Part shown: positions 1 through 64,000 of the stretch, one piece after another | How the letters are laid out: each line of letters opens with the position of its first letter | How positions within the stretch are numbered: the stretch's first letter is position 1 | IMG/VR virus record: IMGVR_UViG_3300012269_000002 | Location: 18,407 to 82,406 of that record | Length of the DNA: 64,000 nucleotides | Source: a virus | Lineage: Duplodnaviria; Heunggongvirae; Uroviricota; Caudoviricetes | Reading direction: 5' to 3' (one strand) | Notes under the pieces: generated by a model | Database searches by the model: none | Told to the model about the DNA's origin: nothing | What the model saw: only the letters and a program-made list of their open reading frames with translations | Made by a program: the position numbers and the translations under genes

Positions 1-1
1 T

Positions 2-106
2 ACTATGTTAACAACAGTTAATTTTGGTGATTTATCTATGGATGATGACAGTATAGCCGACATTACAGCCGACCTAAGGTTTGACCGAGCAATACTTTTG
101 TTCTAA
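2..106 (+). CDS. 3' end of probable tail tube protein (T4 gp19-like), truncated by window start
   Basis: Frame 2 reads TMLTTVNFGDLSMDDDSIADITADLRFDRAILLF*. This resembles the FGDL..D..I..I...LR.DRA.L C-terminus of myophage tube proteins and lies upstream of the chaperone and tape measure genes. Confidence 0.6.
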   Translation, partial: TMLTTVNFGDLSMDDDSIADITADLRFDRAILLF

Positions 107-138
107 CTTAACACACTTATAATAAGTTACTTACGTTT

Positions 139-199
139 TATCGAATCATAAAACATAAGTAATATCAGAGTATCGAATCATAAAACATAAGTAATATCA
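139..199. repeat. Perfect 29-bp direct repeat (two copies, 3-nt spacer)
   Basis: TATCGAATCATAAAACATAAGTAATATCA at 139-167 and 171-199, separated by GAG. Confidence 0.95.
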
Positions 200-200
200 T

Positions 201-239
201 AAAAAAGTCCGTTTAAACATTGTTTAAACGGACTTTTTT
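201..239. terminator. Bidirectional-type intrinsic terminator
   Basis: AAAAAAGTCCGTTTAAAC-ATT-GTTTAAACGGACTTTTTT: perfect stem flanked by A and T runs, after the tube gene. Confidence 0.85.
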
Positions 240-250
240 CTTTATATTTG
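220..250 (+). promoter_or_regulatory. Bacteroidota-type sigma-A promoter (-33 TTG / -7 TAnnTTTG)
   Basis: TTG 220-222, 20-nt spacer, TATATTTG 243-250, ATG at 255. Confidence 0.7.
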
Positions 251-254
251 TGTT

Positions 255-1919
255 ATGAATATAAAAGAGATATTATTAGAATGTAAAGAAGTTCATAAGA
301 ATAAATATAATTATTCCAAGGTGACTTACGTTAATGCTAAAACTAAGGTTGTTATAGGTTGTCCAGAACATGGTGATTTTGAACAATTATTATATAGTCA
401 CAAAAATGGTTTTGGGTGTAATGAATGTGCTTTAATTGTGAGGGCTAATAAACGTAGGTTAAGTCAAGATGACTTTATTGAACAATGTAAAAATGTTCAT
501 GGTGATTATTATGATTATTCATTAGTTAATTATACTAAAATTAAAAATAATATTAATATAATTTGCCCAAGACATGGTAAGTTTGAACAAACTGCCGATG
601 ACCATAAGAATGGTCGTGGGTGTGTTAAGTGTTATAGGTCTAAACAATCTGAAAATAATCTTAAAGAAAATACTGAATCTTTTATTGATAGATTAAATTC
701 TGAGCTCCCAAATAATGATTATGATTTTTCAGAAGTTAATTATATACATGGTAAGTCTAAAGTAATTATTACATGCCCAATACATGGTAGATTTGAGAGA
801 AAGCCTAATTTAATACTGGATAGTAAAAAAATATGTTTGGGGTGTTCACCTAAAAAGATAGCCAGTAATAGGATTACTACTGAGGAATTTATTATTAGGG
901 CCATTAAAATACATGGTAATAAATATGATTATTCGAAAGTTGTTTATAAATCACCAAAATCTAAAATAATAATAATTTGCCCAGAGCATGGTGAATTTAA
1001 ACAATCAGCATATAATCATATAAATCCAATTAATTTTATGGGTTGTAATGAATGTGGTAAAAAATATGATAAAAGTGAAAATGAAGTATCTGATTTTATA
1101 ACTACATTGGGTATCTATTTTGAAAAAAATAATAGGTTAATTCTAAATGGTAAAGAATTGGATATTTATATTCCGTCTCTTAATGTCGCTATTGAGTATA
1201 ATGGGTTATATTGGCATTCTGAATTACATAAAGATAATAACTATCATTTAGATAAAACAATAGAATGTGAAAAACTAGGAATTCAGTTAATTCATATTTT
1301 TGAAGATGAATGGTTAGATAAACGAGAAATTGTTGAGAGTAGATTGAAGAATATATTAGGGTTAACTAACATTAAGGTTTTTGGTCGTAAATGTGTGGTT
1401 CGTGAAATACCAACTAAAGAGTGTAGGTTATTTTTTGATATGAATCACTTACAGGGGTATACTAACTCGAAATATAAATTAGGTTTATATTATAATGATG
1501 AGTTAATTTCAGCTATGTTATTTACCACCCCAAGATTAGGTATTGGTGCTAAGTTCGATGGTTATGAATTAACCAGGTTTGTCAATAAACTTAACACTAG
1601 TGTTGTTGGGGGTGCTGGTAAATTATTAAAACATTTTATAAAAACCTATAATCCAAATGAAATAAGAAGTTATGCTGATAGAAGATGGAGTGATGGGGGT
1701 CTTTATAATAAACTTAATTTTATTAAAATGAATATAAATAAACCAAATTACTGGTATGTTAAAGGATTAAAAAGATATCATAGATTTAATTTTAGAAAAG
1801 GAAAGTTAAATGATATGGGTTATAATATTGAGGGTAAAACTGAGCGTGAGATTATGTTAGAGGCTGGTTATTTAAGGATTCATGATTGCGGAACAATGCA
1901 ATATATATTAAAACCCTAG
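255..1919 (+). CDS. Free-standing homing-endonuclease-like protein: four Cys/His zinc-binding repeats + PD-(D/E)XK Vsr-like nuclease + C-terminal GNAT/Mom-like domain (Hef-like)
   Basis: Four repeats of Y.YS.V.Y......I.CP.HG.F......H..G.GC..C (the third degenerate). Nuclease motif ELDIYIP..NVAIEYNGLYWH...IHIFEDEW. C-terminal NHLQG..ELTRF..GGAGKLL..SYADRRWS..LY..LNF. Confidence 0.75.
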   Translation: MNIKEILLECKEVHKNKYNYSKVTYVNAKTKVVIGCPEHGDFEQLLYSHKNGFGCNECALIVRANKRRLSQDDFIEQCKNVHGDYYDYSLVNYTKIKNNINIICPRHGKFEQTADDHKNGRGCVKCYRSKQSENNLKENTESFIDRLNSELPNNDYDFSEVNYIHGKSKVIITCPIHGRFERKPNLILDSKKICLGCSPKKIASNRITTEEFIIRAIKIHGNKYDYSKVVYKSPKSKIIIICPEHGEFKQSAYNHINPINFMGCNECGKKYDKSENEVSDFITTLGIYFEKNNRLILNGKELDIYIPSLNVAIEYNGLYWHSELHKDNNYHLDKTIECEKLGIQLIHIFEDEWLDKREIVESRLKNILGLTNIKVFGRKCVVREIPTKECRLFFDMNHLQGYTNSKYKLGLYYNDELISAMLFTTPRLGIGAKFDGYELTRFVNKLNTSVVGGAGKLLKHFIKTYNPNEIRSYADRRWSDGGLYNKLNFIKMNINKPNYWYVKGLKRYHRFNFRKGKLNDMGYNIEGKTEREIMLEAGYLRIHDCGTMQYILKP

Positions 1920-1936
1920 GAATTCCTAGGGTTTTT
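1910..1936. terminator. Bidirectional terminator between convergent genes
   Basis: AAAACCCTAGG-AATT-CCTAGGGTTTTT palindrome overlapping both gene ends. Confidence 0.8.
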
Positions 1937-2679
1937 TATTTACCATACTTTTTATTTAATTCTTTTTCATAATCGGTATAATTGATTAACGGAAAGAATT
2001 CCCCAATATTTAAACAAATATGTTGACAATTAAATCTAAGAGTCCTTATATTTTGGTGAAAATGACCATAAAAATGATGGGTAATATTGTTATTTTCATT
2101 AATTATATTAAAAGCTGTCGATAACAATTCTCTTTCCAATATTAAATCATCCATTAATTTATCATCATATGTAGCAAATCTATTAATAATTTCAGGTGTT
2201 TTACCTGGAACATTAATCGGTGGTATAAAACTAGGGGTGGTATGTGTAACCAAAATATCAATACCCCTAACTTCTTTTAAGAAATCCTCATTTAAAACAA
2301 ATAATTCATCTTCCCAATGCGAGTTAGTTTCAAGTCTTCTAGGGACCCTATCTATACTAATGGCACCACCTATACCAAGTATTTTTTTATTCTCTATTTC
2401 CAAAACGGTATAATCGGGGTGTAGTTTTAAATTGGATAATAGATAGTCACCCTTAAAAAATTTAGGGTCGTCATGATTACCCCTGATAACGTGTAGGGTT
2501 ATATCCCTTTCCTTTAGAAATTCGTTGAAGAATTCTAATTTTTTTATTTCGTTACTTGTTCTAGTAAACCCAACACCATAATCACCAACATGTATTATAT
2601 GTTCGTTAGTTATTTTTTTTTGCTTTATTGTCCATTGGATAAAAGCATCGTTACCGTGAGTATCCCCTAAGAAAATCAT
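1936..2679 (-). CDS. Calcineurin-like metallophosphoesterase
   Basis: Motifs GDTHG, GDYG, GNHD, THT and GHFH in canonical order. Confidence 0.9.
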   Translation of the reverse strand: MIFLGDTHGNDAFIQWTIKQKKITNEHIIHVGDYGVGFTRTSNEIKKLEFFNEFLKERDITLHVIRGNHDDPKFFKGDYLLSNLKLHPDYTVLEIENKKILGIGGAISIDRVPRRLETNSHWEDELFVLNEDFLKEVRGIDILVTHTTPSFIPPINVPGKTPEIINRFATYDDKLMDDLILERELLSTAFNIINENNNITHHFYGHFHQNIRTLRFNCQHICLNIGEFFPLINYTDYEKELNKKYGK

Positions 2680-2707
2680 ACCGTTATAAAATTTTTATTA
2701 ATTTACG

Positions 2708-2738
2708 CAAATATAATAAATAAAAAACACTTATGCAA
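2708..2738 (-). promoter_or_regulatory. Bacteroidota-type promoter for the phosphoesterase
   Basis: Minus strand: TTG (2738-2736), 20 nt, TATATTTG (2715-2708). Confidence 0.7.
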
Positions 2739-2806
2739 ATAAAACTTTACTTATTATATTTATTTAGTAGATTAAGAATAATAAAATTTTAAAAATAGTT
2801 TTAATT

Positions 2807-3868
2807 ATGAGTGATAAAAAACCAGATGTTTTTCAAACAAAAAACACAGATAATATGGAATTTCCAAGTCAAATTTCTAGTGCAGAGGAACTTGCGGCTA
2901 ATAAAATGAAAAGAAGAACCGAGGAACAAATTAAACTTAGGTCTGAAAATTTAGCTAAAAGTGAGGAAATAGCTAGGGAAACCGAAAAAACAAGACTAAT
3001 ACAAATGGAAGAAAAAAATGCTCACCAATCAAATCAAAATTCTAGTAATCAACAAATGATAGAGCCAACGGTTAATTACCCACAAGTTACTAAAGCACCA
3101 GAACTTAGTGATATTGAAATAATGAGCCAACCCCAAATGAATCAAGCATTTGATGTAATCCCATTACCGTCCGAGGGTAAATTATACCCATCTAAAAAGA
3201 AAAGTATCAAGGTTGCGTATTTAACGACCGCTGATGAAAATATTCTTACGTCACCTAACTTAGTTGATAGTGGGCAATTTTTGGAAATACTATTAAATAG
3301 AAAGATTTTAGAACCAGAACTAAGATATAGTGATTTACACACTGGTGATAGAAATGCTATTATGGTTTGGCTTAGGGCCACTGGTTATGGTACTGATTAC
3401 CAAATACAAATGTTGGATAAAAATAATGTACCATTTGAAACATCCTTTGATTTAAGTACTCTTAAAACAATAAAATTAGGTGCTGAACCAGATTTGGAAG
3501 GTTTATTTTATTTTAAAATGCCATTAAGTGGTGATGATATAAAATTTAAACTATTAAGCGTTGGTGATGTTGATGCAATAGGTGAATTATTAGAATTGGA
3601 TAAGGTTAATGGTGTTACTATTAATACTGAACCTACCCACATTTTAAACTTTCATATAATTGAGGTAAACGGTGATAGAAGTAGAGATTTTATTAAGGAA
3701 TATTCAAATAATATTAGAACATTAGATGCTCAGAAACTTAGGAAATTTATTAGTAGTATCGAAAGCGGTATAGATTTAAATGTCGATATCAAGACTCCTG
3801 GGGGTGGGTCTATAACTACATTTCTTCCAATTAACCCAAGCTTTTTTTGGCCTAACTCGGAATTATAA
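2807..3868 (+). CDS. Tail/baseplate assembly chaperone (T4 gp26-like)
   Basis: FDVIPLPSEGKLYP..IKVAYLTTADENIL..., ending in FLPINPSFFWP; position between tube gene and tape measure. Confidence 0.7.
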   Translation: MSDKKPDVFQTKNTDNMEFPSQISSAEELAANKMKRRTEEQIKLRSENLAKSEEIARETEKTRLIQMEEKNAHQSNQNSSNQQMIEPTVNYPQVTKAPELSDIEIMSQPQMNQAFDVIPLPSEGKLYPSKKKSIKVAYLTTADENILTSPNLVDSGQFLEILLNRKILEPELRYSDLHTGDRNAIMVWLRATGYGTDYQIQMLDKNNVPFETSFDLSTLKTIKLGAEPDLEGLFYFKMPLSGDDIKFKLLSVGDVDAIGELLELDKVNGVTINTEPTHILNFHIIEVNGDRSRDFIKEYSNNIRTLDAQKLRKFISSIESGIDLNVDIKTPGGGSITTFLPINPSFFWPNSEL

Positions 3869-4124
3869 AACGAGTTTATTAGAAGAGATTTATGCTTGTA
3901 CCAAACACATAGGGTTTTCATACCAAGATACGCTTAGTATGCCTACTTACGAAAGGAGGTCCTATTTATCATTATTGATAAATGAAAATACTAGAAAATC
4001 TGAAAGGATGGAACAAGAAATGGAAAATACTACCAATAAGAACGCAAAGGGTAGTAGGACCAGTAGGGTTAGTGGTGAAACACTTAAAGCAAGATTAAAA
4101 AACGGAGAAATACCTAACAATTAA
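3843..4124 (+). CDS. gp51/GT-like chaperone extension, probably reached by ribosomal frameshift (ORF track starts it at ATG 3939)
   Basis: The frame is open from 3816 with no ATG before 3939. It reads ...NYKTSLLEEIYACTKHIGFSYQDTLSMPTYERRSYLSLL, and a T7 run (3842-3848) lies at the end of the upstream gene. Confidence 0.6.
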   Translation, partial: FFGLTRNYKTSLLEEIYACTKHIGFSYQDTLSMPTYERRSYLSLLINENTRKSERMEQEMENTTNKNAKGSRTSRVSGETLKARLKNGEIPNN

Positions 4125-4143
4125 ATAAGTTAGGTATTTTTTT
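4108..4143 (+). terminator. Intrinsic terminator
   Basis: AAATACCTAAC / GTTAGGTATTT stem followed by a T run. Confidence 0.65.
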
Positions 4144-4180
4144 CGTTTATTAGATATTTATAGTAAATACCATAATTTAG

Positions 4181-5530
4181 ATGAAAAAACTAATTATTAA
4201 CGAGTCTCAACTAAGGCTTATAAAGAATTTATTACTTGAGAATAAAACTCAGGATTTAATTAAAAAAGTTAACATCGGTGATATTATTTTAATTTACAGG
4301 GAAAATGTTGAAAAACATTTAATCTTTGAAGTTATAAATAATTTACCCGATGGTGTTTTTATGAGACCAGCTGATACAAATTCTAAGGATAGAGATAAAT
4401 TGATTAGGTTCAATATCATGGATTTGGATGGTGATACATTGAATTTAAAATGGATTGATAGCCCAGAAGGTGAAAAGGTTGGTAAACCTAGTTGGAAGAA
4501 CGTAACCGTAAAAAATATAACTGGTTATAGTTTACTTGATTCGGATAAAAATCCTAAGGGTTTTGTTAAGCTTAGTGATGAGGAAGAGGAAGAGGTTAAT
4601 ACCGATAATTCAGTAGAGGATGATGATAATATTGAGGATAATCAAAGTGAAAGCGAATATTTAAAAACACTAATATCTAGTTTGGACGAAATTGAGGTCG
4701 GTAGTAAACACATTTTGACCTTAAGTGATAATAGTAAAATACATTTTGAGGTTATTGATAAAGTACCTAATAAAATTGGTATTAAAATATTAAAAAATGT
4801 TGGTAAAGAAGCTAAACGATATGATAAATTAATTGATAATATCCTAGAACTTGAACCATCATCAAAAACAGTTAAATTAGTTAATGGTAAAAAAATATTT
4901 AACATATCATTTTTAAGTTACCCAGATGATAGGGATATTAATGAAGTTGATGAGGATGATGTAGATGTTGGAGAACCAGTAGTAATCAGTAACATAATTA
5001 ATTTTGAAAAATCTTATATAGATGCGAGTACGGATGTTAGTTCTTATGCAACCATTACTGATAAAGAAGCCATGAGTATGATTTTAAAAAACCCTAAGAT
5101 TAGAGGTGCGTTTATGAAGCAACCAACATTATGGGATATGATTACGAATAGTGAACCAAAAGGTCTTATTAAGGCTAAATCTATTCTTGATAAAGTTTAT
5201 AATGGTGACAATGAATCTAATAAACAGGTTACCGATGTTTTAAAAATTCCCAATAAAATAAGTTTTAAACTTTTAGGTGATTCATTTAGTGAAGAAATTG
5301 ATGGAGTTACTTATAAATTAAATAATGAAGTTAAATATATTGCAAAAAATAGGGCCAAGAGAGATGGTGGAGTATTTTCAACTATTTTAACTAAAGGTGG
5401 TATGGAACTATTTATTTATAGAATTAAAAATAAAGATAACGAAGAATATTTAGCCAGAATAATTATAAATTCGGATAGTGGTAAGGACTTTAAAGAAAAT
5501 AGGGTTATAAAAATATTTAAACAACAATAA
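4181..5530 (+). CDS. Hypothetical (probable virion) protein
   Basis: 449-aa ORF preceded by TATTTATA. N-terminus MKKLIINESQLRLIKNLLLE, acidic linker, two similar beta-rich segments. Confidence 0.7.
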   Translation: MKKLIINESQLRLIKNLLLENKTQDLIKKVNIGDIILIYRENVEKHLIFEVINNLPDGVFMRPADTNSKDRDKLIRFNIMDLDGDTLNLKWIDSPEGEKVGKPSWKNVTVKNITGYSLLDSDKNPKGFVKLSDEEEEEVNTDNSVEDDDNIEDNQSESEYLKTLISSLDEIEVGSKHILTLSDNSKIHFEVIDKVPNKIGIKILKNVGKEAKRYDKLIDNILELEPSSKTVKLVNGKKIFNISFLSYPDDRDINEVDEDDVDVGEPVVISNIINFEKSYIDASTDVSSYATITDKEAMSMILKNPKIRGAFMKQPTLWDMITNSEPKGLIKAKSILDKVYNGDNESNKQVTDVLKIPNKISFKLLGDSFSEEIDGVTYKLNNEVKYIAKNRAKRDGGVFSTILTKGGMELFIYRIKNKDNEEYLARIIINSDSGKDFKENRVIKIFKQQ

Positions 5531-5533
5531 TAT

Positions 5534-8083
5534 ATGGCTTCAAATGATGATTTTTTAAAAAATCTAACAGCTTCGGCTAAAATACAAAAACAGTTAACTT
5601 CAAGTGTTGGTGAATATGCCAAGGCTATAGCTACTATTGGTGAAATTCAAGAAAATATTAAAATTGCGTTAGAGGGTCAAAAAGCTATTGAGGCAGATTT
5701 ATTATTATTAAGACAAGAGGAACAGGACTTAATCAATAAAATGGCTGGTGATAGTGCTAACCTAACCGAAGCTGAACGTAGAAGATTAGCAAATTTAGCG
5801 ATAATAATAAGAAATCAACAAAATATTTCTGACGAACTAGTAAAACAAACTACCTCATTAAATAGACAGAATGATGAGTATATTCAGATAATTAAAAACG
5901 TTAGTAAGGTTAATTTAGGGGTGAGTACCGTTCTTAAAAGTTTAACTAAAGTACCTGGCTTAATTAAAAAAGGTTTTGGTGCTCTAGATGATACTGGTAT
6001 TTTTAAGGTTGATAAAGAAATAAAGTTAACGTCTAGAAGTCTTAATATTTCAAAAGCTAATTCAGATGCATTTGGTCTTAGTTTAAATAAGGCTGCTAAG
6101 TCAACAAGTATGATAGGTGTTCAAACAGAAGACTTATCTAAAATGCAAAAATCATATTCAGAAGAAATAGGTAGGTCCGTAGTACTAAGTGAAGAAGGTC
6201 TAGTAGCTATGTCTAGAATGGCACAAGGTACTAACCTAGGTACCGAGGGTGCTGCTGCTATGGCAGCTGAAATGGATAAATTCAACTTATCGGTTGAGGC
6301 TTCTGCCGATTACGTTGAGGAAACGGTTAAGCTAGCCGCTAAAATGGGTGTAAATTCAGATAAAGCAATTAAAAATTTACAAACAAATCTTAAATTAGCT
6401 CAAAAATTTAATTTTAAAGGTGGAGTTGCTGGAATTACCATGATGGCAAATGAGGCCGCTAGGCTTCGTTTAGACATGGATGGGATATCTGGGCTAGCTG
6501 ATAAGGTGTTTAGGCCAGAGGGTGCCGTTGAAATGGCTGCACAGCTACAAGTTATGGGTGGTGAGTTTGCAAAACTAGGTGACCCTTTCACATTAATGTT
6601 TAAAGCTAGAAATGATTTTGCTGGTTTTGCTAAGGATATTTCAAAGGCTACGGTTGAATTTGTTGACTTTAATGATGAAACTGGTGAGACAATCCTTAAG
6701 GGTGGTCTAGCGGCTGATAGAATGAGGGAGATTTCCAAGATTACGGGTATCGCCACTGATAAATTGGTTGAGATGGCTGGCGCACAAAAAAGGTTGGAGA
6801 AATTCGATTCGATTATCCCAAGTGTAATTTCAGATAAGGAAGATAGAGAAATGATTGCATCTTTAGCTACAATGAAAGATGGTAAGGCTGAAATAGTACT
6901 TTCTGGTGGTGAAAAATTTAATTTAAAGGATATTACCGATAGTACGCTAAAGTATATAAAGGCGAATGATGAAGGTTTAAAAGAAAGGGCTGAAGGTTCT
7001 AGAAGTTTTGATGAGAACATTACTGATTTTAAAAATACAATGAAATCTACATTTTTACCATTAGCTCAAACATTGGCCAAGGATATTGGCCCCAAGATAC
7101 AGGGAATGGTTGATTATTTAAGGGATAATGATTGGTTTGGTAAGATAGAGACATTTATGAAAGGTGTTGGAAGTGCCGTAACGACATTTGGTGATATATT
7201 TAGTCCAAAAGGATTATTAATTGCTGGAATAGCTACACTTATAGCTCAACCAGCTTTATGGGTTATACGTGGACTAAAATTAGCTAAAGGATTTATGAGC
7301 GGTGTTCGTGGCATGGGTGGTATTGGTGATGGAAAAACTGGAAGTAGAACTGGTTCTTCTGGTAGTGGAATGTTTAATACTAGTAGAACTGGTGCTGGTA
7401 TGTCTAAGTCGGCTAAGATGGGGATGAATTTTAAAAGTGCCAGTAAAGGTATTGGTAGTAGGCTTGGTGGACTTACCGCTGCTGGATTTTCTGGTTATGA
7501 TGAGTGGTCTGAAAATAGTGAAAACGGTATGGGAGATGGTGAAAATGCCACTAGAACTGCCGCTAGAGCTGGTGGTGCTGGTTTAGGTGCCTGGGGTGGT
7601 GCCGCTGCTGGTGCTGCTATCGGTAGTGTTGTTCCAGTAATTGGTACAATTATTGGTGGAATTATAGGTGGTATAGCTGGTGGTGCTTTAGGTGATTATG
7701 TTGGTGATAAAGCTGGTGATATAGGTTTCGGTAGTAGTGGTAAACCAATAAAAAGTGTTGATGATGGTATCATAAGTTTTAACCCTAACGATAAATTTAT
7801 GTCGGTTGGTAGTGATGCCATGATTGCTGGAACTAACGTAAACGGAAATAAAAAACTAGCTGAAACGATATCAACTGGTGGTTCTGGTGGCTCAAGTGAG
7901 GTTAAACATAAATTTGATGATTTAAATATTAATATTTCATTGAATAGTGACACTGCATGGTTAAATAGAATCGGTTCGGATATCGCTAACGATAGGACTT
8001 TTGTTAGGGAATTAACTATTAAAATACAAGAAGAAATTAGAATGGCAATAGGTGGTGGAAAACTAAATCCTAACCCAATATAA
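5534..8083 (+). CDS. Tail tape measure protein
   Basis: 849 aa, helical and Ala/Gly-rich, N-terminal coiled coil, glycine-zipper segment (GGAGLGAWGGAAAGAAIG...GGIIGGIAGGALG); lies after the chaperones and before baseplate genes. Confidence 0.85.
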   Translation: MASNDDFLKNLTASAKIQKQLTSSVGEYAKAIATIGEIQENIKIALEGQKAIEADLLLLRQEEQDLINKMAGDSANLTEAERRRLANLAIIIRNQQNISDELVKQTTSLNRQNDEYIQIIKNVSKVNLGVSTVLKSLTKVPGLIKKGFGALDDTGIFKVDKEIKLTSRSLNISKANSDAFGLSLNKAAKSTSMIGVQTEDLSKMQKSYSEEIGRSVVLSEEGLVAMSRMAQGTNLGTEGAAAMAAEMDKFNLSVEASADYVEETVKLAAKMGVNSDKAIKNLQTNLKLAQKFNFKGGVAGITMMANEAARLRLDMDGISGLADKVFRPEGAVEMAAQLQVMGGEFAKLGDPFTLMFKARNDFAGFAKDISKATVEFVDFNDETGETILKGGLAADRMREISKITGIATDKLVEMAGAQKRLEKFDSIIPSVISDKEDREMIASLATMKDGKAEIVLSGGEKFNLKDITDSTLKYIKANDEGLKERAEGSRSFDENITDFKNTMKSTFLPLAQTLAKDIGPKIQGMVDYLRDNDWFGKIETFMKGVGSAVTTFGDIFSPKGLLIAGIATLIAQPALWVIRGLKLAKGFMSGVRGMGGIGDGKTGSRTGSSGSGMFNTSRTGAGMSKSAKMGMNFKSASKGIGSRLGGLTAAGFSGYDEWSENSENGMGDGENATRTAARAGGAGLGAWGGAAAGAAIGSVVPVIGTIIGGIIGGIAGGALGDYVGDKAGDIGFGSSGKPIKSVDDGIISFNPNDKFMSVGSDAMIAGTNVNGNKKLAETISTGGSGGSSEVKHKFDDLNINISLNSDTAWLNRIGSDIANDRTFVRELTIKIQEEIRMAIGGGKLNPNPI

Positions 8084-8114
8084 AAATTATTTTTAAAAAT
8101 AATTGATTTAAAGC

Positions 8115-8145
8115 TTGACTTTGTGGAAAATTTTCTGTAATATTG
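8115..8145 (+). promoter_or_regulatory. Candidate promoter upstream of AT-rich repeat
   Basis: TTGACT-N17-TAATAT (sigma70-like). The same bases also fit TTG-N20-TAATATTG (Bacteroidota consensus, one mismatch). Confidence 0.45.
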
Positions 8146-8236
8146 TTATATATAGTAATATAATATATAATATATAATATATAATATATAATATATAATA
8201 TATTATATATAGTAATATAATATATATTATATATAG
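8146..8236. repeat. AT-only tandem repeat array
   Basis: Six tandem TAATATA units at 8161-8202, plus three TTATATATAG boxes at 8146, 8203 and 8227. Confidence 0.95.
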
Positions 8237-8272
8237 AAAAAAATTTAAATTTTTTATTCAAACGGAAAAATC

Positions 8273-8300
8273 GTGATACTTTAAAGTATCACTTTTTTTT
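8273..8300 (+). terminator. Intrinsic terminator
   Basis: GTGATACTTTAAAGTATCAC palindrome followed by T8. Confidence 0.8.
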
Positions 8301-8373
8301 TATAATTAATATAAAATATTTATTTTGACATAAAATTGGTTACGTTAATATTTATAATAAAAGAAAGAGTATT

Positions 8374-11300
8374 ATGTCAAATAGTATAAACACATTATCA
8401 CCAAATTTCAGGGATTTTCTACTTGGTAGAAACATCATTAGTGATACTATTAAAAACAATGGATTATTACCACTTTTACAAACGGTTGCCAAACCAGTTG
8501 AAATATCCCGTGCTCCAGAAAGTATTTTACCATCAACGGATATTGAAGTTAATGGTGAGTTTTATAAAGATTTAAATATAATTGAGAATAAATTCCAAGG
8601 TACTGATGAACAGTACAGGTCAATTGATATTATAAAAACAAAGGGTAGTACTAATGAGTTTAGTGTTCGTGACAACTCTAATTTTTACCAACAATTAAAT
8701 ACAACACAAAACACTTATAAAGCTGAGGACGCAAACTACGTTGATGCTTCAATATATTTAAATAGTTCAAGTGCACCAATAATGCAAATGGGTCCGTATT
8801 TAGATGAATTCGGTAATTTAAATGTTGGTGGACCTTCAACACAAGCTTTAGATATAATCGGAAGTGTTTTAGGTGGTAACGGTATTGGTTTTTCAAATAC
8901 TGGAATTGATACTGGGTTTGATGTTAGAAGTTCATTAGCTGGTCGAGTTCTATCGTCCGCTGGGGTTATAAACGATACCAAGTTAGGTCAACTAAGTGTT
9001 GGGTTCTTGGCTACATCATTAGGTAATAACGTTGCCTTTAATATCCAACAACAATCATTAGGTAAGATTAATTTAAACCCATTAAGTTTAATAAAGGGTG
9101 ATAGTGTAATTAGACCAAATTTCAATATAACGGTAGCCAAGGGTACGTTAGGTACGGCAGTTGATTTATTGGAAAGAATACTTGGTTTTGAAACACCAGT
9201 TAGCTTACTTTCAAGGTCTTCTTCAATATTTGCTAGCGAGAGTGGAAATATAAGTACAATCGATAGGGCAAACTCGGTAATCCAAAATACTGGTAAAGGG
9301 CAAATTTTAAGCTTATTCGCTAACTTAAACTCCAACAGTAATGAAAATTTAATAGGTGAGAGAATAGGGTATGTTCCAAATTATGAAGACTCTAGAACAG
9401 AAAGAGGGTTTAATCAAGGACCACTTAATGCTGGAGTTTCATATGCGTTCAATAACACGGGTGCTTTAGGTAAATATTCAAGTGTTCTGATTGGTGGGTT
9501 TAATGATGATTTCGATGAATTTAAAAATTTATTTTTAGATAATAAATTTACTTGGATTGGTACTGGTTCAAATTCATTAACGTATAGTAGTAGTAATTTT
9601 GGGGTTAGTGATGTTCCAGGGGTAATTCCTGATTTTTCAGTTAAAAAAGGTTTATTATTTAAAACACAGGAATTGTTCAAAAATAAAAACATGAGAACCC
9701 TTACGGTTGGACATGGGGTTAGTATCGATGGTTCAACACAAACACAATCAGCAATAAATGCTGGGTTTATGTCCAAGGGTAGTGGGGTTTTAAGTGAGTC
9801 CGCATTAAACGGTACAGCAGATGCTTTGGACCCTAGTAGTGTATTTTGTAGAACTTGGACAACATATGATAGATATTCACAAGTTGGAGACTTACAGAAG
9901 AGTAGTGGTTTAGATGCTTTTGCCAGAATCAATGGTGAAGAGTATAGTAATTCAGTTTTAGATGATAATGGTTTCGTTAGAATAGGACCTTACAAGGGTG
10001 AAGAAATAAAAAAATTCATGTTCTCGATTGAAAACTTAGCTTGGGTGGGGCAATTAGATAAATTATTGGAATCCGAAAAGGGTGAAGGAGATTTACTAAC
10101 AGGAAATAAAGGAAGAATTATGTGGTTTCCACCATATGATATTACATTCAATGAGACAACATCGGTTAACTGGGATAAAAATAATTTTATAGGTAGAGGT
10201 GAACCAATTTATACTTATAACAATACTGAAAGAACTGGCACACTTAGTTGGAAAATCGTTGTTGACCATCCAAACTACATGAACTTTATGGAAGATTTAA
10301 GTAGTGATGAGATTAATTCATTTTTCTCTGGTTGTCTTAAGTCTAAGGGTATTAGAAATAGAATTTTAACAAATGATGAACAAAATAATATTTCAGTTGC
10401 TGAAAACTTTTCACAACCAGAGATAGTAAATAGTGAGACAATCCCAACAACGGTATTCAAGGTATATTTCGCTAATGATAATACAGATATACCAGATTTA
10501 TATGAAAATGGTTTAAAAAATGGTGTTTCAAATGAAAAGATAGATTATAACGAAACCCCATCTGGAATTGTTTCCGAGGAATTTAATTACGGTGTCGGAA
10601 CTACTTTAGGTCAAGGCCCAGTGGGTAGTGTCGGTAGGGTTTATAATGATAATACAAATTTCGGTTTAAATGGGCAAACAACCCCAATTGATGTTGATGG
10701 TGATGTATTTGAAGGATGGCAAGACCCAAAATTTATAACAAAAATAAACTCTTTCTTAAAAGAAAAATGTAGATTTTGTAAAATTAATATTGTTGGTTAT
10801 GCCAGTACTCCTGGAACTGTTAATAATAATTTAATATTATCACAAAGGAGGGCATCTAATATAAATAATTGGTTATTAAATACTAGTGGTATTATTAGTC
10901 CAGATGATGAATTTAGGGAAAAAAGGATAAGTGTAGAGTTTAGAGGTGCTGGTGAAACCGAGGCTGGTGGTCCTGGATGTGTTTTTGGTAGTGAAGATAG
11001 TGAACCATGTAAGCGTTCCAGAGTTGCATCTATTGAAATAGAATATGACCCTACACTAAAGGAGATTATTGAACCAACCGTAACAACGGTGGATTCAAAT
11101 TCACCAACGAGAACAAGTTTAATACCTTTATCCAGATTTTATAATGAATCACATTATTTTGAAAAATTAGAACAAACCGATAACTTTATCTATGATAATA
11201 TAAAACAAAAAATTAAACATTTTCACCCTGGTTTCCATTCAATAACACCAGAAGGGTTTAACTCTAGGCTTACATTTTTACAACAATGTACTAGACAAGG

Positions 11301-11826
11301 ACCTACTACTGGTTTATTAAATGAAAAAGGTGAGGGTGGTAATGTTACAAATCCTAACAATTTAGCTTTTGGTAGGCCACCAGTATGTATTCTTAGAATA
11401 GGTGATTTTTATCATACTAAAATTATAATCGATAATTTAACTTTTGATTATGACCCATTGGTCTGGGATTTAAATCCAGAAGGTGTTGGCGTACAACCTA
11501 TGATAGTAACGGTAAATATGAGTTTTGCGTTTATCGGTGGTTCCAGTTTGAACTCACCAATAAACCGATTACAAAATGCGGTATCGTTTAATTACTTTGC
11601 GAATACGGAAGTATATGACCCAAGAGCACAAAAAGTTAAAGTTAAAGCTGAATTAAAAGAAGGTGAAAAGGCTAGTGGTATGTTAATAAAGGGTACATTC
11701 CCAAATAGTGAAAACTTCATGGTTGATTCGGTTAGTGCTAAAGGAATAAATGTAGGTAATACAGAAATTGTTATTAGTCAAGATGCTATTTTAACAAGTA
11801 CACAAAATCAAATCGTTTCGGATTAA
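8374..11826 (+). CDS. Baseplate tube-initiator-like protein (two tube-like domains) with inserted OmpA-like domain
   Basis: Tube-like motifs MWFPPYDITFNETTSVNW..IGRGEPIYTYNNTERTGTLSW and RPPVCILRIGDF..IIIDNL.FDY..WDLNPE flank VYF.ND...IVGYAS...NLILSQRRA....W...GAGE...SRVASI. Confidence 0.65.
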   Translation: MSNSINTLSPNFRDFLLGRNIISDTIKNNGLLPLLQTVAKPVEISRAPESILPSTDIEVNGEFYKDLNIIENKFQGTDEQYRSIDIIKTKGSTNEFSVRDNSNFYQQLNTTQNTYKAEDANYVDASIYLNSSSAPIMQMGPYLDEFGNLNVGGPSTQALDIIGSVLGGNGIGFSNTGIDTGFDVRSSLAGRVLSSAGVINDTKLGQLSVGFLATSLGNNVAFNIQQQSLGKINLNPLSLIKGDSVIRPNFNITVAKGTLGTAVDLLERILGFETPVSLLSRSSSIFASESGNISTIDRANSVIQNTGKGQILSLFANLNSNSNENLIGERIGYVPNYEDSRTERGFNQGPLNAGVSYAFNNTGALGKYSSVLIGGFNDDFDEFKNLFLDNKFTWIGTGSNSLTYSSSNFGVSDVPGVIPDFSVKKGLLFKTQELFKNKNMRTLTVGHGVSIDGSTQTQSAINAGFMSKGSGVLSESALNGTADALDPSSVFCRTWTTYDRYSQVGDLQKSSGLDAFARINGEEYSNSVLDDNGFVRIGPYKGEEIKKFMFSIENLAWVGQLDKLLESEKGEGDLLTGNKGRIMWFPPYDITFNETTSVNWDKNNFIGRGEPIYTYNNTERTGTLSWKIVVDHPNYMNFMEDLSSDEINSFFSGCLKSKGIRNRILTNDEQNNISVAENFSQPEIVNSETIPTTVFKVYFANDNTDIPDLYENGLKNGVSNEKIDYNETPSGIVSEEFNYGVGTTLGQGPVGSVGRVYNDNTNFGLNGQTTPIDVDGDVFEGWQDPKFITKINSFLKEKCRFCKINIVGYASTPGTVNNNLILSQRRASNINNWLLNTSGIISPDDEFREKRISVEFRGAGETEAGGPGCVFGSEDSEPCKRSRVASIEIEYDPTLKEIIEPTVTTVDSNSPTRTSLIPLSRFYNESHYFEKLEQTDNFIYDNIKQKIKHFHPGFHSITPEGFNSRLTFLQQCTRQGPTTGLLNEKGEGGNVTNPNNLAFGRPPVCILRIGDFYHTKIIIDNLTFDYDPLVWDLNPEGVGVQPMIVTVNMSFAFIGGSSLNSPINRLQNAVSFNYFANTEVYDPRAQKVKVKAELKEGEKASGMLIKGTFPNSENFMVDSVSAKGINVGNTEIVISQDAILTSTQNQIVSD

Positions 11827-11837
11827 AAATAAATATT

Positions 11838-12155
11838 ATGGCAAATTATTTTGATAGATATAGTAAATTCAGTGAAAACGGTATAATAAAACCAATACCT
11901 GGTTTAAAAATACCACCAGAAAGTACTGATAAAAATGTTGTTTATAAGTTAGGTGAAACAAGGCTTGACATTTTAAGTCAAACGTATTATACTAATCCGT
12001 ATCATGGTTTTTTAATAATGTTAGCAAACCCACAATACGGTGGTTTAGAATTTAACATAAAAAACAATGATATTATTAGGGTTCCATTTCCTTTTGATTC
12101 TGCAATTGAAAGATATTTAAACTCTGTACAGATTTATAAAAAATTATATGGCTAA
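11838..12155 (+). CDS. Baseplate wedge protein, LysM-like (T4 gp53 / P2 gpX-like)
   Basis: 105 aa; YKLGETRLDILSQTYY....GFLIMLANP....I...IRVP pattern; syntenic position. Confidence 0.75.
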   Translation: MANYFDRYSKFSENGIIKPIPGLKIPPESTDKNVVYKLGETRLDILSQTYYTNPYHGFLIMLANPQYGGLEFNIKNNDIIRVPFPFDSAIERYLNSVQIYKKLYG

Positions 12156-15100
12156 GAAAATAACACAAGATAGATTATTATATTACGAACCAAATCCAGA
12201 TGATAATGTATTAATACCAAATGAGGATATTAGTATATTCGTTGAGTTGGAAACAATGAGTAAAACTAGGTCTATGATTAGGGTTAATACTGTTGATGGT
12301 ACTGGTAAAATAGTAAATAATGGTGAAAAGAACGGTGTAATAAATTTTATAGATGGGGCTAAAGAAAATAAGGAACAATTCTTATCTACCAACTATACGG
12401 TAAACGATTCCGATTTCGATAATGATGGTGATACCCTAGGTATTGAAAGTATTGATATAGAATTTGATACTGCATATACCCCATTGGTAAAAATAAAATT
12501 TATAGATGTTAGGGGCCAATCAATTTTAACAAAGGGGAATAATTCAAAATATAGGGTATTTTTTGAATTACCATACCCAACATTCAATTTAACGGTAAAG
12601 GGTTTCTATGGTAGACCAGTTTCTTATTGTTTACATTTACTTAAATGGAACGCAAAATTTAATTCAAATACTGGCAATTTTGAAATAGATGCTGAATTTA
12701 TAGGTTATACTTATGCTAAGTTGACCGATTTATTAATTGGGTATATTAGGGCAACGGTACAAACCGAAGAAGGTTCTAAGATATTCAATAAATTAAAGGA
12801 AGAAGAGTTGGCCAAGGGTATTGAAATTAAAACCATTGATGAATATTTAGTTGACATCGATAAAATATCCGATGAATTTGAAAAATTAAAAAGTCAGAAC
12901 GAAAATATAAAAGAGGTTAATACAATTGATTTAATTAGAGATGGTCTAACAAGTATTAGGCGTGAAATAACTAGCCTTACCACGTTTATGGTCGGTAAGG
13001 GTACAACTAATTTTAATAATGGTTCTGGTGTTTTGGGTGTTGATGTGACCAATATTTTTGAAATTGATAATAATATAATAAAGACTAGAAAAAAAATAAA
13101 GGAAATTGTTGATGACCCAGAAAGTGGTCTAAATATTAAAATAGGTATAACTAACTTAACCATTAGCTCTACTAATTTGACCTCTATGATTAAATTAAGT
13201 GGTTTAAAAAATTCAGACTTCAATACAACTGAAAGTGGTGTTGAAGCTATTACTCAAAAAACCCCTAACATATATTCAATCGTTGATACAACCCCTATAA
13301 CTCAATTATCTAAATCTGTTAAGAATTCTTTATCAAATAGTAATACGGATAAAGAATTAGTCGTATATGATTTTAGAAGGATTTTTGTTGAATTAAACTC
13401 AATAGAGGGTAAATTAAATACACTCGAAAGTGAACTTAGAAATAAAATTGGTACTGATTTAGCTAACATAGCTAAAACTAAATTAAATTTCGACCCTACA
13501 ATTAGGAATATAATAAGAATTTTTACAATACATTGTGAAGTGTTTTTAAAAACATTACATAAGGTGTCCAATGATGCGGTATTTGGTCCTAATGCTAGTG
13601 ATAGGTTAGAAGTTTTAAATAAAGTTGGATTGAATGAAAAAAATAGTGATTTCAAATCGACATCACCAATATACCCATGGTTCGAGTATAGGGAGGCCAG
13701 TAATGATGAAGGTTTCTTTGAGACTTGGGTTGGTAGTAAAATTAATAGTGACGATACGAATAAAGTTAACGAAGTTTTATTTGTTGAAGATTTATTAGAT
13801 AAATTAGTTCAATTAGGTAGAATAGATGAACAATCCGAGTTAACCTCAAATAATGATTTAGATTTTTATCCAGTCTCGGTATTAGATACTTTTGTTTCTG
13901 GAAATATAAGTGAAAACCCATATTTAACGGCACTAACATCACAAAGGGATAAGACTAGAACAACCCCAGAAGAACTTATTAGATGTTTACTCCTTAGAGG
14001 CTTTCTAGCTCTAGGTTTTAACAATGAAAATTATGGTAGACAATTAGTCTCTTTTATGGGTGAATTGGAAGCATATAACGTATTCAGCGCATTTGGTAAA
14101 ATGAGTTTTAATAAAGTTAATGACTTAATAAATTCGGTTAGACCAAGAAGTAGTGATATTGAAATTAAAATAAAAGAAACTATTGATATTGGTAAGACTA
14201 AATTTAAACGCCCTATACTATTAGACGGTGAAGAAGATAGTTTTTATACTTATAATTATATTTTTGATTCATCAAACGGTAGAGCGTATTTACCAATTAA
14301 TGGTGGATTCGATGGTGAAATATTTTATGAAAATCCTAGTGATAATTTAAATAAACTTAAAAGTTTATCTAGTATTAATAGTTTGACGGATACATATACA
14401 TTTACAAATAATATAAGTAATAGTAGTGTTAATGGGTTAGATATTATTGAAGATGGTTCAGTTTTCTTTAAAATTTTAGAAGATGGGGAATATGAAGGTT
14501 TATCTAATAGAGTCAACAATGGTATAGAACTTTTAGGTCCAGATGGTGCGTATAGAGGATTAATAGCGTTAGATTCTGTTATAGAGGAAGGTAGTATATA
14601 TAATAATGTTTATAAAAATGAAACATTATTAACTCCAAACCCGTATGATGGTAATTTAAAAGCTCAAGAAATATTTAATATTCAATATAAAGATGGTAGC
14701 GTTGAAAATGTGTTAAAAGCCTATTGGTATGTTGAAAATAGGTCTTCATTGACTGGTCTATTCAGTAATGAAAATACTGTTGGTGGAACTTATCTTACTA
14801 AATTATCAAATGAAAACGAATTAAAAAAAATTACGGATTCTACTTTTGAAAATAAAGATTTATTAGAAACAAATTCATTAGGTAATACTAGGTTATCCGC
14901 TAGAATAATTCCTGGCAAATGGGGTGACCAAAAAAACTTAATGATGGATTTGGTTAATGAAGTGGATGTTAATTTAATTTATACACCATATATTGAATTT
15001 TCATCAACTAAAGAAGGTGGTGAAACTAATAATGGTTTTAGTTTGTTCGGTAGTGAATTTTATAATAATCAAAAATTAATTGAAGCTAAAGCATTTTTAT

Positions 15101-17745
15101 TCTTACATACATTTTCTTGGGAGGGAGTAATAGGTAAGGTTGGTGAAGATGTTAGTCTATTTGATAAAATAACAAATGATGAAAACCCAACAATAAAGGG
15201 TTTATTCAATAACTATAGTTCTTTTATAAAAGCCCCTAAATTATGGTGTGCGTTTATTGGTGGTCTTATATATAGATATGAATTAGGTGAATTAGGTGAG
15301 GATATTATTAATTTTAATGATAATCTAATCCCATTTCAAACAGATTCATCAATTTTACCAAAACATGATGAATTCTTATATTCAATTGATGATGCTGGTA
15401 TTATTGATAGGTCAATGTTTGGTATGACGTTTGAACCACAGGACGGTAATTATGCCAAATTGGATAAGGTAATAAAAAACTTACCTTTTAAAGTTAGAAG
15501 TGAATTTAAGCGTATTTTTACCTCATTCGTTGATAGAGAGTTTTTAACAATAGCTAGTGAATTAGAAGTTTGGAACGATACCTATGGGGTTTCGTTCAAT
15601 ACCCTATGGGATAATTTAAATGAATTAAATAGTTCTTCTACTTCAATGGTGGATAATATAAGTAAATCTAGTATTAGAGATATTATGGGTATTAGAGGTA
15701 ATGATGTATATAAAAACTATATATTGGTATTACCCTCAACTAATCCTAGGGATATTAATAATAAAGAATATAAAAAATTAAAACAAATAAATCTATTACT
15801 TAAACCTAATACTTTAGTTTCTAATTTAATTAATAAATTAATAAGTAGTAGTTACATTATACAAAATGGTGCTCCTAGAGTATTTTTGGATAGAACCAGT
15901 TTTAATGATGATAAATATACCTCAATAGGTGTTGATAAAGATGATTATAACGCATACTTAGAAGGTTTTCTAACTAGATTTGAGAAATTGTCGGAAGATT
16001 GGGAAAAAAATGGGAACCCAGAAATAGATGACATACAACAAAAGATATTTAATTCAATAGATGATGATTTAATAAAATTAACATTATACAGGTCTTTAGG
16101 GGCAATTTATAATAAATGGGTGGCTGGAACCGATGATGCTATAACTAGTGAATGTGGTTTTAACACAAATATTATAGATTCATTTAAATTCCTTGATAGG
16201 TCATTCAACGATATAGGTGATAAATTTTATATCAACCCAACCGTTGTTGCGGATTTAATCAGGTTTAATTATAATCAAAGTTTTTTTGATATAGTTAATA
16301 AAATTTTGAGTGATAATAATTTTAACTTTATCCCATTACCGTCATTTGTTAATTTTACCAAAATGGATGAATTAGTTGATATGTTTACACCGTTCCCATA
16401 TAACGATACCCTTGAAGATAAAATAGTTGGGCCAGCGTTTATATGTACATACACTGGACAATTATCAACAAACCTAGATTTAGGTGATAGTTACGAGCAC
16501 ATTGACGATGGTATTTATATAAGTGAGGATAGTGATGGTAAAATTACTGGAATACCAGAGGATTTTAAAGGTGTTGATGATGATTCATTAAATATACCCA
16601 TGATTGGTGTATCTTATGGTCAACAAAATCAAAGTTTCTTTAAGGATATAGCCCTTGACCAAAGGGAATTTACGGAAACATCTGAAACATTACAGGTAAT
16701 TGAAAATATATCAAATAGTGGAGATAAAAGAAAAGCCGCATCCGTTGGACAAAATTTAATGAATATTTACCAAACTAGGTCATATTCTGCCGAGGTTGAA
16801 ATGATGGGTAACGCAATGATTCAACCAATGATGTACTTCCAATTAAACAACATACCAATGTTTAGAGGTGCTTATATGATTCTTAAGGTAACCCATAGCA
16901 TTAAAGCTAACAGTATGACAACTAAATTTAAGGGTGTTAGAATTAAAAAACCTAAAACCAAGTTAGTTGATGCACCAACATTATTTATGCAATTATTAGG
17001 TTCATTAAAATCATTTGGTACTGCTAATGGTATTTCAGATGGTACGGTGGATAGTAGAGACCCATTTGTGGTTAGAGTAGGTTCAGCTGCAACTAGAGGT
17101 GCAAAAACATCTATTTCATGTGGTGTTGTTACTAAAAGTGTTAATGATTTTAATACTGTTTTAAAATTAGTTATTGATTATTTAGAGGGTTCGTATTGTT
17201 CTGGAGGTTTAAATTGTGGTAGTGAAGCAAGTGGTGAAACGTTATGGGGTTTAGATAGGAAAAACCAAAGTAGACCTAATGATGAATTTTGGGCCTTGGT
17301 CGATGCCAAAAAAAATGGTACAAATGGTGTTGGGGTTTTTAACGCAAGATATCCCAAACCAAAAGATGAACCAGAATTATTTGAAATTTTCTCAAGGGTA
17401 ATAAAATTGGATTACGAAAGATTTAAGAAAAATTATTTTAAAAGTGCACCAAATGTTGCGGATATAGTTGAAACAGATGGTAGATTATATTTTAATATGA
17501 TTTATGGTGTATTTAATGGTGCTGGATTCTTTAAGGGTTATGCTCAAGTATTAATAATAGCGTATAATCAAAATAACGGTATAACAACCGATGAATTAAC
17601 AAAAGTATTTGTTGATGAAAGATTGGGTGGTGCGGTAAATGCATTTAGATTAGGTACTGGTGGTAAGAAAATAGGCAGAGGGTCAATGGAATTGATTGCG
17701 AACACAGGTATTGATATCGAAAAAATAGTAGGGTTAAATTGTTAA
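12148..17745 (+). CDS. Baseplate hub protein (gp27/gpD-like) with C-terminal lysozyme-like domain
   Basis: LGIESIDIEF...VKIKFIDVRG at N-terminus; SYSAEVEMMGNAMIQP..YFQL....F.G.Y.I.KVTHSI hub C-terminal signature; terminal IDYLEGSY...SGETLWGLDRK. Confidence 0.7.
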   Translation: MAKKITQDRLLYYEPNPDDNVLIPNEDISIFVELETMSKTRSMIRVNTVDGTGKIVNNGEKNGVINFIDGAKENKEQFLSTNYTVNDSDFDNDGDTLGIESIDIEFDTAYTPLVKIKFIDVRGQSILTKGNNSKYRVFFELPYPTFNLTVKGFYGRPVSYCLHLLKWNAKFNSNTGNFEIDAEFIGYTYAKLTDLLIGYIRATVQTEEGSKIFNKLKEEELAKGIEIKTIDEYLVDIDKISDEFEKLKSQNENIKEVNTIDLIRDGLTSIRREITSLTTFMVGKGTTNFNNGSGVLGVDVTNIFEIDNNIIKTRKKIKEIVDDPESGLNIKIGITNLTISSTNLTSMIKLSGLKNSDFNTTESGVEAITQKTPNIYSIVDTTPITQLSKSVKNSLSNSNTDKELVVYDFRRIFVELNSIEGKLNTLESELRNKIGTDLANIAKTKLNFDPTIRNIIRIFTIHCEVFLKTLHKVSNDAVFGPNASDRLEVLNKVGLNEKNSDFKSTSPIYPWFEYREASNDEGFFETWVGSKINSDDTNKVNEVLFVEDLLDKLVQLGRIDEQSELTSNNDLDFYPVSVLDTFVSGNISENPYLTALTSQRDKTRTTPEELIRCLLLRGFLALGFNNENYGRQLVSFMGELEAYNVFSAFGKMSFNKVNDLINSVRPRSSDIEIKIKETIDIGKTKFKRPILLDGEEDSFYTYNYIFDSSNGRAYLPINGGFDGEIFYENPSDNLNKLKSLSSINSLTDTYTFTNNISNSSVNGLDIIEDGSVFFKILEDGEYEGLSNRVNNGIELLGPDGAYRGLIALDSVIEEGSIYNNVYKNETLLTPNPYDGNLKAQEIFNIQYKDGSVENVLKAYWYVENRSSLTGLFSNENTVGGTYLTKLSNENELKKITDSTFENKDLLETNSLGNTRLSARIIPGKWGDQKNLMMDLVNEVDVNLIYTPYIEFSSTKEGGETNNGFSLFGSEFYNNQKLIEAKAFLFLHTFSWEGVIGKVGEDVSLFDKITNDENPTIKGLFNNYSSFIKAPKLWCAFIGGLIYRYELGELGEDIINFNDNLIPFQTDSSILPKHDEFLYSIDDAGIIDRSMFGMTFEPQDGNYAKLDKVIKNLPFKVRSEFKRIFTSFVDREFLTIASELEVWNDTYGVSFNTLWDNLNELNSSSTSMVDNISKSSIRDIMGIRGNDVYKNYILVLPSTNPRDINNKEYKKLKQINLLLKPNTLVSNLINKLISSSYIIQNGAPRVFLDRTSFNDDKYTSIGVDKDDYNAYLEGFLTRFEKLSEDWEKNGNPEIDDIQQKIFNSIDDDLIKLTLYRSLGAIYNKWVAGTDDAITSECGFNTNIIDSFKFLDRSFNDIGDKFYINPTVVADLIRFNYNQSFFDIVNKILSDNNFNFIPLPSFVNFTKMDELVDMFTPFPYNDTLEDKIVGPAFICTYTGQLSTNLDLGDSYEHIDDGIYISEDSDGKITGIPEDFKGVDDDSLNIPMIGVSYGQQNQSFFKDIALDQREFTETSETLQVIENISNSGDKRKAASVGQNLMNIYQTRSYSAEVEMMGNAMIQPMMYFQLNNIPMFRGAYMILKVTHSIKANSMTTKFKGVRIKKPKTKLVDAPTLFMQLLGSLKSFGTANGISDGTVDSRDPFVVRVGSAATRGAKTSISCGVVTKSVNDFNTVLKLVIDYLEGSYCSGGLNCGSEASGETLWGLDRKNQSRPNDEFWALVDAKKNGTNGVGVFNARYPKPKDEPELFEIFSRVIKLDYERFKKNYFKSAPNVADIVETDGRLYFNMIYGVFNGAGFFKGYAQVLIIAYNQNNGITTDELTKVFVDERLGGAVNAFRLGTGGKKIGRGSMELIANTGIDIEKIVGLNC

Positions 17746-17746
17746 A

Positions 17747-17777
17747 TTGTTTATTAAAAATAATTTAACTATATTTG
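17747..17777 (+). promoter_or_regulatory. Bacteroidota-type promoter
   Basis: TTG 17747-17749, 20 nt, TATATTTG 17770-17777, ATG 17782. Confidence 0.7.
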
Positions 17778-17781
17778 TAAC

Positions 17782-18381
17782 ATGAAAATAGCGAACATAG
17801 TTATAGACACACCAATAAAGGTTAATAATAAATTTAATGTGGTCGATTCCTTTGATAAAATAATCAAGGGAATCCCAACATTATTGGTTGGGTTAAATCA
17901 CGTTAGAAATATAGACCCAAAACCAGATTTCTTAGATAGGAAATTATCCGAAGATGTTTATTGGACATTCAGCAAAAAAGAAAAAAGGGTCCTATTTGAA
18001 GAGGACCTATTCTATTTCACGGAAGCCATTTATAAAAATATAATCAAAAAAACAAAGTATAGATTCATTGATTTAATTCTCACAAATTCGAGTGAGATTT
18101 TACTTATACTTTCTGAAATTAATAAAATTAAGAAAATTATTACATTAAAGCATAAAAATATGTTGTATATTTATGGTGATAATATTATCTTCGGTTTTGA
18201 TTTAAAACAAGTTACGTTCATTGGGTCCGATACTATTAAGTTAATTGATTTAATCAAGAACTTATCTGACGTGTTTTTGGAGGATGATAACATACTTATA
18301 GAGTATAATAATGATTTGGAAATGTTTAATTATGAAACTAAATATATCCCGATATTATACACTATGAACCAAGATGAATAG
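17782..18381 (+). CDS. Hypothetical protein
   Basis: 199-aa ORF with its own promoter; no motif recognised. Confidence 0.7.
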   Translation: MKIANIVIDTPIKVNNKFNVVDSFDKIIKGIPTLLVGLNHVRNIDPKPDFLDRKLSEDVYWTFSKKEKRVLFEEDLFYFTEAIYKNIIKKTKYRFIDLILTNSSEILLILSEINKIKKIITLKHKNMLYIYGDNIIFGFDLKQVTFIGSDTIKLIDLIKNLSDVFLEDDNILIEYNNDLEMFNYETKYIPILYTMNQDE

Positions 18382-18775
18382 AACAATTTTATTAGCATCC
18401 TTTATGGGTACTAAAGATATAGATATTTTTTTTAAAAAGCTTAAAGATAAATATAACATTCAGAAAACGAAAGTATTCGTATTTGAACATGTAGACGACC
18501 CCACTAAATTAATCGTAACATTTAAATTAGTAATTAAAAATAATATAAGGTTCAATATTAAGAAAGACCTACCAAACTCAATATTAATTCACAAAAGAGG
18601 TACGGCAATCTATACAATCAACGCCCTTAATAAATTAATAGAAAATACCCACCCAGAAACATTGGGAAACATTAATTATAGTTCGGTTAAAATAGATTGG
18701 TCCGAATTTCAAAATAAATTACTTACCTTTTATAATGATGAATTAAAGATATGTGATATAAAACGTATTTTTTAA
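18374..18775 (+). CDS. Hypothetical protein
   Basis: 133-aa ORF overlapping the upstream stop codon. Confidence 0.7.
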   Translation: MNRTILLASFMGTKDIDIFFKKLKDKYNIQKTKVFVFEHVDDPTKLIVTFKLVIKNNIRFNIKKDLPNSILIHKRGTAIYTINALNKLIENTHPETLGNINYSSVKIDWSEFQNKLLTFYNDELKICDIKRIF

Positions 18776-18822
18776 CTTTTCACCATATTTATTAGTATAA
18801 CAAAAGTATTAATATTAATATT

Positions 18823-19002
18823 ATGGATAATAAAAAAAACATTAAAGATAGTGTTAATTCGTTTTTAGGTGAAGATGAAAAAACATTAGAACAAGAAATG
18901 GATTGTTCTTCGGGCACTTGTGTAATCAAGAGCGATAAAAGCTTAGTAGAAAGAATTAACAAAACAATAATAACTGAGGACGGTAGACAACTATTGTTTT
19001 AA
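18823..19002 (+). CDS. Small hypothetical protein (59 aa, below ORF-track cutoff)
   Basis: MDNKKNIKDSVNSFLGEDEKTLEQEMDCSSGTCVIKSDKSLVERINKTIITEDGRQLLF*. It fills the gap between genes and is preceded by TATTTAT (18786). Confidence 0.7.
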   Translation: MDNKKNIKDSVNSFLGEDEKTLEQEMDCSSGTCVIKSDKSLVERINKTIITEDGRQLLF

Positions 19003-19014
19003 TACATAAAGGAA

Positions 19015-19785
19015 ATGCATAAAAATATTAACAAAAACTTACTTAGTGAAGAAGTTAAGAGATTTAAACTAATGTCCGAGTACGCCTTCTATGAAGATAG
19101 AACACCAGACAACGGACTTAGCGATGAAGACTTAATATTAGGTATGACCGAAGATGACGATTTAAACTCAGATGAAGATGCACTTGATGCCGAAGCTGAT
19201 GCGGTAGCCGATGATTTAGGGTCTGATTTAGGGCCAGAAGGTGATGGTGGTGAAGAACTTGGTGGTGATTTAGAAGGTGGTGATGAAGATTTGGAAGATT
19301 TAGAATCCATGGACGAACCTATGGACGAACCTATGGATGAACCTATGGAGGATGATGCAGTTGAATTAGATGTAACTGAATTAGTTAATGGTACTGATGA
19401 AGCGACACAAGCAGCAAATGCTGCAAGTGCGGCAGCTGATGAAAGTAACGCTAAGATGGGAAAATTAATGGGTATGGTATCTAAATTAGAAAAACAATTG
19501 GATAGTATGAACGCAATTTCAAATAAAATTGACAACTTAGAACAAGAATTAGAAAAAAGAGCACCGACCCCAGATGAAAAAATAGAGATGAGGTCATTGG
19601 ATTCTTACCCATATAATCTTAAATTAACTGATTTCTGGTCACAACAAAAAGGTCAGTACGATGTCATGAATGACGAAGAAAAAGAAGAGGAATATACTTT
19701 AACGAGACAAGATGTTGATTCATCATACTCAGACTCAATGACTAAGGACTCGTTTGATAATACTTACGAAGAAGAGGATATTTAA
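19015..19785 (+). CDS. Highly acidic coiled-coil protein (possible scaffold/internal head protein)
   Basis: Long D/E/G tract, a 12-nt unit ATGGA(C/T)GAACCT x3 (19309-19344), then a heptad coiled coil. Confidence 0.6.
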   Translation: MHKNINKNLLSEEVKRFKLMSEYAFYEDRTPDNGLSDEDLILGMTEDDDLNSDEDALDAEADAVADDLGSDLGPEGDGGEELGGDLEGGDEDLEDLESMDEPMDEPMDEPMEDDAVELDVTELVNGTDEATQAANAASAAADESNAKMGKLMGMVSKLEKQLDSMNAISNKIDNLEQELEKRAPTPDEKIEMRSLDSYPYNLKLTDFWSQQKGQYDVMNDEEKEEEYTLTRQDVDSSYSDSMTKDSFDNTYEEEDI

Positions 19786-19805
19786 CATAATTTGTGTTGC
19801 ATATT

Positions 19806-19834
19806 AAAAAGAAGGCTTTTGCCTTCTTTTTTTT
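19806..19834 (+). terminator. Intrinsic terminator
   Basis: AAAAAGAAGGC-TTTT-GCCTTCTTTTTTTT. Confidence 0.85.
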
Positions 19835-20065
19835 GTTTAAAACATTGATTTAATCGATTATATTAACTTTATTTGCGGTATAGGAAATATGAAAATATTT
19901 TAAAAAAAGTTGCTAAAAAAAGTTTACTTTTCGGAATTTTTACGTATATCTAATAAGATGATTATTCATATGCATATTACACAAAACTACTACGAAAAAC
20001 AATTACGAGAGGTTAAATTGCCAGAATAACTATTATAAATAACTATTACATTAAAAAAAACAATT

Positions 20066-21022
20066 ATGAGTAACATTTTTGAAAGCATGTTAAAACAGTA
20101 CGATGAATCACATAATCCCGTGGCATCAAACGCTAAAAAGTACGATTTAAAAAACTACTTTAGTACTTACCTGAAAGATGGTGTAAATCAAATCACAAAA
20201 AAAATTAGAATTTTACCTCCTATGGAAGGGTCAACCGTTCCCTGGGTAGTAAAGTGGGGTCACAAAATTCAAGTTGAAGGCTCTTGGAAAACATTCGCAT
20301 GTCTTAAACATGAGTATGAAGATGCATGTCCTTTCTGTGAAGCTAGAGAGGTTCTATTATCCTCTGGTGAAGCTAGTGATAAAGAGTTAGCTAAAAAATA
20401 TTCGGCTAGAATGATGTATGTCGTTAAAGTTATCGACAGAGATTTTGAATCAGAAGGAGTTAAATTCTGGAGATTTAATCACGATTACAGAAAAACTGGT
20501 ATTTTCGATAAAATAATGGGAGCTATTAAAGCGGTTCAACATGATATATCGGACCCACAAACTGGTAGGGATTTGAATATTGAAATCGCAAGAGACCAAA
20601 ACAAAAGACCAGTTGTCCAATCAATATCTTACCCATTAGTATCAACACCATTAAATGCGGATGCTGGAATAGCTACCGATTGGTTGTCTGACACTAGAGT
20701 TTGGCAAGATGTTTATAGTGTAAGAGATTATAACTATTTAGCGATTGTAGTTAGTGGAGAAGTTCCAGTATGGAGCAAGGCTAAAGAAAAGTTCGTTGCA
20801 AAATCATCACTTGATGTACCTAATACTGGTGGAGATAAGTCTCATGATGATTTAGATTCTGAATTAGTTATGGGTGGACCTAAAGTTAATCCTACCGACA
20901 ACACCGCTAAAGGTGTGGTTCAGGTTAGTACACCAGCAGTTGATTTAGCTAAAGTTAATACAGTTAAACCTAAACCATCTCAAATCGAAGAAGATGATGA
21001 GGATGATGACTTACCATTCTAA
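20066..21022 (+). CDS. Single-stranded DNA-binding protein (T4 gp32-like)
   Basis: KIRILPP, H...C......CPFCE zinc motif, acidic tail EDDEDDDLPF. Confidence 0.85.
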   Translation: MSNIFESMLKQYDESHNPVASNAKKYDLKNYFSTYLKDGVNQITKKIRILPPMEGSTVPWVVKWGHKIQVEGSWKTFACLKHEYEDACPFCEAREVLLSSGEASDKELAKKYSARMMYVVKVIDRDFESEGVKFWRFNHDYRKTGIFDKIMGAIKAVQHDISDPQTGRDLNIEIARDQNKRPVVQSISYPLVSTPLNADAGIATDWLSDTRVWQDVYSVRDYNYLAIVVSGEVPVWSKAKEKFVAKSSLDVPNTGGDKSHDDLDSELVMGGPKVNPTDNTAKGVVQVSTPAVDLAKVNTVKPKPSQIEEDDEDDDLPF

Positions 21023-21102
21023 ATTAAATTAAAATATAATACAATATAATAATGGGTGTGTGATGCACCCATTGTTATCTACAATAATTAATAAATTTAA
21101 AT

Positions 21103-22206
21103 ATGGCAAAAAAAGCACCAAAAAAAGTAGTAGAAAAGAAAAATTTTGATTTAGATTCGTTCTTAGAATCCGAAAATTTAAACTCAGACCCAAAAGATAA
21201 AGAATTATCCTGGGTACCATTATCAAAGGCTTGGCATGATTCATTAAAATTACCTGGTTTTCCAAGAGGTTTTGTTAGCTTAATTAGAGGTTATTCAAAT
21301 ACAGGTAAATCAACAGCATTTTATGAGGCCATTGCTGGCGCACAAAAAATAGGCGACTTTGCCGTGGTTATTGAAACCGAAGGTAACTGGAACGATGGTC
21401 ACGCAAAAATGGTCGGGGTTAAGTTTAAAGAAGTGGTAGATGAAAAAACTGGCGAGATAACCGAAAAACCAGATGGGTTTATGTTACTTAGAGGTAAGGA
21501 TTTATATGATAGATATAAAAACTATGACCACAAGGATTCAAAAATGACCACAAAACCAACTAGGGGTGAACCAGTTATTGAAGATGTTGCGTTATTTATT
21601 AATGAAATGATTGACAAACAATCAGAAGGTTTAATAGATAGAAACATGGTATTCCTTTGGGATTCAATCGGAACACTTAACTGTTATAAATCAGCAGTAT
21701 CTAATGCTAGTAATAACATGTGGAATGCTGGCGCAATGGGATGCTTCCAATCACTGGTTAACTTTAAGATACCAGCGAGTAGAGATATCGATAGTGAGTA
21801 TATTAATACATTTATATGTGTTCAAAAAATATGGTTGGATAGTATGAACGGTACGGTAATTAAACACAAGGGTGGTGAATTTATGTTCTATAATTGTAGA
21901 ATACTGGTACACTTAGGTGGTATATTAACACATGGTACTACTAAATTAAAAGCTAAATCATTAGGCCAAGATTACCAATATGGAATTAAGGCTAAGATTA
22001 GGTGTGAGAAAAATCATGTAACGGGTATTGAAAGAAGTGGAGATATCGCTTCAACACCTCACGGATATGTTAATCCAGATGAACTTGATGAGTACAAAAA
22101 AGAACACCGTGCATTCATTCATGAAGCATTGAGTGTAGATTATGATGCAAAAATTGACTTTTCAGAAGAAGATGGCAATTTTGATGATGTGGATAAGGAA
22201 AGTTAA
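21103..22206 (+). CDS. RecA/UvsX-like recombinase
   Basis: Walker A GYSNTGKST, IETEG, Walker B FLWDSIG; follows the SSB gene. Confidence 0.85.
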   Translation: MAKKAPKKVVEKKNFDLDSFLESENLNSDPKDKELSWVPLSKAWHDSLKLPGFPRGFVSLIRGYSNTGKSTAFYEAIAGAQKIGDFAVVIETEGNWNDGHAKMVGVKFKEVVDEKTGEITEKPDGFMLLRGKDLYDRYKNYDHKDSKMTTKPTRGEPVIEDVALFINEMIDKQSEGLIDRNMVFLWDSIGTLNCYKSAVSNASNNMWNAGAMGCFQSLVNFKIPASRDIDSEYINTFICVQKIWLDSMNGTVIKHKGGEFMFYNCRILVHLGGILTHGTTKLKAKSLGQDYQYGIKAKIRCEKNHVTGIERSGDIASTPHGYVNPDELDEYKKEHRAFIHEALSVDYDAKIDFSEEDGNFDDVDKES

Positions 22207-22236
22207 AAATAGTATTAACCTTTAAAGGTAAAAGTT

Positions 22237-23292
22237 ATGAGAAGATTGCCACCTAAAGAATTAGGTAATAAAGCAATTCAAAGTACATTAGTAGTCGATG
22301 GTAATGCCCTCTATAAAAGAGGTTTTATCGGGGCTAGGGAAGAATACAACCACAAGGGTAAACAAATAGGTGGTGTATACCAATTCCTAACGGTTTTAAG
22401 GAAGTTATTAGAAGATAATTTATATCACAATGTATTTGTGTTTTGGGACGGTGATTTTTCTGGAAAACTAAGGTGGGAAATTTACAAAGATTATAAAATA
22501 GCTAGAGGTAAGGACTATATAAATGGGACTAAACCTGACGACCCATCTGAAATCATACAAAGGGGTATGGTATTCAATTATTTGGAAGAGTTATACGTTA
22601 GACAACTTGTGGATAATGTTGTCGAGGGTGATGATTTCATAGCCTATTACTGTAAGGTTAAAAAGGAACATGAAAAAATTACAATAGCCACAAGCGATAG
22701 GGATATGTGCCAATTAATTACGGATGATGTTAGAATCTATATGTTAGATTTAAAGACATATGTAACTAAGGATAATTTTAATACATATTTTAAATATCAT
22801 TTAGATAATGCCGCACTAATGAAAATATTATGTGGTGATAATAGTGATAGTATTAAAGGTGTAAGAAGACTTGGTGAAGGTACACTATTAAAACATTTTC
22901 CAGAGTTGACCGAAAGGAAGGTAGAGTTAGATGAAATTATAGAGGGTGCAATAAAACTACAGGGTGAAAGAATATCCAATAAACAAAAACCCCTACAAAT
23001 TCTGACCAATATTTCAGAAAGTATAACTGACGGAATACAAGGTAGTGATTTATTTGAAATAAACCGAAAACTAGTTGATTTGACAGTACCACTATTAACC
23101 GAAGGGGCAATAGAGGAAATAAATAACCTAATCGATTCACCAATGAGTGACGATAGAAGCATAAAAAAAGTATATGCGATGTTAAAAGAGGATGGGATAG
23201 ATAAGATGTTAGGTGAACATAGATTTACCGAGTACCTATTACCGTTTAAAAAATTAATTGAAAGAGAGAAAAAAAATAACATTTTAAATTAA
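22237..23292 (+). CDS. 5'-3' exonuclease / flap endonuclease (PolI N-terminal, T4 RNase H-like)
   Basis: LVVDGN, FWDG, Y..YK..R, EGDDFIA, SDRD..QL, GDNSDSIKGV..LGE.T (H3TH). Confidence 0.92.
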   Translation: MRRLPPKELGNKAIQSTLVVDGNALYKRGFIGAREEYNHKGKQIGGVYQFLTVLRKLLEDNLYHNVFVFWDGDFSGKLRWEIYKDYKIARGKDYINGTKPDDPSEIIQRGMVFNYLEELYVRQLVDNVVEGDDFIAYYCKVKKEHEKITIATSDRDMCQLITDDVRIYMLDLKTYVTKDNFNTYFKYHLDNAALMKILCGDNSDSIKGVRRLGEGTLLKHFPELTERKVELDEIIEGAIKLQGERISNKQKPLQILTNISESITDGIQGSDLFEINRKLVDLTVPLLTEGAIEEINNLIDSPMSDDRSIKKVYAMLKEDGIDKMLGEHRFTEYLLPFKKLIEREKKNNILN

Positions 23293-23297
23293 AAACT

Positions 23298-23792
23298 ATG
23301 GAGAAAGTAAAAAAGAATTTTTGGGACGACTTTAGGTTTGAATTCAACCTTTACATCAATGACAATATTATATGTCAAAGAATGTTTAACGTTAAAGGCT
23401 ACAATAAACAAGTCTTAAATTCATTAGAATTAAATGAGTTAATGAGGTCATTAACGGGTATCAACAACAATGAATTAGGGTATATGGGTGTTATCCCAAC
23501 CTACTTTAAATATTTGTGTTCAAATGTGTCTTGGAGACATTATAACCCTTACAGGTTATCTGAGACTAGTGAAAACGTAAAACCTATGTTTGATAGTGAA
23601 GATATTTTCACATTTGAAATCAAGGTTGACAAGCGAGTTGTTGCCAAAAGTCAATTCTCAGGTAATTGGTTCCAAACGGACGTTAGGTATGCCGTTAATA
23701 TTAGAGACATTATCCCAGAGATAATTTCAGAAATAGAGGAATATATGAGTAGAGAAGAGTACACCTTACCTTACGAATCTGGGGTTTATTAA
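23298..23792 (+). CDS. Hypothetical protein
   Basis: 164-aa ORF in the replication operon. Confidence 0.7.
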   Translation: MEKVKKNFWDDFRFEFNLYINDNIICQRMFNVKGYNKQVLNSLELNELMRSLTGINNNELGYMGVIPTYFKYLCSNVSWRHYNPYRLSETSENVKPMFDSEDIFTFEIKVDKRVVAKSQFSGNWFQTDVRYAVNIRDIIPEIISEIEEYMSREEYTLPYESGVY

Positions 23793-23804
23793 CCCCAGAT
23801 TTTT
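23776..23804 (+). terminator. Hairpin/terminator
   Basis: AATCTGGGGTT / AACCCCAGATT stem plus T run. Confidence 0.6.
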
Positions 23805-23841
23805 AAATCCCCATTTATAAAGTTAAAAAGTTTGAATAATT

Positions 23842-26286
23842 ATGAGTAAAATAGATAAAGATAAGTTAGGGTATTTAGGTATTGATTTCCAATATAGGTT
23901 ATTACAGCAAATTATAGTAGATAGAAAATTTGGTGAGTCGATTATAGATATAATGACACCAAATTACTTTGAAGATGCATTTTTAAGGAGTGTTGCTGGT
24001 AAAATAAAGGATAACTACGAAAAATACGAAACAATACCAGACATGAATAGTTTGGAATCTATATTATATGAAAATATAATTGATGAAGTTGACAAGGAAA
24101 TGTATATCAGTTCCCTTAAAAGAATCAAAGAGGCCGAACAGAACAATAGTCTTAGAACCCAAGACATTGCAATGAAATTTTGCAAACAACAAGAGTTAAA
24201 AAAATCTGTAAGAGAAATGCAGTTGATAATTGAAAAGGGTGACTTGGACGATTATCATTTATGTGAAGAACTTCTTAAGAAAGCCTTAGAGGTCGGACAT
24301 AGTAAAGATGATGGTATAGATGTATTCTATGATATCGAAAGTGTATTATCCGAAGATTTCAGGGACCCAATACCAACGGGTATCGATGGATTGGATACTT
24401 ACATGGATGGTGGATTGGCTAAAGGTGAATTAGCGGTGATTTTAGCCCCTACTGGGGTTGGTAAAGCTCAACCTCTTACATCTAAAATATTAACACCTAA
24501 CGGTTGGACAACTATGGGAAAAATACAAGTTAATGATTTTGTTATTGGTGATGATGGTAAAAAGACTAAAGTTATTGGTGTGTTTCCACAAGGTAAACGA
24601 CCTATATATGAAATTAAATTTAACGATGGTACATCTACATTATGTGATGAAGAACATTTATGGTCTGTAAATACAATAAACCAACGTAATCGTAAAACTA
24701 AAAAAAATGGTAAAGTAGTTTATCTACCAAGTGATGATAGTTTTAAAACGATTAAAACTAAAGACATGTTAGATGATATTAAAAAATGGGGTGGTAAAAA
24801 TAATTATAAAATACCCATAGTTAAACCAGTTCAATTTGAAAATAATACTAAATTACCTATCGACCCATATGTAATGGGATTAATATTAGGTGATGGATGC
24901 ATTACGGATTCAAATCAACCTAGAATAACAACTAAAGATGAATTTATTGTTAATGAAGTTAAGAGTAGGTATAATGATGTTAATATTTATTCTAGAGAAC
25001 GTTATATTGAAGAAAATAGTACCAATAAAATTATGTTAAATAAAAGGAGTATTCTTGAAATATCATTATTAGGTGCTAAATCTAAATTAAGTGATTTAAA
25101 ATTATATGGTTGTAATAGTGAATCTAAATTTATACCTAACTTATATTTGTTTAATACTATAGAAAATAGGTTATCTTTGTTACAAGGTTTAATTGATAGT
25201 GATGGTTACATTAATTCACATAGAATAGAATATGTGACTGTTTCAGAATCGCTATGTAATGGAATGATTGAGTTAATTCGTTCATTAGGTGGTAAAGTTA
25301 GTTTTAAAACGAAAATAGGTTCATATAAAAATAAATTAGGTGAAATTATTAACTGTAAAAAATATTATAGATTATCTATGAGTTTACCCAATAATGGTAT
25401 TATACCTTCCTTATTACCTCGTAAACGTAATAAATTTATAAATAGGGAAAAATATTCTAGTAATAAATTTATTACCTCAATTGAATATCACGGACATTTA
25501 GAGGCACAATGTATTATGGTAGATAATATTAATCATTTATATGTGACAGATGATTATATTGTAACTCATAATACCACATTGAGCACTAAGTTAGCAAACC
25601 ACGCTAAAAACATAGGTAAAAACGTTCTACAGATATTCTTTGAGGATAACCCAAAGATAATTCAGAAGAAACATTTAACATGTTGGATGGAAGGTAAATA
25701 CACATTAAACGAGCTAAGTGAAAATAAAGAAGAAATATTTGCTGTTGCCGAGGAAATGCAAAGTAGACCTGGAACTATTAGATTAAAAAAATTTCCTAGT
25801 GATAGTACTACAATTCCGATAATTAAACAGTATATTAAAAAATTGATGTCACAAGGATTTAAACCTGATTTAGTTATATTGGATTATATTGACTGTGTAC
25901 AATCAAGTAAACAATATAAGGAAAGTTGGGATGCGGAAGGTAATGTAATGCGACAATTTGAAACGATGTTATCAGAACTTGATATGGCTGGTTGGACCGC
26001 TGTTCAAGGTAACCGTTGTGTTTCTATTGATACTCATGTAGTTACTAAGAAAAATGGTAATATAAAAATAAAAGATATTGTTGAAGGTGATGAAATATTA
26101 ACACATAAAGGTTATAAGAAGGTAACACATGTATTTCCTATTGAAAAGCAACCGATATATAAAATAAAATTAAAATCTGGTAAAACTATAAATGTATCTA
26201 AAAAACATAAGTTTCCAACTAGTGATGGAAAACTTTTATCAATACAAGATGGTTTAAAAGTGGGTGATAAATTATTAACTAAATAA
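23842..26286 (+). CDS. dnaB: DnaB/gp41-like replicative helicase, N-terminal fragment (contains a cis intein and ends in a split-intein N-half)
   Basis: IPTGIDGLD...GGLAKGELAVILAPTGVGK Walker A interrupted by an intein; ILDYIDC Walker B; ends AVQGNR|CVSIDT...KLLTK*. Confidence 0.9.
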   Translation: MSKIDKDKLGYLGIDFQYRLLQQIIVDRKFGESIIDIMTPNYFEDAFLRSVAGKIKDNYEKYETIPDMNSLESILYENIIDEVDKEMYISSLKRIKEAEQNNSLRTQDIAMKFCKQQELKKSVREMQLIIEKGDLDDYHLCEELLKKALEVGHSKDDGIDVFYDIESVLSEDFRDPIPTGIDGLDTYMDGGLAKGELAVILAPTGVGKAQPLTSKILTPNGWTTMGKIQVNDFVIGDDGKKTKVIGVFPQGKRPIYEIKFNDGTSTLCDEEHLWSVNTINQRNRKTKKNGKVVYLPSDDSFKTIKTKDMLDDIKKWGGKNNYKIPIVKPVQFENNTKLPIDPYVMGLILGDGCITDSNQPRITTKDEFIVNEVKSRYNDVNIYSRERYIEENSTNKIMLNKRSILEISLLGAKSKLSDLKLYGCNSESKFIPNLYLFNTIENRLSLLQGLIDSDGYINSHRIEYVTVSESLCNGMIELIRSLGGKVSFKTKIGSYKNKLGEIINCKKYYRLSMSLPNNGIIPSLLPRKRNKFINREKYSSNKFITSIEYHGHLEAQCIMVDNINHLYVTDDYIVTHNTTLSTKLANHAKNIGKNVLQIFFEDNPKIIQKKHLTCWMEGKYTLNELSENKEEIFAVAEEMQSRPGTIRLKKFPSDSTTIPIIKQYIKKLMSQGFKPDLVILDYIDCVQSSKQYKESWDAEGNVMRQFETMLSELDMAGWTAVQGNRCVSIDTHVVTKKNGNIKIKDIVEGDEILTHKGYKKVTHVFPIEKQPIYKIKLKSGKTINVSKKHKFPTSDGKLLSIQDGLKVGDKLLTK
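24466..25572 (+). mobile_element. Cis intein (369 aa) in helicase Walker A; Ala1, class-3-type, with LAGLIDADG endonuclease
   Basis: GVGK|AQPL...DEEHLW...MGLILGDG...LLQGLIDSDG...AQCIMV...IVTHN|TT. Confidence 0.9.
26017..26283 (+). mobile_element. Split intein N-half (89 aa) of helicase
   Basis: C1 start CVSIDTHV, block B VSKKHKF, then a stop codon with no C-terminal block. Confidence 0.88.
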
Positions 26287-26333
26287 CTTTTTTGTACTGC
26301 GGTTAACTTTTTAATAAATTATAACTATTTATA

Positions 26334-27476
26334 ATGAAATATATTATGAAAAAGTTAACTGCAAAATATATTATTAATAGGAAAATGTTTAATAATATTG
26401 AAGAAAATACGATTACTGAAAGACATTTAAATGAAATTGATAAAATTTTAAAAAAATATGATAATAAAACTATAAAAAATAGGTTAAAAAATATTCATGA
26501 TTTTATAAAATATAATGTTGATGGGTGTTGGTTAGAAAGGATAAATATTATTAGAACTGTTTTAAAAAATGATGTAACATCTGATTATGCTTTAGAAATA
26601 AGATATGGAAAAAAAAATGTAGAAAAAAAGAAAAAAGATTTTTCAAGTAAATTTGGACATAGTTTAGAAAAATATAAAAAAAAATATGGTGAGTTGTTAG
26701 GTAAAATAAAATGGGAAGAATATTTAAAAAAATCAAAAACACCTTGGGGTTTAGATGCATGTATTGAAAAATTTGGTAAAATAAAAGGTCCTAAAAAATG
26801 GGATGAAAGACTAAGTAGAAAAAATAAAACTATGTCTGAGCGAAAATTAATAAAACCATATAGAAATGGTAGAACTTTAAAAGAATATCAAAATAGGTAT
26901 GGAATTGAAGAAGGTTTTATTAAATGGGATAAAAGAAATAAAAAACAAAGTTATAGATTTAGTAAAAAATATTATATAAATACTTTTGGTGAAAAGGTTG
27001 GTAATGAAAAATGGAATGAATATCGTAAAAGAATGAATTTAACTTCATTAGATAGTTTCATAAAACGTTACGGTAAAAAGAAAGGTATTGAAAAGTTTAA
27101 CACTTACATAAGTAAATGTTTTAAAAGTGGTTCTTTTTATAGTAAAATTTCACAAGAATTATTTTTTGAAATTTATAATAAATTAACTGAAAATATAAAA
27201 AAGGGTGTTAGATTTGCTAAATTGAATGGTGAGGAAGTATTTCACGTTAATCAAGATGATTTAAAAATAATAATGGTTGATTTTAAATGTGGTAATAGAA
27301 TAATAGAGTTTGATGGTGATTATTGGCATGATAATACTAAACAAAAAATAATTGATAAAAAACGAGATGAGTATTTAAAAAGTAAAGGTTATAATATTAT
27401 GAGAATATGGGAATCAGAGTATTTGAAAAATAAAAATAAAATAATAAATAAATGTTTAAAATTTATAAATGAATAG
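26334..27476 (+). CDS. Free-standing Vsr-like PD-(D/E)XK endonuclease inside the split intein
   Basis: Lys-rich K.YG...G..KW..Y repeats, then VDFKCGNRIIEFDGDYWH...DKKRDEYL...GYNIMRIWESEY. Its stop overlaps the start of the IntC gene. Confidence 0.8.
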   Translation: MKYIMKKLTAKYIINRKMFNNIEENTITERHLNEIDKILKKYDNKTIKNRLKNIHDFIKYNVDGCWLERINIIRTVLKNDVTSDYALEIRYGKKNVEKKKKDFSSKFGHSLEKYKKKYGELLGKIKWEEYLKKSKTPWGLDACIEKFGKIKGPKKWDERLSRKNKTMSERKLIKPYRNGRTLKEYQNRYGIEEGFIKWDKRNKKQSYRFSKKYYINTFGEKVGNEKWNEYRKRMNLTSLDSFIKRYGKKKGIEKFNTYISKCFKSGSFYSKISQELFFEIYNKLTENIKKGVRFAKLNGEEVFHVNQDDLKIIMVDFKCGNRIIEFDGDYWHDNTKQKIIDKKRDEYLKSKGYNIMRIWESEYLKNKNKIINKCLKFINE

Positions 27477-27957
27477 TGATATGAATAAATATGATATTAG
27501 TATGGATGATTTTTCATTAGATGAAATAGAATCCATAGAATTAATGGGCGAAGAAGATACAATAGATATAACAGTAGAAGATACACATATGTTTTATGCT
27601 AATGATATTTACACACATAATTCATCACTTACGGCAGAAACGGTCGATTCAAGTATGTTCGGGGGGTCTATTAAAAAAGCACAAATAGGTCACTTCATCA
27701 TTTCAATAGCAAAAACATTGGACCAAAAAGAACACGGAACCGCAAATATGGCGATACTTAAATCTAGATTTGGTCAAGACGGGATAATATTTGAGGATAT
27801 TATTTTCGATAATGGTAGAATACAGATAAGTATTAATAAGGGGCAAGAGGATGGTCATAGCTTTTTACAAAGTAAACAAAATAGAGCCGTAAAGGACCAG
27901 AATAGAGTTAGTAATATTATGGCCGCCATACAAGAGAGAAAAGAATTAGAAGGATAA
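27469..27957 (+). CDS. dnaB: Helicase C-terminal fragment preceded by split intein C-half (IntC 27469-27621, 51 aa)
   Basis: ...TIDITVEDTHMFYANDIYTHN|SSL...GGSIKKAQIGHFIISIAK...ILKSRFG (helicase motif H4). Confidence 0.9.
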   Translation: MNSDMNKYDISMDDFSLDEIESIELMGEEDTIDITVEDTHMFYANDIYTHNSSLTAETVDSSMFGGSIKKAQIGHFIISIAKTLDQKEHGTANMAILKSRFGQDGIIFEDIIFDNGRIQISINKGQEDGHSFLQSKQNRAVKDQNRVSNIMAAIQERKELEG

Positions 27958-27984
27958 AAAATTAAATAATTAAAAATAGAAATT

Positions 27985-28959
27985 ATGATTGAACCAATTT
28001 TACAAGAGAATAAGAACAGATTTGTTATATTTCCAATAGTGCACCAAGACATATGGGAATGGTACAAAAAAGCTGAATCAACTATTTGGACAGCAGAAGA
28101 AATAGATTTATCACAAGATTTGACCGACTGGGAAAAACTTAATGATAACGAACAATACTTTATTAAGAACGTATTAGCGTTTTTTGCCGCATCTGATGGT
28201 ATTGTTAATGAAAACCTTGCAGAAAACTTTGTTAGTGAAGTGCAATATGCCGAAGCTAAATTTTTCTACGGATTCCAAATAATGATGGAAAATATTCATT
28301 CAGAGACATACTCATTGTTAATTGATACGTATGTTAAAGATGAGGAAGAAAAAGATAGGTTATTTAGGGCTATCGAAACAGTCTCAGCTGTAAAGAAAAA
28401 AGCTGAGTGGGCATTAAAGTGGATTGATTCACCTAGTTTTGCTGAAAGATTAATTGCTTTCGCTGCGGTTGAAGGTATTTTCTTTTCAGGTTCGTTTTGT
28501 TCTATCTACTGGTTAAAGAGTAGAGGACTTATGCCTGGACTTAGTTTTTCAAATGAATTAATTTCAAGAGATGAAGGGTTACATTGTGATTTTGCGGTGC
28601 ATTTACACAATCACCACTTAGTTAATAAAGTTCCAAAGGAAAGAATTAGAGAAATTTTAGAGTCGGCCCTTGAAATTGAAAAAGAATTTATTTTAGAATC
28701 ATTACCAATTAGTTTAATAGGTATGAACTCTAAATTAATGTCTCAATACTTGGAGTATGTAACCGATACCTTGTTAGTGGATTTAGGTTGTGAAGCTATT
28801 TATAACGCTAAAAACCCATTTGATTTCATGGTTAATATCGCATTGGAAAATAAAACTAATTTCTTTGAAAAAAGAGTTAGTGAGTATTCAAAAAACGGTG
28901 TTGGAAAAAGTTCTGAAACAAATATCATGACTTTTGGTGAAGATGATGAAGATTTTTAA
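27985..28959 (+). CDS. nrdB: Ribonucleotide reductase class Ia beta subunit
   Basis: [39 protein letters not shown] di-iron motifs; uninterrupted. Confidence 0.97.
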
Positions 28960-28982
28960 TATATATTAATAAACTATAAATA

Positions 28983-31415
28983 ATGAAAGTAATAAAAAGA
29001 GATGGTTCATCGGAGCCAATTAAATTCGATAAGATATCGGCAAGAATTAAGAAACAAACTTACGGTTTGAATACGGATTATGTTGATTACATGGAAGTTA
29101 CTCAGAAAGTTATTGCTGGAATTTTTGATGGTATTACAACAAAAGAATTAGATAACCTAGCCGCAGAAATTGCGGCTTCGTTAACTAGGGTACATTATGA
29201 TTATTCTAAACTTGCCTCTAGGATTTCTATTTCTTCATTAAAGAAGTATACTAAAAAAAGTTTCACGGAAACCATTGAGGACCTTTACCATTATGTAAAC
29301 CCAATAACTGGCGAACAAGCTGGTCTTATTGCGGACAACGTATATAATATCGTTCGTGAAAACTCCAAAAAACTTGAACAAATGATTGTTCATGACAGAG
29401 ATTTCGACTATGACTTCTTCGGTTTTAAAACACTTGAAAGAGCATACTTATTAAAAATTAATAATGAAATAGCCGAAACTCCACAACATATGTGTTTAAG
29501 AGTTTCATTGGGGATTTGGGGAGATAACCTTAAAGAGGTTCAAAAGACATATGATTCCTTAAGTAAAGGTTTATTCACACACGCAACACCTACGCTTTTT
29601 AATTCTGGAACTAAAAAGCCACAGTTGTCAAGTTGTTTTGTTGCTGGTACAAGTGTATTTACAACAAGTGGTGTTAAAAATATTGAAGATGTTGAAATTG
29701 GTGATAAAGTAGTTACTCACAAGGGTAACGTTAAGGAGGTTCAACAACTACATAAAAATAAATTAAATGATAGACAATTGTATGACCTTAAAACTTATGG
29801 TAGTCCAAATATGACTGTAACTGGTAATCATAGAATTTTATCATTATCAAAAGAACAAGATAAGTGGGGTAAAACACCAAAATGGAACTCGGTTGAATAC
29901 CTAAGGGTCGGGGATTATGTGGCCATACCAAACAAAATTGGTAAATATGCACCAGAAAAGGTTGAATTAATAGATTATGTACCAAATAATTATGGTAATA
30001 TAGAATTAGAAAGTGAAATCATTGGAGATAAACTAAAAGTAAAATCAAAATGGTTGCGAAGACACAAATTAAATAATAATGGTGGTAATATTATAGTCAC
30101 TAGAAAACATAATGAGATAAATAAATCAATCATAATTGATGAAGATTTTGCATTTTTATTAGGTGTTTGGATTGGTGATGGAAATATATTAACTGGTAAA
30201 GATTATAGTAAAACTTTAACTGTTAATAGGGGTATTAGATTTACAAATAATAAGGATGCCTATGGTTTAATTGATAGGTTAGATAAATTAATAACTAAAA
30301 TATTCGGTATTGATGGTAATATTTCAAAACCAACAAAAACCAATACAATAACTATTGATGTACATTCACATGTTATATCTAATTATTTTTATAAAAACTT
30401 TGGTAAGGGTTTTAATGGTAAAAAAATACCCGATTTCATGTATAATTGGGATAAACTTATGATTTCAAAATTTTTAGAAGGTTTAATAACTTCTGATGGT
30501 TGTGTGACTAAAAGTGGTGATATTAGGATTACTATGGCAAATATTGACTTAATCAAATCAATATTTGCTTTATCCAGAAACTGTGGTATACCATTATCAT
30601 ACTCCGAGGCAACATCATTAAAATTAGGTGGGACTAAATTAACCGCTAGGATATCTTTACCTAAGGGTTCAATAGATTTATCCAATATCTATAAACTATA
30701 TAATGACGAAAGGTTAAGTGAGTATTTTAATAAGTCAAATAAAAATTCCAATATTAAAATAATAAATGGTACAACTTTTATTATAATAAATAAAAAAAGT
30801 GAAAATATTAGTAAACCAGAATTTGTATATACGCTAGGTGTTCAGGATGACCATTCATATGTTGTTGAAGGTAATGTAGTTGAAAATTGTTTCCTATTGG
30901 GTATGGCAGATGATTCAATCAAGGGCATATATGAGTCTTTAAGCGATTGTGCCGACATTTCTCAGTCCGCTGGTGGTATCGGTATCCACATTCATAATGT
31001 TCGTGCCAAGGGCACTTATATAAAGGGTACAAATGGAACCTCTAATGGTATTGTACCTATGTTGAGGGTTTATAATGAAACAGCTAGATATGTAGACCAA
31101 TGTTTTACCGAAGAAACATTAATCAATACCGATAAAGGGTTAATTAAAATTAAAGATATTTCTGAAGGGGATAAAGTTAAAACGTCAAATGGTTTTAATA
31201 AAGTTAAAAAAGTTAAAAAATTTAATAAAGAAAAAAGAGAATTAATAAACGTTAATGGTAAAACTAAATCAACAGTAAGTCACCCTTATTTAGTAGTTGA
31301 AGATTCAACTGGTAGAGATTTAGAAATCATTAAATTATCAATTAAATCTGGAACATTAATACCTAAATGGGTTGAAGCTAAAGATTTAAATAAAAATATG
31401 TTTATATTAAAATAA
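28983..31415 (+). CDS. nrdA: Ribonucleotide reductase alpha subunit, fragment 1 (ATP-cone; contains a cis intein; ends in split-intein N-half)
   Basis: MKVIKRDG ATP-cone, ATPTLFNSGT..PQLSS|C, SAGGIG, TARYVDQ|CFTEET...*. Confidence 0.93.
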   Translation: MKVIKRDGSSEPIKFDKISARIKKQTYGLNTDYVDYMEVTQKVIAGIFDGITTKELDNLAAEIAASLTRVHYDYSKLASRISISSLKKYTKKSFTETIEDLYHYVNPITGEQAGLIADNVYNIVRENSKKLEQMIVHDRDFDYDFFGFKTLERAYLLKINNEIAETPQHMCLRVSLGIWGDNLKEVQKTYDSLSKGLFTHATPTLFNSGTKKPQLSSCFVAGTSVFTTSGVKNIEDVEIGDKVVTHKGNVKEVQQLHKNKLNDRQLYDLKTYGSPNMTVTGNHRILSLSKEQDKWGKTPKWNSVEYLRVGDYVAIPNKIGKYAPEKVELIDYVPNNYGNIELESEIIGDKLKVKSKWLRRHKLNNNGGNIIVTRKHNEINKSIIIDEDFAFLLGVWIGDGNILTGKDYSKTLTVNRGIRFTNNKDAYGLIDRLDKLITKIFGIDGNISKPTKTNTITIDVHSHVISNYFYKNFGKGFNGKKIPDFMYNWDKLMISKFLEGLITSDGCVTKSGDIRITMANIDLIKSIFALSRNCGIPLSYSEATSLKLGGTKLTARISLPKGSIDLSNIYKLYNDERLSEYFNKSNKNSNIKIINGTTFIIINKKSENISKPEFVYTLGVQDDHSYVVEGNVVENCFLLGMADDSIKGIYESLSDCADISQSAGGIGIHIHNVRAKGTYIKGTNGTSNGIVPMLRVYNETARYVDQCFTEETLINTDKGLIKIKDISEGDKVKTSNGFNKVKKVKKFNKEKRELINVNGKTKSTVSHPYLVVEDSTGRDLEIIKLSIKSGTLIPKWVEAKDLNKNMFILK
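29634..30887 (+). mobile_element. Cis intein (418 aa) with LAGLIDADG endonuclease; +1 residue is the Cys225-equivalent; penultimate Glu
   Basis: QLSS|CFVAGT...VTGNH...FLLGVWIGDG...FLEGLITSDG...YTLGVQDDHSYVVEGNVVEN|CFLL. Confidence 0.9.
31101..31412 (+). mobile_element. Split intein N-half (104 aa), nrdA split A
   Basis: CFTEETLINTDKGLIKIKDISEGDKV...STVSHPYL...WVEAKDL...*; strongly basic. Confidence 0.88.
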
Positions 31416-31456
31416 TAAACATGTAAGAACATGAATTTAATAAAATAAAATAAAAA

Positions 31457-31636
31457 ATGGCATACAAAGATAGTATTGAAAATTTTAATGAGCTAGGTTA
31501 TGACTTAGATAACATTAAATTAGAAAAAGTTAAATCAATAAGTACTTCAATAGAAGATTGTGAAGTATATGATTTAGAAATTGATGAGTTTCATAATTAT
31601 GAAACAGAAATGGGATTAGTTCATAATGGTGGTGGT
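31457..31636 (+). CDS. nrdA: nrdA fragment 2, exon 1: split intein C-half (57 aa, 31457-31627) + GGG
   Basis: ...EVYDLEIDEFHNYETEMGLVHN|GGG. This frame differs from that of fragment 1, 41 nt upstream. Confidence 0.85.
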
Positions 31637-31940
31637 AAACTTTTGCCTTCACGTTAAAAAAATTCAGTTAATTGCTGGAACTCCCTTAGAGTTTATAATA
31701 CTACAACGCAGATGGTAACGTCAAACGTGAATGTTTGAAAAATTATAAAATTGGGAAATCAGCAGCCAAGGTTCTTAGAAATAAGAATAAGGTTCAACGA
31801 CTAGGTTATGGAGTCTTAATATTAAGTTAAAGATAGTAAAAACCCACGAAAGCTGGACAATGTTAATTCATTGAAGATATAGTCTAGACTTATTAGAAAT
31901 AATAAGAGGTTGAGATAAAGAACTCAACGTTAATACAACG
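31637..31940 (+). ncRNA. Group I intron (304 nt, no ORF) in nrdA
   Basis: P AATTGCTGGAA 31670-80, Q AATCAGCAG 31757-65, R GTTCAACGACTA 31792-803, S AAGATATAGTCT 31874-85. P7 GACTA/TAGTC; P1 with U36.G45 wobble; terminal G. Splicing restores GGG-KRKGS. Confidence 0.93.
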
Positions 31941-32681
31941 AAAAGAAAGGGTAGTATTGCCGTATATTTAGAGCCATGGCATGCGGATGTACAGGATTTC
32001 ATTCAATTAAGAAAGAATCACGGAAAGGAAGAAATGAGAGCTAGAGATTTATTCTTAGCCTTATGGACCCCAGATTTATTTATGCAGAGGGTTGAATCCG
32101 ATGGTGATTGGACTTTAATGTGTCCACATGATTGTCCAGGTTTATCCGATGTTTATGATACTAAGGATAGTAAGGCTTTTACTGAATTATATGAAAGTTA
32201 TGAGGCTTCTGGTAAAGGAAAGAAAACCTTAAAAGCTAGAGAATTATATGCTGAAATTCTTGAGAGTCAAATTGAAACTGGGACACCTTACATATTATTC
32301 AAGGATGCTGCCAATAGTAAATCAAACCAACAAAATATAGGTACAATTAAGTCTTCAAACTTATGTCTAGTTGGTGAAACTAATATTAAAATTAGATTAA
32401 ATGGTATTGAGGGTGAAATAAGAATGGATTTATTAAATGAGTTATTTAAAACTAATGAAAATTTAGAGGTTTTAAGTCATAATATTAGAACAAAAGTTAA
32501 TGAGTGGAAATTAGTCACAAATTCAGCAATGACTAACCCTAAAACTAATGTTTTAAAAATAACTGACGAAAAAACTGGTAAATCAATTAAATGTACGCCA
32601 GAGCACGAAGTCTTTACTGAGAATAGAGGTTATATTATGGCTAAAGATTTAAAATCTGATGATGTTTTAGTAATTAATTAA
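31941..32681 (+). CDS. nrdA: nrdA fragment 2, exon 2 (ORF track starts it wrongly at 32034); ends in split-intein N-half
   Basis: [17 protein letters not shown]...[14 protein letters not shown]...IKSSNL|CLVGET...*. Confidence 0.9.
32364..32678 (+). mobile_element. Split intein N-half (105 aa), nrdA split B
   Basis: CLVGETNI...[22 protein letters not shown]. Confidence 0.9.
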
Positions 32682-32728
32682 AAATATTTTAGTAACTTCC
32701 ATAATTATAAGATATTTATTATTAAATT

Positions 32729-33493
32729 ATGGAAGTTATGAAAAATAATAAATATTATGTGTATGGTTATTTCGACCCTAGAAAAGGGGGTGAATATAAA
32801 TTTGGTAAATATGTGTTTGAATTTGAGCCAATATATATTGGTAAAGGTAAATGTGGTTCTAAACGAATGGAAAGGCATTTATTATTCATAAAAGATAGGA
32901 ATATTGATTTAACGAATAATAAATATAAATTAAACTTATTTAATCAGATAATGAGTGATGGTCTTGAACCCATTTTTTTTAAAATAGAAGATAAATTAAA
33001 TGAAGACATCGCTTATAGTATTGAAACGCTTTTAATTGATTTAATTGGATTTAGACACAATAATACTGGAACATTAACCAATATAAGTGTTGGTGGATTT
33101 GGTGGTGATATGTTTACAAATAACCCTAATAAAGAATATATTAGGTCATTAAGGGTTAAACAAATGAGTGGTGAAGGTAACCATAGGTTTGGTATTAAAT
33201 TAGAGGATACCCCATCACATAAAATGAGGGGTGAAAATCATTGGAATACTGGTCGAGAAATTTCAAGCTCAACTAGAAAATTGATGTCAAAAAATAATAG
33301 CGGTAAGAATAACCCCAATGCCACTAAAGTGTGTAAGTATGATTTGGATGGTAAATATATTTGTACATATAATACGATGAAAGAGGCATGTGTTGAAAAT
33401 AATGTTAATAAGGGTTGTTTGATTAGGGCGTGTAAATCAAATTTAAAATACACTGCTAAAGGTTTTAAGTGGGGTTATAATAATAATAATTAA
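32729..33493 (+). CDS. Free-standing GIY-YIG-like endonuclease (NUMOD3/NUMOD1-type repeats) inside split intein B
   Basis: YYVYGYFDPR...PIYIGKG...R...H, E..LI..IG...G.LTN; RKLMSKNNSGKNNP; KVCKYDLDGKYICTY. Confidence 0.8.
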   Translation: MEVMKNNKYYVYGYFDPRKGGEYKFGKYVFEFEPIYIGKGKCGSKRMERHLLFIKDRNIDLTNNKYKLNLFNQIMSDGLEPIFFKIEDKLNEDIAYSIETLLIDLIGFRHNNTGTLTNISVGGFGGDMFTNNPNKEYIRSLRVKQMSGEGNHRFGIKLEDTPSHKMRGENHWNTGREISSSTRKLMSKNNSGKNNPNATKVCKYDLDGKYICTYNTMKEACVENNVNKGCLIRACKSNLKYTAKGFKWGYNNNN

Positions 33494-33527
33494 ATCAATT
33501 AGTATATATAAAAATATAAAAAATAAA

Positions 33528-34796
33528 ATGATAAAAATAGAAGAATTAGAAGAGGAAGTTTCAGTTTATGATATCACTGTAGATGGTAATCATAATTTCT
33601 ACGCTAACGACATTTTAGTACATAATTGTACTGAAATAATGGAGGTTAGTACACCTGATGAAACAGCCGTATGTAACTTAGCTAGTGTCGCACTACCAAA
33701 GTTCGTTGAAATCCCAAGTGGTAAAGTTAAATCTAAAGATAAGGAATTAAGAACATTCGACCATGATGGGCTATATGATATAGCATATCAGATTACGGTT
33801 AACTTAAATCAAGTTATCGATATTAACTGGTATCCAACAGAAAAGGCTAAAAAGTCTAATTTTAGACATAGACCAATTGGTATCGGTGTTCAAGGTTTAG
33901 CTGATACATTTGCCATGTTAGGTTTACCGTTTGAATCAGATGAGGCTCAAAAATTAAATAAAGAAATTTTTGAAACGATTTATTTTGCATCTATGACAGC
34001 ATCTATGGATTTGGCTAAAATAAGTGGTTCTTATGAAACATTTGAAGGTTCACCAGTATCTAAGGGTATCTTCCAATTCGACATGTGGGAAATGGAAGAA
34101 GGTGAATTATCTGGAAGATGGGACTGGATTAAGTTGAAAAAAGCGGTAATTAAAAATGGTGTTAGAAATTCATTATTATTAGCACCGATGCCAACAGCAT
34201 CAACAGCTCAAATATTAGGTAATAATGAATGTTTTGAACCATATACCACCAACATATATAAGCGTAATGTTTTAGCTGGTGAATATATCATAGTGAATAA
34301 ACATTTAATAAGTGATTTAATCGACTTAGGGTTATGGGATGATAAACTTAGAATTGATTTAATCAAGAGTAATGGTTCTATTCAGAGTATTGATAGAATA
34401 CCACAGAACGTTAAAGATATTTATAGAACTGTTTGGGAAATGAAATCCTCAACACTACTTAAAATGTCAAGGGATAGAGGTTTATTCATTTGTCAATCTC
34501 AATCAATGAATTTATTCATAAGGGATGCAAATACGGCTAAATTATCAAAAGCTTTGATGTATGGTTGGAAATTGGGTCTTAAGACTGGTATGTATTACCT
34601 AAGAAGTAATTCTAGCGTTTCGGCCAAACAAAGTTTAGGTGCCGAAGTTCAACAAAGAGTAATCGAAGAGGTAAAACAAGAAGTGCCCGAAACTAAGTTA
34701 GTTGCACCCATTGTAAGCTCGATAGCCGAAGAAGAAGCACTTAAGGGTGTTACTTGTAGTTTGGATGACCCCGATTGTGAGGCATGTGGTAGTTAA
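33528..34796 (+). CDS. nrdA: nrdA fragment 3: split intein C-half (33 aa, to 33626) + C-terminal catalytic region
   Basis: MIKIEELEEEVSVYDITVDGNHNFYANDILVHN|CTEI..TAVCNLAS..RPIGIGVQG..APMPTAST..GLKTGMYY..CEACGS. Confidence 0.93.
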   Translation: MIKIEELEEEVSVYDITVDGNHNFYANDILVHNCTEIMEVSTPDETAVCNLASVALPKFVEIPSGKVKSKDKELRTFDHDGLYDIAYQITVNLNQVIDINWYPTEKAKKSNFRHRPIGIGVQGLADTFAMLGLPFESDEAQKLNKEIFETIYFASMTASMDLAKISGSYETFEGSPVSKGIFQFDMWEMEEGELSGRWDWIKLKKAVIKNGVRNSLLLAPMPTASTAQILGNNECFEPYTTNIYKRNVLAGEYIIVNKHLISDLIDLGLWDDKLRIDLIKSNGSIQSIDRIPQNVKDIYRTVWEMKSSTLLKMSRDRGLFICQSQSMNLFIRDANTAKLSKALMYGWKLGLKTGMYYLRSNSSVSAKQSLGAEVQQRVIEEVKQEVPETKLVAPIVSSIAEEEALKGVTCSLDDPDCEACGS

Positions 34797-34817
34797 ATGT
34801 AATTAAGTATTAATATT

Positions 34818-34849
34818 AAAGGTCTTTCAGCGATGTTAGACCTTTTTTT
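34818..34849 (+). terminator. Intrinsic terminator after nrdA
   Basis: AAAGGTCT / AGACCTTT stem plus T7. Confidence 0.65.
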
Positions 34850-34906
34850 ATTTTACCATTTATTTTTTAAAAAATTTTATTATAATATTTATGATAAAAT
34901 AGTATT

Positions 34907-35296
34907 ATGGCTGGTAATGGAGTTTTCATAAATATAGGCTTTCCCTTTAGTGAAAGTAATAGAGGGTTTTTCTTAAAATTAAATAATGATGATAAGGGTG
35001 CCATCAAATCTGATTTAATGCATTTAATACTCACCAGAAAGGGTGAGAGGTTGTATATGCCAGAATTTGGTACAAACCTATTGAAATATATTTTTGAACC
35101 AAATGATAACGTAACCCAAGAGGATATTAAAAGGGAAATAAACCTTACAGTTAAAAAATATCTACCAAATCTACAAATAAACGGGGTTATCGTTAACGAG
35201 AATGAGGCAACACCATATGGTGTAACAGTTAGAATAGATTATACCGTAACAGATGACGTATTCCAAGAAACAGACTTCGTTATAATTGAATTATAA
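34907..35296 (+). CDS. Baseplate wedge protein (gp25/gpW-like)
   Basis: IKSDL..LILTRKGERLYMPEFGTNL..YIFEP signature. Confidence 0.9.
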   Translation: MAGNGVFINIGFPFSESNRGFFLKLNNDDKGAIKSDLMHLILTRKGERLYMPEFGTNLLKYIFEPNDNVTQEDIKREINLTVKKYLPNLQINGVIVNENEATPYGVTVRIDYTVTDDVFQETDFVIIEL

Positions 35297-35359
35297 AATA
35301 TAACTTTTATTTACTTTTAATATATTTTATTTATTATACTATTTATAATAAAATAAACT

Positions 35360-37177
35360 ATGGCCAAGAAAATAAATTATAATTCAAGGAATTTTGCTGA
35401 TGTAAGACAAGAGTTAATCAGCTTTGTTAAGCAATATTACCCAGATATATTCAATGATTTTAACGATGCATCGGTTGGTATGATGTTATTGGAATTAAAT
35501 GCCGCTGTTGGTGACATGTTATCTTTTCATACCGATAGGATGTTTCAAGAAACCCAATTAGATTACGCACAGGAAAGAGGTTCAATATTATCTATGGCCA
35601 GAACTTTTGGATTAAAGGTTCCTGGTAAAAGTCCATCGGTAACAATTGCCGATTTTTCCGTTACGGTTCCAGTATTAGGTGACACGTTCGACATTTCATA
35701 CGCACCAATATTAAGAAGAGGTGTTCAAATAAGTGGTGGTGGTAAAGTATTTGAAACTACTGACGAAATAGATTTTTCAAGTCCGTTTACTACTGGTGGA
35801 ATACCCAATAGATTGATTATACCTAATTTTGATTCTAACAATACATTAATTAATTACAGGTTAACTAAAAGGGAAATGGTTATTAACGGTGTTAGTAAAA
35901 CCTTAAAGAGAGTTTTAACTGGTGATAATATTAAACCATTTTTTGAAATAATATTACCAGACGATAATGTATTATCCATAAATTCAATTATTTCACTAGA
36001 AGGAACCAACTATGTAACAATACCCACAACAAATCAATTCTTTGACGAGGATTTAAGATGGTATGAGGTAGATGCCCTGGCCGATGATACGGTTTTTATT
36101 CCTAATAACGATGTAATTAGTGATAATTCAGCGATTATCCCAGGTAAATTCTTTAGGGTCAATCAAAGATTTATAAGGGAATATACTGATAATGGTTTTA
36201 CCAGAATTATATTCGGTGGTGGTTCAGAAGATGTTAGTTCTTTATCTAATTTTGGGGTAAACCCAAACCTAGTTAATAGAATAGGGGATTTTATTAATAA
36301 TTTATCATTAGGTATAACCCCTAAACCGAATACCACTATGTTTATTCAGTATAGAGTTGGTGGTGGTGCCGATACCAATGTTGGACCAAACTTATTAACG
36401 ACCATTAATCAATCCGAAACAATTGTAAACGGACCAAACTCAACGGTTAATCAATCCGTTAGAAATTCACTTACGGTAACTAACCCGTTACCAGCTTTAG
36501 GTGGTAAGGACGAACCATCAATTGAAGAATTAAGGAATTTGGTTAGATATAATTTCTCATCACAAAATAGGGCCGTAACACTTCAAGATTATAAAACTAG
36601 GATAGCTTTGATGCCAGGTGAGTTCGGAGTGCCCTTTAGAGTGAACGTAATGGAGGAACAGAATAAAATTAAGGTCTATGTCTTAACATTGGATAACGAT
36701 GGGGATATAAGCACGTCATCGAATATGACGTTAAGAAATAATGTAGCTACTTACTTATCCGATTATAGAATGATAAATGATTTTGTTGAGGTGGGTAATG
36801 GTAAGGTATATAATTTAGGTTTTGAGGTCGATTTATTTATTGATAAACAATTTTCACAATCACAGGTAATTTCTCAAACGATTATCGAGATTACAAATTA
36901 TTTCAACATCAATAACTGGGGTATGGGTGATAATATTTATTTAACTCAGTTAATAGAACAAATAAATAATGTAAGTGGTGTTATAAACGTTGTTGATTTA
37001 AGGGTTTATAATAAAGTAGGTGCTGGTAGGTATTCTTCAAATGAAATACCACAACCTTACATTGATGATGAAACAAGACAAATAGATTTATTGGGTGAAT
37101 ATACCATTTTTGGTGACCCAGTGGGCATGTTTGAAATTAAAAGACCAGACCTAGATATTCGTGTTAGGGTAAAATAA
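35360..37177 (+). CDS. Baseplate wedge protein (gp6/gpJ-like)
   Basis: YNSRNFADVRQEL..., GGKDEPSIEELR...QNRAVTLQDY. Confidence 0.88.
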   Translation: MAKKINYNSRNFADVRQELISFVKQYYPDIFNDFNDASVGMMLLELNAAVGDMLSFHTDRMFQETQLDYAQERGSILSMARTFGLKVPGKSPSVTIADFSVTVPVLGDTFDISYAPILRRGVQISGGGKVFETTDEIDFSSPFTTGGIPNRLIIPNFDSNNTLINYRLTKREMVINGVSKTLKRVLTGDNIKPFFEIILPDDNVLSINSIISLEGTNYVTIPTTNQFFDEDLRWYEVDALADDTVFIPNNDVISDNSAIIPGKFFRVNQRFIREYTDNGFTRIIFGGGSEDVSSLSNFGVNPNLVNRIGDFINNLSLGITPKPNTTMFIQYRVGGGADTNVGPNLLTTINQSETIVNGPNSTVNQSVRNSLTVTNPLPALGGKDEPSIEELRNLVRYNFSSQNRAVTLQDYKTRIALMPGEFGVPFRVNVMEEQNKIKVYVLTLDNDGDISTSSNMTLRNNVATYLSDYRMINDFVEVGNGKVYNLGFEVDLFIDKQFSQSQVISQTIIEITNYFNINNWGMGDNIYLTQLIEQINNVSGVINVVDLRVYNKVGAGRYSSNEIPQPYIDDETRQIDLLGEYTIFGDPVGMFEIKRPDLDIRVRVK

Positions 37178-37198
37178 ATAGAATTAAATAAAAAAGTT

Positions 37199-37570
37199 AT
37201 GGGTTGTAGTAGTTGTAAAGATAAAAGTAAGGGGTTCCTTCCAAATGGGGGTGTCAATAATGCAGATAATAGTGGATTATCATTAGTTGAAAAGATAGTA
37301 ATATTTATAACTAAAACAATTGGTTTTATTATAGGTGGGGCTATTTTAGCTATTATTGTTATACCATTTTCACTATATACCTTATTTAAGATAGTTTATT
37401 TTGAAGAATCAATAGATATTACTGGTGCCTTGATAAGTTTAGGTAATATACTAATGAAAGACCGCAGTGGTGATGACGATTTGAATGATGTTAACATTGA
37501 CGATATTGACTCACAGGATTATGAATTGGTTGGTGTCGATGACATAACCGATGACTTTAAAAATAAATAA
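37199..37570 (+). CDS. Small membrane protein
   Basis: MGCSSCK start, hydrophobic stretch IVIFITKTIGFIIGGAILAIIVIPFSLY, acidic tail. Confidence 0.6.
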   Translation: MGCSSCKDKSKGFLPNGGVNNADNSGLSLVEKIVIFITKTIGFIIGGAILAIIVIPFSLYTLFKIVYFEESIDITGALISLGNILMKDRSGDDDLNDVNIDDIDSQDYELVGVDDITDDFKNK

Positions 37571-37573
37571 TTA

Positions 37574-40500
37574 ATGTCTGATAATATTAGAATAAAAACA
37601 ACACCAGGTGGTGGGGATAAGCGACTTAACGTAAAAATTGACCAGAAATTCGATTTTATCGAAATACTTTCACTTAAAATCTCACAAGAGGAAGCATATA
37701 GAAAATTCTGTTCGGACTACGGGGTTGTGGTCGGTAGGGTTATTGTTAATAATGGGTTAGGTGTACCTAATGCCAAGGTTTCTATTTTTATACCGATAGA
37801 TGAAGAAGATTCAATAGACCCAGAAATACTTGGACTTTACCCTTATGAGGTTATAACCGATAAGGATGAAGATGGTATTGGTTATAATTTAATGAGTAGA
37901 AGTGCCAGGGGTAAGGATGATTGTTACACATCAATAGGTACGTTCCCAAGTAAAAGGGAAATACAGGATAACCCAGAAATGACTGAAATTTATACCAAAT
38001 ATTATAAATTCAGTACAACTACAAACGAATCTGGTGATTTTATGTTATTCGGGGTACCAGTTGGGACCCATTACTTACATGTAGATGCTGACATATCGGA
38101 TATTGGTATATTATCACAAAGACCTTATGATTTAATTTCACAAGGTGTTGATAAAAATAAATTTTATTCAAGTAATAAATTTAAGGGTAGAACTGAAGAC
38201 CCGAACTTAACGCAGTTAAAAACGGTATCACCAGTGAGTGTTTCCGTTGTCCCATTTTGGGGTGATATAGATGAGTGTGAAATAGGTATTACTAGGGTTG
38301 ATGTTGATTTAAAAACAACGATTATCCCAACTGCAATATTTATGGGTTCCATATTCAGCGACAATGAAAAAAATAGTGTAAATAAAAATTGTAGACCAAG
38401 AAAAAACTTAGGTAAGGGTGATGAACTCGATACTGGTGGGGGTTCAATTAGAATGTTACGTTATAAAAACGATGGGTCAATAGAGAATTTTGACGTAGAG
38501 GGTGGTAGGGTTATAGACGATAATGGTGTTTGGGCCTATCAGATACCTATGAATATCGATTATGTGATAACTTCAGAAGATGGTACTTTAATTCCATCTG
38601 AAGACACTACTAAGGGTATAGCTACCAGAGCTAGAGTTAGGTTTAAAGTGGACATGGATTCAACGGGTGGTGAAGGTAGACTTAGAGCTAGGGCTAGTTA
38701 TTTAGTACCACATAACCCAGATAATTATTTTGATTCGGATTATTCGTTTGATAATACAACTAAGGATAAACATTTTACCGATTTATTTTGGAATAAGATT
38801 TATACGGTTAAAAATCATTTAACAAGGGTTCAGGGTGTTTCTAATGTGGAAAGAAGAACGTTTGTTGGTTTAAAAGATGTAGACGAGGGTGGTATTAATA
38901 ACCCTTTACCATTTAATAAAATGGATACCAAGACAAACCCATTATTTGTGGTTATTTGTATAATTCTTTCAATAATGGTATCACTAATTTGTTTTATTAA
39001 TAGTTTTATTATAATAACTATTAATCTTATTTTTTCGGGAATAAATGCTTTATTAAGAATGGTATGTAAAGTTATTTCTTCTTTAGCACTTGGTATAACA
39101 GATGCAGTACCCCGTAAAATTGGTCCTTTTAAAATATGGAGTGATGAAAAAAAAGATAAATTTAGACGTAAGGCATGTATGGGTTGTTGTGAAAATAATA
39201 GTTGTACCAGATGTAATTGTAATAATATTATAAAATTATTAGGTTATATCACACTTGGATGTAAAGAAGAAAAATATGCGATATGTGGTGGTGGTAAAGG
39301 TTGGTTGAAAAAAGCGACTCTAGAGGCTACTATATATAGACTTAGTCTTGATGTAAACGAACCAACAGATAATGCAGGTGAATGTCCTAAAGAACCAGAT
39401 TCTATTCCAGGTAATTTTCATTACCCTGGTGATTTACATTGTCATGAAGAAACAAAAATATTAGATATTTTTAAAATAGAAGATGCTGGATTTTTAAATT
39501 GTATATTATTACAAATTGCTGAAGCACTTAATGTATTTAAATTTGATTTTTATAATGATTGGATAAATGGTACATTATATTCATTTTTACTTAAATATAA
39601 GAAAAAGAAAAATAATGAAGGTAAATATTGTAATGTTGATAATAGTTATAGTAATTATATAGTTGATAGCTGCACATCCGCACCACCACAAGACCCAAGC
39701 GCAACCAGTGATAAGGTTGATTTAAGAGGTGGGGTCGATAGTAGTAGAAATATTAAAATTAATGAGGGCTATATTAAGCGTTTTAAGGGTGAATTATTTT
39801 ATGCTGCATATACAAGAACAAATGGTTATAAATTATTTGCAACAGATGTAGTTTCCTTAGGTTCCATTCTTGACTGTGATTGGCAAGGTGTACCTAAAAT
39901 ATATCCATGGTTAGTTGAAACAACATATAATGCACCACCACTCCAACATGAATATGTTATATTGGATAACGGTCAAAGAGTTATTGATGTATCTGGTTAT
40001 AATAGCAATGACTGTAATAATAATAATAGTCCCTTAATAGGTGAAATTACTTGTTTCGGTTTAAAAACTGGACCAAAACAATGTAATAATATTAAAAGAT
40101 TTAGTGAATTGGGTATGGGCCTAGATGAAAGGCGTATCGAGGATGGTGGATTGAATGTTGATAATACAATAAGTAATACAGACATTGAGAATCCGTTCAT
40201 TAGAGGTGCCTTTGTATTCGCAAATAGACAATCTCAAATAGGTGGGGCAACAATACCATTAACATATATAGATAGTTTATCTGGTGGTCAATATAGTTAT
40301 GACTATAACGACCCAACGTATAACCTATTTAGAAACCCTAATAAAAAAAGAATATGGCAATACGAAGATTCATTCTACTTTTATTTTGGACTTAATGCTG
40401 GTAAAACTGCATTAAATCTAATGTTAGATAAATTCTTCCCTACATGCATACCAGAAGTCGATAATGATTTCTTTGTACTGGTAAATAATATTATCGATGA

Positions 40501-41803
40501 TGATAATGGTCCATTACCAACAGGTTCAATTGAAATAGACGTTATAGGTGGTATCGGTCCTTTTTCTTTCCAATGGGTTGGGCCAGTAGTAAATGGTATT
40601 CAATATCCAACAGTAAACGATACCCAAAATATTAGTGATTTATTTGTTGGCACATATAACTTAATAGTAATCGATTCAATAGGTAATGTAATAAAAGGTT
40701 CCTTTATTGTACCAGGACCTCCTAGTGTTTTTTGCGAAGTACAAACGGTACCAACTAGTTCTTTTGGTGCATCCGATGGTGAAATAATTGTGGGTATTAT
40801 AAGTGGTACACCACCATATAGTATTGAATTATATAATGCCATAACTAATAATTTAATTAATACAGTATCTAATATAATAACTTCTTCATATAATATTACT
40901 GGTTTATCTAGTGGTAATTATAGGGTTTTAGTTAAAGATAATGGAACACCTGAAACACAGTGCTCCACTATTGTAAGTATAACTGAACCAGGGGCGTTAA
41001 ATATTGTGGTTGACGGTTCATCCGTTGGGTGTTTTGGTTCAACTAATGGTAGAGCTACTGTTGATATAAGTGGTGGGTTACCACCATATACTATATTATG
41101 GTCAAACGGTGGTAATACTACAAGTATTAATAATTTAGGACCTGGTAATTATTCAGTAACCGTTACTGACATTGCTGGACAAAGTGATAATGGGTCATTT
41201 ACGGTCACGAACCCACCACAAATTAATTATAATATAACAAGTAAAAATATTACTTGTTTATTTACGGATGATACTGAATTCAAAGAGGGTCTTGGGTCCG
41301 AAGATGGTGAGATAACCGTAAACGTATTAGGTGGTGGTTCACCTCCATTTACAATATCATTACAAGGGGGTTATAATGATATATCAAGAGTAATTAATGG
41401 AAACTCAACGGTATTTAGTAATTTACCTTATGGTTCATCGTTATTCTTTGATTCATATACTGTTATTATTACTGATTCTAGGGGTTGCTCTAGAATAGAA
41501 GATGTTTTTATTTATAGACCAGAATTTAAATTAGGTGGTAGTTTGGCCTATAATTCAAATACCTTAACAGCGACAGCAATAGGTGGGTTTGCGGTAACAA
41601 CTGATGAAGATGGAAACATAATCGGAAATTACACGTACAGATGGGAAACTATTCTTTCTGGTGGTTCAAACTTTACTGCGGTGACAACAACGACCAATAA
41701 CCAATATACACCAACAACATCTGGTAGATGGAGAGCTGTTATTATCGATAATAACGGAACTGGTGGTGCATGTGAGTTTATAACAAACGAAAGGACTGTT
41801 TAA
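37574..41803 (+). CDS. Large baseplate/fibre protein with Cys-rich core and C-terminal SprB-like repeats
   Basis: N-terminal GVVVGRV..NNG.GVPNAKVSIF beta-sandwich, an internal hydrophobic segment, and about five G.I...V.GG..PY...W repeats. Confidence 0.65.
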   Translation: MSDNIRIKTTPGGGDKRLNVKIDQKFDFIEILSLKISQEEAYRKFCSDYGVVVGRVIVNNGLGVPNAKVSIFIPIDEEDSIDPEILGLYPYEVITDKDEDGIGYNLMSRSARGKDDCYTSIGTFPSKREIQDNPEMTEIYTKYYKFSTTTNESGDFMLFGVPVGTHYLHVDADISDIGILSQRPYDLISQGVDKNKFYSSNKFKGRTEDPNLTQLKTVSPVSVSVVPFWGDIDECEIGITRVDVDLKTTIIPTAIFMGSIFSDNEKNSVNKNCRPRKNLGKGDELDTGGGSIRMLRYKNDGSIENFDVEGGRVIDDNGVWAYQIPMNIDYVITSEDGTLIPSEDTTKGIATRARVRFKVDMDSTGGEGRLRARASYLVPHNPDNYFDSDYSFDNTTKDKHFTDLFWNKIYTVKNHLTRVQGVSNVERRTFVGLKDVDEGGINNPLPFNKMDTKTNPLFVVICIILSIMVSLICFINSFIIITINLIFSGINALLRMVCKVISSLALGITDAVPRKIGPFKIWSDEKKDKFRRKACMGCCENNSCTRCNCNNIIKLLGYITLGCKEEKYAICGGGKGWLKKATLEATIYRLSLDVNEPTDNAGECPKEPDSIPGNFHYPGDLHCHEETKILDIFKIEDAGFLNCILLQIAEALNVFKFDFYNDWINGTLYSFLLKYKKKKNNEGKYCNVDNSYSNYIVDSCTSAPPQDPSATSDKVDLRGGVDSSRNIKINEGYIKRFKGELFYAAYTRTNGYKLFATDVVSLGSILDCDWQGVPKIYPWLVETTYNAPPLQHEYVILDNGQRVIDVSGYNSNDCNNNNSPLIGEITCFGLKTGPKQCNNIKRFSELGMGLDERRIEDGGLNVDNTISNTDIENPFIRGAFVFANRQSQIGGATIPLTYIDSLSGGQYSYDYNDPTYNLFRNPNKKRIWQYEDSFYFYFGLNAGKTALNLMLDKFFPTCIPEVDNDFFVLVNNIIDDDNGPLPTGSIEIDVIGGIGPFSFQWVGPVVNGIQYPTVNDTQNISDLFVGTYNLIVIDSIGNVIKGSFIVPGPPSVFCEVQTVPTSSFGASDGEIIVGIISGTPPYSIELYNAITNNLINTVSNIITSSYNITGLSSGNYRVLVKDNGTPETQCSTIVSITEPGALNIVVDGSSVGCFGSTNGRATVDISGGLPPYTILWSNGGNTTSINNLGPGNYSVTVTDIAGQSDNGSFTVTNPPQINYNITSKNITCLFTDDTEFKEGLGSEDGEITVNVLGGGSPPFTISLQGGYNDISRVINGNSTVFSNLPYGSSLFFDSYTVIITDSRGCSRIEDVFIYRPEFKLGGSLAYNSNTLTATAIGGFAVTTDEDGNIIGNYTYRWETILSGGSNFTAVTTTTNNQYTPTTSGRWRAVIIDNNGTGGACEFITNERTV

Positions 41804-41805
41804 TT

Positions 41806-43536
41806 ATGGATAAAAGAATAAAAAATAAGTTAAATAGTGGTGTATCTAAATTAGATATAAACACCAATTCATATGTTAAAGTTGAATTAGGTGGTGAATT
41901 AAATGTTTTACCACCAGGTGAAATTAATTATGTGTTAGATGTAAATGAACAATTTGATAAAGAGCGTAGGGAATCGCAAATATATAGGTTCACATTTACA
42001 ATTTCACCCCTATTCAGTAATGTTCTACATAATGTTAGAGGTAATAACAACCTAGGGACATTCGGTAATTCAATAATACCTAAATTTGGTAACGGCTTAA
42101 CCACTCTCAATGATTTATTATTTAGGGAAGACCCATATGATAATGATTTTACGGGTCAATTGGAATTAACATACGAAGAGGCAATCAACAGAAACTTAAA
42201 AGAAGTTAACGGTTGGTTTGGATTTTACGACCCAGATTTAACTAGAGGTTCCTTATGTAAGTTTTATGATTTGGAACCAACTAGGGAGCGTTTTGATTTA
42301 AACTCTAGTATTAATAAAAATTGGGGTATGACAATAACGTATCCTTACGCCAGTGATGACACTCACATCATCGTAAACGGTGGTTTAAATATTATAGAGG
42401 CAGAATCAGTATTAGTTGGTAATGTACCCATGGTGGCCTTGGGTGTGTCTACTAAACATGGTCTAAACAACGGTGATACAGTTAGGTTATTAAATATGCC
42501 CAATTCAAATTATGAAGGTGATTTTAGGGTAAGAAGATTAGGTCTGGATAACGGTGATAATAAAGATAACTATTTTGTGGTTAGTATTGACCCGACCACT
42601 GTACCGATTGGTGGTAACTTTAGTAATGGTAGAATGAGAAGGGTAGTAAATGGTGAACCATCAACTTACTATGTTAGAAAGTTCAAAAAAATTATGTTAA
42701 ATGAGGATAACTTTGAAATTTATCCTCTAGCATACAGTAAGACTATTTTTAATGATAGTATTTTCCAAATGATAGTTAACGAGGATATTGATATTTCTGA
42801 ATTAACCGATAATCTAGGTAGACCATTAAGTGAACTATATCTTACATTTGTTAAAACAAATAGTCAGGGTACGTTCGGACCAGTTAAGAGTGGTTTTGAT
42901 TTAGAGTTTCTACCTGGTAATCTAATTGAAAACTTATCTAATGTTAGAAGAATTCATGATGGTGCCAGTAATGACCCGTTCACATCACAATTATCATTGG
43001 AATTTCAATTAAGTATGGATTCATATGATGAGTTTTACGGTGACATTGTTGAATATAATAAATTTGAATTGAAAGAAACCGTTTTATCGGATGTTTTACA
43101 CAGATTTAATACCGTCAATAGGGAACAAATTTATAGTGGAGTGGCCGATGGACCTAGAAGAGAAGGTTATCTATATAAACCACATCATAAAATACAAATA
43201 AAACAGTTTTCATTGTATATCGAACAAGGCGATTCAAGCACTCTTGATATACCAGATTACGCAGAAGATTTAGGTGATGGTAGATTTTTATGGAGGGATT
43301 TACTGGATATAGGAATCTCCAATGGTGAAAATGATGTATTAGATTACCCATTCACAAATGGGACACACTATATATATAAACAATTGTGTTTAAATACTAT
43401 AAGACAAGACCCATTCGGTGTTTATGATTTATTTTATAGTGGTATAAACACAGAAACCGACTTTTCACCAGCTGACCCTATCGGTGATGCAATAACGGAT
43501 AAGTTTACAATTAAAAATAGTGGAGATGCGTGTTAA
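41806..43536 (+). CDS. Probable baseplate/structural protein
   Basis: 576-aa ORF within a contiguous baseplate operon. Confidence 0.6.
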   Translation: MDKRIKNKLNSGVSKLDINTNSYVKVELGGELNVLPPGEINYVLDVNEQFDKERRESQIYRFTFTISPLFSNVLHNVRGNNNLGTFGNSIIPKFGNGLTTLNDLLFREDPYDNDFTGQLELTYEEAINRNLKEVNGWFGFYDPDLTRGSLCKFYDLEPTRERFDLNSSINKNWGMTITYPYASDDTHIIVNGGLNIIEAESVLVGNVPMVALGVSTKHGLNNGDTVRLLNMPNSNYEGDFRVRRLGLDNGDNKDNYFVVSIDPTTVPIGGNFSNGRMRRVVNGEPSTYYVRKFKKIMLNEDNFEIYPLAYSKTIFNDSIFQMIVNEDIDISELTDNLGRPLSELYLTFVKTNSQGTFGPVKSGFDLEFLPGNLIENLSNVRRIHDGASNDPFTSQLSLEFQLSMDSYDEFYGDIVEYNKFELKETVLSDVLHRFNTVNREQIYSGVADGPRREGYLYKPHHKIQIKQFSLYIEQGDSSTLDIPDYAEDLGDGRFLWRDLLDIGISNGENDVLDYPFTNGTHYIYKQLCLNTIRQDPFGVYDLFYSGINTETDFSPADPIGDAITDKFTIKNSGDAC

Positions 43537-44368
43537 CAACTATACATTAAAAATACCTACAATGAGTGGGTCAACTGGTCTTAAAATAGATTTACCGATA
43601 AGTCAATCAATTGGTTTAGCTGGTCAATCTGAAATTATAGAATCAAAATTCGTAAATGTTGAGGTAGAAAACTCTATTAATCGAACATTCGATTATGAGA
43701 AAGTTAAATTTTTACCTAAAAACTCATTAAACGATAATTTGGTTAATGGTATCTTATATAAATTAAATTTTATAGATAATGGGGCTTACCCATCGAATAC
43801 CTATTGGTCCAATATCGGTTTAACTAATAATGATTTTAAATTTAGAAAAAATGGTTTTGTTAAATCTTTTTTAAGGTTGGATTTTTATAATACGGACATA
43901 ACCTCAACTCAAAGGTTATTATTTTTCATAACTTTATTTCCTAAGTTTAATTTAAATGACCTACAAAGTAACGGTACACATCCACAACCATCTAATTATA
44001 GTGTAACATTTAGGTTAGGGAATAATATAATAGATAAAAAAGTTAACGGTGAGGGGTTTGCAATATACTATTTTAAAGATGAGGTATTACCGACTGTACC
44101 CAAAGAGCTTTATATGAGGGCCACCTTCAATAATGCAAAAACTGGTAAAACTACTAGATTTATGTCAAATAATAATCTAAATCTAAGTATAGATAATTTA
44201 ATTAAGACGACTAGTGGAACTAATTTGGTGAACAACTTACATACTAGATATTTATTAGAAAGGGATGTTGATGGTTATTATTATAGACTGGATTCTACTT
44301 ACTCAAATAACATATTGAATAGTTCAGATAATTATTCAATAAATTTATATGAAATCAGTGTACAATAA
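43520..44368 (+). CDS. Probable baseplate/structural protein
   Basis: 282-aa ORF overlapping neighbours. Confidence 0.6.
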   Translation: MEMRVNNYTLKIPTMSGSTGLKIDLPISQSIGLAGQSEIIESKFVNVEVENSINRTFDYEKVKFLPKNSLNDNLVNGILYKLNFIDNGAYPSNTYWSNIGLTNNDFKFRKNGFVKSFLRLDFYNTDITSTQRLLFFITLFPKFNLNDLQSNGTHPQPSNYSVTFRLGNNIIDKKVNGEGFAIYYFKDEVLPTVPKELYMRATFNNAKTGKTTRFMSNNNLNLSIDNLIKTTSGTNLVNNLHTRYLLERDVDGYYYRLDSTYSNNILNSSDNYSINLYEISVQ

Positions 44369-45231
44369 TGAAGATAATTAAACGAAAAATATCATTAGAC
44401 GACTTTATCAGTAAGGAACCTGGAACTTGGGGCAACCTATTGGTCGAGTCATTTAATATAAATGTTTTCATAACCCAGGATTCCGATGATATGGGTATAA
44501 TGACTGATTTAGACTTCGTACCTAAAGATAATACAACCCCAGATTACCAAATATTAACGGATAAGTTAAGTACACTTGGTCTTAACTTTAATTTCATGAA
44601 CGGTGGTACATTTAATACCTCACAAACTGAAATTGAATCCAGCACTAGAATTGCTGACTATAACCATAGTGATTATTTTGTTGAGGGTGGTATTGTTTCT
44701 GGACTAACGGAAGATAGGTTAGATGTAGTTAAATCATATGATAGGGATTTGGTCTATAAACCTTTATTTGATGTTGATAAGGGTGTATATTTGGATTATA
44801 GGGGTAATAATGTAAACGGTGTAACCAGGGTAAATAGTAATTTAAATAACTTGAACCCTATCACTTATTCCGAGGATGTTAATATTAGCGACCCAAATAT
44901 AGGTACAATATCTCAGAGTAGTGGATTGTACTTTATGACGTACAATAATATAATCAGGGAATTAGTTACACCAGATTTAGGAATTGTTGAAATCCCAACG
45001 ACAAAAATGTATTATAAGTCCCAAGGCTTTAACGATACGAACACATTAATAGCGGCAAACGTAAAGGAAGAATATTTATTTGGTATAACAACGGCACCAG
45101 AAGTTCAAAGTGATGTATTTATTGATAGAGGAAGAAATACGATATTACAAAGACATTTACAATTAGGTGAAATTACAAACATTAGTGATTTAATCAATTA
45201 TGGTAATGGATTTTATAAAATAATAAAATAA
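44368..45231 (+). CDS. Probable baseplate/structural protein
   Basis: 287-aa ORF with TAATG stop/start overlap. Confidence 0.6.
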   Translation: MKIIKRKISLDDFISKEPGTWGNLLVESFNINVFITQDSDDMGIMTDLDFVPKDNTTPDYQILTDKLSTLGLNFNFMNGGTFNTSQTEIESSTRIADYNHSDYFVEGGIVSGLTEDRLDVVKSYDRDLVYKPLFDVDKGVYLDYRGNNVNGVTRVNSNLNNLNPITYSEDVNISDPNIGTISQSSGLYFMTYNNIIRELVTPDLGIVEIPTTKMYYKSQGFNDTNTLIAANVKEEYLFGITTAPEVQSDVFIDRGRNTILQRHLQLGEITNISDLINYGNGFYKIIK

Positions 45232-45250
45232 AAATTAAAAGTAGAATATA

Positions 45251-46162
45251 ATGAGTGGAACATATGGTACAGTAAGGTCGGCAGACATGTCACCAGAAGA
45301 CGTTGATATAACAGTTTTTTATTCCCCGAATAGGGAATCGGTAAATAGTAACGTATTTAAACTGGATTCTCAAAATTTAAGACCAATAAATAACCCAAAT
45401 AATACGACTGGTGGGTTTGAAATTTTCGGTGGATTATATTCACTTAATCTACCCGTTGAGAATTTTAGCTCTAAGGGTATCTATACAATAGTATTTAAAC
45501 CAGTTGAAATAAGAACTAGAATAGTAGATTGCGGTGTTTTATCGGCTTTTCCAGATATAAAGGGAATATTATTCGATGCATCAGATAGTAATTTAACCGA
45601 CTTTATCGATAAGTTCGAGAATAATAATCTTGTTGGATATCGAATCGAATATTTAACCACAAGTAACTTAAATACTAATAAAAAGATAAGAAATTTCTTT
45701 AAGATAGTAACATCAAATAATAGGGCAGAACCCGTTAACCAAAACTTAACGAATACTAATCAAAAAGCAATAAGATATAGATTTAATGATAACTCTAGTC
45801 TAGTTTTTTGTACTGTTTCCCCTTCATCATCCAGTAATGTAAAACCAAATATTTTACCTTTTATCGGGTCACCGAACCAGGATGTAATTATAACCAATAC
45901 TTTCTTTAGCCCTTTTGTACTTGAAGTTGAATTAGTTGAATATGATATAGAATCATTGGCTATCGGGTTATTCGGAAATCAAACAAAAAGTCTTGAAGAT
46001 GGAGTTTATACACTATATAACTTTAATGATGATATTTATAAACAATACAATCTATTTGAGATTAAAGATAGGTTTAGTGGTAAGCCATTATTTGAAATTA
46101 AGGAAAATAGACTTAATAATATTGACTTTACAAAGGGATTTGATGATATATCAGATATATAA
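45251..46162 (+). CDS. Probable baseplate/structural protein
   Basis: 303-aa ORF in the operon. Confidence 0.6.
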   Translation: MSGTYGTVRSADMSPEDVDITVFYSPNRESVNSNVFKLDSQNLRPINNPNNTTGGFEIFGGLYSLNLPVENFSSKGIYTIVFKPVEIRTRIVDCGVLSAFPDIKGILFDASDSNLTDFIDKFENNNLVGYRIEYLTTSNLNTNKKIRNFFKIVTSNNRAEPVNQNLTNTNQKAIRYRFNDNSSLVFCTVSPSSSSNVKPNILPFIGSPNQDVIITNTFFSPFVLEVELVEYDIESLAIGLFGNQTKSLEDGVYTLYNFNDDIYKQYNLFEIKDRFSGKPLFEIKENRLNNIDFTKGFDDISDI

Positions 46163-46183
46163 TAAAATGATAAAATAAAACAT

Positions 46184-49100
46184 ATGAGTGATAAAATTAA
46201 AGTGGTCGGTTACGCTCAAAGGGTTTTTCTTGGGGATGGAATTGAATACAGGAACTTTACCGAAGACTTAGTTGGAAATCAACAAACGGAGGGTGATGAT
46301 GGCACTGGTGCGAATTCAAACTTTACATTAAACAACTTTGTTATCACAACTAATTTTGAGGGTAGAACAAGTAGGTTATACGACACTAAAAAATTTAGTG
46401 ATTTTATAACCCTAAACACTTTAGATATATCAAGCATTGAAGCCACTAAATTATTAAGTAATAATATAAATATTAAAATTAACTTAGATAATACTAATTT
46501 ATCTAATTTTGCATACTTTGGTTCCGCAACCGAATTTGTTAGGGTCAGCCTTGAAAATATAATTACTTCGTGGCCAGCATCATTGTATATGGTTCCGAGT
46601 AGACTTAATAATTTAGGTGTAACCACCAACGGTTTTACTGTTTTAAATTATAATTACGACTTATTGTTAAATAAGGCGAAATTTACCGTTGATACTAATT
46701 TCATTAATAATAAATTTGATATTAATTACCAAAAAAACGGTAATATTGTAGATACATTTAATGAGGGTAATGATTTAAGGAATTTATCCGCAAACTTCAG
46801 TAGTTATGTTATTCTGGTCGGTGACGATGAATACCCTATTATAGGATATAGTGGGTCAGAAAATAAATTAAACGACTATATTAACTTCGAGGTCTATGGT
46901 GACCCATTTAAAGTTTCAGGTGGCACCAATTTAATGTTGAGATATCACATTAAACCTAAGAATTTATTAGTTGAAGAATTTTTTAATTCATTAAACGGTT
47001 TTGAATCTAATCTATTAAATAGGTTAGTAACGCCTAAATATACATCCGAATACGACTATCAAGTGGAAAGTGACACTGGGGTCTTGATTAATAGAAGTCA
47101 AAAATTGACGTGGCCCGTTACCGATGGGTATAATATTGATTTTAGCACTAATGATTATACCGAATTTGTAACTAAACTAGTAGAAATAAGTAATGATAAG
47201 GATGCCCTACAAAGTAACCTTGTCGCTAGATTTTTAACCTCGGAATCAATTTCAGATTTTGATACCTTACCAACATGTGACGGTAATACACAAGAGACTT
47301 CTGGGCAAAAAATGAATAAAACCCTTAAAATATATGGTAGGGAGTTTGATGAAGTTAAAAAATATATAGACGGTATATCATATGCAAACGTGGTAACCTA
47401 TGATAAAAAAGATAATACCCCAGACCAGTTAGTTAAGAATTTAGCTAGAATTTTAGGTTGGGAATTAGTATCATCAGTTCTAAACGAAGATTTGGTATCA
47501 TCTTATCTACTACCAAAGAAATCATCACTACTTGGACAAAGTAGAGGTTTGACGGCACAAGAGGCAGATATTGAAATGTGGAGAAGATTAATTCTAAACT
47601 CGGCTTGGATATGGAAATCAAAGGGAACTAGAAAGGCTGTTGAGTTTTTCTTTAAATTTATAGGTGCACCAGAAGGTCTTATTAATTTTAACGAGTTCGT
47701 GTACTCCGTTAAATCCCCGATTAATATGGAATTATTCATGAGTGTTCTAGAAAATAATAATCTAGACACTAATTTGGATTTTTATAATGTTGATTCCGAA
47801 GGTTACCCAAAATTCTTTGATAATACATCCGACATGTACTTTCAAAAGGGTGGTAAGTGGTACAGGGAAACGGGGGGGGCTAATGCAACACAAAATATAT
47901 CAACGGGCAATAACCCCCATGTTGGTCCATACGATAACGGTAGGGAATATATAAACCAATTAAATAATATTATTCCATCGTTCAGCGCATTTACATTAAC
48001 GTCAACAACGACAACCACTTCAAGTGAACAATTGTTCAGTAATTATAATAGTGGTATATTTAACGGATATTCTGGACCAACTTATTTTAATGTGGTTGAT
48101 GAAGAAGGTCAAAATTTTAGTAGTATAGTAACAATAACACCAACTATAATTAGTGACCCATGCCCACAATCGGAACAAACTGATTGTGGTTGTGATGTCG
48201 ATGAAGATGATGAGGCTATAAAAATAGATATTCAAAATAGGGGTGTTTGTTTAAATTTAGATTGTGATTCTATGTTTAATAGAATTGACTTTAACCAATT
48301 AGATGATTTATATCTATTCAATTATAAGGTATATAATATGGATGGTTCGGAATCTACGACAATTAATAAGGAAAGTAAATTTGGACCAAGAGAATGTTGC
48401 TCTGGTTTGTTAGATAATAGAAACAACCCTAGTAGGTCATATTATCATGAAGAATTCCAATATACGGGTATGACTGAAACGAATGTCCAAGTGTTTATAT
48501 CAGAACCGAAGAACAGTGGGTATATCTGCTGCTCATCAAATGGTATTGAGTCTGATTTAGGTTTACTTGGGTGCGGTAAAGAACTATCCTGTCAATGGCA
48601 ATTAGTATCGACTAATATATCTGATATGTGGCAATTCAATGAAGAGCCAGGTTTAGTGTTTTTAACCTTTAAGGACCCAAGGGGTAATAGTAGATTAGTT
48701 AATGTGGCTGATTCTGGTTTCTGTGTTGTGGGTAGTACCCCTAAAATTGTTACAGACCCATTTACTGGTGAGGTTGGGTATGCGTGTGCGGTATCTAATA
48801 ACACAACAAAACTTAGAGAAATACGTGATATATATTTGAATAGGGCTAAGGGTATAATTGGTTGTTCAGCACCAACGCCAACGCCTACTAGAACGCCAAC
48901 GCCAACGCCTACTAGAACGCCAACGCCAACGCCAACGCCTACTAGAACGCCAACGCCTACTAGAACGCCAACGCCAACGCCTACTAGAACGCCAACGCCA
49001 ACGCCTACTAGAACGCCAACGCCAACGCCTACTAGAACGCCAACGCCTACTAGAACGCCAACACCAACACCTACTAGAACGCCAACACCAACGCCTACTA

Positions 49101-49315
49101 GAACGCCAACGCCAACGCCAATTGTAGAATGTTTTTCTTACGAGATACAAAATAACGATAGTGAAGATTTAGTTTTCGAATATACGGATTGTAGTGGAGT
49201 TTTTATACAAGTTACCTTAAGTCAATTTGATGTAGATGCTGTATGTGCTCAATTTCAACCTACTATTAGAAGTGGTTTTGGGTTTGTATCAAACGCTTTA
49301 GAGCAATGTAATTAA
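46184..49315 (+). CDS. Baseplate wedge protein (gp7/P2 gpI-like) with Cys-rich domains and Pro-Thr linker
   Basis: [15 protein letters not shown]...[24 protein letters not shown] gpI-like signature; C-terminal (TP)nTR repeat. Confidence 0.7.
48872..49120 (+). repeat. Coding minisatellite encoding an 83-aa Pro-Thr-Arg linker
   Basis: ACGCCA hexamers punctuated by ten CCTACTAGA units; nearly identical codons throughout. Confidence 0.95.
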
Positions 49316-49507
49316 TAAATTATAATAAAAAAATAATTAAAATACCCTTATTCATAGATTACGACAAATACGATAATATAGATTGTACAAAAGATAGCAG
49401 TAAAATACCACAAATATTTAGTAACTCCTTAGAGTTATATTTTAATGAAAAAAGCTTAATTTATAGTATTTTATGAATGGTATTTAAATGATATAATTAC
49501 AATATTT

Positions 49508-49539
49508 TGGTGTTGTAATAAGAAATTATTACAACACCA
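49508..49539. other. Perfect 14-bp hairpin with GAAA loop in a 500-bp non-coding gap
   Basis: TGGTGTTGTAATAA-GAAA-TTATTACAACACCA; no U-tract on either strand. Confidence 0.8.
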
Positions 49540-49816
49540 GGATATATTTAACAAAAAATAAATATATGTTTATTAAAACTTTATCTACTTTATTTTTGTT
49601 ATAACTAGTAATTCAAGTTCAATTAGTTAAATTCTATACTTACGGTACACTAACTGAATCTGAATATAACAACGGTAGTGTAGATTTATTAAAGATTATA
49701 TATATACATATATTGGTGTCGTTACAGTTGGTTATGGTAGTAACAATTTAGATTAATATTTACATTTTAAATAAATAAAGTACTTTATAAGATAATTATA
49801 ATAAAAGACAATCAAT

Positions 49817-52800
49817 ATGGCTGACAATTTGATATTAAGCCCTTGTTTTACAAGACAGGACTATAACGGTGCCAACTATTCAATAGTTGAAAACCCGAAT
49901 GGGACTGTATCTATATACGACACCGACTCAAACCCGATAACTGACCATGAAAATAAAGCATGTTGTAAGGCATTGGGATATAATTTCGATATTGATGCTC
50001 AAAAATGTTTATGGGTTAATACCAACAATGACGGTAACGATAGATTCGTAGCTGAAAATTGTGAGTTCAAGGCGTTTAAAATTGTTATAAACCCAGAAGG
50101 TAACAGTGGAACTATTCTTAACCTAGATTCAAATGAGACATGTTGTTTAAATATCTCATTTGATTACCTATTTAATTTTGAATGTGATGTATTAGAAAAT
50201 TTTATTAATAATTCATCACTTAATAGTACGAATAATAATCTAACATATATAGATATATTTGAAAATCTGGATATTAGGTTTAACCTTGAAAAGATTGACC
50301 AAAGTACTGGTAGATTAGAAACCGTATTCCAAGAAAGTATTTTTAATATTTCAGAAGGTGGTTTAAGTGATTATATAATTAATAATCAAGGTTCAACTGG
50401 TTTATTAATCGATGGTGGTTGTAATACTTTCAAACCCACTATCCAAGGTCAATTATTGGCTCAATATCAATCCAACAACGAAACAATTCCGACCAGTGTT
50501 ACCAGAACATTCAACGATTGGTTCAACACATGTTGGTTAAGGTATGAGAGGGAAATATGTAGTCCTAGTATTATTGATGATTTAACCAATGAAAATATAA
50601 ACATATCTATAACCGTTAACAACTCATACACTGATTTTTCAATTTTATTAGATAGAATTAAAATACATAAAAACGCTGAAAAAATTGTTAACGTTGAGAC
50701 CTTTATATCAGAACCACCTAAGTTCGATTTTGAAAGGGTTCCAGATAATAAAAAATCATGGTTAGCTAATAAGGTCAAGGAGAATAGGGATTTTGACCTA
50801 AAACTTAGAGCTACCGAATATGTTAGTAATGAACAAAGGTTAACAATCAATAGTAAAGAGATAGATTTAAATTTAAGTCCAGCAAGGGCTGTTGAGCAAG
50901 ATATCTGGAACTATATAGGTGATAATAATTGTATTTTAGAGGGTTGTAAACAAACTGGACCGTTTGAGCCATACTCATGTCCAGATGGATTTGAATTTGA
51001 TGGTAGTAATCTGACCGTATGTGTTATGAGTGCATTTACGAATACTATTAAGGTGGGTAACGCTTATAATGTATCTAGTTGGTATAATTTTAATAGAGTA
51101 AACCATTACGGCCTCAGAGGGACTATATTTATTGAAGAGGAAGTAACTGATATGGTTTGGCCCATATACTGGACTGGCACGCCCGAAAATACTTGGGTTG
51201 GACCTAATTATAATGCTGATTATTTAACGGATTCATCTGGCTCACCAATATCGGCTACTGGTTTTGGTACCGAATTCGGACAAGGAAATGTGATTAGGTG
51301 GGCATCACCAGAAGCATTTAGTGGTCATAGAAGTAAATTTGGTTCGTCCGAATCTACAACGGTTGGTGGGGTCTCAAACCCTAACTTACTTTGGGGTGGT
51401 ACACCAGGACTTAATAGTATGATAATGGCTGGTAGATTATTTAATTCTGCCATATGGGTGCAAGGTACTGGCATTAATAATAAATTTTTCAATAATAGGT
51501 GGTTAGGTTTATCTAAGTGTTTGGAGATTGAAACATCTATGATATATAATATTGGTTTTGCTGGTGATGACAAAGTTAGAATAAAGGTTAATGGTGAGTG
51601 GTTGATTAACCCAGATATTAGCCCAGAAAGACCTATTGGACCTAATAGTGGCTTTGATACGATTAGACCTAATAGTAGGTTCACACAAGCTTATGTTGTT
51701 GTTCCAGTTAATTTATTTCAAGGTAAAAACGTAATCGAGGTCGAAGGGTATAATAGTACTGCTGGAGCACCAGCTGGGTTCGTATGTGAAGTTTATAGTG
51801 CCAGCACAACTTATCTTAAAACATTATTAACTGAAAGCCAGTTAGATGAGGTTACGATATTTAGTACTAAGGACTATATTGGTCAGGAATTTAATGTTGT
51901 TGGTAGTGAGGGTTATTTTTGTCCAACTGGTTATGCCTTGGACACATGTTTACCAGAACCTTATCAATGTCTAGAAATAAATAGGGTTAATAGTATTAAA
52001 AAAGAAAGAGAGATATGTTGTTGTGCTGGTGACCCACTTGTAATAACCAGTTATAATGGAATTACAACACAATTATCTATTGACACATTACCTGGGGCAA
52101 TTTTAGATTGTCAAGACATATTAGACACCTATGATTCTGTAAATGCGATTGATATTATAAAAAGTGAATGTCGATTAATTTATAAAATAGGTGATAAAAC
52201 CAAAACAACTTTTAAAGGTTATTATTTAACAGAAGAAAATGACGGTAGGGTAGGTGTTTATGATGTTAATTGGTTATCGGGTGTAACTGAAACATACACA
52301 AGTTTAAACGATTTAGTTGATTCTGAATGTTGTGAAGTTATCTCATCAATATTTTTATCAGACGTTCAAAATAACCTACAAGGTGTTGACATATATCCAA
52401 AGGTATCCTGGGATACTAATTTAAAAAGTTGTGTATATGGTAAGTTCGGTGATGATGGTTGTATTAATATTGATAATTTATTAACAACAGAAGTTTTTGA
52501 AATAGATACTATAGGTGAATTTGGTCGAACATTATCATCTGAATTAATCGATGTTAAGAACAGACAAACAATTTCGACATATCCGACCCTTAGGATGTTA
52601 TATGATAGATATAATTTTCACGCATTAGATTATTGTGATGTTGATAGTTCAAAATTAGATTATTTCGATATGGATAAGTTCGGAAATACGGTTGGTGACT
52701 ATTGGGTCGATTTAATGGAACAAGTAATACCAGCAACAACTATTTGGAATTCAACATATGAATATAGAAACACTATATTCGACCAACAAAAGTTCCAATA

Positions 52801-53065
52801 TAGAAAATCGCTAGTATTTAATTGTACAGACCCAAGTGGTAATTACCCTTTTGAAAGTGTGGCCAATGACAATTCAGTAGATGTTATCCTAGAAACGTTA
52901 CCAAAAACATCGACAACGGTTTCTAGTGTTGAAGAATGTACTGGTGTTTGGGCAATGCAATATAATGTGGGTTCTGAATTTTTAGGTACAGTAAGCATTA
53001 TCGGGGTAAACGCAAATGGTGGTTCAAACGGTAATGTAATAAACGAAATAAGCCCGTTTGACTAA
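49817..53065 (+). CDS. Cys-rich structural/fibre protein with putative PA14-like carbohydrate-binding domain
   Basis: Many Cys pairs; YNIGFAGDDKVRIKVNGEW...VPVNLFQGKNVIEVEGYN. Confidence 0.55.
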   Translation: MADNLILSPCFTRQDYNGANYSIVENPNGTVSIYDTDSNPITDHENKACCKALGYNFDIDAQKCLWVNTNNDGNDRFVAENCEFKAFKIVINPEGNSGTILNLDSNETCCLNISFDYLFNFECDVLENFINNSSLNSTNNNLTYIDIFENLDIRFNLEKIDQSTGRLETVFQESIFNISEGGLSDYIINNQGSTGLLIDGGCNTFKPTIQGQLLAQYQSNNETIPTSVTRTFNDWFNTCWLRYEREICSPSIIDDLTNENINISITVNNSYTDFSILLDRIKIHKNAEKIVNVETFISEPPKFDFERVPDNKKSWLANKVKENRDFDLKLRATEYVSNEQRLTINSKEIDLNLSPARAVEQDIWNYIGDNNCILEGCKQTGPFEPYSCPDGFEFDGSNLTVCVMSAFTNTIKVGNAYNVSSWYNFNRVNHYGLRGTIFIEEEVTDMVWPIYWTGTPENTWVGPNYNADYLTDSSGSPISATGFGTEFGQGNVIRWASPEAFSGHRSKFGSSESTTVGGVSNPNLLWGGTPGLNSMIMAGRLFNSAIWVQGTGINNKFFNNRWLGLSKCLEIETSMIYNIGFAGDDKVRIKVNGEWLINPDISPERPIGPNSGFDTIRPNSRFTQAYVVVPVNLFQGKNVIEVEGYNSTAGAPAGFVCEVYSASTTYLKTLLTESQLDEVTIFSTKDYIGQEFNVVGSEGYFCPTGYALDTCLPEPYQCLEINRVNSIKKEREICCCAGDPLVITSYNGITTQLSIDTLPGAILDCQDILDTYDSVNAIDIIKSECRLIYKIGDKTKTTFKGYYLTEENDGRVGVYDVNWLSGVTETYTSLNDLVDSECCEVISSIFLSDVQNNLQGVDIYPKVSWDTNLKSCVYGKFGDDGCINIDNLLTTEVFEIDTIGEFGRTLSSELIDVKNRQTISTYPTLRMLYDRYNFHALDYCDVDSSKLDYFDMDKFGNTVGDYWVDLMEQVIPATTIWNSTYEYRNTIFDQQKFQYRKSLVFNCTDPSGNYPFESVANDNSVDVILETLPKTSTTVSSVEECTGVWAMQYNVGSEFLGTVSIIGVNANGGSNGNVINEISPFD

Positions 53066-53089
53066 TAATAAAATAAAAAATATATAACT

Positions 53090-53332
53090 ATGCCATTATT
53101 AATTAAAAATGTAACAGGAACGGTCTTAGATAACCTATCGACCAATATAAACAAACTTAGTTTCGTTGAAGGTAGTTTTGGTTATAGTGAATGGTTTAAA
53201 ATTGGTAATTTAGAGGTTTTCTTACAAAATTTTAAAAATGTCGATAGAAGTGAACCACTTATAACACCTAATAAATTTGGTTTAGTGGTTAATAATAATA
53301 AAACCTTTGTAGAGTTAGAAATTTCATATTAA
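53090..53332 (+). CDS. Small hypothetical protein
   Basis: 80-aa ORF with TAATG overlap into the next gene. Confidence 0.6.
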   Translation: MPLLIKNVTGTVLDNLSTNINKLSFVEGSFGYSEWFKIGNLEVFLQNFKNVDRSEPLITPNKFGLVVNNNKTFVELEISY

Positions 53333-55227
53333 TGAGTTATCAGGATAAAATATATAATCAAAATGTTAAGGGTATTAAAAATAGTACCGCCCCAGTTATA
53401 AAAACGAGTTCGGATATTTGTGTTTTCAGTAGCCCATTATTTACCATGGTGGGTGGTGATAAAATACAATGTTCCGATGTTACGTTTGATGTTAGTGGTA
53501 CTTCATTTGGTGATATATATTCCGCAACTACGGAGTGTTTTATTATAAATAATTTAGATATAGCTTGCTTTAACGATATTAATTGGAATACAAATATATA
53601 TGAGGATGATAACTTAGTTTATTCTTCCATATTCTACACTTCCAATTCAATATTTGGTGATGAACCTACATTAATCGACTTTACTTTAGGCGTTACCACT
53701 GCTTTCAATATTTTAGGGTATGATTATGAAGTAGATGGTAGTACATACAACGTTAATCAAATACGTGGTATCGGTAACCTCAAAATAGATATTGAGACAA
53801 ATTTAAACTATAGTGAATCGTGTCCGTTAACTGGTGCATCGTCTGGTAATACATTTACGGGTACGTGTGAAGATATTAATTCAAATATTGTAGATATTAA
53901 CTATAATAATTTAGTGCCGAGTGATAATAATGTATTTCCAATTACTGGGCAGACCAGTATAGCGTTGGAGTTTATATTTACTGGTAATACGGGTTCATTC
54001 GAGAACATGGATACGGATACTAAATTTAAGTTTGAGATATACGAATTTAATGAAGTTTTAGGAATCTTTAATGAAACTCCAAAATTTACATCACCACTTA
54101 AAGATTGGGCAACAATAAGTGGGACTAGTGCATTTACCGAAACAATCAGTGTCGATAATTTAAATATCGATGGCAACTATTTAGTAAAGGGTTATTACGT
54201 TTTTAATAAATGTACCGAATTTGCTAATTTATTGGGTCAAAAATACACAACGGAGATTAATAAATTGGGTGATGAATATAGGTTATATAACGCTAATAAA
54301 GATTTTTATTTCGTAGTGTTCAATAATGCAGATGTTCCATTAGTAGAAAGTGGGGATAATAACGAGGAAAACGTATTTGGCGTATTAAAGGTTATAAGTC
54401 AAATATTACCAGGTGGAACCGACCAGTTTTCATACCCAGTACAATCTGGTGATTTAATTGTTAATCTAAACGGACTTACTCTAGGTAAAGGACTAGACTA
54501 TTCAATAGAACCGATTAGTGAAGGTGGTCGAACAGTTTTAAAATTAAGTGGTGACACATATGACGGTGATGTACTCACCTATATCTATACAAGCTCGGAT
54601 GAATCTAAAAATAATATTAAACAAGATGTTATTGATGTAGTTACCACTATTACAAATGGGTCAACCAACAATCAGGGTGATAATAAAGTATTCTTCAACA
54701 CAACAAAAAATAAATACGAATTATACATGGAAATGACTCCAGTATCTAATAATGACGTTGTAGTTACTATAAATGGTATGGCATTGGCCAATAATATTGA
54801 TTATTATCTTTCATCATCAAATCCTAAAAGAATTATTCTTGAAGGGGATATAATAATTGGGGATATTATTAATATTTGGTATAATACCAATATTAAAGCA
54901 CAAGGTAATATATTTTCGGATACCGTTATAATCGATTGGTCAATAATAAATCCACCAAAGTTAAACGATAGGGGTAAATTTACACTTGAATTAAGTAGTG
55001 ATTTGGATTTTACAAATATAATAAACTCAATAGAGGTACCTTATATTCAAAATATCATAACATATTCAACGATACTAGGTTTAGTCGGTAGTGCTGGCGA
55101 TAAAGTTTATTACAGGGTCAAGAATGAAAAAAAATTCATAGATATTTGCGGTGGTCCCATTATTAGTACTTCATTTAGTGAAATAGTGGATATAACAATA
55201 CAAACAAATTCAATAAATTCATACTAA
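53332..55227 (+). CDS. Probable structural protein with repeated beta-sandwich units
   Basis: Repeats IVNLNGLTL...DY and VVTINGMAL...DY. Confidence 0.6.
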   Translation: MSYQDKIYNQNVKGIKNSTAPVIKTSSDICVFSSPLFTMVGGDKIQCSDVTFDVSGTSFGDIYSATTECFIINNLDIACFNDINWNTNIYEDDNLVYSSIFYTSNSIFGDEPTLIDFTLGVTTAFNILGYDYEVDGSTYNVNQIRGIGNLKIDIETNLNYSESCPLTGASSGNTFTGTCEDINSNIVDINYNNLVPSDNNVFPITGQTSIALEFIFTGNTGSFENMDTDTKFKFEIYEFNEVLGIFNETPKFTSPLKDWATISGTSAFTETISVDNLNIDGNYLVKGYYVFNKCTEFANLLGQKYTTEINKLGDEYRLYNANKDFYFVVFNNADVPLVESGDNNEENVFGVLKVISQILPGGTDQFSYPVQSGDLIVNLNGLTLGKGLDYSIEPISEGGRTVLKLSGDTYDGDVLTYIYTSSDESKNNIKQDVIDVVTTITNGSTNNQGDNKVFFNTTKNKYELYMEMTPVSNNDVVVTINGMALANNIDYYLSSSNPKRIILEGDIIIGDIINIWYNTNIKAQGNIFSDTVIIDWSIINPPKLNDRGKFTLELSSDLDFTNIINSIEVPYIQNIITYSTILGLVGSAGDKVYYRVKNEKKFIDICGGPIISTSFSEIVDITIQTNSINSY

Positions 55228-55280
55228 TAATTTACTTTTGAGTATTTATTAGTAAATAAGATTAAACTAAGTTATAATAT

Positions 55281-57446
55281 ATGAGTTATATAATAAATAA
55301 TACAAGTGCTTTTGTTAATATAAAATTAACTGAAATTGGTAGACAAAAAATAGCACAAGGTCAATTGACCTTTAATTCTTGGGCTATAGGTGATTCTGAA
55401 ATAAATTATGACAGAGAGGTAAACCATGATAATTTCCCAATGGACGTAAGTTTATCGGGTTCAAGTAAGGTTTTACGCCCGTTTGATAATCAACCTAATC
55501 TTAAATACTTCATAACTTCACAAAATACTAGTGAAGGTGGATTAAATGTTTTAAATACTTCACAAATCAATACAATAAAAGCTATTGTTAACAATAAAGC
55601 CGAAGATAGAGGTTTCTTTGAAAAAGTGGGGTCTGATTATGTAACGTATAGTGGTGACACTTACATAAAGGGGGGCGGTATTATACCTGGACCCAATATG
55701 GACGGTTCAAATATCTTGGTTATTGGCACTGGTTACACGGTTGGTGATGTAATATTGGTTAAGGTATCCAATGACACCGTTGGTACACTACCTTTAAATC
55801 AAAATACAACACCAGTACCAAACCTATGGTATAAAATACAATCATTAACGACCACAAACGATGTTAATGATACGGCAATTTTAGATAGGAATCTACCAAA
55901 CACTAATTCTAGTATTTCCGACTCACAATTTATAGTTTATACTGGTGGTGAAGTTTATGGTAATTTCGGTTTTGAGGAAACCACACCATACTGGAACAGT
56001 AATACATTATCATTTGCTGGGTCAAGTGAAATATCATCTGGTGATGTTGCAGTTTGGAATATGAATAATGTGTGGTGCGAAAACTTAGTAGGTATGACAG
56101 GTACTAGTGTTAATAATTCGGTATCAACACCTAATGAGAATTTTAGTAAATTTGGTTCTAATGGTTTTTTAGGTCAAAAGTATCCATATTTAGGATATTC
56201 ATGTAATGAAAATAGTGGGGCTAATAGTGGTGTATTAGATGAATGTAATTCACTTGGACAGTCGGTAAAAGATAGGACTAAAAAATCAATATCAATATTA
56301 CATTACACAAATAACACTATATCCAACTTTTATGGTGAGTATCTATTCATTGACGGTGATAAAAATAAAAATTTAATATTACGTCTTCCAGATATTATGT
56401 ATCATAGAAGAGATTTTACAAGTGAAAATGGTACATTAATGGGAATGGATTTTATAGCTAGTGGGGATACTAAATTTATAGATAATTCAGATATCAAATA
56501 TATTGAATTAGTTGAATATGGAACTTTGGTTAGTGGAACCCCTAGAGTTGTAGGTAAAGTATTCCCACAATTAAAGACCGTTATTTTCGATGATGATGAA
56601 ATTATTGCGGCAATGTCCTATAAATCAAATAGAAATTGGACATTACCATCATTAAGTGCCAACCTAATAACCTCAAATTTGGGGTCTGGTTCAGGTGTTT
56701 TAGCTGCTAAAAAAACAATGTATATTACATATAGTTTCGAGAACTCCACAACCAACGGTTTAGGTACGACACTACCATGTCAATCATACGCTAAAATATA
56801 CAACTCAACGTCTAGTAGTAAAGATGTTCAATTTAAATTGAACGATATCGATTTGCTACCTTACATGAGAAAAGAAGAAAAAGTTGGGTATGATGGTCTT
56901 GGTTTCTCAGCAAGGGAGTTCAAGGTATTATATCAAATAGTTGATGATGTAACGGATAGACCAAAATCAGATGCTTGGAAAGTTTACGATTACACCAATA
57001 CAAATATAACCGATGCGGTCGGTGAAACTATAGACCCAATTAAATTAGAAAATCAAAACCCAACGGTAAACGGATTCTTAATTGATAGTGTGGTTGATAC
57101 TTCAGCCACTATATTCAGCATTATGACATCTTTAAACATGCCAGCGAATACAACACCAGAAGTTTTACAATTTGGTGATGAACGATTTTTCTACGGTAAT
57201 TTGGAAACATATATTGGTGCAACGATTTATAAATCTATATTCAATATAGATATTTCTGCCGATGACTTTAAAACCACTGGTAACCCAAGTAGGTCCAATG
57301 CTGCGGTTAATCCACCAGATATTAGAGTTACCGAAGTAGGTATATATGATAATACTGGTGATTTAGTTATGATTGGTAAATTAAGTAAACCAGTAAAATT
57401 AACATCTGGAAATACTATCATGGTTGAGTTAAGTATCGACTTTTAA
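55281..57446 (+). CDS. Baseplate/fibre-attachment protein (gpH N-terminal-like)
   Basis: IKLTEIGRQKIAQG...WAIGDSEINY; C-terminal VTEVGIYDNTGDLVMIGKLSKPV. Confidence 0.65.
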   Translation: MSYIINNTSAFVNIKLTEIGRQKIAQGQLTFNSWAIGDSEINYDREVNHDNFPMDVSLSGSSKVLRPFDNQPNLKYFITSQNTSEGGLNVLNTSQINTIKAIVNNKAEDRGFFEKVGSDYVTYSGDTYIKGGGIIPGPNMDGSNILVIGTGYTVGDVILVKVSNDTVGTLPLNQNTTPVPNLWYKIQSLTTTNDVNDTAILDRNLPNTNSSISDSQFIVYTGGEVYGNFGFEETTPYWNSNTLSFAGSSEISSGDVAVWNMNNVWCENLVGMTGTSVNNSVSTPNENFSKFGSNGFLGQKYPYLGYSCNENSGANSGVLDECNSLGQSVKDRTKKSISILHYTNNTISNFYGEYLFIDGDKNKNLILRLPDIMYHRRDFTSENGTLMGMDFIASGDTKFIDNSDIKYIELVEYGTLVSGTPRVVGKVFPQLKTVIFDDDEIIAAMSYKSNRNWTLPSLSANLITSNLGSGSGVLAAKKTMYITYSFENSTTNGLGTTLPCQSYAKIYNSTSSSKDVQFKLNDIDLLPYMRKEEKVGYDGLGFSAREFKVLYQIVDDVTDRPKSDAWKVYDYTNTNITDAVGETIDPIKLENQNPTVNGFLIDSVVDTSATIFSIMTSLNMPANTTPEVLQFGDERFFYGNLETYIGATIYKSIFNIDISADDFKTTGNPSRSNAAVNPPDIRVTEVGIYDNTGDLVMIGKLSKPVKLTSGNTIMVELSIDF

Positions 57447-57498
57447 TAGTATATAAGAATAATATAAATAATGATTGAACTAAGAATATACTTTTAAT

Positions 57499-58701
57499 AT
57501 GGGATTTTTAAATAACACACCTTCGATAGAATTAAAAGCCAAACTTACCCCAAAAGGTAGAATAGGTTTAATAACAAATGATAATAATCTTATCACCTCA
57601 TTTAGTTTGGGGGATTCGGATAGTTATTATTCTGTTTTTTCTGGCCTAACTGGTGGACAAGTTCCACAGATATCTGGTAACTATTATGGTGCCGACACCA
57701 ATAATGGTGGAATCGATTACGTATTAAAAAGTGTACTAAAGTTTAATTCGACTACACTTAGAAAACCAATTGAAACGCAATCAATAAATGTTTCTTCATT
57801 CCCTCAATCACTTGGGTATAACGATTTATATTTTTCCGCTGGAACTTTTTCACAACAAATTGTGGATTTAAAAGACCTAAATAGTGATTCATTAGTTAAT
57901 TTATTCTATTCATTTAACTTACCGATAAGTGATTCTGATTTTATGAGATTTACTGGTACTACATTCCAAAATGGTGGATTTTCAAATACCGCATTAGGTG
58001 GACTAGCTACCGATAAGATATTGGTAATAGGTATCGATGGTAGTGAGTATAGTGAATTAATCGATGGTAAAAGTATTAAGTTATCGTTGGAGACCAGTAT
58101 TCAACCATATGAAGTTTATTCAACTTACGAAAGAAAAGGTATCTCATTAACCAACGAAGATTCAGCTGTAACCGATTCATCGACCAATGTTGCCAATTTT
58201 GGACCTAACAGGGTTTTATTATTCAGTGATGATGTAAAAAGACCTAACGGTAACCCATTATTAAGTTGGGCCACTGGATATGCACAAAATAAACCATTTA
58301 GTGTTAACGGTAAACAATTATTTAATTATAGGGGTAACGTCAACACGAGCACAACCCCAGATGAGGCAATAGGTATCGCATATTTGGATAAGGGCTTTAT
58401 TGTTATTACCCACCCAGACATTGTAGATAACTTCGTATTAACTGGGTCAACCTCTAGTGCAACTACAATTAGTTTCAATACTATTAGAAACAGAGTATCA
58501 CAATCAATTACCTGTATTGCCAATAGGGGTGAATTCGGTGTATCGACAAACCCTACCTGGGCTACTTCGGATGTACCTAGAATTACCGAGATAGGTCTTT
58601 ACGATTCCAACAATACTTTAATTGCCATTGGTAAATTAAATCGAACATATGATAAGCCTGTGGATGATTTTGTTGCTTTTAATATAACTATTGATTATTA
58701 A
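57499..58701 (+). CDS. Paralog of preceding baseplate/fibre-attachment protein
   Basis: AKLTPKGR...FSLGDSD; C-terminal ITEIGLYDSNNTLIAIGKL. Confidence 0.65.
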   Translation: MGFLNNTPSIELKAKLTPKGRIGLITNDNNLITSFSLGDSDSYYSVFSGLTGGQVPQISGNYYGADTNNGGIDYVLKSVLKFNSTTLRKPIETQSINVSSFPQSLGYNDLYFSAGTFSQQIVDLKDLNSDSLVNLFYSFNLPISDSDFMRFTGTTFQNGGFSNTALGGLATDKILVIGIDGSEYSELIDGKSIKLSLETSIQPYEVYSTYERKGISLTNEDSAVTDSSTNVANFGPNRVLLFSDDVKRPNGNPLLSWATGYAQNKPFSVNGKQLFNYRGNVNTSTTPDEAIGIAYLDKGFIVITHPDIVDNFVLTGSTSSATTISFNTIRNRVSQSITCIANRGEFGVSTNPTWATSDVPRITEIGLYDSNNTLIAIGKLNRTYDKPVDDFVAFNITIDY

Positions 58702-58755
58702 TCCTTTACTATTTATAAAAATTGTTTTATTATTATATTAAATTATAAATAAGCT

Positions 58756-59406
58756 ATGGAAGATAATAAAAATAACCTAATATTAGGCCTGGATGTTTCA
58801 ACAAAAACGATTGGAATTGCTTTGTTCGAGGATTTAGGTAAGAGTGGTAAATTAAAATTACTTCACCATGTTACACCTAACGTAAAACCAAAACCAGAGA
58901 GTAATATTCAAATGTTATTTGAAAAGGCTAGAATATTCGATGAAGAATTTTTAAATAAATATAGTAATGTAGGTATAACTAAAGTTATAATCGAAGAGCC
59001 TCTTTTACGTTCAAATAACGTAAACACCGTAGCAACCTTACTTAGATTCAATGGTATGATTGCCAGGGCAATATATGATACACTTGATATTGTTCCAGAA
59101 TTTATTTCATCTTACGATGCTAGAAAATTCGGTATACCCGAATTAATGGGCATTAGAAAATTTAATAAAAAGGGTGAACCATATAGTGAAAAAGAAATCT
59201 CCAAGAAAGAACCAGTATTATTTGGCGGTTATGATTGGGAAGTCGATAAAAAAATGGTCGTTTGGGAAAAAGTTGCGGATTTAGAACCACAAATCACTTG
59301 GTTACATACAAGAACAAAAACCTTAAAAAAGGAAAATTTTGACATGAGTGATGCTTATATCACAGTTATAGGCTATATGAATAAAATTGGTGTGTGGGTT
59401 AAATAA
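58756..59406 (+). CDS. RuvC-like Holliday junction resolvase
   Basis: ILGLDVST..IG, VIIEEP, C-terminal DMSDAY (RNase H-fold acidic residues). Confidence 0.8.
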   Translation: MEDNKNNLILGLDVSTKTIGIALFEDLGKSGKLKLLHHVTPNVKPKPESNIQMLFEKARIFDEEFLNKYSNVGITKVIIEEPLLRSNNVNTVATLLRFNGMIARAIYDTLDIVPEFISSYDARKFGIPELMGIRKFNKKGEPYSEKEISKKEPVLFGGYDWEVDKKMVVWEKVADLEPQITWLHTRTKTLKKENFDMSDAYITVIGYMNKIGVWVK

Positions 59407-59480
59407 TAACACACATATATAAATCTTTTCTCACCTAAATCGGTATTTTACCCACTTTCTATATATTTATAAATAAAGTT

Positions 59481-60266
59481 ATGGGGGATAAAATAGTTAG
59501 AAAGTTATCTAAAACACCATTATGTGGTGTGTATCAGATAGAAAACACAATTAATAATAAAAAATATATTGGCCAATCAATTGATATAGAGAGGCGATGG
59601 AATCAACATCGTTATGGTAAAGGTAGTATTATATTAAGAAATGCTATAAATAAACACGGTATTAATAATTTTGAGTTTACAATTCTAGAGTCTATACCAA
59701 TTGGTAATAGAGATAAAATGATTGATGAACTAACCTTAATTGAAGAAAAATGGTTATCTAAGGAGAAACCTTTTCTAAGAGAAAATGGTTATAATATAAA
59801 TAAAAGCGCAAAAGTGAATATACCAATTGAAAGACCTGAAGGTTATGGTGAAATGATTAGTAAAATAAAAATTGATAATAATCATTGTGGTAAAGCTACA
59901 GTTCAATACGATTTAGAAGGTAATTTAATTAAAGTGTGGAAATCCGCTGCACAAATAGAAAGAGTATTAGGGTTTAAGGCTGAAAATATTTCAGCATGTT
60001 GTTTAAGAAAAAACAAAAGTTCTAAAGGGTTTATCTGGAGGTTTAAATGGGATTTGGTATCCAAATATGATATTATAAATTTAAAAATTAAAAAAGGTGC
60101 ATCTAAAACAATAGAACAGAAAACGTTAGATGGTAAAGTTATTAGAGTTTTTGATTCACTAACCGCAGCTTCTAATTTCACCAACATACATTATACATAT
60201 ATTAGTAAAGTTTGTACTAAAAAACAAAAAACGGCTGGCGGTTTTAAATGGTCCTACCATGAGTGA
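59481..60266 (+). CDS. GIY-YIG homing endonuclease with NUMOD1-type repeats
   Basis: GVYQI.N..NNKKYIGQS..I.RRW.QH...F.FTILE...E..W...GYN; two QYDL.G..IK.W/F.S...A units. Confidence 0.9.
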   Translation: MGDKIVRKLSKTPLCGVYQIENTINNKKYIGQSIDIERRWNQHRYGKGSIILRNAINKHGINNFEFTILESIPIGNRDKMIDELTLIEEKWLSKEKPFLRENGYNINKSAKVNIPIERPEGYGEMISKIKIDNNHCGKATVQYDLEGNLIKVWKSAAQIERVLGFKAENISACCLRKNKSSKGFIWRFKWDLVSKYDIINLKIKKGASKTIEQKTLDGKVIRVFDSLTAASNFTNIHYTYISKVCTKKQKTAGGFKWSYHE

Positions 60267-60324
60267 TAGTTACTTATGTGTTATTGGTTATATACAAAAA
60301 AATGGTTATTGGCCTATAAACTAA
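60259..60324 (+). pseudogene. Relic 3' end of the ruvC-like gene
   Basis: MSDSYLCVIGYIQKNGYWPIN* vs resolvase C-terminus MSDAYITVIGYMNKIGVWVK* (11/20 identical); CATGAGTGAT shared exactly. Confidence 0.75.
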
Positions 60325-60331
60325 GTTCCTA

Positions 60332-60362
60332 TTGCAAATATGGATTAATTTTCATATATTTG
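60332..60362 (+). promoter_or_regulatory. Bacteroidota-type promoter in front of the primase relic
   Basis: TTG 60332-34, 20 nt, TATATTTG 60355-62. Confidence 0.7.
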
Positions 60363-60366
60363 CAAT

Positions 60367-60450
60367 ATGGACAATATTTTAATTAATTTATTTAGGGGAT
60401 TTTTAGGTGAATGCCACAGTCACAATGATGACAGTGGTCAATATTCATTT
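60367..60450 (+). pseudogene. Relic 5' end of the primase gene
   Basis: MDNILINLFRGFLGECHSHNDDSGQYSF vs primase MDNIILNIFRSFLGEPHEHNEESGQTSW (18/28 identical). Confidence 0.85.
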
Positions 60451-61293
60451 ATTAACCACATTCCAAATTGTTGATTTACTAATATTAAATAAATCAGCTA
60501 ATTTTCTGGTTGAATAATAACCAGTTTTATATAGATTTATAATTTCTTTTTTAATTGTATCAGTTAATTTAGTTTTTTCATTTGAAGAAAAATACACCCA
60601 CTTAAACCCAATACATATTTTAGTTCTACCATTACAAACTGAACTAATTCTAGATGGGTCGATATTATAATTATTAGCTGCATCAGTTAAACTATCCCAT
60701 AGTTTAATTGTATTACCATCAGTATCTAACTGGTAAACTTTTCTTTTATTTAACGCTGGTTTACCTTTTTTTATGTTGGATAATTTATTTTTAGTTTCAC
60801 TTGAATGACCAACCCCAGTTTTAGTTTTTATAAGTTTAATTATAGTTTCACTATAATGTTTTTCACCAGTATGTGAAATGGACATCATTTTTTTAGTTTC
60901 ATCAGAATGTTTATTACCTAAGTTATATTTATTACCCTTATGAATTTTAGATAATTTCATTTTTGTTTCGTCTGAATGCTTAAAACCTAACATGTTATTA
61001 GCAAAGCCACATATATTATATGTTTTATCTTTATCAAATGGTTTCATAACATCTAAATGATATTGTTCACGTATTAATAGGTCGGTAACATTTTCAATAA
61101 TTTCGATTATATTAAACTCAAAATTATTTTCACCATATTTGTTCCAAGATTTTTGCAAATAATCATTATCATGAATACCCTTTCTAAGTGTACGTTTATG
61201 GTCATACCATCTTTTAGTTATATTAATTGAACTACCAATATAAAATTTACCGTTTTTTATATTTATTATCCTATATATACCTATTTTATTCAT
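60445..61293 (-). CDS. GIY-YIG homing endonuclease (NUMOD3, NUMOD1, C-terminal HTH)
   Basis: GIYRIIN...KFYIGSS..I.KRW..H...LQ.SWNKYG..NF.F.I.E...EQ..LD...YN; HSDETK repeats; STRKLADLFNISKSTIWNVV. Confidence 0.9.
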   Translation of the reverse strand: MNKIGIYRIINIKNGKFYIGSSINITKRWYDHKRTLRKGIHDNDYLQKSWNKYGENNFEFNIIEIIENVTDLLIREQYHLDVMKPFDKDKTYNICGFANNMLGFKHSDETKMKLSKIHKGNKYNLGNKHSDETKKMMSISHTGEKHYSETIIKLIKTKTGVGHSSETKNKLSNIKKGKPALNKRKVYQLDTDGNTIKLWDSLTDAANNYNIDPSRISSVCNGRTKICIGFKWVYFSSNEKTKLTDTIKKEIINLYKTGYYSTRKLADLFNISKSTIWNVVNK

Positions 61294-61438
61294 TTTCTTT
61301 TATATGTGTTTCTAACAACTCCCCAATTAATTTAGATTTATTATTTGTGATTTTATTTAACTGGTCATTTAAGTCTTTATCCAAAGTTATACTAACTTTT
61401 ATTTTCTTATCACTTTCATTTAATTTTGGTCTTCCCAT
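61286..61438 (-). CDS. 50-aa ribbon-helix-helix-like DNA-binding protein (not in ORF track)
   Basis: MGRPKLNESDKKIKVSITLDKDLNDQLNKITNNKSKLIGELLETHIKENE*. Its end overlaps the endonuclease ATG, and TATTTAT lies upstream (61460-61454). Confidence 0.7.
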   Translation of the reverse strand: MGRPKLNESDKKIKVSITLDKDLNDQLNKITNNKSKLIGELLETHIKENE

Positions 61439-61526
61439 ATTATATCTTTATTAATAAATATCTATAAAAATAATAAAAATAGCTTTTTTATAGCATTTTT
61501 AAAAAAAAAGTTATATATTTGTAAAC

Positions 61527-62489
61527 ATGGATAATATCATACTTAACATATTTAGAAGTTTTTTAGGGGAGCCACATGAACACAATGAAGAAAGTGGTCA
61601 AACAAGTTGGGATTGTCCAGCTTGTGCTGAGGATAAGGGACTTCCTATGGGTCAAGGTGATGGTAGACATAAATTAGCGATTAATTATAAACGTGGTATA
61701 TTTAAGTGTTGGGTTTGTAACTACCAAAACAACATGTACGGTAAAATACCTAAATTAATCAAACGATACGGTAATAAAAAAATACTAAAGGATTATTTAT
61801 TACTTAAACCAGAGAATGATTATCAACCGAACCTAAATGATATACAAGCAACGGTTGTACATTTACCCGATGGCTTTAAAAAACTTAGTGAGTGCACTGG
61901 TAGTGAGTATAAATATTCACACGCATATTATTATCTAATAGATAGAGGATTTACTGATGAAATAATTAAAGAATTTAATATAGGTTTTACTACTTATGGT
62001 AAATTTAGGAACAGGGTCATAATCCCATCATACGATGAGGTAGGTGATTTAAATTATTTCGTTGGTAGGGCTTGGGACGATTTCAATAAACCAAAATATA
62101 ATAACCCAGATGCTGAAAAACAAGCGATTATCTTTAATGAGGATAAGATTAATTGGGATTCTACAATATATTTGGTAGAAGGAGCCTTTGACCATATAGT
62201 AATTCCAAACTCAATACCTATACTGGGTAAAAATTTAAGTGTTAGAGTTAAACAAATGATATTAACCAAGTCCAGAGCGGATATTGTAATATTATTAGAT
62301 GAGGATGCCTACGATGATGCTATTAGAATTTATAAAGAACTTAATGTTGGTGATTTATATAATAAGATTAAGTTATGTACTCCACCGTATAAAGAAGACC
62401 CAGCTTCTATTTTTAAAAATGAAGGTAGGTCTGGTATTATAAAATTATTAAAAACTTCTAAAAGGGTTCCAGAAATTGAGTTATATTAA
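61527..62489 (+). CDS. DNA primase (zinc finger + TOPRIM)
   Basis: CPAC...CWVC, YL..RG, R..IP, YLVEGAFD, LLDEDA; TATATTTG promoter at 61514-61521. Confidence 0.9.
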   Translation: MDNIILNIFRSFLGEPHEHNEESGQTSWDCPACAEDKGLPMGQGDGRHKLAINYKRGIFKCWVCNYQNNMYGKIPKLIKRYGNKKILKDYLLLKPENDYQPNLNDIQATVVHLPDGFKKLSECTGSEYKYSHAYYYLIDRGFTDEIIKEFNIGFTTYGKFRNRVIIPSYDEVGDLNYFVGRAWDDFNKPKYNNPDAEKQAIIFNEDKINWDSTIYLVEGAFDHIVIPNSIPILGKNLSVRVKQMILTKSRADIVILLDEDAYDDAIRIYKELNVGDLYNKIKLCTPPYKEDPASIFKNEGRSGIIKLLKTSKRVPEIELY

Positions 62490-63061
62490 AAATCGTCATC
62501 GTAACCAAAATCAAAATCATCATCAGGTAAGCCGATTAAATCTTCTTCACTATCACTACTTAAGAAAGGTGTTTTACTTATAATTTTAGCCCCTAAACCT
62601 CTATTTTTTAAAGTTATTTCTTTTTCATTCGGAAATTCCATTCTATTTCTTATTGTGGCATCTACATCTATTAAGTTCTTGGGTGATTTAACTATAAGTA
62701 GAACAGGTTCACCACCACCAACATGACTTTTCTGACTGTGACTAGATGATAAATCTTTATCACTTAAAACATAGTGTGAACCTATATGTTTTGTATCAAT
62801 ACTTTCTATACTACTAACAAATACTACTCTATATAAAGTAATAGTTTGAGGTAATTTATTAAGTATATATAAAATATTTTCCAATGCCCTTTTTGCTAAG
62901 TTTGGGTTACTAAATGAAGTCTTAAGACCCAATTTTATATATTCATTTCTTAAATCATTTGTGATAGCATCTTCATTTAGAGTATATTCATCCTTTGTAG
63001 CATCTGAAACGTGATGATATTCTAAATCTTCCCTTAACCTTTGTTTTATATAATTTTTCAT
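62486..63061 (-). CDS. Hypothetical protein, possible ADP-ribosyltransferase fold
   Basis: ITLYRV...GSHYVLS...FPNEKEITL; preceded by TATTTATA on the minus strand (63083-63076). Confidence 0.45.
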   Translation of the reverse strand: MKNYIKQRLREDLEYHHVSDATKDEYTLNEDAITNDLRNEYIKLGLKTSFSNPNLAKRALENILYILNKLPQTITLYRVVFVSSIESIDTKHIGSHYVLSDKDLSSSHSQKSHVGGGEPVLLIVKSPKNLIDVDATIRNRMEFPNEKEITLKNRGLGAKIISKTPFLSSDSEEDLIGLPDDDFDFGYDDDF

Positions 63062-63084
63062 GTATTATATTTTAATATAAATAC

Positions 63085-63115
63085 TTGATATAATAGATAA
63101 AAATTAGTATATTTG
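63085..63115 (+). promoter_or_regulatory. Bacteroidota-type promoter
   Basis: TTG 63085-87, 20 nt, TATATTTG 63108-15. Confidence 0.7.
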
Positions 63116-63132
63116 CCTAAATACGTATAATT

Positions 63133-63690
63133 ATGTTGGATTTTTATTTATTAGATTTGCTAGGTAATGCCGATAATGGAAAATGGTCCGTTATCGAAAA
63201 TAGGTTGATTAGACTGGATAATCAGGATAAAGAGTTATATTTTTATGAAATCACCAACACACACCACACATCCTTTATACAGGATACCGCAAACTATATT
63301 TTAGACTTAACAACGTTTAAGTTAATTGATAATGGTATTAAAGTGCCATTGAATATAATATTCAGATATAAGTTATATGATAAGATTATTACAGTGTTCG
63401 ATGAATTTAATGATGAAAAAGAGGTAGATAATCGCCCAAATTATTTGTCTTATACTACTACCAAACGTAAACCAAATTGTAATACTAGCTCACCTGTTGA
63501 TATAGGTCAAAGTTATAAAGAAAGATATAGTGGAAGGTATATTTGGCCCTCACGTAGTACAAATGAGGTGGATAATTCGTTGACAATTAAAAAAGAAATG
63601 AATTTTAATAAATCAATCCCACAACATAAGATTAATAGAATATTACAATTAATTAGTAAGAATGAAAAACGAACCAAATACCAACTATAA
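63133..63690 (+). CDS. Hypothetical protein
   Basis: 185-aa ORF with its own promoter. Confidence 0.6.
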   Translation: MLDFYLLDLLGNADNGKWSVIENRLIRLDNQDKELYFYEITNTHHTSFIQDTANYILDLTTFKLIDNGIKVPLNIIFRYKLYDKIITVFDEFNDEKEVDNRPNYLSYTTTKRKPNCNTSSPVDIGQSYKERYSGRYIWPSRSTNEVDNSLTIKKEMNFNKSIPQHKINRILQLISKNEKRTKYQL

Positions 63691-64000
63691 AGCCGAGTTA
63701 TTAAAGATAGGTGAGGAAATAAGAAATATAATTACCGAAAAACAAAAAGAACTTGAATTAACGTTTGTTGAAGATACCCACACTTATCATATTAGAACAA
63801 AAGAGGGTGACATGACAACTAAATTTCCATCGGTATCAACTGTTATTAAACAATTCTACAATGAGTTTCCAGCACTTGAAAAATCATTCGATATGTGTAA
63901 TGGTGATATATTTGAACAAGACAAACTGTTAACCGAATGGAGGGGTACAGCGGATTATGCTAATTCTAAGGGGTCTAGGGTACATTATTTATTAGAAATG
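63662..64000 (+). CDS. 5' part of probable PD-(D/E)XK exonuclease (RecB/Cas4-like), truncated by window end
   Basis: MKNEPN...FVEDTHTY....FPSVSTVIKQF...W...A....GSRVHYLLEM, open to the end of the window. Confidence 0.6.
   Translation, partial: MKNEPNTNYKAELLKIGEEIRNIITEKQKELELTFVEDTHTYHIRTKEGDMTTKFPSVSTVIKQFYNEFPALEKSFDMCNGDIFEQDKLLTEWRGTADYANSKGSRVHYLLEM

Follow-up and report, generated by a model that had tools for sequence, protein, structure and literature searches.

The large-subunit ribonucleotide reductase (RNR) gene nrdA of an uncultured lake phage encodes three separately translated proteins, F1, F2 and F3, as established by open reading frame (ORF) and frame analysis of the window, the whole 64,000-nt stretch of DNA analyzed here (positions 18,407 to 82,406 of IMG/VR record IMGVR_UViG_3300012269_000002). 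Four elements intervene in the gene: a group I intron, a LAGLIDADG cis intein, and two split inteins, A and B. A preliminary description of this DNA had reported three translation products interrupted by this set of elements, and our analysis confirmed both the element set and the coordinates of F1, the F2 exons and F3, with ORFs and frames in agreement. One feature absent from that description is a GIY-YIG gene at 32729-33493, which separates the two parts of intein B. The features are listed below, with slashes marking intein junctions.

27985..28959, plus strand: nrdB, RNR small subunit, intact and directly 5′ of nrdA (Pfam Ribonuc_red_sm, E = 9.5e-110, full profile)
28983..31415, plus strand: nrdA F1, 810 aa, comprising ATP-cone, all-alpha domain, barrel start, cis intein and IntN-A
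29634..30887, plus strand: cis intein of 418 aa that includes a LAGLIDADG endonuclease domain and is bounded by QLSS/CFVAG and VVEN/CFLL (Pfam Hint, Hint_2, LAGLIDADG_3, Hom_end)
31101..31412, plus strand: IntN-A, 104 aa, net charge +8, starting YVDQ/CFTEET, TxxH present (gp41-1 profile match)
31413..31456, plus strand: F1 stop codon and 41-nt AT-rich spacer, no endonuclease gene
31457..31636 and 31941..32681, plus strand: F2, exons 1 and 2, across the 304-nt group I intron
31457..31636, plus strand: F2 exon 1, IntC-A (57 aa, net charge -11, end GLVHN), then Gly-Gly-Gly
31637..31940, plus strand: group I intron, 304 nt, no ORF; 5′ splice site after the U of GGT, last base G
31941..32681, plus strand: F2 exon 2, extein KRKGS...SSNL (141 aa), then IntN-B
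32364..32678, plus strand: IntN-B, 105 aa, starting CLVGETN (match to NrdJ-1 intein)
32729..33493, plus strand: GIY-YIG homing endonuclease gene, free-standing, separating IntN-B from IntC-B (Pfam LEM-3_GIY-YIG, NUMOD3; PHROG 314)
33528..34796, plus strand: nrdA F3, 422 aa, IntC-B (33 aa) followed by a 389-aa C-extein from CTEI, with the thiyl Cys at +1
33528..33626, plus strand: IntC-B, 33 aa, ending ILVHN
34818..34856, plus strand: hairpin and T-run just 3′ of F3, a possible operon terminator (read from the sequence, unlisted by the terminator scan)

F1 runs from extein residues 1-217 through the cis intein and a further 71 aa of extein into IntN-A. Its frame differs from that of F2, and the GIY-YIG gene shares the frame of F2. 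The pieces are presumably co-transcribed; a sigma-70 promoter scan returned 55 sites against 54 expected, no excess, and a search for the Bacteroidota-type motif TTG-N-TAnnTTTG revealed no full promoter within the operon.

Joining the exteins yields a protein of 821 aa that aligns with the NrdA of Tenacibaculum phage pT24 and Larrie with 0 gaps at any junction. This comparison with intact NrdA, which the preliminary description had put forward as a check, showed the exteins to be colinear and restored the joints it had given: QLSS-CFLL, YVDQ-GGG-KRKGS and SSNL-CTEI. The class Ia NrdA domains PF03477, PF00317 and PF02867 follow in order with full profile coverage (Pfam), and the barrel profile is distributed over the pieces (positions 2-72 in F1, 75-212 in exon 2 and 204-523 in F3). 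The alignment placed all key NrdA motifs in the joined product (CFLL, SSNLCTEI, AVCNLAS, GMYYLR with its YY pair, and the C-terminal Cys pair C..C-GS), which cover the catalytic Cys pair and the thiyl Cys with its Asn and Glu, and the exteins are free of any internal frameshift or stop. The nearest RNR relatives are those of phages of Flavobacteriia; a megablast search against deposited phages gave only a 91-nt match.

The stop codons at 31413 and 32679, which the preliminary description had flagged as potential assembly errors, are both reproduced exactly in contigs from other lake samples. The comparison used Logan contigs rather than raw reads, from runs not flagged as a possible source of the record: those of lake run X4 showed 0 differences over 29592-31951 and 32218-34128, and that of lake run X5 showed 0 differences over 29679-31974. 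We found no point in support of a truly continuous nrdA in which both stops are assembly or sequencing errors. These identical contigs, relatives in other samples that stop at the same places, the differing frames of F1 and F2, and the endonuclease gene separating the halves of intein B leave that reading with practically no credence.

Comparison with a near-identical relative from run X7 revealed that 30 of the 34 changed codons in nrdA are synonymous, a pattern that points to purifying selection on the gene. A multi-intein nrdA in Campylobacter phages has been suggested to be a pseudogene (Dwivedi 2013, PMC3653736), and the nrdA studied here could likewise be decaying under an overload of selfish elements while the phage uses the host RNR or another of its own. 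The IMG/VR record is only ~46% complete, so a second RNR may lie elsewhere in the genome. Decay is nevertheless very improbable in view of the synonymous changes, the full set of intact catalytic motifs, the intact nrdB, the uninterrupted exteins, and the persistence of three- and four-piece designs among diverged phages, whose contigs reach 566 kb.

The cis intein is similar to PI-SceI (E = 7e-8) and carries the canonical class 1 residues, namely Cys1 (CFVAG), TGNH, a terminal Asn and a +1 Cys. Site mapping placed this +1 Cys at C218 of yeast/human R1, which we take to be C225 of E. coli R1. The earlier assignment of C225 and C439 to intein +1 positions was thereby borne out for the cis intein and intein B. 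In the relative from run X7, exactly the 1254 nt of the cis intein are absent, and F1 of the related contig L092 also lacks it. A search of IMG/VR with an exact 28-mer spanning the C225 junction without intein gave no match, and the intein-less allele was recovered via protein clusters instead. The penultimate residue of the cis intein is Glu, replacing the usual His, which counts against the maturation proposed below.

Intein B, distributed over two polypeptides, displays the canonical class 1 split-intein residues (CLVGETN, TPEH and ILVHN/C), and its N-terminal half matches the NrdJ-1 intein (PDB 8ubs; E = 5e-14). Its +1 residue maps to C439 of E. coli R1, the thiyl Cys. The GIY-YIG gene has homologues with 46-51% identity at the same place in L083, L085 and L091. 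An endonuclease gene between intein halves makes this a fractured gene in the sense of Dassa 2009 (PMC2677866), where split inteins with free-standing endonuclease genes were described for NrdA-1 to NrdA-7, NrdJ-1/2, gp41-1 and others. Intein B also fits these loci in coming from a phage, in residing in NrdA and in being inserted immediately before the thiyl Cys. However, each published locus is described with one split intein and two pieces, whereas the window holds two split inteins and three pieces, and intein A departs further in having a 41-nt spacer without an endonuclease gene and no +1 nucleophile.

The group I intron scored 71.5 bits against Rfam RF00028 in a local scan (cut-off 50). 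The absence of a match in the whole-window Rfam scan (fast filters, gathering threshold) was a filter miss, as it was for L083 and L090. By alignment, L083, L090 and L091 each carry a homologous intron at this site (89.7 bits with Rfam for that of L091), and the consensus fold comprises 68 pairs, 31 of them with compensatory change. The splice boundaries are GGT/AAA...ACG/AAA, with the P1 U-G pair at alignment columns 9 and 25; an alternative boundary was rejected because the GGT/...G/AAR boundaries are shared by four contigs. The intron and the intein A junction are only 9 nt apart. Removal of the intron restores the frame GGG-KRKGS, and unspliced RNA would read IntC-A followed by GGGKLLPSR. 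No RNA runs holding this stretch were listed.

Middle pieces with two different intein halves occur in at least 60 protein clusters, at least 19 of them intron-less and about 41 of the intron type. At the level of whole loci, three pieces plus an intron, as in the window, are found in L091 and L092 (the latter with an F3 identical to that of the window at 421 of 422 positions), three pieces without an intron in L085-L087, and four pieces in L083/L084 and L090. Judged from these sequences, the three-piece design is common in giant phages and not unique to the window. The preliminary description had known of no precedent. For the literature this was borne out, as our search yielded engineered systems and general fragmentation reports but no paper in which two split inteins share one natural gene; the sequence data, in contrast, repeat or even exceed the design.

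Related arrangements are known from both engineered and natural systems. Engineered tandem trans-splicing (PMC7090010, PMC7210297) employs an IntC-X/cargo/IntN-Y middle piece ligated on both sides; those constructs are man-made, whereas the piece in the window is natural and under selection. RNR genes with both introns and inteins (2003, cited in PMC2874743) likewise gather these elements at conserved sites, but their inteins are described as splicing in cis within one polypeptide, whereas the window's gene gives three translation products. In another published phage nrdA, three inteins are annotated and an ORF splits one of them. Its single split leaves it with two pieces, its first intein is found a few residues past site A in the downstream direction and has Ser at +1, and it has no intron.

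Specificity loop 2 of RNR carries signals between the effector and substrate sites, and intein A is inserted in this loop at Q288/G289 (yeast numbering). The IntN-A family profile matches the gp41-1 intein (E = 1.2e-7), and the columns C1, T58 and H61 of IntN-A and H56 and N57 of IntC-A are invariant among relatives at 36-48% identity. Docking of IntN-A with IntC-A scored 0.86 against 0.00 for the best control, a pass that may reflect likeness to solved split inteins; 58 of 80 solved complexes attained the docking mark, as did 2 of 110 mismatched pairs, and the runs agreed in at least 94% of contacts, with partner pLDDT of at least 77. In this model, the two halves rebuild a Hint fold. Although the spacer of intein A in the window is devoid of an endonuclease gene, an endonuclease-like ORF of 299-311 aa lies between the halves in the near-identical L092 and in L085 and L091.

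The +1 residue of intein A is Gly (HN/GGG) in all relatives aligned, in place of the canonical Cys, Ser or Thr. Shifting the boundaries to gain a nucleophile was rejected, since the uninterrupted motif QGG(G)KRKGS offers none. Among the best 150 library representatives, 40 matched stretches carry HN/GG(G)[KR][RK].G, and at least 9 of these 40 lie uninterrupted within full-length NrdA as inteins of 154-429 aa. This contiguity implies that the element must be dealt with post-translationally. For Gly at +1, too, the literature search turned up engineered systems and general fragmentation reports, with no paper describing such an intein.

A-type bacterial intein-like (BIL) domains offer a chemical parallel: like intein A, they pair Cys1 with a C-terminal His-Asn and lack a nucleophile at +1, and some ligation without a nucleophilic side chain has been attributed to them (Amitai 2003, Dassa 2004, Aranko 2013, PDB 2lwy, as summarized in PMC7765530 and PMC7664689). 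BIL domains, however, reside in variable regions of non-conserved bacterial proteins, whereas intein A is split, accompanied by endonuclease genes in relatives, and always located at the same Q/G site of an essential enzyme. A BIL domain was the top hit of IntN-A in a single-sequence PDB search (E = 0.009), but a specific BIL kinship was rejected, the family profile being equally close to the gp41-1 intein.

Because Gly occupies the +1 position of intein A, canonical trans-splicing cannot join F1 to F2. The earlier proposal that all three fragments are joined remains likely for junction B, where the configuration is canonical, and fails in its canonical transesterification form at junction A. 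There the ends may be ligated by direct aminolysis or left as a permanent nick. Tentatively, we regard as plausible that intein A represents a large, hitherto undescribed class of true inteins at the Gln/Gly of loop 2, both contiguous and split and homing with endonucleases, that ligate without a +1 nucleophile, the Gly amine attacking the Cys1 thioester.

It is also possible, if somewhat doubtful, that junction A is never ligated, with intein A docking F1 to F2 and then cutting itself off at both ends. The enzyme would then consist of chains 1-288 and 289-821 (F2 + F3), nicked in loop 2 and held by an interlocked barrel as in Aeromonas phage Aeh1, whose nrdA-a/mobE/nrdA-b locus exemplifies genes in pieces and whose split NrdA works without the peptide bond (Crona 2010, PMC3045599). 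In both cases a homing endonuclease gene interrupts the phage NrdA, which is reassembled post-translationally, and this makes Aeh1 a possible model for an unligated junction A; Aeh1, however, has short non-intein tails and no splicing, whereas the window encodes complete Hint halves with conserved catalytic residues. The invariance of Gly at +1, the conservation of the residues required for both cleavages, and the predominantly cleaved products of HINT domains lacking a +1 nucleophile (PMC7664689) favor a nick, and a single 821-aa chain may never form. Conversely, new charged ends would be costly in a loop that transmits specificity signals, yet the element is widespread, and limited ligation in the absence of a side-chain nucleophile is known for BIL domains (Dassa 2004, Aranko 2013, as outlined in PMC7765530 and PMC7664689).

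The missing +1 nucleophile and the strongly opposite charges of the halves (+8 versus -11) might alternatively indicate a chemically dead intein A that acts as a permanent non-covalent clamp, its Hint domain remaining on the mature enzyme. This is unlikely: members sharing only 36-48% identity all retain Cys1, the Thr and His of block B and the terminal His-Asn, which would be unexpected for mere docking, and contiguous forms of up to 429 aa would have to stay within loop 2.

In view of the observed anatomy, extein colinearity, reproducible stops, recurrence in other contigs and purifying selection, the locus is probably a working, multiply fractured class Ia nrdA of a large phage, matured by RNA and protein splicing. 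Successive invasions by homing elements would have left four intervening elements, each at a catalytically or allosterically critical site. The LAGLIDADG intein would be removed from F1 in cis at the C218/C225 site, and synthesis of full F2 would require prior removal of the 304-nt group I intron from the mRNA. F2 and F3 would be joined through canonical trans-splicing by intein B, the NrdJ-1 relative with the thiyl Cys at +1, and F1 and F2 would be brought together within specificity loop 2 by split intein A. For junction A we lean toward thioester formation and Asn cyclization, after which the freed Gly amine would attack directly (aminolysis, a route reported for BIL domains). Of the ordered four-step maturation originally envisaged, only the precedence of the intron step over full F2 is retained; the cis splicing and the two trans reactions could proceed in any sequence.

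Each of these elements is of a known kind; what is new is that one essential enzyme is routinely assembled in nature from three or four polypeptides through different split inteins acting in parallel, a point on which our literature search found no paper. Such loci would provide ready-made, co-evolved and presumably non-cross-reacting split-intein pairs for multi-fragment ligation, and the presence/absence variants among near-identical phages offer a natural record of stepwise gene fracture by homing elements. Should the Gly+1 family truly ligate, the textbook rule that the +1 residue must be Cys, Ser or Thr would not be universal, and this phage would stitch one enzyme together with two different ligation chemistries plus RNA splicing. 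If it does not, these phages would run an RNR with a cut in its dNTP-specificity loop.

Class Ia NrdA is spread over three same-strand ORFs downstream of nrdB (ORF map, Pfam), here called F1, F2 and F3, with F2 consisting of two exons around a group I intron. F1 contains a cis intein, split intein A lies between F1 and F2 (halves IntN-A and IntC-A), and split intein B lies between F2 and F3 (IntN-B and IntC-B).

Layout of the nrdB-nrdA region in window coordinates, read from the ORF map and Pfam, with exact boundaries computed
27985-28959: nrdB
28983-31415: F1, 810 aa; ATP-cone, all-alpha domain and barrel-profile positions 2-72
within F1: cis intein, 418 aa, inserted after QLSS; Hint and LAGLIDADG matches
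C-terminal end of F1: IntN-A, a 104-aa Hint N-half beginning directly after YVDQ
between F1 and F2: AT-rich spacer of 41 nt
31457-31657: F2 exon 1 ORF, 66 codons; 57-aa Hint C-half (IntC-A) ending GLVHN, then GGG and an early stop
from 31941: F2 exon 2, reading KRKGS... to SSNL; barrel positions 75-212
after SSNL: IntN-B, a 105-aa Hint N-half with its stop at 32679
32729-33493: GIY-YIG/NUMOD3 endonuclease gene
33528-34796: F3; 33-aa Hint C-half (IntC-B) ending ILVHN, then CTEI..., barrel positions 204-523 and a C-terminal Cys pair

The five extein segments join into a product of 821 aa, which over its whole length matches the intact NrdA of Tenacibaculum phages pT24 and Larrie and is gap-free at all junctions. 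The ORF map, Pfam and Rfam confirm the preliminary description of three nrdA polypeptides with one group I intron, one cis intein and two split inteins.

Two stops, at 31413 and 32679, had been raised as possible assembly errors. We searched Logan contigs (contigs, not raw reads) from lake-water runs not flagged as possible source of the record. Contigs of run X4 cover 29592-31951 and 32218-34128, and a contig of run X5 covers 29679-31974; neither differs anywhere from the window, so both stops are reproduced. In a relative from the salt-lake run X7, 95-99% identical, 34 extein codons are changed, 30 of them synonymously. A single nrdA was found in the 161-kb record, which is about 46% complete (CheckV). 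The pieces are probably co-transcribed, given their tight spacing and the single hairpin and T-run after F3. This hairpin (AAAGGTCT...AGACCTTT, 34818-34856) lies directly 3′ of F3, before a gp25-like baseplate gene at 34907; unlisted by the terminator scan, it is the sole terminator-like signal seen from nrdB to the end of nrdA.

A local Rfam scan of the stretch between GGT (31636) and AAA (31941) identified a group I intron, scoring 71.5 bits (gathering score 50), with U ending the 5′ exon and G ending the intron. Homologous, ORF-less introns of 292-303 nt occupy the identical codon boundary in three contigs of related phages (L083, L090 and L091, the last scoring 89.7 bits). The four copies share 69-84% pairwise identity, and their consensus fold has 68 pairs, 31 of which keep pairing through two-sided changes. 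The intron has as much support as sequence alone can give. A whole-window Rfam scan with fast filters did not detect the intron despite its local score, and long-stretch scans with default filters miss the AT-rich element in the window (31637-31940), L083 and L090 alike; bulk-scan intron counts for such phages will be underestimates.

Mapping the segments onto solved R1 structures located the insertion sites. The 71-aa segment downstream of the cis intein corresponds to yeast and human residues 218-288, and F2 exon 2 to human 292-428 and E. coli 298-437. This places the cis intein at C218 (yeast/human numbering), the counterpart of E. coli C225, and intein A between Q288 and G289, inside specificity loop 2. 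Intein B is inserted directly N-terminal to the thiyl Cys, C439 in E. coli, which is the published insertion point in fractured NrdA loci (PMC2677866). It retains all canonical features (Cys1, TPEH, His-Asn and Cys+1), and IntN-B has the solved NrdJ-1 split intein as a match (E 5e-14); canonical trans-splicing is the straightforward reading of F2-F3 joining.

It is at intein A that the earlier account is weakest: its observation holds and its interpretation is partly supported. Gly at +1, the first residue after the intein, bars textbook joining of F1 and F2. Since the uninterrupted site reads QGG(G)KR.G, no boundary shift supplies a Cys, Ser or Thr at +1, and intein A is predicted to be unable to use step 2 of the textbook splicing mechanism. 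Cys1, the block B Thr and His and the terminal His-Asn are nevertheless invariant among relatives at only 36-48% identity. An IntC-A profile searched against 1.84 billion representative proteins gave 607 matches at E <= 0.001. Among the best 150 of these proteins, 40 matched stretches carry HN/GG(G)[KR][RK].G (slashes mark intein boundaries), of which at least nine are contiguous inteins of 154-429 aa in full-length NrdA, of the form YVDQ/C...HN/GGG; all nine representatives looked up were metagenomic. Because the Gly+1 type is common in a critical loop, it must be handled post-translationally. Separately, 18 matched stretches apparently have Lys after His-Asn and could represent BIL-like or toxin Hint domains.

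Mostly cleavage is reported for HINT domains that lack a +1 nucleophile (PMC7664689), and ligation by BIL domains without nucleophilic side chains has been reported (Dassa 2004 and Aranko 2013, cited in PMC7765530 and PMC7664689). With step 2 barred, these reports led us to consider three outcomes. Aminolysis-type ligation by intein A is our tentative choice, at somewhat less than an even chance. Double cleavage, leaving a nicked enzyme, is in line with the cleavage prevailing among such HINT domains and is nearly as likely; a role for intein A as a pure clamp is very unlikely. Docking of IntN-A with IntC-A gave a model score of 0.86 (best control 0.00), with at least 94% contact agreement between runs and partner pLDDT of at least 77; 58 of 80 solved complexes attain this mark versus 2 of 110 mismatched pairs, although, because split inteins have solved structures, the pass may only mirror likeness to them. 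We did not adopt a classification of intein A as a BIL domain, as by profile IntN-A resembles the gp41-1 intein (E 1.2e-7) just as much as it does a BIL domain (E 5.7e-7). This non-canonical junction, above the element count, is the most interesting part of the locus.

An ordered four-step maturation had also been proposed. The count of four maturation events is accurate, but the sole forced order is that intron removal precedes translation of full F2; the cis intein of F1 and both split inteins could in principle react independently of one another.

Precedents exist for fractured genes that combine a single split intein with an endonuclease gene (PMC2677866) and for split NrdA assembled non-covalently (PMC3045599), and introns, inteins and endonucleases are reported to fragment the genes of huge phages in general (PMC12880540). 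The nrdA of Campylobacter phage IBB_35 has three annotated inteins, only one of them split: a mini-intein that follows GRGG and has Ser+1, lying a few residues past the intein A site; a split intein, its halves flanking an ORF, one residue past the thiyl Cys; and a third mini-intein at PPAGN/C...SHN/S. Our literature search, from which subscription journals were mostly absent and which leaves absence unproven, found no paper on a gene that naturally carries two split inteins, nor one on an intein with Gly at +1.

Elsewhere in this phage, the upstream replicative helicase (26017-27957) is also fractured: an IntN of 89 aa and charge +10 at GNR/C is followed by a nuclease gene and an IntC ending THN/S (51 aa, charge -14). 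Since 16 of 28 aligned residues are common to this IntC and IntC-B, cross-reaction is a fair question. The full record outside the window holds three further Intein_splicing matches (141386-141870, 87014-87505 and 8968-9063); the first comprises different open frames at 141386-141637 and 141772-141870, which look like the halves of a further split intein that has no endonuclease gene.

The claim that the design lacks a described precedent holds for the literature searched but not for sequences, as it recurs in related phages.

Organization of nrdA in contigs of related phages
L085, L086, L087: contigs up to 58.6 kb; three pieces without intron, each of the two split inteins with an endonuclease-like ORF
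L091: 394 kb; three pieces and the intron
L083, L084: 252 kb; four pieces, third split intein at PTAS/T
L090: 566 kb; four pieces, third split intein at PTAS/T
L092: 102.6 kb (JGI contig); layout as in the window

The third split intein (L083:7639-10961, L090:5782-7736) lies at MPTAS/T, its IntN beginning C... and its IntC ending SHN/T; a 498-aa homing-endonuclease gene separates the halves in L083, and a 107-nt spacer alone in L090. A protein search with exon 2 and IntN-B, in which the best 120 clusters were read, returned 19 clusters of about 307-320 aa with IntC-A, HN/GGG[KR]RKGS, extein and SSNL/IntN-B, and about 41 of about 243-253 aa beginning M-KRKGS; in L083, the one start read as DNA, this M comes from the intron's final ATG.

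L092 is almost identical to the window's phage, with 99.8% nucleotide identity from nrdB to extein 1, 421 of 422 identical F3 residues, and the intron, intein B and GIY-YIG gene in common. It has no cis intein, corresponding to the exact 1254-nt skip of run X7, and its intein A is a diverged allele whose halves are separated by a 302-aa DUF723/Vsr-like gene; the window's intein A lacks an endonuclease gene. Within L092:3302-5610, identity falls to 90% only in the extein adjoining intein A; this resembles a tract co-converted during homing.

The locus is neither artefact nor pseudogene, but real, under selection and recurrent. The differences between L092 and the window show a stable three-piece nrdA frame in which single selfish elements are gained and lost.

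Follow-up and report, generated by a model that had tools for sequence, protein, structure and literature searches.

The nrdA gene of the lake phage analyzed here encodes the catalytic subunit of an RNR and carries a split intein that is followed by glycine at the +1 position. According to reviews, all three intein classes depend on a Cys, Ser, or Thr at this position for steps 2 and 4 of protein splicing (PMC4031507). We regard it as the best explanation, with about even confidence, that loop 2 of the enzyme holds a true, working intein of the naturally split type (an IntN of 104 aa and an IntC of 57 aa), which ligates its exteins through the amine of the glycine. It is one of a large family of RNR inteins in loop 2, found in split form in phages and in contiguous form in giant-virus-type contigs and bacteria. 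As judged from the family members examined, Gly+1 is a family-wide property of these inteins and not a peculiarity of this phage, and the family probably matures the enzyme by a non-canonical chemistry.

The window, meaning the whole stretch of 64,000 nucleotides that was analyzed, contains nrdA in a heavily interrupted form, in which five selfish elements cut the gene into four translation units. Only one nrdA and no second RNR was found in the phage record, which is 46% complete by the CheckV estimate. The gene is laid out as follows:

28983-29633, + strand: nrdA extein 1 (ATP-cone and N-terminal part, ending in PQLSS), aligned with pT24 NrdA
29634-30887, + strand: intein 1, contiguous, 418 aa, with a LAGLIDADG endonuclease (Pfam LAGLIDADG_3, Intein_splicing, Hom_end)
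30888-31100, + strand: nrdA extein 2 (CFLLGM...ARYVDQ), aligning to yeast Rnr1 residues 218-288
31101-31412, + strand: IntN of the Gly+1 intein, 104 aa (Pfam Hint_2; alignment of IntN relatives)
31416-31456, + strand: gap between IntN and IntC of the Gly+1 intein, 41 nt (match to the 3' end of the endonuclease gene of relative L003)
31457-31627, + strand: IntC of the Gly+1 intein, 57 aa (sub-threshold Pfam Intein_splicing; alignment of IntC relatives)
31628-31636, + strand: first three C-extein codons, GGT GGT GGT (Gly+1 to Gly+3; from the sequence), which double as the 5' strand of intron helix P1
31637-31940, + strand: group I intron, 304 nt, ORF-less (Rfam Intron_gpI; blastn; intron-less alleles)
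31941-32363, + strand: nrdA extein 3, after the intron, ending in SSNL
32364-32678, + strand: IntN of the third intein (split), at the thiyl-radical site, NL|CLVGETN (same insertion point as the NrdA fractured genes of PMC2677866)
32729-33493, + strand: free-standing GIY-YIG homing endonuclease between the halves of intein 3 (Pfam LEM-3_GIY-YIG, NUMOD3)
33528-33626, + strand: IntC of the third intein, ...ILVHN|CTEI, canonical Cys+1
33627-34796, + strand: nrdA extein 4 (CTEIMEV... through the stop)

Intein 1 (CFVAGT...VVEN|CFLL) has a canonical Cys+1, which corresponds to C218 of yeast Rnr1, and is absent from the near-identical gene of L003. The third intein is a textbook example of the fractured genes described by Dassa et al. 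2009 (PMC2677866).

The Gly+1 intein is divided over two ORFs. ORF A (28983-31415) reads ...ETARYVDQ|CFTEET... and ends in NMFILK, its stop codon occupying 31413-31415. ORF B opens at 31457 (MAYKD...) and reads through GLVHN|GGG, the three GGT codons lying at 31628-31636. The ORFs are in different frames, and the gap between them (31416-31456) holds a second TAA, an ATG-TAA (31421-31426), and a 5-codon ORF (31431-31448, MNLIK). A preliminary description of this DNA had placed the junctions at YVDQ|CFTEET and GLVHN|GGG, and both are borne out exactly by this reading, as is its account of two halves 41 nt apart in different frames with an ATG-TAA and a 5-codon ORF between them. Its three central observations, a split intein, Gly at +1, and no endonuclease between the halves, all hold.

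Apart from the +1 residue, the hallmarks of class 1 inteins are in place: the block A residue Cys1 of IntN (31101-31103), a T-x-x-H motif in block B of IntN (T58-V-S-H61), block F VYDLEIDEFHNY (VYDLE...HNY) in IntC, and block G (GLVHN) with the terminal His56-Asn57. The +1 residue is a Gly (GGT, 31628-31630) where class 1 inteins have Cys, Ser, or Thr. Among the Pfam models, Hint_2 matched IntN above its cut-off and Vint just below (26.9 bits, cut-off 27), while Intein_splicing matched IntC at 26.9 bits against a cut-off of 35.8, over positions 116-155 of 155, which is the end of the model. A profile of the split IntN also matches the structure of the gp41-1 intein (6qaz).

The position and identity of the glycine are well established. 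The uninterrupted motif ARYVDQGGGKRKGS is present in NrdA of Tenacibaculum phage pT24; in the DNA of the lake phage, the KRKGS that completes this motif is separated from GGG by the group I intron. A shift of the intein boundary is impossible given the pT24 motif YVDQGGGKRKGS, in agreement with the earlier statement that no shift could supply a Cys, Ser, or Thr. Reads with a codon for one of these residues at 31628-31630 had been named beforehand as evidence against the proposal, and the codon is GGT in contigs from X5 and X6, two lake-metagenome runs that carry no source-sample flag. These contigs show 0 differences from the window over 31000-31951 and 31526-31683. A sequencing error at Gly+1 is excluded by these identical contigs together with conservation in relatives, where Gly+1 to Gly+3 are encoded by the synonymous series GGT GGG GGT or GGC GGG GGT.

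The group I intron begins 9 nt downstream of the intein. It was detected in a scan of 391 nt with Rfam RF00028 (Intron_gpI; 71.5 bits, E 2e-18, gathering score 50), and missed in a scan of 8 kb at E <= 1. Its junctions are GGT|AAAC... and ...ACG|AAAAGA, so that the exon ends in U and the intron in G, both typical of group I introns, as is the match of the catalytic core to the family model. The exon junction is fixed by the intron-less alleles L012-L026, and helix P1 pairs the GGN GGN GGT codons with the guide sequence. By blastn, the intron matches many phage records and is similar to introns from phages of Bacillus, Staphylococcus, and Lactococcus. A different splice site, which would place a Thr after His-Asn (in-frame ...NTTKRKGS before the 3' exon), was considered and rejected: T rather than G precedes ACA, the TT codons are absent in relatives L005 and L006, the P1 pairing speaks against it, and intron-free alleles read HN|GGGRRKGS directly.

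Residues 1-71 of extein 2 align to chain residues 218-288 of yeast Rnr1 (PDB 1zyz and 3s8a, E 7e-30). The -1 residue is equivalent to Q288 in loop 2, with the insertion falling between Q288 and G289. On this alignment, the insertion site is specificity loop 2 of a phage class Ia RNR catalytic subunit, at Gln|Gly-Gly-Gly. Such an in-frame insertion into a conserved site of the host protein, with matches to HINT domains in both Pfam and PDB, is as expected for class 1 inteins.

Conservation at the C-terminal junction, which the preliminary description proposed to check by way of VHNGGGKR, was complete at the +1 position, with Gly invariant in every relative examined. Among split relatives, four IntC homologs (54-72% identical) all read HN|GGG, and 15 viral loci read HN|GGGRRKGS in one open frame from which the intron is absent. 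The contiguous form has Gly+1 in 21 viral or giant-virus loci and HN|GGG in all 26 bacterial loci, and giant-virus-type NrdA proteins read HN|GGG in 117/117 parsed sequences (from the best 120 of 1695 matching protein clusters). Among these 21 viral or giant-virus, 117 NrdA, and 26 bacterial sequences, none had Cys, Ser, or Thr at +1. Many of the bacterial C-exteins begin with GGGKRKGAFA, and no conserved nucleophile occurs within 10 residues downstream. This invariance strengthens the earlier conclusion that processing must be non-canonical, which stands.

The residues needed for chemistry are equally conserved. The split forms show no variation in Cys1, T-x-x-H, the block F Asp, or the terminal His-Asn (T58 and H61 in the IntN alignment; D39, H56, and N57 in the IntC alignment), and Cys1 is additionally found in 117/117 parsed relatives. 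The dN/dS ratio is 0.25-0.35 across the intein and approximately 0.02 for the extein. Two complete bacterial chromosomes have no PF02867 gene other than the intein-bearing nrdA, and both also lack NrdD; as the sole RNR catalytic gene, this allele must give active enzyme.

Mini, endonuclease-bearing, and split forms all exist in the family, and its contiguous forms are associated with LAGLIDADG endonucleases. Relatives L003, L005, and L015 carry a free-standing DUF723 or DUF7487 nuclease gene between the halves, an arrangement characteristic of fractured genes that is absent from the window, and in each of them this gene overlaps or abuts the start of IntC. In L003, the endonuclease gene runs into the start of IntC, and its 3' end is matched by the window from GAATTTAA up to the ATG of IntC. 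By this match, the 41-nt gap is what is left of a DUF723 homing-endonuclease gene after its deletion. The earlier observation that the gap contains no endonuclease is therefore correct, but the relatives and the DUF723 tail identify its absence as a secondary deletion and not as a primary feature. The endonuclease was lost twice independently, with the split intein kept.

In layout, the Gly+1 split intein matches the fractured genes of Dassa et al. 2009 (gp41-1, NrdA-2, NrdJ-1, and IMPDH-1; PMC2677866). The host gene is divided between two ORFs, the first closing with IntN and a stop and the second opening with IntC and its own Met, and both systems come from phages and freshwater metagenomes. 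It differs in lying in loop 2 (Q|GGG), whereas the seven NrdA loci of that study are all at the thiyl-radical site, in having Gly rather than Cys or Ser at +1, and in the deletion of the endonuclease gene from the window. With canonical class 1 inteins it shares blocks A, B, F, and G, including Cys1, TxxH, the block F Asp, and His-Asn, as well as a conserved site in a replication-related enzyme; however, without a Cys, Ser, or Thr at +1 it lacks what steps 2 and 4 require, and a branched intermediate cannot form. In Bacillus prophages, too, RNR genes are a refuge for group I introns and inteins (Lazarevic 2001, cited in PMC4760082). The lake phage differs from these in having its intron only 9 nt from the intein insertion point, and an intein that is split and lacks a +1 nucleophile.

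The combination of Cys1 and a C-terminal His-Asn without a +1 nucleophile is that of type A bacterial intein-like domains, such as Clostridium thermocellum BIL4 (PDB 2lwy), a HINT domain in which no Cys, Ser, or Thr follows the His-Asn. By sequence, 2lwy is the only solved structure matching the contiguous mini-intein, with weak similarity (E 9e-6), and the profile of the split IntN matches the canonical gp41-1 intein better than 2lwy. We know of no bacterial intein-like domains in conserved sites of housekeeping enzymes, nor of any with homing endonucleases. In contrast, the Gly+1 intein sits in a functionally critical RNR loop, occurs with LAGLIDADG, DUF723, or DUF7487 endonucleases, and behaves as a mobile intein, showing presence/absence polymorphism. 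The type A setting of a variable bacterial protein, with neither a conserved site nor a homing endonuclease, does not apply to it.

We propose that, following RNA splicing, ORF B would be translated as a fusion of IntC and extein 3, after which IntN and IntC would associate. An N-S acyl shift at Cys1 would give a Gln-Cys thioester, and cyclization of Asn57, helped by the unhindered Asn-Gly bond, would free the C-extein with its Gly alpha-amine. The intein and the already-folded RNR halves would keep this amine beside the thioester, and its attack would form a native Gln-Gly peptide bond. Once Asn is cyclized, there is no covalent hold on the C-extein, and ligation would rest on proximity alone. 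To our knowledge, the termini are close together in all HINT domains. Type A bacterial intein-like domains are proposed to splice by the same sequence of thioester formation, Asn cyclization, and amine attack (PMC4031507; PMC7664689); the Gly+1 intein would be a mobile intein taking this route within an enzyme of nucleotide synthesis.

Association of the halves is predicted: models of the IntN-IntC pair reached an ipSAE of 0.88, versus 0.15 for the best control, although this pass may reflect likeness to solved split-intein complexes; the ipSAE mark is reached by 58 of 80 solved complexes and by 2 of 110 mismatched pairs. At least 96% of contacts recur between runs, with a partner pLDDT of 77 or higher. 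Overall, we consider the chances roughly balanced that the loop-2 RNR inteins, including this endonuclease-free split pair, truly (trans-)splice without a +1 side-chain nucleophile.

Sequence data by themselves are compatible with both ligation and cleavage, and the main alternative, possible though less probable, is double self-cleavage. Here the Cys1 thioester would be hydrolyzed, Asn57 cyclized, and the intein halves shed, leaving a nicked, non-covalent RNR. This would require the same residues as splicing (Cys1 and His-Asn), so their conservation fits it equally well, and type A bacterial intein-like domains yield mostly cleavage products, with splicing a minor outcome (PMC4031507; PMC7664689). 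There is also a precedent in Aeromonas phage Aeh1 (Friedrich et al. 2007, as presented in PMC2677866), where insertion of a homing endonuclease has left NrdA encoded in pieces by separate genes, whose NrdA-a and NrdA-b chains together make up an active RNR. This split RNR alpha works, so ligation may not be needed; by that account, however, the Aeh1 chains just associate without intein halves, whereas the break in the lake phage is flanked by conserved ones. The nick would moreover fall inside loop 2 (Q288|G289), which passes on substrate specificity and is sensitive to point substitutions. It would probably be costly, since single substitutions in this loop already unbalance dNTP pools in yeast (PMC2896522). 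Fragments that assemble by themselves would also make the split intein dispensable, yet purifying selection keeps it, and it has been kept in several lineages even after loss of the endonuclease.

The preliminary description had offered ligation by non-canonical chemistry, self-cleavage, or a non-covalent clamp. The first two remain compatible with the data, but the clamp is an unlikely fit to catalytic residues under purifying selection. Halves that merely associate and hold together an unligated, unprocessed RNR would account for the predicted binding (ipSAE 0.88 vs 0.15 for the best control, with the same caveat of likeness to solved split inteins), but would not require all catalytic residues to be conserved family-wide, and a sole RNR would hardly be expected to stay active with a domain of 160-360 aa in loop 2, which lies between the specificity and catalytic sites; we consider the clamp very unlikely. 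Just as improbable is ligation with the help of a separate transpeptidase or of a concealed nucleophile, the candidates for the latter being a Ser, Thr, or Cys far along the extein that would form a branched intermediate. This phage and giant-virus-type hosts do have a Ser at +8 (KRKGS or KRNGS), but Ser+8 was rejected as a remote nucleophile, as it is Ala in most bacterial hosts (GGGKRKGAFA), and one dedicated helper common to bacteria, phages, and giant viruses is implausible. Least probable of all is that the gene is decaying or has no function, or that Gly+1 is an artefact of sequencing or of boundary placement. The division of nrdA into four translation units by five selfish elements might suggest decay, but all frames are intact and identical contigs come from runs not flagged as the source sample. 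In addition, dN/dS is below 1 for the intein and far lower still for the extein, and Gly+1 occurs in intron-free open frames as well as in the sole RNR of complete bacterial chromosomes.

A literature search on Gly+1 inteins, non-nucleophilic +1 residues, and HNGGG-type motifs, with subscription journals outside its scope, found no description of the loop-2 RNR intein family. This large, conserved, mobile family breaks the +1 nucleophile rule (PMC4031507), and in some bacterial hosts the enzyme that carries a Gly+1 intein is their only RNR. The locus in the lake phage also illustrates the homing cycle, the endonuclease being gone while the split intein remains. If these inteins only cleave, RNR would tolerate a specificity loop that is permanently nicked, a result of interest to RNR enzymologists. 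If they ligate, splicing without a +1 nucleophile would constitute a fourth mechanistic class of natural inteins, joining proteins at Gly without a Cys, Ser, or Thr scar. Natural intein chemistry would then be wider, sites without a nucleophile would be open to inteins, and the split pair, if it ligates, would be a small, natural, scarless tool for joining proteins at glycine.

The source virus record (161 kb, lake water, 31% G+C, IMG/VR) was found to contain a single nrdA gene, the intein-bearing one. The features of this gene in the window are as follows.

28983-34796, + strand, class Ia RNR large-subunit gene nrdA, interrupted by five selfish elements
29634-30887, + strand, contiguous LAGLIDADG intein (intein 1) at the first active-site Cys, junction ...VVEN|CFLL
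31101-31412 (IntN) and 31457-31627 (IntC), + strand, split intein with Gly as first C-extein residue (Gly+1)
31637-31940, + strand, group I intron of 304 nt, ORF-less, RF00028
32364-32678 (IntN) and 33528-33626 (IntC), + strand, another split intein (thiyl-radical site), ...LVHN|CTEI
32729-33493, + strand, free-standing GIY-YIG endonuclease belonging to the thiyl-radical-site split intein

Without all five elements, NrdA is 821 aa long and aligns colinearly with its 809-aa counterpart in Tenacibaculum phage pT24, which is uninterrupted. Intein 1 (window 29634-30887) is missing from the otherwise approximately 99% identical nrdA of the related locus L003 (L003:1881-3053), a difference that points to recent mobility.

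The anatomy of the Gly+1 intein given in the preliminary description was borne out: junctions YVDQ|CFTEET and GLVHN|GGG are both present, and the halves lie in different frames, 41 nt apart (31416-31456), with an ATG-TAA pair (31421-31426) and a 5-codon ORF (31431-31448) in the gap. Nor can a shift of boundaries supply a nucleophile, as had been argued, because the uninterrupted pT24 NrdA reads ARYVDQGGGKRKGS. The possibility that reads would reveal a Cys, Ser, or Thr codon at +1 found no support, as no difference across the junction was seen in contigs from lake-metagenome runs that are not marked as the source sample. In an alignment of the split forms, Cys1, the block B T-x-x-H, the block F Asp, and the terminal His-Asn were invariant; dN/dS was 0.25-0.35 in the intein versus approximately 0.02 in the adjacent extein.

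Conservation of Gly+1 in other NrdA sequences, suggested earlier as a check, was seen in all relatives with readable junctions. AHN|GGGR stands at the end of three more IntC proteins (54-72% identical), whose loci (L003-L009) share the intron of the window. Fifteen viral contigs (L012-L026) contain an intron-free split form, with ...VHN| and the 17 residues that follow, beginning GGGRRKGS, in one open frame. About 24 viral loci, many from giant-virus MAGs, encode contiguous inteins at the same site (ARYVDQ|CFTPDT), which are 148 aa long, or about 355 aa where a LAGLIDADG domain is included; HN|GGG[KR]R was present in 21 of the 21 with a readable C-junction. A search of a 5.8-billion-cluster protein collection returned 1695 matching clusters, and YVDQ|CF...HN|GGG was found in 117/117 parsed from the best 120 of these. 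The same holds for 26 bacterial loci (Saprospiraceae, Cytophagales, Chitinophagales, Hymenobacter, Neolewinella, Candidatus Marithrix, and Actinomycetota). Since the C-extein reads GGGKRKGAFA in many bacterial hosts, no Cys, Ser, or Thr near the junction is conserved. Judged from these sequences, Gly+1 is a trait of the loop-2 RNR intein family.

The absence of an endonuclease from the window's 41-nt gap was likewise upheld. Loci L003 and L005 contain a DUF723 zinc-finger nuclease gene (302-306 aa) between the halves, overlapping or abutting the IntC start, and the window gap retains the final bases of this gene; the absence is thus a secondary loss. DUF7487 (PD-(D/E)XK-like, 296 aa), a nuclease of another kind, is encoded at this position in the L015 lineage. 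Its gene was also lost in L022-L026, the sister lineage of L015-L021 (e.g., L022:2093-2626), which makes a second, independent loss. There, the halves share a frame and are separated by one stop codon and 9 nt, so that a single stop-codon change would re-fuse the intein. Comparison of the window with L003 shows much greater divergence in the intein cassette (dS 0.98, dN 0.34, 56% amino-acid identity) than in the flanking extein (dS 0.34, dN 0.006, about 99%), which indicates exchange of the cassette by recombination or homing, apparently independent of the neighboring sequence. The introns of the window and L003 are nearly identical.

In the DNA, KRKGS does not adjoin GGG, as the 304-nt intron lies between them. 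An Rfam scan of 31600-31990 (391 nt) identified RF00028 (71.5 bits, E 2e-18), which an 8-kb scan had missed, and blastn detected similar cores in about 150 phage records. The U of the third Gly codon is the last base before the 5' splice site, and the final intron base, G, precedes AAA AGA AAG; intron-free alleles fix the exon junction. In P1, the Gly codons (GGT GGG GGT in the L003 exon) pair with the internal guide sequence, GCCUUCAC in the window and GCUCCCAC in L003. Only 9 nt separate this ORF-less intron from the site of intein insertion; intron and intein occur together in four lineages (window, L003, L005/L006, and L008/L009), and the intron is absent in L012-L026. Both would disrupt one short loop-2 coding stretch, possibly the target of a single endonuclease.

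The window's replicative helicase gene (gp41/DnaB-like, 23842-27957) contains two invading elements. One is a contiguous intein with a LAGLIDADG-like middle, starting with Ala after the P-loop (GVGK|AQPL...), whose block B Trp (EHLW), block F Cys (AQCIMV), and THN|T end form the class 3 W-C-T signature. The other, a split intein (NR|CVSIDT... and ...IYTHN|SSL), has its halves on either side of a DUF559/Vsr-like endonuclease gene (26334-27476) that overlaps the start of IntC by 8 nt. The DUF723 endonuclease (L003:3103-4011, L005:3075-3995) contains a Cys-rich zinc-finger module repeated three times and then a C-terminal motif (...VDGID...YEFYGD[FY]FHGN...) resembling this Vsr-like nuclease (...IIEFDGDYWHDN...).

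The Gly+1 intein shares its architecture with fractured-gene split inteins (Dassa et al. 2009, PMC2677866), but differs in NrdA site, Gly+1, and endonuclease loss. It has the defining features of class 1 inteins except the +1 nucleophile. Its junction chemistry resembles that of type A bacterial intein-like domains, yet it lies outside their contextual definition, being mobile, endonuclease-associated, and inserted at a conserved position in an enzyme of nucleotide synthesis. No published description of a Gly+1 loop-2 RNR intein was found in the open-access literature.

Canonical splicing is impossible here, since steps 2 and 4 use a +1 Cys, Ser, or Thr (PMC4031507). For type A domains, the proposed route runs from an N-terminal thioester through Asn cyclization to a final step in which the freed alpha-amine attacks the thioester (PMC4031507, PMC7664689). 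Ligation by this route is the best-supported alternative, and we give it about an even chance: a thioester would form at Cys1, Asn cyclization would free the Gly alpha-amine, and its attack on the thioester would ligate the exteins. In general peptide chemistry, Asn-Gly is the most cyclization-prone Asn-X bond, which would favor this route, as plausibly would Gly being the least hindered amine, and the RNR halves, folded together, could hold the amine beside the thioester. Association of IntN and IntC is predicted (ipSAE 0.88 versus 0.15 for the best control, where 58/80 solved complexes and 2/110 mismatched pairs reached the mark), with contacts agreeing at least 96% between runs and partner pLDDT at least 77. 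As split-intein complexes have already been solved, this pass may reflect likeness to them rather than binding of this copy.

Double cleavage without ligation, leaving a nicked enzyme, is the serious rival, because bacterial intein-like domains yield mostly cleavage products (PMC4031507, PMC7664689), and the split RNR alpha subunit of phage Aeh1 works without any intein (as described in PMC2677866). Extein 2, aligned to yeast Rnr1 residues 218-288, ends at 288, which places the intein within loop 2, at the Q288/G289 boundary. Through this loop, the effector site passes specificity information to the catalytic site, and dNTP pools become unbalanced when single residues of the loop are substituted (PMC2896522). 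A nick there should be costly, and we regard cleavage alone as possible, though rather doubtful; all readings other than these two are, even jointly, improbable.

In two complete bacterial chromosomes (L056 and L080), no gene other than the intein-bearing nrdA matched the RNR catalytic domain, and NrdD was absent. The allele that bears the intein must therefore permit RNR activity.

Follow-up and report, generated by a model that had tools for sequence, protein, structure and literature searches.

A selfish endonuclease gene that enters essential coding sequence must spare its host. The known solutions are splicing, by introns or inteins, and splitting of the host protein; a spare gene end would be a third. 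Does such a solution exist in phages? The question is raised by a locus in a 64,000-nucleotide stretch of DNA from an uncultured tailed virus (Caudoviricetes; IMG/VR record IMGVR_UViG_3300012269_000002; host likewise uncultured), hereafter the window, in which an earlier note had proposed that a GIY-YIG endonuclease gene inserted into ruvC while supplying a replacement 3′ end. We consider it probable, at roughly 0.8, that two free-standing GIY-YIG homing endonuclease cassettes lie back to back inside a formerly plain ruvC–primase junction. Direct comparison establishes the anatomy of the locus and shows that independent lineages have the same arrangement at the same codons.

The resolvase gene and its working tail

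The gene at 58756-59406 (plus strand) encodes a RuvC-like Holliday junction resolvase of 216 aa that is complete, with its own body and with a tail at 59344-59406, MSDAYITVIGYMNKIGVWVK, of 20 residues followed by a double stop. The positions that the earlier note had given for this end and for the orphan tail described below all hold on re-reading of the window. The protein has no Pfam match and only a weak match to PHROG 159. Because its sequence profile matched solved structures only marginally, at the N-terminus, a fold search was needed. For its AlphaFold model (pLDDT 92), the top Foldseek matches were RuvC structures from bacteria and phage, namely 6lw3 (TM 0.77), 7xhj, 4ep4, 1hjr, and RuvC of phage 67 (4ktw), all with probability 1.00. 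As modelled, the resolvase is intact and has the RuvC fold, RNase H-like with four predicted acidic catalytic residues. D13, E80/E81, D196, and D199 are invariant; for D196 and D199, which form the D-x-x-D motif previously placed at the start of the tail, this invariance extends over 29 homologues.

The 10-mer CATGAGTGAT at 59343-59352 (plus strand) comprises the last letter of the D196 codon and codons M197-S198-D199. As had been claimed, it is shared by the starts of both tails, and it occurs in the whole window only at 59343 and 60258. The junction falls between D196 and M197, within the last helix, and the working and orphan tails part in sequence after the 10-mer. Downstream of the junction, the working tail (59353-59406, plus strand), which we propose was imported with the first endonuclease gene, differs from the orphan at 20 of the 51 nucleotides compared and retains all of the conserved tail residues D, Y, G, M, and W.

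An endonuclease gene and an orphan ruvC tail

Endonuclease 1 (59481-60266, plus strand; 261 aa) is an intact free-standing gene assigned by Pfam and PHROG 314, with a GIY-YIG domain (PF01541, E 4.7e-12) and a NUMOD1 module (E 5.9e-10). The spacer before it (59407-59480, plus strand) carries a promoter-like box, TATATTTA, at 59462-59469, upstream of the endonuclease start. This box, which the earlier note had named as a promoter, departs at one position from the TAnnTTTG box that precedes the primase gene and is best regarded as a candidate promoter. A group I intron or an intein is not the carrier of this gene, in agreement with the earlier note: no Rfam family was detected in 58600-62600 at E values up to 1, the ruvC double stop precedes the endonuclease gene, and the endonuclease start is its own.

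Directly overlapping the end of endonuclease 1 is an orphan ruvC tail (60259-60324, plus strand), apparently a fossil 3′ end of 21 codons and a stop without a gene body. Its sequence is MSDSYLCVIGYIQKNGYWPIN. The second copy of the 10-mer (60258-60267, plus strand) marks its start, and the orphan's first letters spell the last two codons and the stop of endonuclease 1, with the TGA at 60264-60266 lying inside the orphan reading frame. Working and orphan tails agree at 11/20 residues, the figure originally noted, and at 44/66 nucleotides (67%). Among all six-frame 20-mers of the window, the orphan alone exceeds 7/20 identity to the working tail, and the runner-up at the nucleotide level reaches 35/66. 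A profile HMM built from the tails of 33 endonuclease-free relatives found only two matches in the 64 kb. The working tail scored 86 bits, and the orphan, which covers profile positions 26-44, scored 24.3 bits, with E 6e-5 in a six-frame search space made up of the window and 87 loci. The relic match therefore stands as the sole outlier in the window.

A mirror-image arrangement at the primase start

The orphan ruvC tail is followed by a 42-nt spacer (60325-60366, plus strand) bearing a full TTG-N20-TATATTTG promoter motif at 60332-60362, and then by an orphan primase 5′ end of 25 codons (60367-60441, plus strand) that ends in AGTGGTCAA at 60433-60441. The latter matches a primase N-terminus HMM with 36.4 bits (E 1e-8); homology is lost after 60441, and its open reading frame stops at 60474. 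It agrees with the working primase start at 17/25 residues (next best in the window, 8/25) and at 59/73 nucleotides (81%). Together, the orphan tail, the spacer, and the orphan primase start make up an unbroken junction with the correct spacing. Since a mirror-image cassette would have stranded the old primase promoter and start (60332-60441), the 184 nt at 60258-60441 can be read as a fossil ruvC–primase junction.

Endonuclease 2 (60445-61293, minus strand; 282 aa) is an intact gene with a stop codon directly next to where the orphan primase start ends. Pfam and PHROG comparisons identify a GIY-YIG domain (PF01541, E 3.4e-11) together with NUMOD3, NUMOD1, and helix-turn-helix (HTH_7) modules. 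Its start is overlapped by a small reading frame of 50 aa (61286-61438, minus strand) with weak CcdA and repressor matches, which also accompanies endonuclease 2 homologues in L031, L014, L032, and L044 and may encode a small DNA-binding regulator. A divergent intergenic region (61439-61526) with a TATATTTG box at 61514-61521 then leads to the complete DnaG-type primase gene (61527-62489, plus strand; 320 aa; Pfam DNAG_N; PHROG 47, E 1.5e-40). The first 25 codons of this gene (61527-61601, plus strand) again end in AGTGGTCAA, at 61593-61601. We propose that this working 5′ end arrived with endonuclease 2 and is foreign, by analogy with the corresponding piece in the L037/L038 pair described below. 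One variant genome, 99% identical, has a divergent patch beginning at 61640, 39 nt past the working primase 5′ end.

By sequence, both enzymes fit the free-standing Seg-like GIY-YIG class in their catalytic domain, in their DNA-binding modules, and in their presence or absence at a single locus of relatives that are collinear elsewhere. The GIY-YIG motif residues Y18, Y29-I30-G31, R39, H43, and E88 are conserved in an alignment of 8 homologues.

Recurrence among related loci

We surveyed 116 distinct ruvC–primase loci. The junction is bare in 61/116, and endonuclease-free relatives show the order up400-ruvC-primase, with ruvC running straight into the primase gene, as the earlier note had expected. 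The spacers of these relatives measure ~18-70 nt in most cases and up to ~130 nt, a range that includes the 42 nt of the fossil spacer. The gap holds an endonuclease 1 homologue, an endonuclease 2 homologue, or the HNH gene of L044 in 8 lineages, and a matching orphan end is present in 7/8. Loci without such a gene have an orphan in 1/~107, and that single locus holds an 88-aa reading frame resembling an endonuclease remnant. The association of orphans with endonuclease genes over the surveyed loci is strong (Fisher p = 1.4e-9).

Orphan type follows endonuclease type: endonuclease 1 homologues are paired with ruvC tail orphans, and endonuclease 2 homologues with primase start orphans. Homologues of endonuclease 1 (47-55% identity) occupy the same ruvC site in L021, L022, L026, L041, L091, and L108, and the next nearest relatives in IMG/VR are at most 35% identical. 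Homologues of endonuclease 2 occupy the same primase site in L031 and L037/L055. Among the carriers of endonuclease 1 homologues, L022, L026/28, L041-43, and L108 have orphan ruvC tails that begin at the same codon, and L021 has the endonuclease without an orphan. L044 combines an orphan ruvC tail with an HNH gene at the same site. The ruvC breakpoints lie at profile position 26 (or 28), with the longer orphan of L044 extending further upstream, and the primase breakpoints lie at profile positions 23-28. Exact junction oligonucleotides common to both copies measure 9-10 nt in the window and 10-11 nt in L022 and L026. We considered a true target-site duplication as their origin and set it aside, the oligonucleotide being absent in L010, L041, and L044.

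Other inserts in the ruvC–primase gap of more distant relatives are not accompanied by orphans; most match no Pfam family, and one has a weak LAGLIDADG match. Comparison of the window with known phages gave only short endonuclease matches at the DNA level and no RuvC match at the protein level. Judged by the primase, the closest cultured phage is Flavobacterium phage vB_FspM_immuto (35%).

Which gene end is native

Three pairs of filled and empty loci from other lineages bear on the direction of replacement. In L037 (filled), the orphan promoter and codons 1-22 are 100% identical to L038 (empty), and the working 5′ end is 52-80% identical to L038 up to about codon 26 and 98-100% identical thereafter. 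In L044 (filled), ruvC is identical to that of L018 (empty) through ..MSDAYAC and then continues into a foreign tail; the right part of its orphan agrees at 95-97% with the tail, spacer, and primase gene of L018. The left part of this orphan is foreign to the L018-type genome, so that a cassette can carry some orphan sequence along with it. In L348 (L314), the orphan start of a DnaE-like gene shares 92% identity with the working start of the empty L351, against a background of 81-84%. Sequence identity thus marks the stranded piece as resident and the working end as foreign in all three pairs.

For the ruvC cassette of the window itself, we found no empty sibling in the collections searched, and direction there is therefore assigned by analogy. 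Contigs with an identical RuvC have the same arrangement and both endonuclease genes in 13/13 cases. Contigs of four lake metagenome runs contained no joints skipping either cassette, a search of contigs only, which rare variants could escape. Viral contigs gave no match to the exact orphan-tail pattern, metagenome contigs gave none to degenerate patterns for the body plus orphan tail or for the orphan-tail peptide, and close endonuclease-free siblings of L026, L022, and L041 were not found either; the tails of these three gave no clear preference when compared. No RNA sequencing runs were found to contain the DNA of the window.

More distant comparisons are mixed. The closest relative of the window, L091 (ruvC body 83% identical at the nucleotide level), has a tail that mildly prefers the orphan (77-82% nucleotide identity vs 68-72% for the working tail); over the first 57 nt, the counts are 44/57 and 41/57, a weak argument. 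L091 itself carries a reversed endonuclease gene. The earlier note's expectation that the tails of endonuclease-free relatives should resemble the relic runs against the endonuclease-free L092, whose tail is nearer to the working tail (13/20 vs 10/20 residues). The tails of most relatives are no nearer to the orphan than to the working tail. At the primase start, the nearest relatives share 16-18/25 residues with the working copy and 12-15/25 with the orphan.

One rival reading is a local origin of the duplicates: the endonuclease genes would have entered the spacer, and the neighbouring gene ends would have been doubled in place when sister genomes recombined by illegitimate or unequal crossover. 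The copies would once have been identical, nothing would have been imported, and the stranded copy would then have drifted. Such an origin would accommodate the exact junction oligonucleotides, the working primase start that is nearer to relatives at the residue level, and the two primase starts, which are as close to each other as either is to any relative. Because these two copies are 81% identical, a recent local duplication is conceivable for cassette 2. In the three filled and empty pairs, however, the stranded copy is virtually identical to the empty allele and the working copy strongly diverged, the opposite of what drift of the stranded copy predicts, and the ruvC tails of the window are only 67% identical, compared with 83% for the ruvC body of the nearest relative. 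We regard local duplication as improbable, at about the level of an outside chance.

Somewhat less probable still is the reverse direction, in which the working ends are resident and the orphan is a foreign passenger, a fragment of the gene neighbouring the endonuclease in its donor. The foreign left part of the L044 orphan, the L092 tail, and the indifference of most relatives to the two tails of the window are what this would lead one to expect. Against it, the orphan is resident in L037/L038, in L044/L018 (right part), and in L348/L351, the tail of the nearest relative favours the orphan, and the fossil spacer with its full promoter motif joins the two orphans of the window at the correct spacing. 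Finally, a chance origin of the orphan tail as a short reading frame unrelated to ruvC, which its 21 codons and the low-complexity, AT-rich genome might suggest, is refuted by its profile match and its window-wide uniqueness at the residue and nucleotide levels, and is further opposed by orphans at the identical position in five other lineages and by the fossil promoter and fossil primase start directly after it.

Proposed mechanism

Under insertion of two cassettes, the reading that we favour, cassette 1 would span ~59353-60257 (915 nt including one copy of the 10-mer) and comprise the substitute ruvC end together with its stop codon, a brief spacer carrying the candidate promoter, and the gene for endonuclease 1. 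This cassette would have inserted at the D-x-x-D codons of ruvC, between D196 and M197, such that the reading frame passes from the resident body into the imported tail to yield a complete resolvase, with the resident tail stranded behind endonuclease 1. The mobile unit of new ruvC tail and endonuclease gene suggested in the earlier note gains support from the recurrence, from the anatomy of empty loci, and from the direction seen in the pairs of other lineages. Cassette 2 (~60442-61601, 1160 nt) would be a mirror image of cassette 1, consisting of the minus-strand endonuclease gene, the small companion reading frame, and a replacement 5′ end for the primase gene with its own promoter region. 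Its insertion after primase codon 25 would have stranded the resident promoter and first 25 codons.

Each enzyme is predicted to cut the uninterrupted allele near these conserved codons, and repair would copy the cassette from a co-infecting genome. The target site would then be lost in both copies, through altered letters on one side of the junction in the working copy and through endonuclease sequence on the other side in the stranded copy. The stranded end may provide a homology arm that reaches right up to the break, and a free-standing gene could in this way home like an intron without splicing.

Comparison with known systems

The fungal mitochondrial parallel drawn in the earlier note is real: mobile-ORF gene hybrids are described for Glomus atp6, atp9, cox2, and nad3 (Beaudet et al. 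2013, PMC3630166) and, as cited in that paper, for Allomyces macrogynus atp6 (Paquin et al. 1994). An endonuclease ORF in a coding region there brings a foreign in-frame C-terminus, and the native C-terminus persists downstream as a duplicate that matches close relatives, at 91-98% vs 64-81% in Glomus (PMC3630166). The window shows a comparable layout at ruvC and again at primase, with an endonuclease gene separating the working gene end from its stranded duplicate. The phage cassettes differ in their host, in targeting replication and recombination genes, and in encoding the endonuclease separately, with a start and a promoter-like box of its own, instead of in phase with the host gene. They also occur in either orientation, replace 5′ ends with a promoter as well as 3′ ends, and, in this case, abut each other. 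The earlier note knew of no good description of endonuclease-borne gene-end replacement in phages, and we found none in the literature searched.

T-even phages show intronless homing by free-standing endonucleases, as with SegF and gene 56 or SegG and gene 32. The Seg and Mob enzymes of this group have been reviewed (PMC2988022). Both there and here, a free-standing GIY-YIG gene stands beside an essential gene; cleavage of the neighbour's allele in endonuclease-less phages and inheritance with flanking resistant sequence via double-strand-break repair are T-even features that we propose for the cassettes as well. In the T-even cases, co-conversion replaces the flanks and accounts of the process mention no stranded gene end, whereas the cassettes of the window would lie inside coding sequence with the old end retained. 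L021, with its endonuclease and no orphan, looks like the T-even state.

Insertions that split genes, namely Aeh1 mobE in nrdA, T4 mobA in the topoisomerase gene, and seg in gene 43 (PMC2988022), and fractured genes with split inteins (Dassa et al. 2009, PMC2677866) likewise place an endonuclease gene in a conserved, critical part of an essential gene without an intron. They yield two polypeptides that are reassembled or spliced, unlike the present case, in which the host protein remains a single polypeptide because the cassette would supply the missing end. "HEG islands," in which nuclease genes lie at boundaries of genetic exchange (Barth, Dunham and Seed 2023, PMC10448857), resemble the locus in having endonuclease genes on either side of essential replication genes, where they mark the borders of recombination; the patch in the variant genome begins 39 nt from the edge of cassette 2. 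Duplicated gene ends are not described in that study.

Generality and implications

Gene-end replacement may be a general, unrecognised route by which free-standing phage homing endonucleases reach the best-conserved codons of essential genes with neither intron nor intein, the stranded native end being retained as a break-flush homology arm. We advance this tentatively and would give it slightly less than an even chance. At the locus itself, insertion of the cassettes would leave behind datable fossils of the events and exact junctions at catalytic motifs, and the target sites of two uncharacterised endonucleases could therefore be predicted. The cassettes would offer ready pairs of cleavable and resistant sequences, and short orphan reading frames and "extra" promoters beside endonuclease genes would become recognisable in annotation.

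A flank-against-flank protein repeat search around endonuclease genes returned further cases in a DnaE-like gene and in a gene of unknown function, which fit the general reading. Screen matches in L298, L311, L318, L322, L332, and L334 were dropped as low-complexity or too weak, and the match in L310 is not a gene end but a noncoding repeat of 370 nt ahead of two endonuclease genes in tandem. Repeated rounds of replacement would make the ends of replication genes hypervariable, which points to one way in which phage genes for replication and recombination could acquire mosaic, rapidly changing termini. Consistent with this, RuvC tails are mosaic: in pairs whose bodies are at least 80% identical, the mean identity of the tails is 0.53, compared with 0.80-0.86 for control segments.

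The ruvC Gene Has a Second, Orphan End

The RuvC-type resolvase ORF (216 aa, 58756-59406, + strand) lies between a 400-aa gene (57499-58701, +) and endonuclease 1 (261 aa, 59481-60266, +), which is followed by a 21-codon ORF (60259-60324, +), endonuclease 2 (282 aa, 60445-61293, − strand), a small 50-aa ORF (61286-61438, −), and the primase ORF (320 aa, 61527-62489, +). Endonuclease 1 is an intact GIY-YIG protein with NUMOD1, endonuclease 2 an intact GIY-YIG protein with NUMOD3, NUMOD1, and HTH modules, and the 320-aa protein a DnaG-type primase. No Pfam family was found for the 216-aa protein, and its PHROG match to RuvC-like resolvases is weak. An alignment of 29 homologues reveals invariant D13, E80, E81, D196, and D199, and the top Foldseek matches of its AlphaFold model (mean pLDDT 92) are bacterial RuvC and Lactococcus phage 67 RuvC (probability 1.00, TM 0.77 by target). 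The predicted fold identifies the protein as a RuvC-type resolvase, with D196-x-x-D199 located in the last helix.

An earlier note on this DNA had proposed that a GIY-YIG gene entered ruvC carrying a recoded replacement 3′ end and left the old end as a relic; all of its coordinates were correct. The working tail now attached to ruvC (59344-59406) and its unattached duplicate, the orphan (60259-60324), agree at 11/20 residues and 44/66 nt (next best nucleotide match in the window, 35/66). Both open with CATGAGTGAT, which has no further copy in the 64 kb, and the TGA stop of endonuclease 1 falls within orphan codons 2 and 3. When every 20-mer from the six reading frames of the window was compared with the working tail, only the orphan exceeded 7/20 identity. 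We also derived a profile from the tails of 33 relatives lacking an endonuclease, and it matched the window at exactly two sites: the working tail, with 86 bits, and the orphan, with 24.3 bits (E 6e-5, profile positions 26-44). The resemblance that the earlier note had reported is thus not due to chance.

A Mirror-Image Event at the Primase

We confirmed a mirror-image event at the primase. Positions 60367-60441 encode MDNILINLFRGFLGECHSHNDDSGQ, which is 17/25 identical to the working primase start at 61527 (next best in the window, 8/25) and matches a primase N-terminus profile (36.4 bits, E 1e-8). A complete TTG-N20-TATATTTG motif precedes this orphan start at 60332-60362. The orphan start ends in AGTGGTCAA; the same nonamer closes the homologous part of the working primase (61593-61601), and the minus-strand endonuclease 2 has its stop three bases past the orphan copy. 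Segment 60258-60441 therefore reads, in order, as an orphan ruvC tail, a 42-nt promoter-bearing spacer, and an orphan primase start, an arrangement that identifies it as a fossil of the uninterrupted ruvC–primase junction. Since the promoter motif at 60332-60362, a full TTG-N20-TAnnTTTG match, is now aimed into the 3′ end of the endonuclease 2 gene, it could yield antisense RNA.

Orphan Ends Accompany Endonucleases in Related Loci

Aquatic metagenomes are very rich in members of the resolvase family (6508 proteins at E 1e-20 or better), and in IMG/VR the 400-aa gene, ruvC, and the primase gene follow one another in conserved order. As the earlier note had anticipated, endonuclease-free relatives run ruvC straight into the primase; about 18-70 nt separate the ruvC stop from the primase start in most of them, including L092 and L095, a range that the 42-nt fossil spacer fits. 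We surveyed 116 distinct ruvC–primase loci, and the gap is below 200 nt in 61 of these. Homologues of endonuclease 1, endonuclease 2, or the HNH endonuclease of locus L044 occupy the gap in eight lineages, seven of which also hold an orphan end. Loci without such a gene gave one orphan only, in L010, where an 88-aa ORF resembles an endonuclease remnant (Fisher p = 1.4e-9 for the association of orphan and endonuclease).

Each type of orphan keeps company with its own type of enzyme. Orphan ruvC tails accompany endonuclease 1 homologues (47-55% identical; L022 and L026/L028, and reversed in L041-43 and L108), and orphan primase starts accompany endonuclease 2 homologues (40-48%; L031 and L037/L055). 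The ruvC orphans beside endonuclease 1 homologues, and that of L010, begin at profile position 26 (28 in L041), the L044 orphan is longer and extends further upstream, and the primase orphans end at profile positions 23-28. Because no IMG/VR relative of endonuclease 1 away from the ruvC site exceeds 35% identity, its clade appears to be tied to this site.

Resident Orphans and Imported Working Ends in Three Locus Pairs

Comparison of endonuclease-carrying (filled) loci with endonuclease-free (empty) counterparts from other lineages bears out the proposed direction. The flanks of filled L037 and empty L038 are 98.7% identical, and the L037 orphan (promoter and primase codons 1-22) equals the L038 working start letter for letter. 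The L037 working start is 52-80% identical to that of L038 up to about codon 26 and 98-100% identical thereafter, with some 8 resident letters replaced at the T-G-Q codons. L037 carries a second insertion of ~1.5 kb relative to this sibling (L037:9497-11003), ~1.7 kb downstream of the primase cassette. In L044, the HNH endonuclease lies behind ruvC in reverse orientation. Its working ruvC equals that of the empty relative L018 (93-97% identical) as far as ..MSDAYAC, after which comes a tail of foreign origin. Identity to L018 reaches 95-97% in the orphan's right part, the spacer, and the primase. Foreign sequence makes up the left portion of this orphan, so a cassette can carry part of a donor's orphan with it. 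The third pair comes from an unrelated phage group, in which L314/L348 carries a GIY-YIG gene before a DnaE-like (PHP domain) gene and an orphan start upstream; the working start of empty L351 is 92% identical to that orphan (background 81-84%). By these alignments, the orphan is the resident end and the working end the import in all three pairs (L037/L038, L044/L018, and L348/L351).

For the window itself, all 13 contigs with an identical resolvase carry both endonucleases, and neither the contigs of four lake runs nor pattern searches yielded an empty site. The closest resolvase, that of L091 (89% of residues; body 83% at the nucleotide level), has a tail nearer to the orphan (77-82% nt) than to the working tail (68-72% nt) and shares S4, C7, N15, and Y17 of the orphan, which mildly favors the orphan as the lineage's own ruvC tail. 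We infer the direction of the ruvC cassette on this basis and from the other lineages. Directly behind the L091 ruvC lies a reversed endonuclease 1 homologue (L091:1624-2037), in which 163 nt are 89% identical to window 59856-60018 and the rest ~47% at the residue level, suggesting module exchange between endonuclease genes. The window's two primase start copies are 81% identical to each other, and the working one is somewhat nearer to the closest relatives at the residue level; the direction assigned to cassette 2 (~60442-61601) therefore rests on analogy with L037/L038.

L266/L267, a variant genome of 99.1% identity recovered from another lake, contains both cassettes. It differs from the window at 6 positions in 58700-61639 and at 47 in 61640-62324, a patch starting 39 nt past the predicted right edge of cassette 2, which is suggestive of exchange at this border. 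Dense substitutions also occur at 54009-54260 and 56433-56547, with hardly any differences elsewhere. The three patches look like short recombination tracts, and only 61640-62324 abuts an endonuclease cassette.

Proposed Mechanism and Known Systems

The original observation is confirmed and its interpretation as gene-end replacement supported; the cassette anatomy, the recurrence of breakpoints at the same catalytic or conserved codons, the intact host genes, and, in the three pairs, the direction are shown. The earlier note's view that neither intron nor intein is involved also held: no intron RNA family was found at the locus, the endonuclease is not fused in frame, and ruvC terminates with a double stop ahead of an endonuclease with its own start and a TATATTTA box (59462-59469). 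Under the double-strand-break repair model of homing, which is established for T-even Seg endonucleases (PMC2988022), the enzyme would cleave uninterrupted alleles close to the junction. Their left end would then prime on the donor gene body, copying the imported end and the endonuclease gene, and the donor orphan would supply homology directly across the break. Both copies would escape cutting because each retains only half of the original site; working tail and orphan differ at 20/51 nt after the shared 10-mer, and we infer target immunity. The first 10-11 nt are exactly common to both copies in the window, L022, and L026, the oligonucleotide itself varying between genomes; L010, L041, and L044 have no such exact identity at the start of the two copies. 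Where present, it could reflect enzyme specificity or be microhomology through which the repair was closed.

Among known systems, the mobile-ORF gene hybrids of fungal mitochondria come closest, a parallel already drawn in the earlier note and substantiated here. These hybrids comprise a foreign in-frame C-terminus, an endonuclease ORF, and, downstream, the native C-terminus, which is the copy that relatives resemble most (Beaudet et al. 2013, PMC3630166); the Allomyces atp6 case is cited there from Paquin et al. 1994. Intronless homing in T-even phages likewise features a free-standing enzyme and a co-inherited resistant flank, but a stranded gene end is not described there. Split genes (Aeh1 nrdA, T4 topoisomerase) and fractured genes with split inteins represent other solutions to the same problem. 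We found no description of gene-end replacement in phages in the literature searched, which excluded most subscription journals, and this absence is not proof. The phenomenon is of interest as it is recurrent, affects at least four genes, and offers directly testable target sites.

Candidate Gene-End Replacement in Other Loci

Comparing the two flanks of 80 diverse IMG/VR GIY-YIG loci with each other at the protein level again picked out ruvC and the primase and added two cases on unrelated viral contigs (mismatched control flanks, 2/77 matches). One of the added cases is the DnaE-like PHP-domain polymerase gene of L314 (orphan 5′ end at L314:2084-2152, gene from 3258 onward), and the other is a gene of unknown function in L281 that encodes 167 aa (L281:2357-2419 and 3100-3603). 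Both have an orphan start of 21-22 codons upstream and an endonuclease overlapping the new start.

Among close relatives (120 homologues, pairs with body at least 80% identical), the resolvase tail past D-x-x-D varies far more than any control segment; mean identity is 0.53 for residues 200-216 (window 59353-59403) and 0.80-0.86 for control segments of equal length. This variability fits frequent tail replacement, with relaxed constraint as an alternative explanation.

The 50-aa ORF and the endonuclease 2-type gene form a two-gene module found at two sites, before the primase (window, L031, and L037) and right where ruvC begins (L014, L032, and L044). Relative to empty L015, the module in L014 replaces ~28 nt at the ruvC start with no visible duplicate. 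On another unrelated viral contig, L310, two GIY-YIG genes lie in tandem, each behind a copy of a 370-nt noncoding repeat (L310:2103-2467 and 3878-4217; copies 70% identical, with stops in every frame), a possible regulatory region or structured RNA.

Follow-up and report, generated by a model that had tools for sequence, protein, structure and literature searches.

Probable replacement of a phage primase promoter and 5' end by a GIY-YIG homing cassette, beside a mirror-image event at the ruvC 3' end

Introduction

Why would a phage carry, a short way upstream of an intact primase gene, a second promoter and primase start that run into the end of an endonuclease gene on the opposite strand? 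The question is raised by a locus in a 64-kb stretch of a Caudoviricetes genome (IMG/VR record IMGVR_UViG_3300012269_000002, positions 18,407 to 82,406), which was analysed as a whole and is called the window here. According to the original prediction, a ruvC-primase junction had been stranded between two nuclease genes after independent replacement of a 3' and a 5' gene end. We compared the locus with 63 distinct related loci. Partial gene copies are called fossils, and the features are as follows.

58756 to 59406, plus strand: RuvC-like resolvase gene (ruvC), 216 aa, assigned by PHROG 159 and fold search
59343 to 59352, plus strand: copy of the 10-mer CATGAGTGAT at the D-M-S-D codons; together with the copy at 60258-60267 it delimits cassette 1 on the left and right
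59344 to 59406, plus strand: last 21 codons of ruvC, the cassette 1-linked tail
59468 to 59475: TATAAATA upstream of giy1
59481 to 60266, plus strand: giy1, free-standing GIY-YIG + NUMOD1 endonuclease gene, 261 aa
60259 to 60324, plus strand: fossil ruvC 3' end, 21 codons and stop, overlapping the giy1 stop codon
60325 to 60366, plus strand: fossil intergenic spacer, 42 nt, with the orphan promoter TTG-N20-TATATTTG at 60332-60362
60367 to 60450, plus strand: displaced primase start (fossil) of 26-28 codons; the reading frame stays open to 60474, antisense to giy2
60445 to 61293, minus strand: giy2, endonuclease gene with GIY-YIG, two NUMOD3, NUMOD1 and a C-terminal HTH, 282 aa
61286 to 61438, minus strand: RHH-like gene, 50 aa, with an 8-nt overlap with the giy2 start
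61439 to 61526, no strand: spacer between the diverging RHH-like and primase genes, with the -7 box TATATTTG of the working primase (61514-61521); TTG at -33 absent
61527 to 62489, plus strand: DnaG-type primase gene, 320 aa (PHROG 47, E 1.5e-40; Pfam DNAG_N)
61527 to between about 61610 and 61639, plus strand: putatively imported primase 5' segment

Results

A displaced copy of the ruvC-primase junction

The segment 60259-60450 repeats colinearly the ruvC end, the promoter-bearing spacer of 42 nt and the first 26-28 primase codons; it is flanked by plus-strand giy1 (59481-60266) and by minus-strand giy2 with its RHH-like partner (60445-61438). Sequence comparison bore out the ruvC-tail copy in 60259-60324, and the TTG-N20-TATATTTG promoter was found where it had been predicted, at 60332-60362, 4 nt 5' of the ATG at 60367. 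As had been claimed, codons 60367-60450 match primase codons 1-28 (61527-61610) at 18 of 28 residues, the string AGTGGTCAA is present at both 60433 and 61593, and a separate TATATTTG serves the working primase at 61514-61521; at the nucleotide level the two starts agree at 56 of 84 sites. The statement that the fossil runs into the giy2 stop was right as to location and calls for a small correction as to length: the fossil codons TCA TTT (60445-60450) double, on the minus strand, as the giy2 stop and final Lys codon, and since these last two codons are shared with the giy2 end, the length of the fossil primase start is 26 to 28 codons.

A six-frame scan of the 64-kb window with the primase N-terminus gave scores of at least 40 (BLOSUM62) only for the primase itself (154) and the fossil (106). 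By codon position, the two copies are identical at 20, 23 and 13 of 28 sites. They thus differ mainly at third positions and therefore appear to have diverged as working genes in separate lineages. The stretch 60264-60450 aligns colinearly with the empty ruvC-primase junctions of four relatives (L010, L012, L013 and L043; about 69% over 200 nt).

The orphan promoter is of a type that we take to be recognised by the Bacteroidota housekeeping sigma factor, with a consensus of TTTG at -33 and TAnnTTTG at -7; judged by this consensus, 60332-60362 has both boxes, at a spacing that fits the usual 19-21 nt or so, shortly upstream of a gene start. Counting this one, the window holds five full copies of the 31-nt motif TTG-N20-TATATTTG; each of the remaining four is 4-28 nt 5' of an ORF of 185-554 aa. 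TAnnTTTG stands 2-12 nt upstream of the primase ATG in 36 of the 63 relatives, and the full two-box motif precedes the primase in 33. TATATTTG alone is mildly enriched in the window (20 observed, 13.4 expected), and TATAAATA shows no enrichment there (30 observed, 29 expected).

Predicted products of the genes at the locus

Sequence-only searches with the RuvC-like protein were weak (PHROG 159, E 3e-5; its profile against PDB sequences, E 0.25 only), so a fold search was needed. The AlphaFold model (pLDDT 91.6) found RuvC entries 7xhj and 6lw3 as the best PDB folds (TM to target 0.72-0.78), and 14 relatives all conserve D13, E80/E81, D196 and D199. The modelled RNase H-like RuvC fold together with this D-E-D-D tetrad identifies the product as a predicted RuvC Holliday junction resolvase. 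The best primase matches in the GenBank phage collection were 35% identical and came from Flavobacterium phages; a DNA search of the same collection returned short nuclease-gene matches only, with no relative of the locus.

In Pfam, giy1 matched GIY-YIG (PF01541, 4.7e-12) and NUMOD1 (5.9e-10), and giy2 matched GIY-YIG (PF01541, E 3e-11), two NUMOD3, NUMOD1 and a C-terminal HTH. These DNA-binding modules are separate from, and 3' of, the catalytic domain in both genes. Comparison with the I-TevI catalytic domain gave E 2e-12 for giy1 (1mk0) and E 1e-12 for giy2 (1mk0/1ln0); the Tyr, Tyr, Arg, His, Glu and Asn positions are aligned in giy2, and the equivalent of His40 is missing in giy1. Apart from this His in giy1, both predicted nucleases retain I-TevI-like catalytic residues. 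The giy1 product is 67% identical to that of a single-insertion gene in L100, and homologues of giy2 occupy the same site in L038 (48%) and L044 (40%), with the C-terminal HTH in common.

The 50-aa gene upstream of giy2 has weak matches to CcdA (E 0.007), RHH_1 and a PHROG repressor. RHH_1 was matched in three of six homologues (best E 0.016), and all CcdA and RHH_1 matches lie below the curated cut-offs. Partners 43-50% identical occur in L021, L038, L039, L044 and L051, and from this distribution the RHH-like gene appears to be a conserved partner of the giy2 endonuclease family.

Empty, single, double and decayed states among relatives

The comparison that the original prediction called for revealed the empty, both single-insertion and the double states. 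In 41 of the 63 loci the site is empty, with ruvC and primase 18-130 nt apart; together with the two near-isogenic pairs described below, these empty sites constitute the presence/absence polymorphism expected of GIY-YIG homing endonucleases. Cassette 1 alone, that is a giy1-like gene with a ruvC-tail fossil, is present in L029, L033, L048/49 and L100, and cassette 2 alone, the giy2 and RHH module with a primase-start fossil directly 3' of ruvC, in L038 and L044, which share the fossil-primase architecture of the window. Nucleases and fossils are paired by family: giy1-like genes go with a ruvC 3' fossil, and giy2 with its RHH-like partner goes with a primase 5' fossil including the promoter. 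The ruvC fossils of L029, L033, L048 and L100 begin at or beside the D-M-x-D motif, and L051, which has an HNH-like gene, retains a longer ruvC tail. The insertion junctions adjoin the most conserved DNA near each gene end.

The expectation that a nuclease gene would adjoin every duplicate was only partly correct. Duplicates with no intact nuclease gene do exist, but L025 keeps a C-terminal coding remnant of one and thus represents a decay stage. The 295-nt spacer of L017 has only a weak NUMOD1-like resemblance (E 0.02). The end point of the fossil primase start varies by lineage (codon 22, about codon 25-26, and codon 26-28), which could reflect either several de novo insertions or later small deletions.

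A version of the cassette at the ruvC 5' end was also seen, in L021, L039 and L051; in this sister arrangement the fossil promoter and the nuclease genes point the same way.

Two near-isogenic pairs of occupied and empty loci

Two pairs of close relatives differ by one cassette each. For the primase 5' end, occupied L044 and empty L045 are 98.7% identical in the left flank, with no difference past position 6279 until primase codon 22 plus 1 nt. There L044 has a 915-nt insert, after which the promoter and codons 1-26 appear a second time, at about two-thirds identity, with only scattered differences from GCCTTTGACTGTCC on. For the ruvC 3' end, L100 and L101 are 100% identical up to the D-M-T-D-A-Y codons, where L100 has a 902-nt insert with a flanking 17-nt repeat, the counterpart of the CATGAGTGAT repeat in the window; the native tail and downstream DNA then follow without difference for about 600 nt. 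The fossils of L044 and L100 are identical to their empty partners L045 and L101, and the working ends have diverged. These alignments indicate that in each pair the truncated copy comes from the recipient itself and the working end arrived with the nuclease gene, and the pairs appear to display homing products to the nucleotide.

Native and imported copies in the lineage of the window

When primase 5' ends are compared with L102 and L034, the closest relatives by primase body, the window's fossil is 74-76% identical and the working copy 63-64%, a modest gap of 9 nt over 84 nt. A search for near-isogenic siblings of this lineage in the empty or a single state found none, so the call relies on analogy with the pairs and on this modest signal, which suggest that the fossil is the native copy and the working start the imported one. 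For ruvC, the nearest relatives do not clearly favour either of the window's two tail copies.

In a strain variant (L090/L092), both cassettes are present with 99.8% identity, and a patch diverged by 6.9% begins at primase codon 38. The variant has no differences from the window in 61527-61639 and then 47 in 61640-62324, which places an apparent recombination boundary at codon 38, just beyond the putatively imported start; giy2 has two substitutions only. Junction-spanning contigs from JGI, ENA and Logan assemblies have the same arrangement. In the Logan contigs of four DNA runs, no cassette-skipping joint was seen over 58000-63000, though empty variants may still exist.

Gene-end replacement by homing and its alternatives

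We put the probability at about 0.85 that 60259-60450 is the original junction of ruvC 3' end, promoter and primase 5' end, displaced by two independent invasions of GIY-YIG homing cassettes. Independent 3'-end and 5'-end replacement, as originally predicted, is supported by the empty, single and double states, the family-specific fossils and the two near-isogenic pairs. Both cassettes of the window have their endonuclease gene bounded on one side by an intact, in-frame gene end and on the other by a displaced partial copy of that end. Cassette 2 would reach from 60445 to about 61610-61639 and comprise giy2 and its RHH-like partner (minus strand), the promoter region and diverged primase codons 1 to about 28-37. 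It would lie within the primase coding sequence, just 5' of the conserved F-D-C-P-x-C zinc-finger codons, and the primase would remain whole because the cassette supplies its own promoter and gene start. The giy2 enzyme would cut a cassette-free primase allele around codons 22-28, and the imported allele would resist cutting. The left break end would pair with the donor fossil and the right end with the donor primase body, and repair synthesis would copy all sequence between the paired ends, so that the fossil would be the recipient's own gene start; in later rounds of homing it could serve as the left homology arm. Cassette 1 (about 59343-60258) would be the product of a mirror-image event at the D-M-x-D catalytic codons of the ruvC 3' end. 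Because the 5'-end replacement adjoins this 3' event, the whole ancestral junction would survive as one piece.

Direct repeats flank the inserts, as would be expected if the junction had been duplicated in tandem by slippage or unequal crossover and the nuclease genes had landed between the copies later. We regard this as very improbable: the copies are just 67% identical in DNA, with mostly third-position changes, the working copy of L044 has diverged by about one-third from L045 while the left flank is 98.7% identical and differences beyond the copy are scattered, and each fossil type is found only with its own nuclease family or a remnant of it. Still less probable is that the 35-codon ORF 60367-60474 encodes an independent conserved small protein or that the arrangement is an assembly artefact. 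Gene callers did annotate a 35-aa gene in L092 and L095, but conservation is confined to the primase-derived part, and the ORF stops after 25 codons in L044 and enters different sequence in L038; as its ends differ in L038, L044 and the window, it is no conserved peptide, and the prediction stands on this point. The arrangement recurs in independent assemblies, including a contig at depth 102 from another study.

Under gene-end replacement by homing, the present state of the two enzymes is a separate matter. The structures may be relics, formed by homing, whose nucleases are now inactive or have been kept because they serve some other purpose, for example when co-infecting phages compete. All contigs of the window's lineage have both cassettes, which leaves no empty target to be seen in that population, and decayed states are listed for L025 and, by the weak NUMOD1-like resemblance of its spacer only, L017. 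We consider this possible but doubtful, as both ORFs are full length, their catalytic residues and DNA-binding modules appear intact, and giy2 has hardly changed between strain variants. The earlier suggestion that the orphan promoter silences the nuclease gene, here in the form of a short antisense RNA that would converge on the giy2 3' end and dampen expression, seems unlikely. The 31-nt motif is intact and has the same form as the four directly 5' of real genes, the fossil promoter is retained in L038 and L044, and 60325-60450 is unchanged in the strain variant; such retention would be expected anyway if the insertions were young. At 60506-60524 there is a weak terminator-like hairpin; the stretch is conserved coding DNA, and neither L044 nor L038 preserves the hairpin with its T-run. 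Antisense orientation is no general feature of the cassettes, since the ruvC 5'-end fossil promoter runs the same way as the nuclease genes.

Discussion

Gene hybrids created by mobile endonuclease ORFs (mORFs) are described from fungal mitochondria, in Allomyces macrogynus atp6 (Paquin et al. 1994, as reported in PMC3630166), in Glomus atp6, atp9, cox2 and nad3 (PMC3630166) and in Endoconidiophora atp6 and cob (PMC6279837). As here, the endonuclease gene lies between a working imported end and a displaced native end, the native copy matches an uninvaded relative and the inserted copy has diverged. The fungal enzymes are GIY-YIG or LAGLIDADG, and those of the window GIY-YIG. The published fungal cases, as far as these sources present them, are all 3' (C-terminal) replacements in organelle genomes, whereas the primase case concerns a promoter and 5' end in a phage. 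The 3'-end replacement known from fungal mitochondrial mobile ORFs is thus seen here applied to the promoter and start of a phage gene. In the literature covered, which was partial and is no proof of absence, we found no phage description of displaced gene ends beside homing endonuclease genes; within the same partial coverage, no replacement of a promoter plus 5' end was found.

Free-standing GIY-YIG homing endonucleases of T4-type phages include the Seg enzymes, with intronless homing reported for SegF (Belle et al. 2002, as cited in PMC8351571). Seg and I-TevI resemble the present enzymes in having a catalytic domain with modular NUMOD/HTH tails, and seg genes resemble giy1 and giy2 in being intergenic, varying in presence between relatives and co-converting neighbouring sequence. 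To our knowledge, seg genes sit between genes, convert flanking markers and leave no displaced gene-end copy; at the present locus, by contrast, the insertion point is within coding sequence and a spare gene end is carried along. Introns, inteins and 'fractured genes' are other routes by which a homing endonuclease gene comes to lie inside coding sequence (Dassa et al. 2009, PMC2677866), and there too the host gene stays functional despite insertion at a conserved catalytic motif. Unlike introns and inteins, the cassettes described here involve no RNA or protein splicing, and the replacement gene end preserves function. They would represent a third way for a homing endonuclease gene to reside inside an essential phage gene, which is left unbroken by a spare end that includes a promoter.

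Nuclease genes have been found to border regions exchanged between phages (Barth et al. 2023, PMC10448857), and the switch between strains from 99.8% to 93% identity beside cassette 2, at primase codon 38, is of the same kind. A search of the text of that paper for duplications, remnants and truncations showed no description of displaced gene-end fossils. In large aquatic Bacteroidota phages termed 'moraphages', putative homing endonuclease genes are accompanied by antitoxin genes of the CcdA/HicB-like type (PMC12619734); the present locus is similar in that a large aquatic phage with Bacteroidota-type promoters couples a homing endonuclease gene to a small RHH/CcdA-like gene, although the moraphage nuclease is PacI-like rather than GIY-YIG and the RHH assignment here is below Pfam thresholds. 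A bolder reading is that the fossil is a built-in homology arm, renewed from the recipient with each round of homing, of elements that invade coding sequence and need neither intron nor intein, that its captured promoter is reused to drive the nuclease operon (the ruvC 5' version in L021, L039 and L051) or to oppose it through convergent transcription (the primase version), and that this is a common, undescribed mode in large aquatic phages; we hold it as a speculation and think it rather improbable.

A complete set of states (empty, each single, double and decayed) is rarely available for one locus; combined with the two occupied/empty pairs, it suggests candidate sites at which two uncharacterised enzymes of the GIY-YIG type may cut. 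Gene-end fossils of this kind would mark recombination boundaries that shape phage mosaicism, and they are mis-annotated as small genes, as in the 35-aa calls of L092 and L095.

The locus and its fossil segment

The window corresponds to positions 18407-82406 of an IMG/VR virus record of 161 kb, with an estimated completeness of 46%, and the stretch is present in public lake-water and salt-lake metagenomes. By primase, the nearest isolated phages infect Flavobacterium hosts (35% identity), and TTG-N20-TAnnTTTG motifs, the Bacteroidota promoter type, stand upstream of gene starts. The locus is arranged as follows:

57499-58701, tail-fibre-like gene, 400 aa
58756-59406, RuvC-like resolvase gene
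59481-60266, plus strand, giy1 (GIY-YIG + NUMOD1)
60259-60450, fossil segment in question
60445-61293, minus strand, giy2 (GIY-YIG + NUMOD3 + NUMOD1 + HTH)
61286-61438, minus strand, RHH-like gene, 50 aa
61527-62489, plus strand, DnaG-type primase gene

The resolvase was assigned by fold comparison, which was needed for the call: RuvC structures were the top PDB matches of its AlphaFold model (pLDDT 91.6), and D13, E80/81, D196 and D199 were unchanged across 14 relatives.

All elements that the original prediction had described at 60332-60450 and at the primase start were found in place when checked in the window sequence. A complete promoter motif (60332-60362) lies 4 nt upstream of an ATG, and over the 28 codons that follow, agreement with the primase start is 18/28 residues and 56/84 nt. 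Both copies contain AGTGGTCAA, at 60433 and 61593, and a second TATATTTG (61514-61521) belongs to the working primase. When the whole window was scanned in all six frames, resemblance to the primase N-terminus was confined to the primase itself and the fossil segment. Identity between the two copies by codon position was 20, 23 and 13 of 28; therefore, both diverged while coding. The last 21 ruvC codons are repeated at 60259-60324, and the two fossils (displaced gene ends) are separated by 42 nt, a spacer length within the range of uninvaded relatives. The whole segment aligned colinearly with the empty junction of four related loci (L010/L012/L013/L043). The giy2 stop and last codon are also the final two fossil codons, which gives the fossil a length of 26-28 codons. 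Gene callers annotated the fossil primase start (60367-60474 in the window) as a 35-aa gene in L092 (2650-2757) and L095 (3529-3636); fossils annotated in this way can make small hypothetical proteins look more numerous in phage genomes than they are.

Empty and single-insertion states among relatives

With the primase and ruvC proteins as queries, 87 loci were found, of which 63 were distinct. The ruvC-primase distance was 18-130 nt in 41 of the distinct loci, which represent the empty site, and most of the closer empty loci carry the same -33/-7 promoter as the window 2-12 nt before the primase ATG. The gap holds a giy1-like gene alone in L028, L029, L033/35/36, L048-50 and L099/L100, and a giy2-like gene with its RHH-like partner alone in L038 and L044/L062. 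With the empty and each single state found in relatives, the predicted independent replacement of the ruvC 3' end and the primase 5' end is supported. A ruvC-tail fossil beginning at or beside the D-M-x-D codons lies between nuclease gene and primase in L029, L033, L048/49 and L100; none was detected in L028. In L038 and L044, the primase-start fossil and its promoter lie directly 3' of ruvC, and L017 keeps a ruvC-tail fossil without an intact nuclease gene. The same gap contains a weak HNH match in L051 (6630-7376, minus strand), with a longer ruvC-tail fossil of ~55 codons, and a weak LAGLIDADG match in L077 (1761-2594, minus strand), by which the gap appears to be a hotspot used by other endonuclease types too.

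Two occupied/empty pairs defined the exchanged segments. The left flanks of L044 (occupied) and L045 (empty) are 98.7% identical, and past position 6279 they do not differ as far as one base beyond primase codon 22. A 915-nt insert with the nuclease and RHH-like genes, reversed, comes next in L044, followed by a second copy of the promoter and codons 1-26 that is only about two-thirds identical, and from the A-F-D-C-P codons on the two differ only at scattered positions. Therefore, the truncated copy is the recipient's own and the working primase start was imported. L100 and L101 share an identical primase protein and 100% identity as far as the D-M-T-D-A-Y codons, where L100 has a 902-nt insert comprising a new ruvC tail, a spacer and a giy1-like gene. 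A 17-nt repeat of these codons flanks the insert, and beyond it L100 and L101 do not differ in the native tail and the sequence that follows for about 600 nt; the 10-mer common to 59343 and 60258 in the window is the equivalent of this repeat.

The same RHH+GIY-YIG module also occurs at the ruvC 5' end. In L021 (4949-6005), L039 (4997-5987) and L051 (4971-5981), it lies downstream of the tail-fibre-like gene and upstream of ruvC, together with a 15-codon ruvC-start fossil that terminates at the L-D-V-S-T catalytic codons and whose promoter is directed into the module. L025 (5752-5944) keeps the ruvC-start fossil and the final nuclease codons with the remainder lost, and therefore represents a decay stage. 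L048 has a further GIY-YIG gene there (2116-2890) with its own fossil.

Cassettes in the window's own lineage

Both cassettes were present in every junction-spanning contig of the window's lineage from JGI, ENA and Logan assemblies, and the RHH-like protein was identical in all three sources. A strain variant from other samples (L090/L092; depth 102 in run X7) differs from the window at 7 positions in 58000-61639, at 47 in 61640-62324, mostly third codon positions, and at 1 from there up to 63123. This jump thus places a recombination boundary at primase codon 38, immediately beyond the imported start, in line with the location of nuclease genes at exchange boundaries described in the literature (PMC10448857). 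Closer relatives by primase, recovered in a protein search (L102, L103), have an empty site. At the primase start, L102 and L034 share 74-76% identity with the fossil, the same as gene-body identity, and 63-64% with the working start, which is instead closest to L005; over 84 nt, these identities agree in direction with the fossil being the native copy.

The variant also shows 13 differences in 115 nt of a 721-aa structural gene (56433-56547; about 0.2% elsewhere), a second small recombination patch. In the stretch matching the window ORF that runs off the end (63662-64000), the called gene is 317 aa in the window-identical L089 (2824-3777) and reaches 649 aa in L090 (1577-3526), where it has a faint Hom_end hit. 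If the called genes correspond, the difference may reflect a polymorphic intein or endonuclease insertion.

Proposed homing mechanism

Near each gene end, sequence conservation is highest right beside the insertion junction (TTTGATTG-CC-G--TGT for primase; AAAGAAAA-TTTGA-ATGAC-GAT for ruvC), as is typical for homing targets. We propose that a cassette-free allele would be cleaved at primase codons 22-28, leaving a left end homologous to the donor's fossil and a right end homologous to its primase body. Repair would then copy the nuclease, RHH-like gene, promoter and diverged primase start, with the recipient supplying the fossil, as observed in L044. I-TevI-like catalytic residues are kept in giy1 and giy2, and therefore both nucleases may still be active.

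The closest described system is found in fungal mitochondria, where a mobile endonuclease ORF arrives with a foreign C-terminal end for the gene and the native end is displaced (PMC3630166, PMC6279837). In the literature searched, we found no phage description of such gene-end replacement and no promoter-plus-5'-end replacement. The pairing of the RHH-like gene with giy2 has a counterpart in large aquatic Bacteroidota phages, where a CcdA-like gene is paired with homing endonuclease genes (PMC12619734).

Promoter motifs

The orphan promoter in the fossil spacer is intact in the window, and the fossil promoter is kept in L038 and L044. One idea is that it might silence giy2 by antisense transcription. 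A hairpin near it is weak and not conserved. TATAAATA precedes the ATG of ruvC (58744-58751) and giy1 (59468-59475) by 4-6 nt and the 400-aa gene (57463-57470) by 28 nt, a placement recalling T4-type late promoters; it is not enriched window-wide (30 found vs 29 expected). Four more exact TTG-N20-TATATTTG motifs occur in the window (220-250, 17747-17777, 63085-63115 and, on the minus strand, 2738-2708). Two of the four have an ATG only 4 nt downstream, and this spacing suggests leaderless or near-leaderless early transcripts.
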